Assembly (NCBI RefSeq): GCF_003945235.1
Contig: NZ_RSDW01000001.1
Span: 150,001 to 182,000 of the forward strand
Direction: 5' to 3'
DNA: 32,000 nt
Source: Edaphobacter aggregans
Lineage (GTDB): Bacteria > Acidobacteriota > Terriglobia > Terriglobales > Acidobacteriaceae
Position 1 is the stretch's first letter. Every line of letters begins with the position of its first letter. Shown one piece after another: positions 1 to 32,000 of this stretch. A program made the position numbers and the translations under genes. Below the pieces are notes generated by a model. That model was not told the DNA's origin. It did no database searches and saw only the letters and a list, made by a program, of their open reading frames with translations.

Positions 1-98
1 TGTCCGGGCACCCACTGCCCCTTCTGTTGCGCCAACGCGGACGCAATATGGCAAAGGATAATTCCAGCTAGAAGTACAACTCTGCTCGTGTAGCGCAT
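1..98 (-). CDS. 5' end of a secreted protein gene running off the left edge (partial)
   Basis: Minus-strand ATG at 98 preceded by GGAAAGGAAG. Translation MRYTSRVVLLAGIILCHIASALAQQKGQWVPG looks like a signal peptide. Only 32 codons are visible. Confidence 0.35.
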   Translation of the reverse strand, partial: MRYTSRVVLLAGIILCHIASALAQQKGQWVPG

Positions 99-215
99 GT
101 GTTCTTCCTTTCCGGTTTGTGTGGCTGGACCCTGGAGAAACACCGAGTATCCACTCAGAACTTTGGAAGATTGGCCCTAGGAGGGGTTCGGATGGATGAG
201 CGCCGTTTTCTACAC

Positions 216-271
216 GGCTAAAAATAGAGATAAAAGCGCCATCCCAACCGCCGTCTTCGGCTGGTTGGGAT
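216..271 (-). terminator. Candidate rho-independent terminator (minus strand)
   Basis: Near-perfect hairpin ATCCCAACCGCCG-TCTT-CGGC(T)GGTTGGGAT at 241-271. On the minus strand it is followed by GGCGCTTTTATCTCTATTTTT. It lies about 420 nt downstream of the arylsulfatase stop. Confidence 0.4.
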
Positions 272-440
272 GCTTGCCGGTGTTGTTCTCGTGCTCATAG
301 TACGTGTTGAATTGGACGTGCTGTCTCAGTGGGAAGAGGTCCATGCATAGAGTGCGATGGTGCTTTATTTGCTGTACTGGCTCGTGTAATAGGGTTCGGC
401 GGCCACATAGGTATTAGGTTTTACGTCTTGATTGAAAAGG

Positions 441-545
441 TGCGTTGCACCGCTAATTTGTTCCGGCAGCGCCCGGTGGATGCCCCGTTTGTCCAAAGTA
501 TTACCCGCAAGTGTCCAAGTTGGCGACTATTCGGCCAAGTGGATA
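441..545 (+). repeat. Intergenic modular repeat, copy with degenerate a, b and U modules
   Basis: GCAAGTGTCCAAGTTGGCGACTATTCGGCCAAGTGG (508-542) aligns with GCAAGTGTCCGATATGCCGACTATTCGGCCAAGTGC at 19500-19535. GGATGCCCCGTTTGTCC (478-497) resembles the b module. Confidence 0.6.
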
Positions 546-694
546 AGTTCCGGTTTGTCGACCATCCGGCAGTTACGATAGTGACAAAAGGAGATGAAGC
601 AAGGGAGCGCTGGGAGGGCTGCCCTCCTCTTTTACCGGTCAGCCACTTGCTGGCCTCTGCCAAAGCCGCATCAATTAAGTTGGATGCTATAGAG

Positions 695-3127
695 TCAGTC
701 TACGATCGCTGCCGCCTCATCCTCGGCGTCTTCTACAGCTTTCTGATCGGCCGCACTCAACCCCGATGGCTTCGTATTGATTGTGATCTTGAGGATCTTG
801 CCGGTGAACTTGTTGTCTCCCTGCTTGTAGTCGTTGGATACGGCTGTTTCACCGTCCATACCTACATCCGCGCCCTCGTCGCCGGAAAAGATGAAGGGCT
901 GGGTCTTCGGTATGTGTCCTTCCGCCACTTGCTGGCCGTCAATGTAGAGGACCGATCTGCCTCCAGCGCCCGGTTTGGGAGCATCGGGGATGAACTCATA
1001 CTTGATCTCGTGTTTACCCGCGGAGAGTGGCGCCGGCCCGACGATATTGGTCCTTTCCACCCCGAAGTAGTTGTACTCGTGATGGACTTTGCCGTCTTTC
1101 ATGTAGAGGGTCCAGCCGCCGAATGCGCCCGCTTGTGCGATGATCACCCCATTGGTGTTGGCGTCCGGCAGTTCCACCGGCGCTGTGATGGTGTAAGGGC
1201 GGTTCTTGACGTTGATGAAGGCATTTTCCGTCATCCCTACCATCCCCGGATAAACCGTCAATGAACTGCGACCCGCCATCAAGTCGGGTCTTCCAGCCAT
1301 AGCTGGGACAAAGCGCTCGAATCGCCGGTCGTCGATGGGCAACACGTGGTTCTTCTCCGCCTCCTTCATGAACAGGGCCTGCAGTTCTTTCAGCTTTGCA
1401 GGGTTCTGGGCAGCGAGGTCCCTGGCTTCGCTGAAGTCGTCGGCAACGTGATACAGCTCCCAGACGTCCTGTGAAAGCGGTGGATTGGGGGCATCCAGCC
1501 AGGGAATGGAGTGGCGTGTACAAGCCACCCAGCCGTCATGGTAGATGCCGCGATTTCCGAACATTTCGAAATACTGCGTGGTATGTGTCTCCTTCGCGTT
1601 GGCGTTGTCGAAGGTGTAGATCATTGAAGTTCCATCGAACGGCAATTGCACCGTCCCATTCACGCTCTTGGGAAACGGCAAGCCCGCCGCTTCCATCACC
1701 GTCGGCGCAATGTCGGTAACGTATGTGAACTGGGAACGGACCTCCCCCTTGGCCTTGATGTGCGCCGGCCAATGGATCACCATCCCATTCGTAGTTCCGC
1801 CGTAGTGTGACGCGATCTGCTTGGTCCACTGGAAAGGAGTATCGCCCCCCCATGCCCAGCCGATGGCGTAATGGGGGAAAGTGCTGGGGTCGCCCCAGGC
1901 GTCCAGATGAGGCATGTTGATCTTGGCATCGCTGATGATTCCATTGAGCGCCATGATCTCGTTGTAAGCGCCCTCCGGTCCCCCTTCTGCACTGGCACCA
2001 TTATCGCCGGCGATGTAAATGAACAACGTGTTGTCCATCTCGCCCATCTCCTGCAGGGCATCGACCAGACGTCCTATTTGCTCGTCGGTGTGCTCGGCGA
2101 ATCCGGCAAAGGTCTCCATCTGCCGGGCCTCCAGTTTCTTCTGTTCCGGAGTCTGGGAATCCCAGGAAGGGATCTCCTTGGGTCGCCTGGTCAGTTCCGC
2201 ATTCTGCGGGATGACCCCCATTTGTTTCTGGCGTGCAAATGTCTTCTCGCGCAGCACGTCCCATCCCTCATCAAACTCGCCTTTATAGCGCTCAATGTAT
2301 GACTTGGGTACGTGATGAGGAGCGTGCAGCGCACCCGTGGCGAAGTAAACAAAGAAGGGCTTGTCGGGTGTCAGGGAGTGCTGTGCCTGCATCCAGGCCA
2401 CGGCCTGGTTTGTCATGTCTACCGTGAAGTGATAATCGGGGTCAGGCGGGTGCTCCACTCGGACAGTTCCGTCAAAAATGGCAGGCGCCCACTGGTTGGT
2501 CTCGCCCCCGATGAAACCGTAGAACTTGTCAAAACCGGAATGTGTGGGCCAGCGATCGAACGGTCCGGAGACCGAAACCTCCCACGCCGGGGTCTCGTGG
2601 TACTTGCCGAAGGCGGCGGTGCTGTATCCGTTCAGACGCAGCATCTCGGCTAACGGTGCGACGCTCTGCGGACGAATGCCGGTGTTGCCGGGAAATGCAG
2701 TCGCCAACTCCATAATGGCTCCCGTATTCGTGACGTGGTGATTACGGCCGGTGAGCAGCGCCATCCGCGTGGGTGAACAGAGTGCCGTGGTATGAAAGCC
2801 GTTGTAACGGAGGCCCCCGGCAGCCAGCTTGTCGAACGTTGGCATTCTGGCTGGTCCACCAAAGGCGCTGGGCTGACCAAAGCCAATGTCGTCCAGCAAA
2901 ACGATTACGACGTTGGGTGCGTCCTTCGGAGCTTTGACCTCAAAGCGCGGCGGTGCCTTGGCGTTACGGGCATCCAATTCCGTGATAGCTGGGGGCTGAG
3001 GTTCGGGGATTGGCAACACGGTCCTATCAACTTGCTGCGCCGCCATCGACAGCGGCAGCAGGCCCAAAATAGCGACTAGCAAAGATATTAACGACAAGCC
3101 TTTTTTGAGCATCGCTGCACTCCCCAT
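695..3127 (-). CDS. Arylsulfatase (formylglycine-dependent sulfatase family), secreted
   Basis: 810-aa ORF with an N-terminal signal peptide (LISLLVAILGLLPLSMAAQQ). It has the sulfatase signature C-x-P-x-R in TTALCSPTRMALLTGRNHH and conserved LLDDIGFG and GKYH blocks. Confidence 0.9.
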   Translation of the reverse strand: MGSAAMLKKGLSLISLLVAILGLLPLSMAAQQVDRTVLPIPEPQPPAITELDARNAKAPPRFEVKAPKDAPNVVIVLLDDIGFGQPSAFGGPARMPTFDKLAAGGLRYNGFHTTALCSPTRMALLTGRNHHVTNTGAIMELATAFPGNTGIRPQSVAPLAEMLRLNGYSTAAFGKYHETPAWEVSVSGPFDRWPTHSGFDKFYGFIGGETNQWAPAIFDGTVRVEHPPDPDYHFTVDMTNQAVAWMQAQHSLTPDKPFFVYFATGALHAPHHVPKSYIERYKGEFDEGWDVLREKTFARQKQMGVIPQNAELTRRPKEIPSWDSQTPEQKKLEARQMETFAGFAEHTDEQIGRLVDALQEMGEMDNTLFIYIAGDNGASAEGGPEGAYNEIMALNGIISDAKINMPHLDAWGDPSTFPHYAIGWAWGGDTPFQWTKQIASHYGGTTNGMVIHWPAHIKAKGEVRSQFTYVTDIAPTVMEAAGLPFPKSVNGTVQLPFDGTSMIYTFDNANAKETHTTQYFEMFGNRGIYHDGWVACTRHSIPWLDAPNPPLSQDVWELYHVADDFSEARDLAAQNPAKLKELQALFMKEAEKNHVLPIDDRRFERFVPAMAGRPDLMAGRSSLTVYPGMVGMTENAFINVKNRPYTITAPVELPDANTNGVIIAQAGAFGGWTLYMKDGKVHHEYNYFGVERTNIVGPAPLSAGKHEIKYEFIPDAPKPGAGGRSVLYIDGQQVAEGHIPKTQPFIFSGDEGADVGMDGETAVSNDYKQGDNKFTGKILKITINTKPSGLSAADQKAVEDAEDEAAAIVD

Positions 3128-3251
3128 TATTTAGTTTTACTTTGCAGGGTCCCCAATTCTTGGGGCCAGTATAGGCTCCGTCTCGGAGGGATAACTAACG
3201 ATCTGCCAGCCCGCATGGAAATCAGGGGATCTTGACGGGATTGCTCCCGAG

Positions 3252-3447
3252 TGACGGCATATCGGAAGTTATTCACTTGGCCGAAAAACCGGCTTAGCAC
3301 TCATTGAGCTATTCAACTCGATCAGTGTTCTCAGCAGGTGGATGAAAAACCGACTATCCGGAAAGGTGAACCGAACTGCCTGAGAAGTCGCATTATCGGA
3401 AAGTTCAAGCATGGAAAACGAAGTTTCCGACAATCCCGTTTTCCGTG
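3252..3447 (+). repeat. Composite intergenic repeat (modules U-b-a-b-U-b)
   Basis: a module GCACTCATTGAGCTATTCA at 3297-3315. U module GAACTGCCTGAGAAGTCGCATTATCGGAAAGTTC at 3373-3406. b module GAAGTTTCCGACAATCCCGTTTTCCG at 3420-3445. All three recur at other loci in this window. Confidence 0.7.
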
Positions 3448-3519
3448 AAGCTCTTTACTTTTGGAAGACCAGGATCTGATAACGTTGTCGGTGCTTCTTC
3501 CCTAAGGTAAGCTCTGGCT

Positions 3520-3960
3520 ATGAGATTTCGACAGAGGTTTGCGTGGAGTCAGTTCATGTGGGCGGTTCTCTGCCTATGTCTAAGCTACGCCTGGATGAAC
3601 AAGCCCTCCACGAGCCCAGGATTCCACTCTGCTTGGATGACGCTAGGAGCGATATGGCTCCTTCGGGCCTTGTTCTGCGTGCTGAGCTATTACTTTGTTT
3701 GGTGGGAAATCGGTGAAAGCGGACTCACAGAACGCCGCCTACTCTCCACAAGAGCCATTCCATGGACGGAACTGAACCGGGTCGGCCCTTGGGTTAGGGG
3801 CAAGAGACGTAACATGCGAATCGTAGAAGTTGAGTACTATCGCTCCGCTCCGATGTCCAGCTCCGGACACCTCCTCCTGCAACCAAACAAAAGCGACCAC
3901 AAAGACCTCTTCGACCAGCTTTGCCATTACGCACCTCAGGCCACGTTCGAACGACCCTAG
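3520..3960 (+). CDS. Hypothetical membrane protein (two predicted N-terminal TM helices, possible bacterial PH-like domain)
   Basis: 146-aa ORF with hydrophobic stretches WAVLCLCLSYAW and LGAIWLLRALFCVLSYYFVWW. No recognisable catalytic motif. The domain call is from memory only. Confidence 0.5.
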   Translation: MRFRQRFAWSQFMWAVLCLCLSYAWMNKPSTSPGFHSAWMTLGAIWLLRALFCVLSYYFVWWEIGESGLTERRLLSTRAIPWTELNRVGPWVRGKRRNMRIVEVEYYRSAPMSSSGHLLLQPNKSDHKDLFDQLCHYAPQATFERP

Positions 3961-3993
3961 GTGCAGCGTGGTGCCTATAGGGAGATAGTTTCC

Positions 3994-4046
3994 CGAAAGT
4001 CGGCTTGCGGCAACTTGGACCCGAAGTTGCCGAAAACCCCGTTTTT
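3994..4046 (+). repeat. U-b inverted pair (REP/REPIN-like hairpin)
   Basis: CGGCAACTT (4008-4016) and AAGTTGCCG (4024-4032) are perfect reverse complements. They are followed by the b tail GAAAACCCCGTTTTT. Confidence 0.7.
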
Positions 4047-4305
4047 CATGTACTGCGATCCAACAGATGGGATGGTCGCAGAAAGTTGGCATTCCCCAGA
4101 ACGCAAGAATGCTATTAAGGCGCTATATTCCTTTCGCCGACCAAGCTGCCATGAGCGACTCGGACCAGAGTTCTACCTTGTCGGAGATTCTGTCCCCCAA
4201 CCATTGTCCACTAAGACTAATTTTGAAGTTTTGTGCCGGATGTACTTGCCAGCGACAAACCTCCGTCAACTCTGCAAACTTTGCGTTTTCGCTAACAGCA
4301 ATCTT

Positions 4306-5130
4306 CTACTTCTGTCCGCACGTCACCTGACGATACTCGATGGTCTCAACCTTATAGCCCTGGGGCGCCTCGAAGAGCTCCGGATCGGGATCCCCCCGCT
4401 GCAGATCGGATAGTTCCACACGCTTCAATCCGTACCTGGGACCACTCGTCACCTTAAGCAGATCTAGATCGAATTCTTTCGATTTCCAGAGTTCGGTAGT
4501 AGTTTCCGGTATGCCATACGGCCCAACACTTTCGAGTGGCGTAATGGTCCATCGCATGCCATATGCAGTTAAGCCGTGAATTTCCTTCTGGCCAAGATTC
4601 TCCGAAACATAGCGCGTCTTGGTCCGCTTATTCCCTGACAGATCGGCCATCGACCCAATCGTCTCCAACTTTCCTTGCCCAGGCGACGCGGGAACCTTGT
4701 CCCAGTCATCATCATTCGGAAACCTGGATTGATGCTGCCCATGCTCGTCTGCCCAGCAGCCTTTGCGCCCTGACCAATACGGCCAATGCGCCAGGACCGC
4801 TGTCTGACTTATCGAGTCCCAAGTTAGCGTCTGCCGTTTGGCCGGGTCCTGCACAAAAAACGAAAACCGTTGCGTCCTCTGGCCGCCATTCTGAGATATG
4901 TGCTCAGTTCTCTCAGAGATTCTTCCCTGCCGATCGCGGGCAATCACCTCCGCGGAAACGGCATCCCACGAGGAGCCACCAGTCAGAACTCTATTTTCCG
5001 TCACGGTCAGATGTGCCGTGTAAGGCGCAACTGCTGCTGAACTTCCACCATAGATCTTGCTCCGCCAGAAAAGCAAAACAGCAGCAACACAAACGATCGA
5101 CAATGCCAGAACTAAATATCGATGACGCAT
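4306..5130 (-). CDS. Hypothetical secreted/anchored protein
   Basis: 274-aa ORF with an N-terminal hydrophobic segment LVLALSIVCVAAVLLFW. No family recognised. Confidence 0.6.
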   Translation of the reverse strand: MRHRYLVLALSIVCVAAVLLFWRSKIYGGSSAAVAPYTAHLTVTENRVLTGGSSWDAVSAEVIARDRQGRISERTEHISQNGGQRTQRFSFFVQDPAKRQTLTWDSISQTAVLAHWPYWSGRKGCWADEHGQHQSRFPNDDDWDKVPASPGQGKLETIGSMADLSGNKRTKTRYVSENLGQKEIHGLTAYGMRWTITPLESVGPYGIPETTTELWKSKEFDLDLLKVTSGPRYGLKRVELSDLQRGDPDPELFEAPQGYKVETIEYRQVTCGQK

Positions 5131-5271
5131 ATCCGTCCCTATTCCTTACAGCTAAGCGCAGCAGTCGCTAGACGCCTGCTCCTAGTGAGGTGGTGGTCAG
5201 TCATTGCTCCCTGCCTCTTCTATGTCAGACATCATAATCCGTGCGGGAGCGGCGGTGATCTTAAGTGATCC

Positions 5272-5340
5272 ACTATGCCTGGGAAGTCACGTTTTCGGCA
5301 AGTTCCCCGCCCGACGATTCTCAAAACCCCGTTTTCAGGA
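5272..5340 (+). repeat. U-b repeat, partly decayed; contains an uninterrupted b/TCAG site
   Basis: ACTATGCCTGGGAAGTCACGTTTTCGGCAAGTTCC followed by CTCAAAACCCCGTTTTCAGGA. The CCCCGTTTTCAGGA tail resembles the reconstructed target of the IS at 6537. Confidence 0.6.
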
Positions 5341-5449
5341 CAGTTCTACGGCGATTTGTCGACAAGTGAAAGAGCTAAGGTCCTGATGTCGGCTAGGTAC
5401 TCGGCGAACCAAAGGAAGAGATACCTCTGACTCGCCGAGCAATTTGCGT

Positions 5450-6274
5450 TTACGACTTTATGAATTCGAGAAGATCAGCATTGATCTGATCTGCATGCGT
5501 CGTCGGCATCCCGTGCGGCAGGCCTTGGTAAACCTTCAGCGTGCCGTTCTTCAGGAGCTTGGCGGCCAGCGGGCCTGCATCGGCGAACGGCACGATCTGG
5601 TCGTCCTCGCTATGCATCACCAGCACCGGAACGGTGATCCTCTTGAGGTCTTCCGTGAGGTCGGTCTCCGACAGGGCCTTGATGCAGTCATATTGGGCCT
5701 TGGTTCCACCCATCATTCCCTGACGCCACCAGTTATCGATCACCCCTTGCGAAACCTTCGCGCCGGGACGGTTGAAACCGTAGAAGGGACCCTCGGGCAC
5801 ATCACGGTAAAACTGGGCCCGGTTGGCCATGCCGGCGCGAAAGCCGTCGAAGAACTCGATCGGCAGGCCGCCCGGATTCGTCGCCGACTTGATCATCACA
5901 GGAGTGATGGCGCTGATCAAGACTGCCTTGGCGACGCGGCCGCCGCCTCCATACTGGGCAACATAACGGGCCACTTCACCGCCGCCGGTCGAGTGGCCGA
6001 CGTGAATGGCGTCTTTCAGGTCGAGGTGCTCCACCAGGGCGGCGCTATCAGTCGCATAGGTGTCCATGTCGTTGCCGAGATCGGTCTGGCTCGACCGGCC
6101 ATGCCCGCGGCGGTCATGCGCGATGACTCGGTATCCGCGCAGCAGGAAGAACAGCATCTGGCTGTCCCAATCGTCCGCGCTGAGCGGCCAGCCGTGGTGG
6201 AACATAATCGGCTGACCTTTTCCCCAATCCTTGTAGTAGATCTCTGTACCGTCCTTCACTGTAATGCTGCTCAT
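5450..6274 (-). CDS. Alpha/beta hydrolase, non-heme chloroperoxidase / arylesterase type
   Basis: 274-aa ORF. The N-terminus [39 protein letters not shown] and the nucleophile elbow GHSTGGGE are typical of cofactor-free haloperoxidases. Confidence 0.9.
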
Positions 6275-6470
6275 GAATCGTTCTCCTGTTGCGGTTGTGT
6301 GCTCTTGTTAGTTGAGCCGGATACATGACTCGTTACCGTGGCTACGGTGAACGCCGGGTAAGTTGACGATAACAGGGGCTGATGAAACCTGGGTTAGGAT
6401 CCGATCTTCGGTTCAGTCCTCGGAAACGCGATCCCCTTTACCGATCTAGCCTAACGTCTCAGCATTGATC

Positions 6471-6536
6471 CGCAGTTCTCGCAAAGTCGGCTTTTGGGAA
6501 ACTTCGGTCGTAGTTGCCGAAAACCCCGTTAATGAG
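6471..6536 (+). repeat. U-b repeat forming the left flank of the degraded IS110 element
   Basis: GCAAAGTCGGCTTTTGGGAAACTTCGG followed by CGTAGTTGCCGAAAACCCCGTTAATGAG. The b module is cut off at the IS boundary. Confidence 0.6.
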
Positions 6537-7849
6537 ATGGTCCGCCGCTTGATCTCCACAGTGAAGTGAGTGATCTTTTGGCAGGTTCAAGGCGGATCAT
6601 CGACATGCAGATACGTTCGGTTGGCATCGATCTCGGCAAGACGACTTTTCACGTCGTAGCCCTGAACGCAGCAGGCAAGGTGCTGTTGCGGAAGAAGTTC
6701 ACCCAGAAGCAGCTCATCACTTTTACCGTCAACATGCAGACTTCCTTGATCGGGATGGAGGCGTGTTCAGGGGCGCACTTCCTCGGACGTGTGCTGCGCG
6801 AACAAGGCCATGACGTGAAGCTGATTCCAGCCCAGTTCGTGAAGCCGTTCGTGAAGTCGAACAAGAACGACTTCCTCGATGCCGAAGCCAACGCCGAGGC
6901 GGTAGACCGGCAGAACATGCGTTTCGTTCCGATCAAGACGGACGACCAGCTTGATCTCCAAGCGATGCATCGTGTGCGCGACCGGCTTGTCGCCCATCGA
7001 ACGTCCGTAATCAACCAGCTGCGAGCCTTCCTGCTCGAGCATGGCATGGTCTTCGCCAAGACTCCCTTCAAGCTGAAGCAGGCGATGCCTGAGATCCTCG
7101 AGAACGCAGATGCGAATCTCACACCACGCATGCGTAACCTCGTCAGCCTGCTATGGAGCGAGTGGAAAGACCTGGAGCAACAGATCGTCGCGATGAACGA
7201 AGAGGTTGAACAGATCGCCTCTTCCGATCCAGCCTGCCAACGACTCCGGCAGATCCCCGGCATAGGCCCCTTGGTTGCGACCGCGATCGTCGCCGCAATC
7301 GGCAACGGAGCGGCCTTCCATAAGGGCCGGGAGTTCTCTCCTGGCTGGGACTTGTCCCAAAACAGCACTCGACCGGCGGCAAGGCAAGGCTGTCCATGGC
7401 GCTCGATCTGCCGTCCTCCGCGTCAAGCGAGAACGATCGCCGTTCGGTCCCTGGCTCAACGCTCTTGAGCGTCGGTCTCCGGTCAAGGTAGTGATCACAG
7501 CCGCAGCCAACAAGCTTGCCCGTATCGCGTGGGCCGTTCTCTCGAGCGGACAGGACTATCGAGCGGTTCCGGACGCAATAACTGCCTAAGCAAGATTAAC
7601 CACCACCGGCATCAAGTTCTCCAACCAAGGTCTGCACCGGATAACTAAGACGAACGAACAGTTCCCCAACGGCGCGCTCGCAACCTGAAATGGTCTTCCA
7701 TGACCGTCCCGTTTATCAGGAAGAGCACGCAGTGCAACTCATCATGGCCAAGAGAGACTCCTCTCCACCTGTAGGCCGAATACATTTGCGCAGACCTGTC
7801 GATCGACCCTTCGCTTTTCCCTTGCAGTCGTGCGGCGGACCATACATTT
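6537..7849 (+). mobile_element. Degraded IS110-family insertion sequence (IS-A)
   Basis: Perfect 12-bp inverted repeats ATGGTCCGCCGC (6537-6548) and GCGGCGGACCAT (7832-7843). TGAG lies on the left flank (6533-6536) and TCAG on the right (7850-7853). The element encloses a broken DEDD transposase and about 255 bp of 3' non-coding sequence. Confidence 0.75.
6605..7589 (+). pseudogene. IS110-family (DEDD) transposase, disrupted by frameshifts and an internal deletion
   Basis: The N-terminus MQIRSVGIDLGKTTFHVVALN... is intact. After GREF the conserved WLGLVPKQHSTGGKARL appears only in a second frame (about 7342). HGARSAVL...WLNALERR...AAANKLARIAWAVL appears only in a third frame. The block normally between GGKxRL and HGAR is missing. 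Confidence 0.85.
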
Positions 7850-7876
7850 TCAGGGAACAAGGCTGATTACTGATTA

Positions 7877-7945
7877 GAAGCCGACTTCTCGGTACTTATC
7901 TTCCTCGCCGAGTGCATTGGCGATTGGGCGCTCATAGACATACAC
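7877..7945 (+). repeat. U-d repeat module
   Basis: GAAGCCGACTTCTCGGTACTT...GAGTGCATTGGCGATTGGGCGCTCATAGACATAC aligns with 19511-19590 (GATATGCCGACTATTCGGCC...GAGCGCATTGGCGATTATGTACTCATCGAGATCG). Confidence 0.55.
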
Positions 7946-8089
7946 GTCGCGAAGTTCGGCGGACCGAGCACCGTTTATCACGAACCCTTTCTTGATCGTC
8001 ATTGATTGATCAACTGAAGGTGGACGCGCCCCGTCTCGCGTGAGAGTTCATACTTCTCGGCTCGCTCTGCTATTGATCCCCTGGTCGCA

Positions 8090-9709
8090 TCATTTCGATG
8101 CCTGCTCTTGCCGTTGTTGCGCCTCGGAGAGCCACTGCGCCATCTTCTCGTCCTTCGCTGCGTGATATGCCCAACCCTCGGCCGTCCCGCCCCAGCGATA
8201 GTCGACGATCGTCATGTCGATGCCTCGGTCGATGAGGAATTGCATGGCTTCGTAATTCTTGTGCCACACCAACTCGTGCAGGATGCTGGCTGGCTCGTGC
8301 GAGCTCCAGCGCGTATTGATGTCGGCACCGTGCTGGACAAGGAAGTCGGCGACCTCGAAGTGGTTGTTGAGGACTGCCCACGCGAGCGCGGTGTCGAGAA
8401 CCCGTTGCACGCTTTGCGTGCTCCATTGGCGTGCATATTCCTCGACTCGGAACTTCGGCATGTACGGACTGCAAGGATAGTGATTGCCGACGTCGCCCAG
8501 CGCCGGCGCTCCAGACGCGTCGAACCATCGCCTGACGCGCGGGAGGTTGCCCATGCCTGCCGCATGCGGCAGATCGTCGGGCAGGGTCCAGATGCGGGTG
8601 AGCAACGGAATGAGGTGTGTCCTCACGCAAGTGAACGCGAACTCGATGGCCTGGGACGGAGGAGGCGGTTGATGCCGCAGGATCGCAGGATCAAGGTCAA
8701 AAAACGCATCGATCAACCCAGCGCGGTCGTTCAGCACGCCCAGCTCCATCAGTCGGGCCTGGAACGTCCGGCTTCCGTCTGACAGCAGCCACGGTTCGCG
8801 CCGCAACCCATCGATAAAGGATGTCAGGTCGCCGTCGCGCATCGCGAGGTCGACCTTCCGCTTAACATAAGCCTGCCAGGGTCTCGTGGGATCGGGGTCA
8901 TAGAGAAGATCGGCCCCGTTCGCAATGAAGTATTCGATAAAACCGGAACGTCCAGGACCGTCATCGATCCGCCTTCCCATCTCGGCGTCGAGCGTGATGG
9001 CCCGGTCCAGCAGAAGGGCCGCTGCGGCTTCGTTCCGGGGATGACACGCATACACGAACGCTTCGTTCACAGTGGCGAGGACGTCAGCATTCGTATCGAG
9101 AAGCGCACGAATCCCACCGACGTCGCCGAGGGCGCCAAGGAACTTCAGTGTTTGAGGGAAAAGGCCTCGGCGGCGAAACAGATCGATCAGCTTCGCGGCC
9201 CCTGACACAATGATGCCATCGCATACCTGCGGCGTGACGACGGCCCCGGCATCGAGCAGGATCTCGGCACATGCCAGCCGCGTAAAGTGCTCCTCGGTGA
9301 TCGGGTTGCTGGCGTCGCCGTAAGAACTGGTAGCCATCCCGAGCAGCCCGCCATCGTTTTCATCGTCCTTCCAGGACAATAGCGCTGGATATTCCGCCAG
9401 CAACCGTCGCAGGCCTTCTATGTCATTGTTATGAATGACGCGTCGGGCTTCGGACACGGCCCACTCAAGTCCTCTGCCGAAACGTTGTTCTACTTCTTTA
9501 ACCAGGTCCTTCCAGCCTGGAAACCCATATTCGCGCGCCAGGACCAATTGGGCATCACGCTGTGACAGAGGCAGCCCCGCCTTTGGCAACTGTGCACGCA
9601 CTCGGGCGATGGCGTCTGTATTGCCGGCAACAACGTCGCGCGCCAGTTTCTTTGCTTGCTTGCGAAGGGATTCGAGGGAAGGACGAGCAGGAAGTTTCGA
9701 TTTACTCAC
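8090..9709 (-). CDS. Ankyrin-repeat-containing protein
   Basis: 539-aa ORF. The C-terminal region has ankyrin-like repeats (ALAWAVLNNHFEVADFLVQHGADIN..., LHELVWHKNYEAMQFLIDRGIDM). The N-terminal PSLESLRKQAKKLARDV motif is common in this protein class. Assignment is from motif recognition only. Confidence 0.65.
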   Translation of the reverse strand: MSKSKLPARPSLESLRKQAKKLARDVVAGNTDAIARVRAQLPKAGLPLSQRDAQLVLAREYGFPGWKDLVKEVEQRFGRGLEWAVSEARRVIHNNDIEGLRRLLAEYPALLSWKDDENDGGLLGMATSSYGDASNPITEEHFTRLACAEILLDAGAVVTPQVCDGIIVSGAAKLIDLFRRRGLFPQTLKFLGALGDVGGIRALLDTNADVLATVNEAFVYACHPRNEAAAALLLDRAITLDAEMGRRIDDGPGRSGFIEYFIANGADLLYDPDPTRPWQAYVKRKVDLAMRDGDLTSFIDGLRREPWLLSDGSRTFQARLMELGVLNDRAGLIDAFFDLDPAILRHQPPPPSQAIEFAFTCVRTHLIPLLTRIWTLPDDLPHAAGMGNLPRVRRWFDASGAPALGDVGNHYPCSPYMPKFRVEEYARQWSTQSVQRVLDTALAWAVLNNHFEVADFLVQHGADINTRWSSHEPASILHELVWHKNYEAMQFLIDRGIDMTIVDYRWGGTAEGWAYHAAKDEKMAQWLSEAQQRQEQASK

Positions 9710-9867
9710 AGTAATCTCCTTTCATGAGCGCCTGTGACCCGCTGATACAGGCTGAAAGAAGATTCAAAGCATGTTGTCTGAATCGAAGCAGGTGGGATTG
9801 TTCCCTTGCCGCGGGTCGGGGGTGCCCTGTCGCACGCTGTGGTTAGTATCGGCTATTTGCAAACCTG

Positions 9868-10065
9868 CGGTCAAACCGGTTTTGCTTGACCAGCCGCATC
9901 AAGGCAAGACATCAGTCTCCAGCTATTCGGCTGATTTGATTGTCAACCGTTGAGAACAGGCCAATGCACTCGTTTAGACAGCGGAATGCGATTAGTCCTC
10001 ATAAACGCGCCTCTGTTGACCGATGCCCGCTTCGTTCCTGAAAAGTCGCATTTTCGGAATGTTCG
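9868..10065 (+). repeat. Composite intergenic repeat, decayed (b-U-a-U)
   Basis: GGTCAAACCGGTTTTGC (b-like), AGCTATTCGGCTGA (U-like), GCACTCGTTTAGACAGCGG at 9966-9984 (a-like), and CGTTCCTGAAAAGTCGCATTTTCGGAATGTTCG at 10033-10065 (U). Confidence 0.45.
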
Positions 10066-10176
10066 TCATCCCCAACGGCTACTGATACCTTCGGTAGTCC
10101 TTATGTGACTTGGGCTGAAGTTTGTTCCACTGGCATAATGCTGAGATCGCGATACTGCAATCAAAGCGAGGTTTGT

Positions 10177-10415
10177 ATGGAATATGACGAAGACAAGGTT
10201 GACGAAATGGTTCTCGCGCTCCTACACCTGACAACTTTCAAGGAAGGTATGGTATACGAGCCTGGAAAGGACATGACTGGAACGCTATGGATCGCCTTTA
10301 CAAGAGAGGGTACATTTCCGATCCTCAGAACGCAGCAAAGTCCGTGAGAATGACGGAGTCGGGAGCCCAGAAGGCGCAAGAGCTTTTCCAAGAACACTTC
10401 ATTCGGAAAGTGTAG
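10177..10415 (+). pseudogene. DUF6429-like small protein, frameshifted
   Basis: MEYDEDKVDEMVLALLHLTTFKEG reads in one frame from 10177. The rest of the family-typical sequence, RAWKGHDWNAMDRLYKRGYISDPQNAAKSVRMTESGAQKAQELFQEHFIRKV-stop, reads in a different frame ending at 10415. The shift lies between about 10240 and 10257. Confidence 0.7.
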
Positions 10416-10425
10416 TTTCGCTACT

Positions 10426-10453
10426 GCGAACTTACCTAGAACCCCGTTTTACG
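10426..10453 (+). repeat. Isolated b module
   Basis: GCGAACTTACCTAGAACCCCGTTTTACG matches the b consensus GAAGTTGCCGAAAACCCCGTTTTC. Confidence 0.5.
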
Positions 10454-10494
10454 TCCACATCAGCGCGCAGTTTGTCGGCCATCTTTGCGATAAC

Positions 10495-10965
10495 TCAGGC
10501 CCTGCGGACTAGCTGGTCGACGAACTGTTGCAGTGAATCAGGGTTACGAAATACATGGAGTTCCGCGCTCGGTGCGTACTCGGCGATCGCTTTAAGGAGA
10601 ACCGGACGGCTTTGCCGGCGGTAGGCCAAGACCCACCACCAGAAGTCGATGCGCTCGCGCGACCGTCGAATCGCGCGATGAGCGCAACACAAAAAGGAGA
10701 AGTCCAGAAAGATGACCGTGTCCGCGGCGCGAAGACGTGTCTCAACAACGTCAAATTGCCCCAGATCACCATCGATGATCCATCCGTCTTTCGCGACGAG
10801 CAGGTCCTGGGCGGCTACCCACTCATCGCGAGGCGTAGCAACGAGGCCGGGTCGCCAGAAGATTTTGTCCAACTCCACCACAGGAAGGCCGCTGATTTCG
10901 CCCAAACGTTTCGCGAGGGTCGATTTGCCTGACGCCCCGCGACCGAGGATCACCACGCGCTTCAT
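10495..10965 (-). CDS. P-loop NTPase / adenylate-kinase-like (topology-modulation-protein type) ATPase
   Basis: 156-aa ORF with Walker A motif ILGRGASGKSTLA at the N-terminus. Size and layout are typical of small AAA/kinase proteins. Confidence 0.85.
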   Translation of the reverse strand: MKRVVILGRGASGKSTLAKRLGEISGLPVVELDKIFWRPGLVATPRDEWVAAQDLLVAKDGWIIDGDLGQFDVVETRLRAADTVIFLDFSFLCCAHRAIRRSRERIDFWWWVLAYRRQSRPVLLKAIAEYAPSAELHVFRNPDSLQQFVDQLVRRA

Positions 10966-10992
10966 ATTCTGCAGCGTACGCTACCGGTGGTT

Positions 10993-11077
10993 GAACTGCC
11001 TGCAATGTCGCATTATCGGCAAGTTCGTGACGTCTGAATCGCCGAGACGGCGAAGTTGCCGAAAACCCCGTTTTGCG
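10993..11077 (+). repeat. U-b inverted pair (best-preserved hairpin copy)
   Basis: GAACTGCCTGCAATGTCGCATTATCGGCAAGTTCG ... CGAAGTTGCCGAAAACCCCGTTTTGCG. The arms TCGGCAAGTTCG (11016-11027) and CGAAGTTGCCGA (11051-11062) pair at 11 of 12 positions. An inner hairpin CGTCT/AGACG sits in the spacer. Confidence 0.7.
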
Positions 11078-11146
11078 GGATGGTGATGTTTTTCACGCTG
11101 CTGAGTTCCGCCTTTCGTGCGGGCGGCACAAAGATAAACTGAATGT

Positions 11147-11551
11147 ATGAAGCGCATTATTCTCTTGGCAGTCGCATCGTTACTGCTTCTGTGGCTGCTC
11201 GTTCCAACAACAGACATCGTCTCGCCCGAGTGGACCGTGCTAGTTACCGATACAGCAGGGCACCCGGTCGAAGGCGCAAGTGTCACTGTGTTTTCGCAAC
11301 AATACACCGTTGAGTCTCACGACACAGAAGTAACGAAAGTCACGGGCGAGGATGGGCGGGTACATTTCCCCGAGCGGAAACTTCACGCCATGGGTCTAAT
11401 CAGACTGCTTGGTGCAATTCGCAATCTCGATCAAGGAGCGCACGCCAGCTTTGGCCTACATACTCATCTGGCCACGAGTAAAAGGGGCTATGGCGACCCA
11501 AGTACTCTCGACTTGTTTGCACAAAATGAGCGGTTAGATAGCTATCGATAA
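11147..11551 (+). CDS. Hypothetical secreted protein (possible carboxypeptidase-regulatory-like fold)
   Basis: 134-aa ORF with signal-like N-terminus MKRIILLAVASLLLLWLL. The VTDTAGHPVEGASVTVF segment resembles CarboxypepD_reg-type beta-sandwich repeats. Confidence 0.55.
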   Translation: MKRIILLAVASLLLLWLLVPTTDIVSPEWTVLVTDTAGHPVEGASVTVFSQQYTVESHDTEVTKVTGEDGRVHFPERKLHAMGLIRLLGAIRNLDQGAHASFGLHTHLATSKRGYGDPSTLDLFAQNERLDSYR

Positions 11552-11787
11552 GCTCCCAGAGTCAGAGGTCTCCCGGTTGCCAGTTTAGTTGACGTTGCTA
11601 GAGCAAGGGAGCGTATGGACGGCGTTGAGGTTATCTCCAACAATCTCCCCGTTCAGCTTCAGGGAAACTTAAGCTCAATTCGCGAAAATAACTCCGTATT
11701 CTTCCTAAAACTCAATGTTGGCATGGGCACGGTTACGCTGTACCTTCATCTGCTTCAGATATTTTCCAGCTGACAAGGAGCTCCTCT

Positions 11788-12804
11788 ATGCGCTATTGCG
11801 TATTTGTCCTCACACTTGCTACAACTGCACTCGTGCCGCAATCACCTTCCGCGTATCGCATTACCCATAACTACGCGTTGGGTGGTGATGGGAGTTGGGA
11901 CTACATTGTGCCCGATCCACCCAGTCACCGCCTATATATCGCACGCCAAAATCGAGTAATGGTTGTCGACGAAGATAGCGGCAAGCTGATTGGGGAAGTC
12001 ACCGGCATTCAGGGTGCGCACGGAACTGCTATTGCAGAAAATACCGGACACGGCTTTGCCACTTCAGGTAAGGATCAATCCGTGCTCATGTTCGATCTCA
12101 AGACCTTCAAGATTCTTGGTCGGATCCCAGCCGCTGAAGATGCCGATGCGATTCTTTTTGATGGAGCGTCAAACCGCGTGTTCACACTGAATGGTGACGC
12201 GCACTCCTCGACAGTAATCGATCCAAATGCCGGGACGCTCATCACGAATATTCCTCTTGGTGGCAAACCGGAATATGGCGTTTCCGCGGGCGACGGAAAG
12301 GTATATGCAAATCTGACAGACACCAGCGAAGTAGTAGAAATCGATGCGAAGACCGCTACAATCGCTCGCCGATGGCCCACCGCTCCGTGTAAGCAGCCAG
12401 TTGCCATGGCCATCGATACCATCCACCACCGACTCTTCAGCGGTTGCCGCAGCGGAGTGATGGCGATCTCTGATTATCAGGAGGGCAAGGTTGTTGCTAC
12501 AGTCCCGATCGGCGCAGGCGTTGATGGCGCTGGGTACGATGCGACGACAGGCAACGCTTTCGCGTCGAATGCGGATGGCACCCTTACGGTTATTCATCAG
12601 GATAGTCCGGATCAATATCACGTTATCGAAAACCTATCTACGCCTGTAGGGTCACGCAACATGGGCCTCGATCCCTCAAACCAGCGCCTGTTCGTCGTTT
12701 CGGCAAAGTTCGGGTCTGCTCCAGCGGGCGGTAGAGGGAGAGGACCGGTGTTGCCTGGATCATTCACTTTGATGACGATTGAACACAGTTCGTCCGCGCA
12801 CTGA
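11788..12804 (+). CDS. YncE/YVTN-family beta-propeller repeat protein, secreted
   Basis: 338-aa ORF with a signal peptide. It has repeated GxxPxG / D...RLFV-type propeller blades (e.g. HRLYIARQNRVMVVD, NRVFTLNGDAHSSTVID, QRLFVVS). Confidence 0.8.
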   Translation: MRYCVFVLTLATTALVPQSPSAYRITHNYALGGDGSWDYIVPDPPSHRLYIARQNRVMVVDEDSGKLIGEVTGIQGAHGTAIAENTGHGFATSGKDQSVLMFDLKTFKILGRIPAAEDADAILFDGASNRVFTLNGDAHSSTVIDPNAGTLITNIPLGGKPEYGVSAGDGKVYANLTDTSEVVEIDAKTATIARRWPTAPCKQPVAMAIDTIHHRLFSGCRSGVMAISDYQEGKVVATVPIGAGVDGAGYDATTGNAFASNADGTLTVIHQDSPDQYHVIENLSTPVGSRNMGLDPSNQRLFVVSAKFGSAPAGGRGRGPVLPGSFTLMTIEHSSSAH

Positions 12805-12895
12805 TTCATCCAAAAGCCAACAAGACATTCTTCATGCGGGTGCCTTCCGACACGAACAGGTGTTCAACGTCATTTGTCTCGCTGGTAGCTGGTAA

Positions 12896-12930
12896 ATGAG
12901 TGCCTTGGCGATTTGTTACTCACCGAGAAT
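12896..12930 (+). repeat. d-module fragment
   Basis: GAGTGCCTTGGCGATTTGTTACTCACCGAGAATC aligns with GAGCGCATTGGCGATTATGTACTCATCGAGATC at 19556-19588. Confidence 0.4.
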
Positions 12931-13027
12931 CAGATGCAGTGTCACTTCCGGTCGCCGGACACACGTGAATAACCGACGACAGGAGCGCTTTGAGGTTTAA
13001 CGACTGTGTGGAAGAAGCCAGCATTTG

Positions 13028-14470
13028 TCATCGCATTGCGAGGACCGGCATGCGTAGCGTGACGCGAGTTCCATGGCCGAGTTGATTGGTGATCTCCGCG
13101 CTGCCGCCGTGAAGCGCCAGGATGCTCTGCACGATAGCCAGGCCCAACCCCGTGCTACCCGATATCTTGGAGCGCGATGGATCGACGCGGAAAAATCGAT
13201 CGAATACACTGGGTATCGCTTCGGCGGGAATGCCGACGCCAGTGTCGGAGATCTCGATGCGAATCACGGCGTCCTCGTTTGTTGCTGCCAGCGTCACGGT
13301 TCCTCCTGGCAACGTATGTGCAATGGCGTTCGAGACTAGATTGCTCACCGCCCGCAGCATCAGTGAGCGATCCAGTTCCGCATTGAGCGGGTGGGCCCAT
13401 TCCTTCACGACAAACGATATTCCTGCGTCGGTCGCAGAAGCTTCATAGTAGTCGCGAACCGTAGTCAGTAACTCGCTGATGTTCATGTTCTCGCGATGCA
13501 ACTCGGTTAAGGGGCTCTCCGCGCGGGCCAGAAACAGAAGATCGCCGATCAGTTCGGAAAGCCGGACTGCTTCTTCCAGTGAAGACTCCAGCACGTCGCG
13601 GTACTCGTCGACCGTCCGTGCGCGGGCGAGAGCCACTTCGGCTTCTCCGCGGATATTGTTGACCGGCGTACGTAAATCGTGCGCGATGTCGGCCGTGAAC
13701 CTCGAGATTCGCTCGAAAGATTCCTCAAGCCGCTCCAGCATTTCATTGAATGTCCCGGCCAGCGACGCAAGTTCTGATGGATAGCCTTCCGACCCGATCC
13801 GTTCGCGCAGATTCGTCGATGTGATTCTCCGCGCGGTTGCAGCGATCTCTTCGACGGGCCGAATGCCATGCCGCGCAATCCGGTACCCCACCAGCGGGAA
13901 AAGAATCGATGTCGCCAACAGAATGCCCCAGAACCACATCCGATAACGTGCCAGCAGCTCCACTTCCTGCGAGACGTCGATGGCTATTTGAACGGTGTCG
14001 CTGTGAGTCGGCAGCGTGCCGACGGTAACCGTAGCGCTAGTGACCCGCAATGGTTGCCCATGTCTACCCGCCATCGCAATCGAACGCTCGGAGCGGCCGC
14101 GAGTTCGGCTCGCGAGCTCCGCAAGATCTAACTGTTCGTCCATGCCGGGCGTCGTCATGATCGGCACGCCATGTTCATCGAGGAGGCGAATGTAGAACTG
14201 CTGGTACCGGCGGGCCTCAGACTCGAGTTCAATCTCTTCGCGCAGCCCATCCTCGTCGTCCGGCCGTTCCCGCAGCATGGTGCGCAGCACGTGCAGCTTG
14301 TCGGCAAGGAACAGCTCTGTGCTTCGATCCAGCTCTGTCCGTAGGACGATGTAGAGACTCGCGGTGATCCACCTGATTGCATAGCGTCCATTGTTGCATC
14401 CAGGCGACATCCTGTAGATTCGACGCATGGCGCTTAAACGGCTGGATAACATAGGAATCGTCGTCGACAA
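13028..14470 (-). CDS. Heavy-metal-type (CusS-like) sensor histidine kinase, probably N-terminally damaged and orphan
   Basis: HAMP, HisKA (FTADIAHDLRTPV) and HATPase (SDTGVGIP..., GSTGLGLAIV) motifs are present, along with a CusS-family periplasmic-domain start (LADKLHVLRTMLRERPDD). The expected first TM helix is reduced to about 13 residues. The 5' end overlaps the divergent VOC gene. There is no adjacent response regulator. Confidence 0.8.
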   Translation of the reverse strand: MSTTIPMLSSRLSAMRRIYRMSPGCNNGRYAIRWITASLYIVLRTELDRSTELFLADKLHVLRTMLRERPDDEDGLREEIELESEARRYQQFYIRLLDEHGVPIMTTPGMDEQLDLAELASRTRGRSERSIAMAGRHGQPLRVTSATVTVGTLPTHSDTVQIAIDVSQEVELLARYRMWFWGILLATSILFPLVGYRIARHGIRPVEEIAATARRITSTNLRERIGSEGYPSELASLAGTFNEMLERLEESFERISRFTADIAHDLRTPVNNIRGEAEVALARARTVDEYRDVLESSLEEAVRLSELIGDLLFLARAESPLTELHRENMNISELLTTVRDYYEASATDAGISFVVKEWAHPLNAELDRSLMLRAVSNLVSNAIAHTLPGGTVTLAATNEDAVIRIEISDTGVGIPAEAIPSVFDRFFRVDPSRSKISGSTGLGLAIVQSILALHGGSAEITNQLGHGTRVTLRMPVLAMR

Positions 14471-14863
14471 CCTCGAATTGACGATTGATTTCTTTCAAGA
14501 ACTCGGTCTTCAGCTCGAGGGGCGGACCACGATCGAAGGAGAATGGGCAGGACGCGTCACCGGACTTGCCGATCAGCGCGTCGAGATTGCCATGATGCGC
14601 ACCCCGGACGGCCACAGCCTCTCGAGCTGTCCCGCTTCCTCACGCCGCCTGTCGTCGCGGATCACCGCAACGCTCCGGTGAACGCTCTAGGCTATCTTCG
14701 CGTCATGTTCGCCGTTGAAGATATCGACGAAACGCTTGGCAGGCTTAGCAAGCGCGGCGCACAGCTTGTAGGCGAAGTAGTCCGGTATCAGGATTCGTAT
14801 CGGCTCTGCTACATCCGCGGACCTGAAGGGCTTCTCATCGGACTCGCCCAGGAACTCAACTGA
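14427..14863 (+). pseudogene. VOC/glyoxalase-family protein, frameshifted
   Basis: MALKRLDNIGIVVDNLELTIDFFQELGLQLEG...VEIAMMRTPDGHS is in one frame. LELSRFLTPPVVADHRNAPVNALGYLRVMFAVEDIDETLGRL...GLAQELN is in another. The junction is near 14618-14620, consistent with a 1-nt deletion. Confidence 0.8.
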
Positions 14864-14963
14864 GCGCGATGCGCACGGCTATCCGAATGTTGAGCCGGAT
14901 CGGTCCTCAGAAGTCGGTCTACAGGCGTTCTGCTCAGGTGAAGAGAACGGCGTTTATGAGGAC

Positions 14964-15260
14964 TCATTGCGCATCACCCTGGCATGAGTAGAGTGCGCAT
15001 CGCTGGAGGACAACCCTTGAGCTGCCCCCCAGATCGAGAGCAACCTGATGGGCGATGCGATGCGACCACTCACGATAAAGACCTTCGCCCGGATGAAATC
15101 GATCTTCTGCCAGCTTTGTTCTATCCGCCGCCCATTGAAGCGAAATATAAGAAACGTCGGACCGTGTTCGAATCCATTGTTGAAGTCTCCGGTCCAGTTC
15201 GTGAGCACAGATGCCGAGGAACAATGAAGTGGCTGCGGGTGTGGTGGCATTTTCAGGCAA
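14964..15260 (-). pseudogene. Possible 3' remnant of an SGNH/GDSL hydrolase gene
   Basis: The ORF tail AEDRFHPGEGLYREWSHRIAHQVA resembles the C-terminal D-x-x-H block of SGNH hydrolases. The N-terminal GDS block is absent and the ORF abuts the neighbouring gene. Confidence 0.3.
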
Positions 15261-15265
15261 GATCT

Positions 15266-16243
15266 TTAGGTGAGAACTACAATCTTTCCGCCAGCCTTGT
15301 TCTCCTCCATTAGGCGATGGGCCTCTACAATTTCGTCCAGATGGAAAGTCTTGCCTACCTGAATGTGCAGCGTGCCCGCCTCGATCTGCTTAGCCAGGTC
15401 ATTGAGGGGCGTGCGCATGAAGTCCTCTGACTCGCCGGCGTAGACCGTGAAATAAACCGCAGTGGGGATAACGTCCATAGGATTGAACTGATCGAAGGAC
15501 CACTTGTTTCCGACGATGCCGGTCATACAAACAATCCCACCCTCCTTGGCACAGTGCAGCGAGTCCTCAAGGGTCGTCGTGCCAATCATCTCTAGCACCT
15601 TGTCGACGCCTCCGGGGTATTTGCGCTGAATTTCGCTGGCAATAGAACCGGTGTCCACGATGACATCGTTGGCACCGCTTGAGCGAAGCAACTCAGCGCG
15701 GTCGGGATTACGTGTGGTGGATGCGACGATCGCCCCGCTGTTTTTGGCTATAGCCGCTGCAGCAAGCCCAACCGAAGTTGTGCCGCCGCGGATCAGAAGC
15801 CGCTCGCCCTTTGCCAGTTGCAGCGCGCGGAACAGCGACCCCCAGGCGGTCTCAAGCATCTCCGGCATCGCACCCAGCGTTTCCCACGGCAATTTCACCT
15901 CGATCTTCTGCACCTGGCTCGCAGGCGGGCACGTGTACTCCGCATACCCTCCGTCGAACTCGCGACCCATGCCGCCCATCGCACTCGCCACTACTTCGCC
16001 TTTCTGGAACTGGCCGCCCGGCGCCTCCTCCACCACGCCGACAGCTTCAATCCCGAGCACTCGCGGGAATTTCACTCCCGGTGAGTGGCCCTGCCGCGTA
16101 AAGAGTTCGGAACGGTTCAATCCGAATGCCTTGACGCGAATTAGTACCTGTTCGCTGTTCGGAGTCGGGATGGGGCGGCTCTCCACCTTCAGGACTTCTG
16201 GTCCGCCCGCCTCGTAGATCACGATGGCTTTCATCTCAGCCAT
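15266..16243 (-). CDS. Zinc-type alcohol dehydrogenase / NADPH:quinone oxidoreductase family (MDR)
   Basis: [17 protein letters not shown]... with the Rossmann segment [19 protein letters not shown]. The start is chosen at MAEMKAIV (16243), which is preceded by GGAAGGAG. The longer ORF start would overlap the upstream gene. Confidence 0.88.
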
Positions 16244-16262
16244 GAGTCGGCTCCTTCCAGAC

Positions 16263-16664
16263 CTAATGTCTGAGCGGATTCGTAGAAGAAAAGCTATATC
16301 GCGCGATCTTCCAGGAACCATCCCTGTCTTTCCTAAAAATGAAGAGCTCCTGATTTGCCTCGGCGCTTCTGTTTCCCGTCGCGTGGTCCAACGTTGTTCC
16401 CGCAGAGTTGGTGCGCGCGAAAGCCCACTCTGGCGTTAACTCGACGATTTCAGCGATAGTGAACTTTACGTTCAGCGTAATCGCCTTAAAAACCGCGTCG
16501 TAGGCTTTCCTGAGCGCCTCTGAGCCAACTGCAGACGGACTGTACGGAGGCATAAAAACGCCGTCTTCCGCATAGAGGGGCATTACTGCGTCGGGACTCG
16601 ATGCATTCAAGGCATCGTTGTACTTCGCGAGTAGGGCAGTCACTGCTTCTTTCGTAGCACTCAT
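16263..16664 (-). CDS. SnoaL-like / NTF2-fold (DUF4440-type) protein
   Basis: 133 aa from [37 protein letters not shown]... ending ...[20 protein letters not shown]. This pattern is typical of the NTF2-like superfamily. Confidence 0.75.
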
Positions 16665-16790
16665 TTGCGTGTCCTGAATTTCTGAATCTACATTCCGCCT
16701 CGAATATAGACTTTCCCGGCTCGTACAACTAGGCGAATGACTGGAAATGTATTTTCCAAATATGGAATAATTGGGCCCCACACGACTTGA

Positions 16791-17702
16791 CTAGGCGGGT
16801 AACTTGGGAAAAAGCTCTGGGGCCATTTTGGCTGCGAATTCCTTGAACACTCGTACAACTCGCGGCATGTGGCGAGTGCCTGCATGAACCAGGGAAAGAT
16901 CAAAGTTTCGAAACTTCCACTTTGGCATGATCTCCACCAGCCGGCCCTCGTGCAGCAGGCATGGTTCCACCACCGGCGGAAGATCACCTATGCCGACGCC
17001 CGCAAGCAGCGCCGTCGCAAGTCCGGCATAATCGTTCATTGAAAAATATGGCTGAAACGTTAGAGTTTCCTTATCTTTGCCGTTTACATGAATGAAGTCC
17101 CAGTGGCATTTCGGTTTCCAGAAGGAGAACGCCAGCAGCCTGTGTTGAAGGAGGTCTCCCGGATTCCTCGGCGGTTTGTGTTTCTTCATGTATGCGGGAC
17201 TCGCAACAAGCTGATGGCGATATTTCAGGATCCTCCGAGCGACAAGGGAAGAATCTTCAAGATCACCGACTCTGAAGGTCAGATCGACACCTTCGGAAAC
17301 ATGGTCGACGATTCGATCGGTGATGAAAATCTGAACGCGAACCTCGGGATATGCTTCTTGGAACGCCCCTACGATCGGCGCCAACAACGTGTCGGAAATG
17401 CTGGGTGGAGATGCAAGTCGCAGCGTGCCTGAGACGTGCGACAGGAGATTGAAAGCTGCATTGTCGACGGCACCGCTGAGTTCAACCATCCGCCGCGCAT
17501 GTTCGAGGACCTCTGAGCCGGCGTCGGTCAGACGCAGTTTCCGCGTTGAACGTTCGATCAGACGCATTCCAAGCTGATCCTCCAACTCGGCGATGCGCCG
17601 GCTTACAGTCGAGGTCGGCATTTTGAGAATGCGCGCCGCTCCCGAAAAGCTGTTTGCCTCGACAACATGCGCGAACACAACAAGTGAATTCAGATCTGCC
17701 AT
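16791..17702 (-). CDS. LysR-family transcriptional regulator
   Basis: N-terminal HTH LNSLVVFAHVVEANSFSGAARILKMPTSTVSRRIAELEDQLGMRLIERSTRKLRLTDAG plus a LysR substrate-binding domain. 303 aa. Confidence 0.9.
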   Translation of the reverse strand: MADLNSLVVFAHVVEANSFSGAARILKMPTSTVSRRIAELEDQLGMRLIERSTRKLRLTDAGSEVLEHARRMVELSGAVDNAAFNLLSHVSGTLRLASPPSISDTLLAPIVGAFQEAYPEVRVQIFITDRIVDHVSEGVDLTFRVGDLEDSSLVARRILKYRHQLVASPAYMKKHKPPRNPGDLLQHRLLAFSFWKPKCHWDFIHVNGKDKETLTFQPYFSMNDYAGLATALLAGVGIGDLPPVVEPCLLHEGRLVEIMPKWKFRNFDLSLVHAGTRHMPRVVRVFKEFAAKMAPELFPKLPA

Positions 17703-17921
17703 GATCTTCCCAAAGATGGGATTATAGCCTTACCATCCTATCGCCAATGGATTGTTTGAGAGATCGGCTGCTATGTGTCTGAGAGAAGAAGTGGTGATGA
17801 AAATTGTCACTTGACACTAACAGTCAGTATGGAGTGACCGGCGCCGATGCGCTGATCGTGGTTTAGGCTGTGTGTTTATTAGGGCACGCAGTTCAGAGCC
17901 ACAGGCGGAAGGGAGCCGGTC

Positions 17922-19049
17922 ATGAAGGAGAAGGTACGATTTATAGGTTTGGATGTCCATGCCGAGACCATCGCCGTAGCGATAGCCGAACCGGATGGTG
18001 AAGTACGGAGTCTGGGAACGATTCCGAACCGTAGCGAGTCGCTCCGCAAGCTGGTTAGGAAGCTTGGTCCAGCAGAGAAGTTGAGAGCCTGTTATGAGGC
18101 AGGACCGACGGGCTACGTGGTGTATTGGCAACTGACAGAACTGGGTGTACCGTGCGAGGTGGTAGCGCCTACTCTGGTACCGGTTAAAGCGGGTGATCGA
18201 GTAAAGACGGATCGGCGAGATGCGGAGAAGTTGGCACGCTGCTACCGATCTGGAGATCTGACAGCGGTATGGGTTCCGGACGAAGGTTCCGAGGCCTTAC
18301 GCGATCTCGTGCGTGCCCGCGAAGCAGCCAAACAGGATCAGATGCGAGCGCGGCATCGGTTGAGCAAGTTTCTTCTTCGCTCCGGCCAGCGTCCACCAAC
18401 CGGAGTTCGACCATGGACACGCCCCTATCTGATCTGGATCGCGCAGCTACGTTTCACACAGATCGCCCAGGAATCCACGCGACAGGATTACCTGCACGAG
18501 GTCGAGCACATGCGGGAACGGGTAGCGCGTCTGGAGCAAGCCATCACGGAAGCGGTGAAGCTGGCCTCCCCCGCGTTGCAGCAAGTCATTAACGATCTGC
18601 AGGCACTGCGCGGTATCGCGGATATCTCAGCTGTAACCATTGCGGCCGAGCTGGGCCAGGTATCCTGTTTTCACAGTGCCCGGCAACTGATGGGCTATTG
18701 CGGTGCTGTGCCCAGCGAAGACTCCAGTGGCAAGCGAACCAGACGCGGTGGCATCACTAAAACCGGCAACGCGCATTTGCGACGAATCGTTGTCGAAGCA
18801 GCCTGGAGCTATCGTCGTCCTCCATGTATCTGGTACGGACTGCGCAGACGACAGGAGAGCATCTCAGAAGAGGCGAAAGAGATTGCGTGGAAGGCGCAAC
18901 ACCGGCTGCATAAGCGGTATATGAGGCTGGGTGCAGCCGGCAAGGACCAGAGGAAGATTGCTGTTGCAATTGCTCATGAACTGCTGGGCTTCATCTGGGC
19001 TATTGGAGCCAGAGCGGAGACGATCGTCAGGCATCGAGTTGCAGCCTGA
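17922..19049 (+). CDS. IS110-family (DEDD/RuvC-like) transposase
   Basis: 375 aa. The N-terminus is MKEKVRFIGLDVHAETIAVAIAE. C-terminal conserved blocks are LQALRGIADISAVTIAAELG, SARQLMGYCGAVPSEDSSG and GGITKTGNAHLRRIVVEAAW. An RBS GGAAGGGAG lies upstream. Confidence 0.92.
   Translation: MKEKVRFIGLDVHAETIAVAIAEPDGEVRSLGTIPNRSESLRKLVRKLGPAEKLRACYEAGPTGYVVYWQLTELGVPCEVVAPTLVPVKAGDRVKTDRRDAEKLARCYRSGDLTAVWVPDEGSEALRDLVRAREAAKQDQMRARHRLSKFLLRSGQRPPTGVRPWTRPYLIWIAQLRFTQIAQESTRQDYLHEVEHMRERVARLEQAITEAVKLASPALQQVINDLQALRGIADISAVTIAAELGQVSCFHSARQLMGYCGAVPSEDSSGKRTRRGGITKTGNAHLRRIVVEAAWSYRRPPCIWYGLRRRQESISEEAKEIAWKAQHRLHKRYMRLGAAGKDQRKIAVAIAHELLGFIWAIGARAETIVRHRVAA

Positions 19050-32000: not shown

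What the first reader, a model, noticed from the sequence alone, without database searches (positions are those of the whole stretch)
6471..7853. A second, unrelated and degraded IS110 element shows the same architecture and the same insertion point in the b module
IS-A has 12-bp perfect inverted repeats (6537-6548 and 7832-7843). TGAG lies on the left and TCAG on the right, and the right flank is TCAGGGAAC. Its left flank is the b module ...GTTGCCGAAAACCCCGTTAATGAG. Uninterrupted paralogous sites read CCCCGTTTTCAGGA (5327-5340) and CCCCGTTCAGCTTCAGGGAAAC (11647-11668). The insertion therefore sits at the TCAG of a b module, as for IS-B. Its 3' non-coding region contains CCCGTTTATCAGG (7708-7720). 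That matches the reconstructed target CCCGTTAATCAGG at 12 of 13 positions. The same region contains TGAAATGGTCTT (7686-7697), which resembles the core plus left end, TGAGATGGTCCG. Two divergent transposases share the target module, the core and the embedded-target-copy feature, which argues that this is a mechanism and not a coincidence.
Basis: partly seen in the sequence, partly recalled or inferred. Interest (0 to 1): 0.7.

Follow-up and report, generated by a model that had tools for sequence, protein, structure and literature searches.

The report
Decayed IS1111-type insertion sequence with guide RNA

Summary
IS-A is real. It is a decayed 1317-bp IS1111-group element at window 6530-7846 (+), inserted in a REP-like palindrome (the "b module"). 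Intact relatives are 1371 bp and encode a 343-aa transposase; 60 complete copies were recovered from Acidobacteriaceae genomes.

The 12-bp subterminal inverted repeats are confirmed. The left end is not 6537. TAATGAG (6530-6536) is the family's left terminal extension and is conserved in copies that sit in quite different targets. TGAG/TCAG is therefore not a shared core.

The 3' non-coding region encodes a two-lobed bridge/seekRNA with six helices, nine pairs with compensatory changes, and the same fold from RNAalifold. Two 9-nt loop segments covary with the flanks across 26 guide classes (0 of 20,000 permutations reach the observed match).

- CCCGT-TT (7708-7714) is the true left-target guide.
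- The adjoining ATCAGG is a conserved stem, not target.
- TGAAATGGTCTT is a deletion scar plus a hairpin arm.

The window copy has lost 1 bp and 46 bp in the transposase gene and 7 nt that carried the right-target guide.

IS-B uses the same mechanism but a different repeat and crossover. The mechanism is already known (2024), so this is a new member of a known kind, of low interest.

The parts
6507..6529 (+). Left half of the target: left arm and centre of the REP-like 'b module' (GTCGTAGTTGCCGAAAACCCCGT).
   Evidence: Repeat family D2, 7 copies in the window. The same left flank occurs in about 27 of 55 related copies.
6530..7846 (+). IS-A, a decayed IS1111-group insertion sequence: 1317 bp against 1371 bp in intact relatives.
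   Evidence: Homology to 60 complete copies starts and ends here. The T-run counts of empty versus occupied sites fit a 7-bp left and 3-bp right extension with no duplication (convention from PMC11187229).
6530..6536 (+). Left terminal extension TAATGAG. The first T (or TA) is the element-side copy of the crossover position.
   Evidence: Conserved as TA[A/C]TGAG in all subfamilies whatever the flank.
6537..6548 (+). Left subterminal inverted repeat ATGGTCCGCCGC.
6605..7589 (+). Transposase pseudogene (DEDD/RuvC-like N-terminal domain plus PF02371 C-terminal domain). A 1-bp deletion after 7337 shifts the frame just before the GLVPKQHSTG motif. A 46-bp deletion after 7390 removes ...FGISKRGNSYLRKLL.
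   Evidence: Pfam, NCBIfam NF033542 on the intact relative, intact 343-aa relatives at 86-96% identity, indel list.
7672..7730 (+). Target-binding lobe of the bridge/seekRNA.
- Outer stem: 7672-7679 with 7723-7730.
- Inner stem: CCT 7684-7686 with AGG 7718-7720.
- Hairpin: 7691-7706.
It is damaged by a T-to-C change at 7675 and by the 7-nt deletion.
   Evidence: Alignment A1, pair counts and RNAalifold; covariance model hit at 7666-7797.
7687..7690 (+). Scar of a 7-nt deletion between 7687 and 7688 that removed the right-target (top-strand-pairing) guide. Relatives read CCTG-C-TCCC(G/T)(A/G/C)-AAA-TGG; the window reads CCTG-AAA-TGG. The ancestral guide was probably TCCCTGAAA, the reverse complement of this copy's right flank TTTCAGGGA. 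The deletion lies between two CCTG direct repeats.
7707..7715 (+). Left-target (bottom-strand-pairing) guide TCCCGTTTA. CCCGT+TT equals the left flank plus the crossover TT.
   Evidence: It changes to GCCGACTT, ACGAGTTT, GGGGTTT and CCGGCTAA in subfamilies with those left flanks.
7732..7791 (+). Presumed donor-binding lobe.
- Outer stem: 7732-7736 with 7787-7791.
- 5' loop AACTCATCA (7736-7744): its reverse complement resembles the left end T-ATGAGAT.
- Hairpins: 7745-7778.
- 3' loop AATACATTT (7779-7787): equals the right end ATACA plus TT.
   Evidence: Structure. The loop segments sit in the same register as in the target lobe and match the element's ends (7 of 7, and 7-8 of 9). No covariation is available because the ends are invariant.
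7822..7827 (+). Conserved TTGCAG, a candidate -35 of a promoter completed only in a circular junction (TTGCAG, 17 nt, CATAAT across ACA|TAAT).
   Evidence: Read from the sequence. CCTTGCAG is conserved in all copies. No sigma-70-like promoter is found in the linear element. Junction promoters are known for this family (PMC11187229). This is an inference.
7832..7843 (+). Right subterminal inverted repeat GCGGCGGACCAT.
7844..7846 (+). Right terminal extension ACA.
7847..7859 (+). Right half of the target (TTTTCAGGGAACA), the right arm of the b module.
   Evidence: Right flanks of relatives vary (TTTTCGGGAAC, TTTGCGGGAAC, TTTCAGGGAAC) and each matches its own guide.

Best explanation
IS-A (6530-7846) is a dead copy of an IS1111-group (IS110-family) insertion sequence that is active and multi-copy in Acidobacteriaceae.

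An intact copy has these parts:
- a 343-aa DEDD transposase;
- 12-bp subterminal inverted repeats, with a 7-bp left and a 3-bp right extension;
- downstream of the gene, a two-lobed non-coding RNA of about 125 nt (bridge RNA, also called seekRNA).

In the first lobe two 9-nt loop segments read the insertion site. The 5' segment is complementary to the top strand of the crossover plus right flank. The 3' segment is identical to the left flank plus crossover, so it pairs with the bottom strand. The two overlap on a TT.

The second lobe carries segments, in the same register, that match the element's own right and left ends. These would hold the joined ends of a circular intermediate.

The element therefore inserts, without duplication, at CCCCGT^TTTT near the centre of the REP-like palindrome GAAGTTGCCGAAAAC-CCC-GTTTTCGGGAACTTC.

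What is shown here: the anatomy, the ends, the RNA fold and the guide-flank covariation. What is inferred from published work on ISEc11, ISPa11 and IS621: the RNA-guided recombination itself, the circular intermediate and the junction promoter.

The window copy cannot act on its own. Its transposase gene has a frameshift and a 46-bp deletion. Its RNA has lost the right-target guide and has three stem-weakening substitutions.
For: Family and ends:
- Pfam PF01548 and PF02371, and NCBIfam 'IS110 family RNA-guided transposase' at 338 bits.
- About 44% identity over 96% of the length to the IS4321/IS5075 transposases.
- 7863 database relatives, typically 343 aa.
- 79 genomic loci in Tunturiibacter, Edaphobacter, Granulicella and related MAGs, often several per genome.
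- 61 complete copies counting the window's, all with the same ends.

Guides:
- The guide segments change with the flanks. Examples: TCCCGAAAA with TTTTCGGGA, TCCCGCAAA with TTTGCGGGA, TCCCTGAAA with TTTCAGGGA, GCCTGAAAA with TTTTCAGGC, TTGCTCAAA with TTTGAGCAA, TGTTACGAA with TTCGTAACA. On the other side, TCCCGTTT, GCCGACTT, ACGAGTTT and GGGGTTT track the left flanks.
- A copy's own flanks match its guides at 11.4 of 14 positions, against 7.2 of 14 for flanks of other classes. None of 20,000 class-level permutations reaches the observed total.

Structure:
- 31 pairs are 96.8% paired, against 32-42% when the partners are slid. Nine pairs show compensatory changes.
- RNAalifold independently predicts 29 of these 31 pairs, covering all six helices.

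Other:
- The order (top-strand complement 5' of bottom-strand complement, overlapping in the target) and the 7/3 extensions are as published for IS1111 elements.
- Lesions of the window copy are listed.
Against: - No experiment: RNA expression, processing, binding to the transposase, circle formation and transposition are all inferred.
- No orthologous empty site was found. The exact crossover rests on paralogous empty sites and T-run counts.
- The left junction always reads TA while the right reads TT. This is not what a 2-nt staggered exchange of identical cores would leave.
- The donor-binding assignment has no covariation support, and its 5' segment matches the left end at only 7-8 of 9 positions.
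- A few subfamilies (L030 reverse copy, L054, L075) need a 1-nt register shift for the right-target guide.
- Rfam 15 has no matching family.
Confidence: 0.9

Rival explanations
1. The element runs 6537-7849, a 4-nt TGAG/TCAG core flanks it and is shared with IS-B, the target is CCCGTTAATCAGG, and a near-complete copy of that target (7708-7720) plus a copy of core and left end (7686-7697) sit in the 3' region.
For: The strings exist at those coordinates. TCAG does occur at both ends of IS-B, at 17824-17827 and 19394-19397.
Against: - AATGAG/ACTGAG is constant across copies whose flanks are CCCCGTT, GGGGTT, CCGACT or AGAGTT.
- Right flanks vary at the supposed core.
- ATCAGG is the 3' arm of a conserved stem, and CCT/AGG never varies.
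- The ATGGTC hairpin arm changes to GGCC or GGTT, with compensation, while the inverted repeat stays ATGGTCC.
- TGAAA exists only because of a 7-nt deletion private to this copy.
- IS-B flanks are a different repeat.
Confidence: 0.03
2. Target choice is made by the transposase protein, which recognises the REP-like hairpin. The flank-like segments in the 3' region are coincidental or are left over from earlier insertions.
For: All the main targets are palindromic REP-like modules. A related IS110-family element, ISPpu10, is reported to need a DNA hairpin at the target in addition to RNA pairing (bioRxiv 10.64898/2026.03.19.712850).
Against: - Single-nucleotide variants of the guide track single-nucleotide variants of the flank within one module type.
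- Non-palindromic targets (AGAGT^TTCGTAACAG) are matched too.
- The segments lie in the loops of a conserved, covarying fold.
A hairpin requirement could still exist on top of RNA guidance.
Confidence: 0.05
3. The window copy is not a fully dead relic. It may be a non-autonomous element that an intact copy elsewhere in the same genome can still mobilise, supplying transposase and RNA in trans.
For: Both inverted repeats, both extensions and both target-derived flanks are intact. Published work shows that the RNA and the transposase act in trans on mini-elements that keep their ends and flanks (PMC11187229). Related genomes hold many intact copies.
Against: Whether this genome holds an intact copy with a TCCCTGAAA-type guide is unknown, since only 32 kb are visible. 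The same decayed insertion is fixed in a soil metagenome contig at 99.8% identity.
Confidence: 0.25

Closest known systems
IS1111-family insertion sequences with a seekRNA (ISEc11, ISPa11, ISKpn4, ISPst6; Siddiquee et al. 2024, PMC11187229)
   Same: - Subterminal inverted repeats of 11-13 bp with asymmetric terminal extensions (7 left, 3 right).
- A transposase of 330-350 aa with the GL-P----(S/T)G motif.
- A long non-coding region downstream of the gene, and no target duplication.
- An RNA whose top-strand-complementary segment lies 5' of the bottom-strand-complementary segment, with the two overlapping in the target.
- Natural redirection by replacement of those segments.
   Different: A different host phylum (Acidobacteriota) and different targets. 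The RNA sequence is not matched by any Rfam model. Nothing is tested experimentally here. This particular copy is decayed and lacks one guide.
IS4321 / IS5075 (IS1111 family; they target the terminal repeats of Tn21-family transposons)
   Same: These are the closest named transposases found: about 44% identity over 96% of the length. The end architecture is the same.
   Different: Different target and different guides. They are plasmid-borne in Enterobacteriaceae.
IS621 bridge RNA system (Durrant et al. 2024, PMC11208160; Hiraizumi et al. 2024, PMC11208158; PDB 8WT6)
   Same: A two-lobed RNA, each lobe being a stem, an internal loop and a hairpin. One lobe reads the target and the other reads the joined element ends. 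Every guide includes the crossover dinucleotide. IS621 also inserts into REP sequences. The C-terminal domain is detectably homologous (E = 6e-12).
   Different: [quoted passage not shown] IS621 has only 2-3 bp subterminal repeats and identical CT cores at both junctions, whereas here the junctions read TA and TT.
REP-targeting IS110-family elements of Pseudomonas (ISPpu9, ISPpu10, ISPa11)
   Same: Insertion at a fixed point inside repetitive extragenic palindromes, in many copies per genome, with an associated small RNA downstream of the transposase gene (PMC12288879).
   Different: The repeats and the hosts are unrelated. Any hairpin requirement is untested here.

Membership tests
IS1111 group of the IS110 family | A DEDD (RuvC-like) N-terminal domain plus a PF02371 C-terminal domain in the transposase. 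| tested here: met
   PF01548 at 1.9e-21 and a truncated PF02371 at 1.4e-05 in the window ORF. The intact relative P0021 matches NF033542 at 338 bits.
IS1111 group of the IS110 family | Transposase of 330-350 aa with a GL-P----(S/T)G motif, related over its full length to IS1111-type transposases. | tested here: met
   Relatives are 343 aa. GLVPKQHSTG is encoded at about 7347-7376, out of frame (GLVPRQHSTG in P0021). Identity to IS4321/IS5075 is 44% over 96% of the length.
IS1111 group of the IS110 family | Subterminal inverted repeats of about 11-13 bp. | tested here: met
   A perfect 12 bp at 6537-6548 and 7832-7843, conserved in 61 copies.
IS1111 group of the IS110 family | Asymmetric terminal extensions beyond the repeats (7 or 6 bp left, 3 bp right) and no target duplication. 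| tested here: met
   Conserved TA[A/C]TGAG on the left and ACA on the right. Empty sites read CCCCG-TTTT-GCGG and GGGG-TTTT-CGGCAAC, whereas occupied sites carry 2+3 T, so only one T is extra. This rests on paralogous, not orthologous, empty sites.
IS1111 group of the IS110 family | The long non-coding region lies downstream of the transposase gene. | tested here: met
   257 nt between the stop codon (7589) and the end (7846), against 75 nt upstream of the ATG at 6605.
seekRNA / bridge RNA-guided element | [quoted passage not shown] | tested here: met
   26 guide classes, and 0 of 20,000 permutations reach the observed match. In the window copy itself only the bottom-strand segment survives.
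seekRNA / bridge RNA-guided element | A conserved secondary structure that presents the guides in internal loops. | tested here: met
   Six helices, 96.8% of cells paired, nine compensatory pairs. RNAalifold gives the same fold.
seekRNA / bridge RNA-guided element | A second loop that pairs with the element's own ends (donor-binding loop). | tested here: inconclusive
   AATACATTT equals the right end ATACA plus TT. The reverse complement of (A/T)CTCATCA matches the left end at 7-8 of 9 positions, in the same register as the target loop. The ends are invariant, so no covariation is possible. The A-to-C change in the subfamily-2 left end is not compensated.
seekRNA / bridge RNA-guided element | The RNA is expressed, binds the transposase and is required for circle formation and insertion. 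| not testable with these tools
   Sequence only. A candidate junction promoter (TTGCAG, 17 nt, CATAAT) forms only if the ends are joined; this is an inference.
IS110 group proper (IS621-type bridge RNA) | [quoted passage not shown] | tested here: not met
   The RNA lies in the right end, and the 5' loop segment is complementary to the top strand. IS-A therefore works like IS621 but is not a member of that group.
Any curated Rfam RNA family | A match to a covariance model at the gathering score. | tested here: not met
   No hit in the window at gathering thresholds. Only chance-level hits (E > 6) in 7560-7860.

The most novel reading that the evidence does not exclude
The IS-A lineage may be co-diversifying with the REP-like repeat families of Acidobacteriaceae. 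Closely related copies carry guide variants tuned to single-base variants of one palindrome. A sister subfamily reads the same palindrome on the opposite strand, and others read a second repeat family. In addition, the systematic TA (left) versus TT (right) junction dinucleotides could mean that IS1111-type elements exchange strands without the 2-nt stagger described for IS621.
Probability: 0.15. Interest if true: 0.5.

Novelty: new member of a known kind. Interest (0 to 1): 0.22.

Why it matters
For annotation:
- The element should be called an IS1111-group pseudo-element spanning 6530-7846.
- Its 3' region should be annotated as a damaged bridge/seekRNA gene, not as a target footprint.
- The surrounding repeats should be recognised as IS landing pads.

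For biology it adds little that is new. RNA-guided target choice by IS110/IS1111 elements, natural retargeting, and insertion into REP sequences are all published.

The set of 60 related copies is a clean natural series of reprogrammed guides in a phylum where these elements have not been studied. It could serve as a source of orthologous recombinase and RNA pairs. The junction asymmetry is a small open point about the IS1111 crossover.

Tried and rejected
- Rfam search at gathering and at permissive thresholds: nothing.
- Exact-protein look-up of the IS-B transposase and of the ankyrin-repeat neighbour: not on record.
- Look-up of the hydrolase neighbour: it gave a metagenome contig with the same insertion, not an empty site.
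- Orthologues of the hydrolase at 94-96% identity: homology to the window stops at about 6414-6428, before the repeat modules, so no orthologous empty site exists there.
- A 2-nt TT core duplicated at both junctions was considered and rejected. It predicts one T fewer in empty sites than is observed.
- The idea that the hairpin arm ATGGTC is a donor guide copying the inverted repeat was rejected. It covaries with its own 3' arm, not with the repeat.
- The idea that CCTGAAA (7684-7690) is the window's intact right-target guide was rejected. It arises from a private 7-nt deletion that fuses the stem to the tail of the guide.
- The covariance model built from IS-A relatives finds no second copy in the window and does not detect the IS-B RNA.
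- No sigma-70-like promoter is found inside the linear element.
Full report
**What is in the sequence**

Window 6537-6548 (ATGGTCCGCCGC) and 7832-7843 (GCGGCGGACCAT) are a perfect 12-bp inverted repeat. Between them lies a broken IS110-family transposase gene. Pfam finds PF01548 (E = 1.9e-21) and only the first 34 positions of PF02371 in the 6566-7468 ORF.

**Relatives**

A protein search with the undamaged N-terminal 244 aa gave 7863 hits. The best are 86-96% identical and typically 343 aa. A scan of one genome per species returned 79 loci, almost all in Acidobacteriaceae (Tunturiibacter, Edaphobacter, Granulicella and many peat or soil MAGs). Several genomes hold multiple copies.

Sixty complete copies plus the window's could be delimited by the two repeats. 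The intact transposase matches NCBIfam NF033542, 'IS110 family RNA-guided transposase'. It is about 44% identical over 96% of its length to the IS4321/IS5075 transposases, which are classical IS1111-family members. Only its C-terminal half is detectably similar to the solved IS621 and ISCro4 transposases.

**Ends**

Aligning all junctions shows that the conserved element begins with TA[A/C]TGAG-ATGGTCCGCCGC and ends with GCGGCGGACCAT-ACA. Four flank pairs illustrate this:

| Subfamily | Left flank | Right flank |
|---|---|---|
| 1 | AAAACCCCGT | TTTTCGGGAAC, TTTGCGGGAAC or TTTCAGGGAAC |
| 2 | AAAACGGGGT | TTTCGGCAAC or TTTGAGCAAC |
| 3 | GCCGAC | TATTCGGCCAA |
| 4 | (A/C)GAGT | TTCGTAACAG |

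TCAG on the right is therefore just one variant of the flank.

This is the published IS1111 architecture: subterminal repeats of 11-13 bp, terminal extensions of 7 (or 6) bp on the left and 3 bp on the right, and no target duplication (PMC11187229).

I checked the extension lengths by counting T's.
- Empty b modules mostly read CCCCG-TTTT-GCGG, while occupied ones read CCCCGTT|...|TTTGCGG.
- For subfamily 2 the empty module is GGGG-TTTT-CGGCAAC and occupied sites read GGGGTT|...|TTTCGGCAAC.
- Only one T is therefore extra.

IS-A is thus 6530-7846 (equivalently 6531-7847), and its insertion point was CCCCGT^TTTTCAGGGAAC.

No orthologous empty site could be found. A metagenome contig carries the same insertion, and more distant orthologues of the neighbouring hydrolase lack the repeats altogether.

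**The target**

The b module is a REP-like palindrome, GAAGTTGCCGAAAAC-CCC-GTTTTCGGGAACTTC. It has seven recognisable copies in the window. About 27 of 55 related copies sit at the same point of such a module. Subfamily 2 sits at the mirror-image point on the opposite strand. Subfamily 3 sits in a second repeat family (GCCGAC^TATTCGGCCAAGTG), of which the window holds four empty copies.

**The 3' non-coding region**

An alignment of the last 290 nt of all copies shows two short segments that change with the flanks, embedded in otherwise conserved sequence.

The first segment is the 9 nt before a conserved TGG. It is the reverse complement of the 9 nt that follow ...CATACA at the right junction:
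- TCCCGAAAA with TTTTCGGGA
- TCCCGCAAA with TTTGCGGGA
- TCCCTGAAA with TTTCAGGGA
- GCCTGAAAA with TTTTCAGGC
- TTGCTCAAA with TTTGAGCAA
- TGTTACGAA with TTCGTAACA
- TGGCCGAAT with ATTCGGCCA

The second segment is the 9 nt after the hairpin. It repeats the last 5 nt of the left flank plus TT: TCCCGTTTA, GCCGACTTA, ACGAGTTT(T/A), AGGGGTTTC, TCCGGCTAA.

A copy's own flanks match its guides at 11.4 of 14 positions on average. Flanks of other guide classes match at 7.2 of 14. With one copy per class (26 classes), none of 20,000 permutations reached the observed total.

The order (top-strand complement first, bottom-strand complement second, overlapping in the target) is the order reported for IS1111-family seekRNAs. 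It is the reverse of the order in IS621.

**Structure**

On an alignment of 30 distinct sequences (A1) I proposed six helices forming two lobes. The 31 pairs are 96.8% paired, against 32-42% when the 3' partners are slid by 1-3 columns. Nine pairs show changes on both sides. For two measures (cells with a change on both sides, and the covariation score) the observed values of 59 cells and 0.193 were reached by 0 of 500 shuffles. RNAalifold, run without my structure, returned 29 of the 31 pairs.

Each lobe is an outer stem, an internal loop with a 9-nt segment on each side, and a hairpin.
- In the first lobe the two loop segments are the target guides just described.
- In the second lobe the 3' segment AATACATTT equals the element's right end ATACA plus TT. 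The reverse complement of the 5' segment (A/T)CTCATCA, which is TGATGAG(A/T)T, matches the left end TAATGAGAT at 7-8 of 9 positions. Both sit in the same register as in the first lobe.

This is the layout of a bridge RNA with a target-binding and a donor-binding loop (PMC11208160). The donor assignment is by analogy and sequence match only, because the ends do not vary.

Of CCCGTTTATCAGG, only CCCGTTT is guide. Within ATCAGG, the AGG is the 3' arm of the invariant CCT/AGG stem, and the motif is present in subfamilies with other targets. The 12-of-13 match was also scored against a wrong target.

TGAAATGGTCTT consists of the end of the stem (TG), the last three bases of the guide (AAA) and the 5' arm of the hairpin (TGGTC). 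That arm changes to GGCC or GGTT, with compensating changes in its partner, while the inverted repeat stays ATGGTCC. It is therefore not a copy of the left end.

**State of the window copy**

Against its six closest intact relatives it differs as follows:
- It lacks 1 bp after 7337. This shifts the frame just before the GLVPKQHSTG motif.
- It lacks 46 bp after 7390.
- It lacks 7 nt after 7687.
- It has one extra base at 7664.
- It has about 4.5% substitutions. These include a stem-breaking T-to-C at 7675, a C-to-T at 7733 (which leaves a G-U pair) and a G-to-A at 7751.

The 7-nt deletion lies between two CCTG repeats (CCTG-CTC-CCTG-AAA) and removes the right-target guide. The ancestral guide was most likely TCCCTGAAA, as in L001, L009 and L058, which fits this copy's right flank TTTCAGGGA. 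The copy therefore has neither a transposase nor a complete guide RNA. Its ends and flanks are intact, so mobilisation in trans cannot be excluded.

**IS-B**

IS-B has 13-bp subterminal repeats (17828-17840 and 19381-19393) and a 375-aa transposase that is 27% identical to that of IS-A. Forty-five distinct related copies from metagenomes have flanks ...TCAACTGTTGCNAACAG | ... | GG(G/C)CAATGCACTCATTGAG. An empty paralogue in the window reads GTCAACTGTTGCCACAGGGCAACGCACTCATTGAGC at about 23632-23667.

That is a different palindrome from the b module, and the shared junction sequence is CAG, not TT. IS-B's 3' region has its own pair of segments: TTGCCCT at 19181-19187, the reverse complement of AGGGCAA, and GATAACAGTCAG at 19213-19224. 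The first tracks the right flank across copies: TTGGCCT with GGCCAA, TTGCCCT with GGGCAA, CTCGGCCT with GGCCGA.

The two elements therefore share architecture and mechanism, but not the target module, the insertion point or the core. The IS-A RNA model does not detect the IS-B RNA.

**Mechanism, shown versus inferred**

Shown here: family membership, ends, target, RNA fold, guide-flank covariation and the lesions.

Inferred from experiments on ISEc11, ISPa11 and ISKpn4 (PMC11187229) and on IS621 (PMC11208160, PMC11208158): the RNA binds the transposase, pairs with both strands of the target and with the joined ends of an excised circle, and directs recombination without duplication.

Joining the ends would create TTGCAG, 17 nt, CATAAT across the junction. 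No promoter-like site exists in the linear element. This fits the junction promoters known in the family, but it is only a sequence reading.

**An open point**

The left junction reads T-A in essentially all copies, while the right junction reads the target's own dinucleotide (usually T-T). If the crossover were a 2-nt staggered exchange of a shared core, as in IS621, both junctions should read alike or be mixed.

**Verdict**

This is a real but ordinary feature: a decayed member of a known class whose mechanism was published in 2024.

Noticed in passing
window 3373-3445, 3987-4048, 5272-5340, 6472-6530, 10031-10064, 10423-10453, 10993-11077; also 507-541, 19500-19534, 19807-19841, 23748-23782: The intergenic regions carry at least three families of REP-like palindromic repeats: 'a' (AAGTCGCATTTTCGGNAAGTTC), 'b' (GAAGTTGCCGAAAACCCCGTTTTCGGGAACTTC) and 'c' (GTGTCCGANATGCCGACTATTCGGCCAAGTG). 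Families b (on both strands) and c are each the landing site of a different IS-A subfamily in related genomes. All window copies except 6507-6530 are empty.
   Followed up: partly
window 17824-19397 (IS-B); 19181-19187 and 19213-19224: IS-B is intact. It has 13-bp subterminal repeats and its own pair of flank-matching segments in the 3' region, and across 45 relatives the first segment tracks single-base variants of the right flank. It sits at the left edge of an 84-nt repeat unit (other copies at 3288 and 23644), not in a b module.
   Followed up: partly
window 6530-6531 versus 7847-7848, and the same junctions in L001-L078: The dinucleotide at the left junction is always TA, while at the right junction it is the target's (usually TT). 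The two 'core' copies thus differ systematically at their second position in about 50 independent insertions. This is unexpected for a 2-nt staggered exchange like that of IS621.
   Followed up: partly
window 7690-7695 and 7744-7749 versus 6537-6542: The hairpins inside both guide loops start AUGGUC or AUGGCC, the same six bases that open the subterminal inverted repeat (ATGGTC). The hairpin arm varies with compensation while the repeat does not, so this may be coincidence or a shared protein-recognition motif.
   Followed up: no
L160 (JGI soil metagenome 3300021475, contig Ga0210392_10133215) = window 5112-6789: A 1678-bp soil metagenome contig is 99.8% identical to the window and carries the same IS-A insertion. 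The decayed copy is therefore fixed in an environmental population, and the window probably comes from a soil Acidobacteriaceae genome.
   Followed up: partly
window 11647-11668: CCCCGTTCAGCTTCAGGGAAAC looks like the right half of a b module with four extra bases (CAGC) at the position where IS-A-type elements insert. It lacks the left arm. Its origin is unknown.
   Followed up: no
L030 (CAVSOH010000018.1), L058, L010, L050, L051: Several related loci hold two family members side by side or nested. For example, L030 has a subfamily-1 copy and a reverse subfamily-3 copy within 5 kb, L058 has two copies 20 nt apart, and L050 has back-to-back right ends. These repeat-rich regions look like insertion hot spots.
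   Followed up: no
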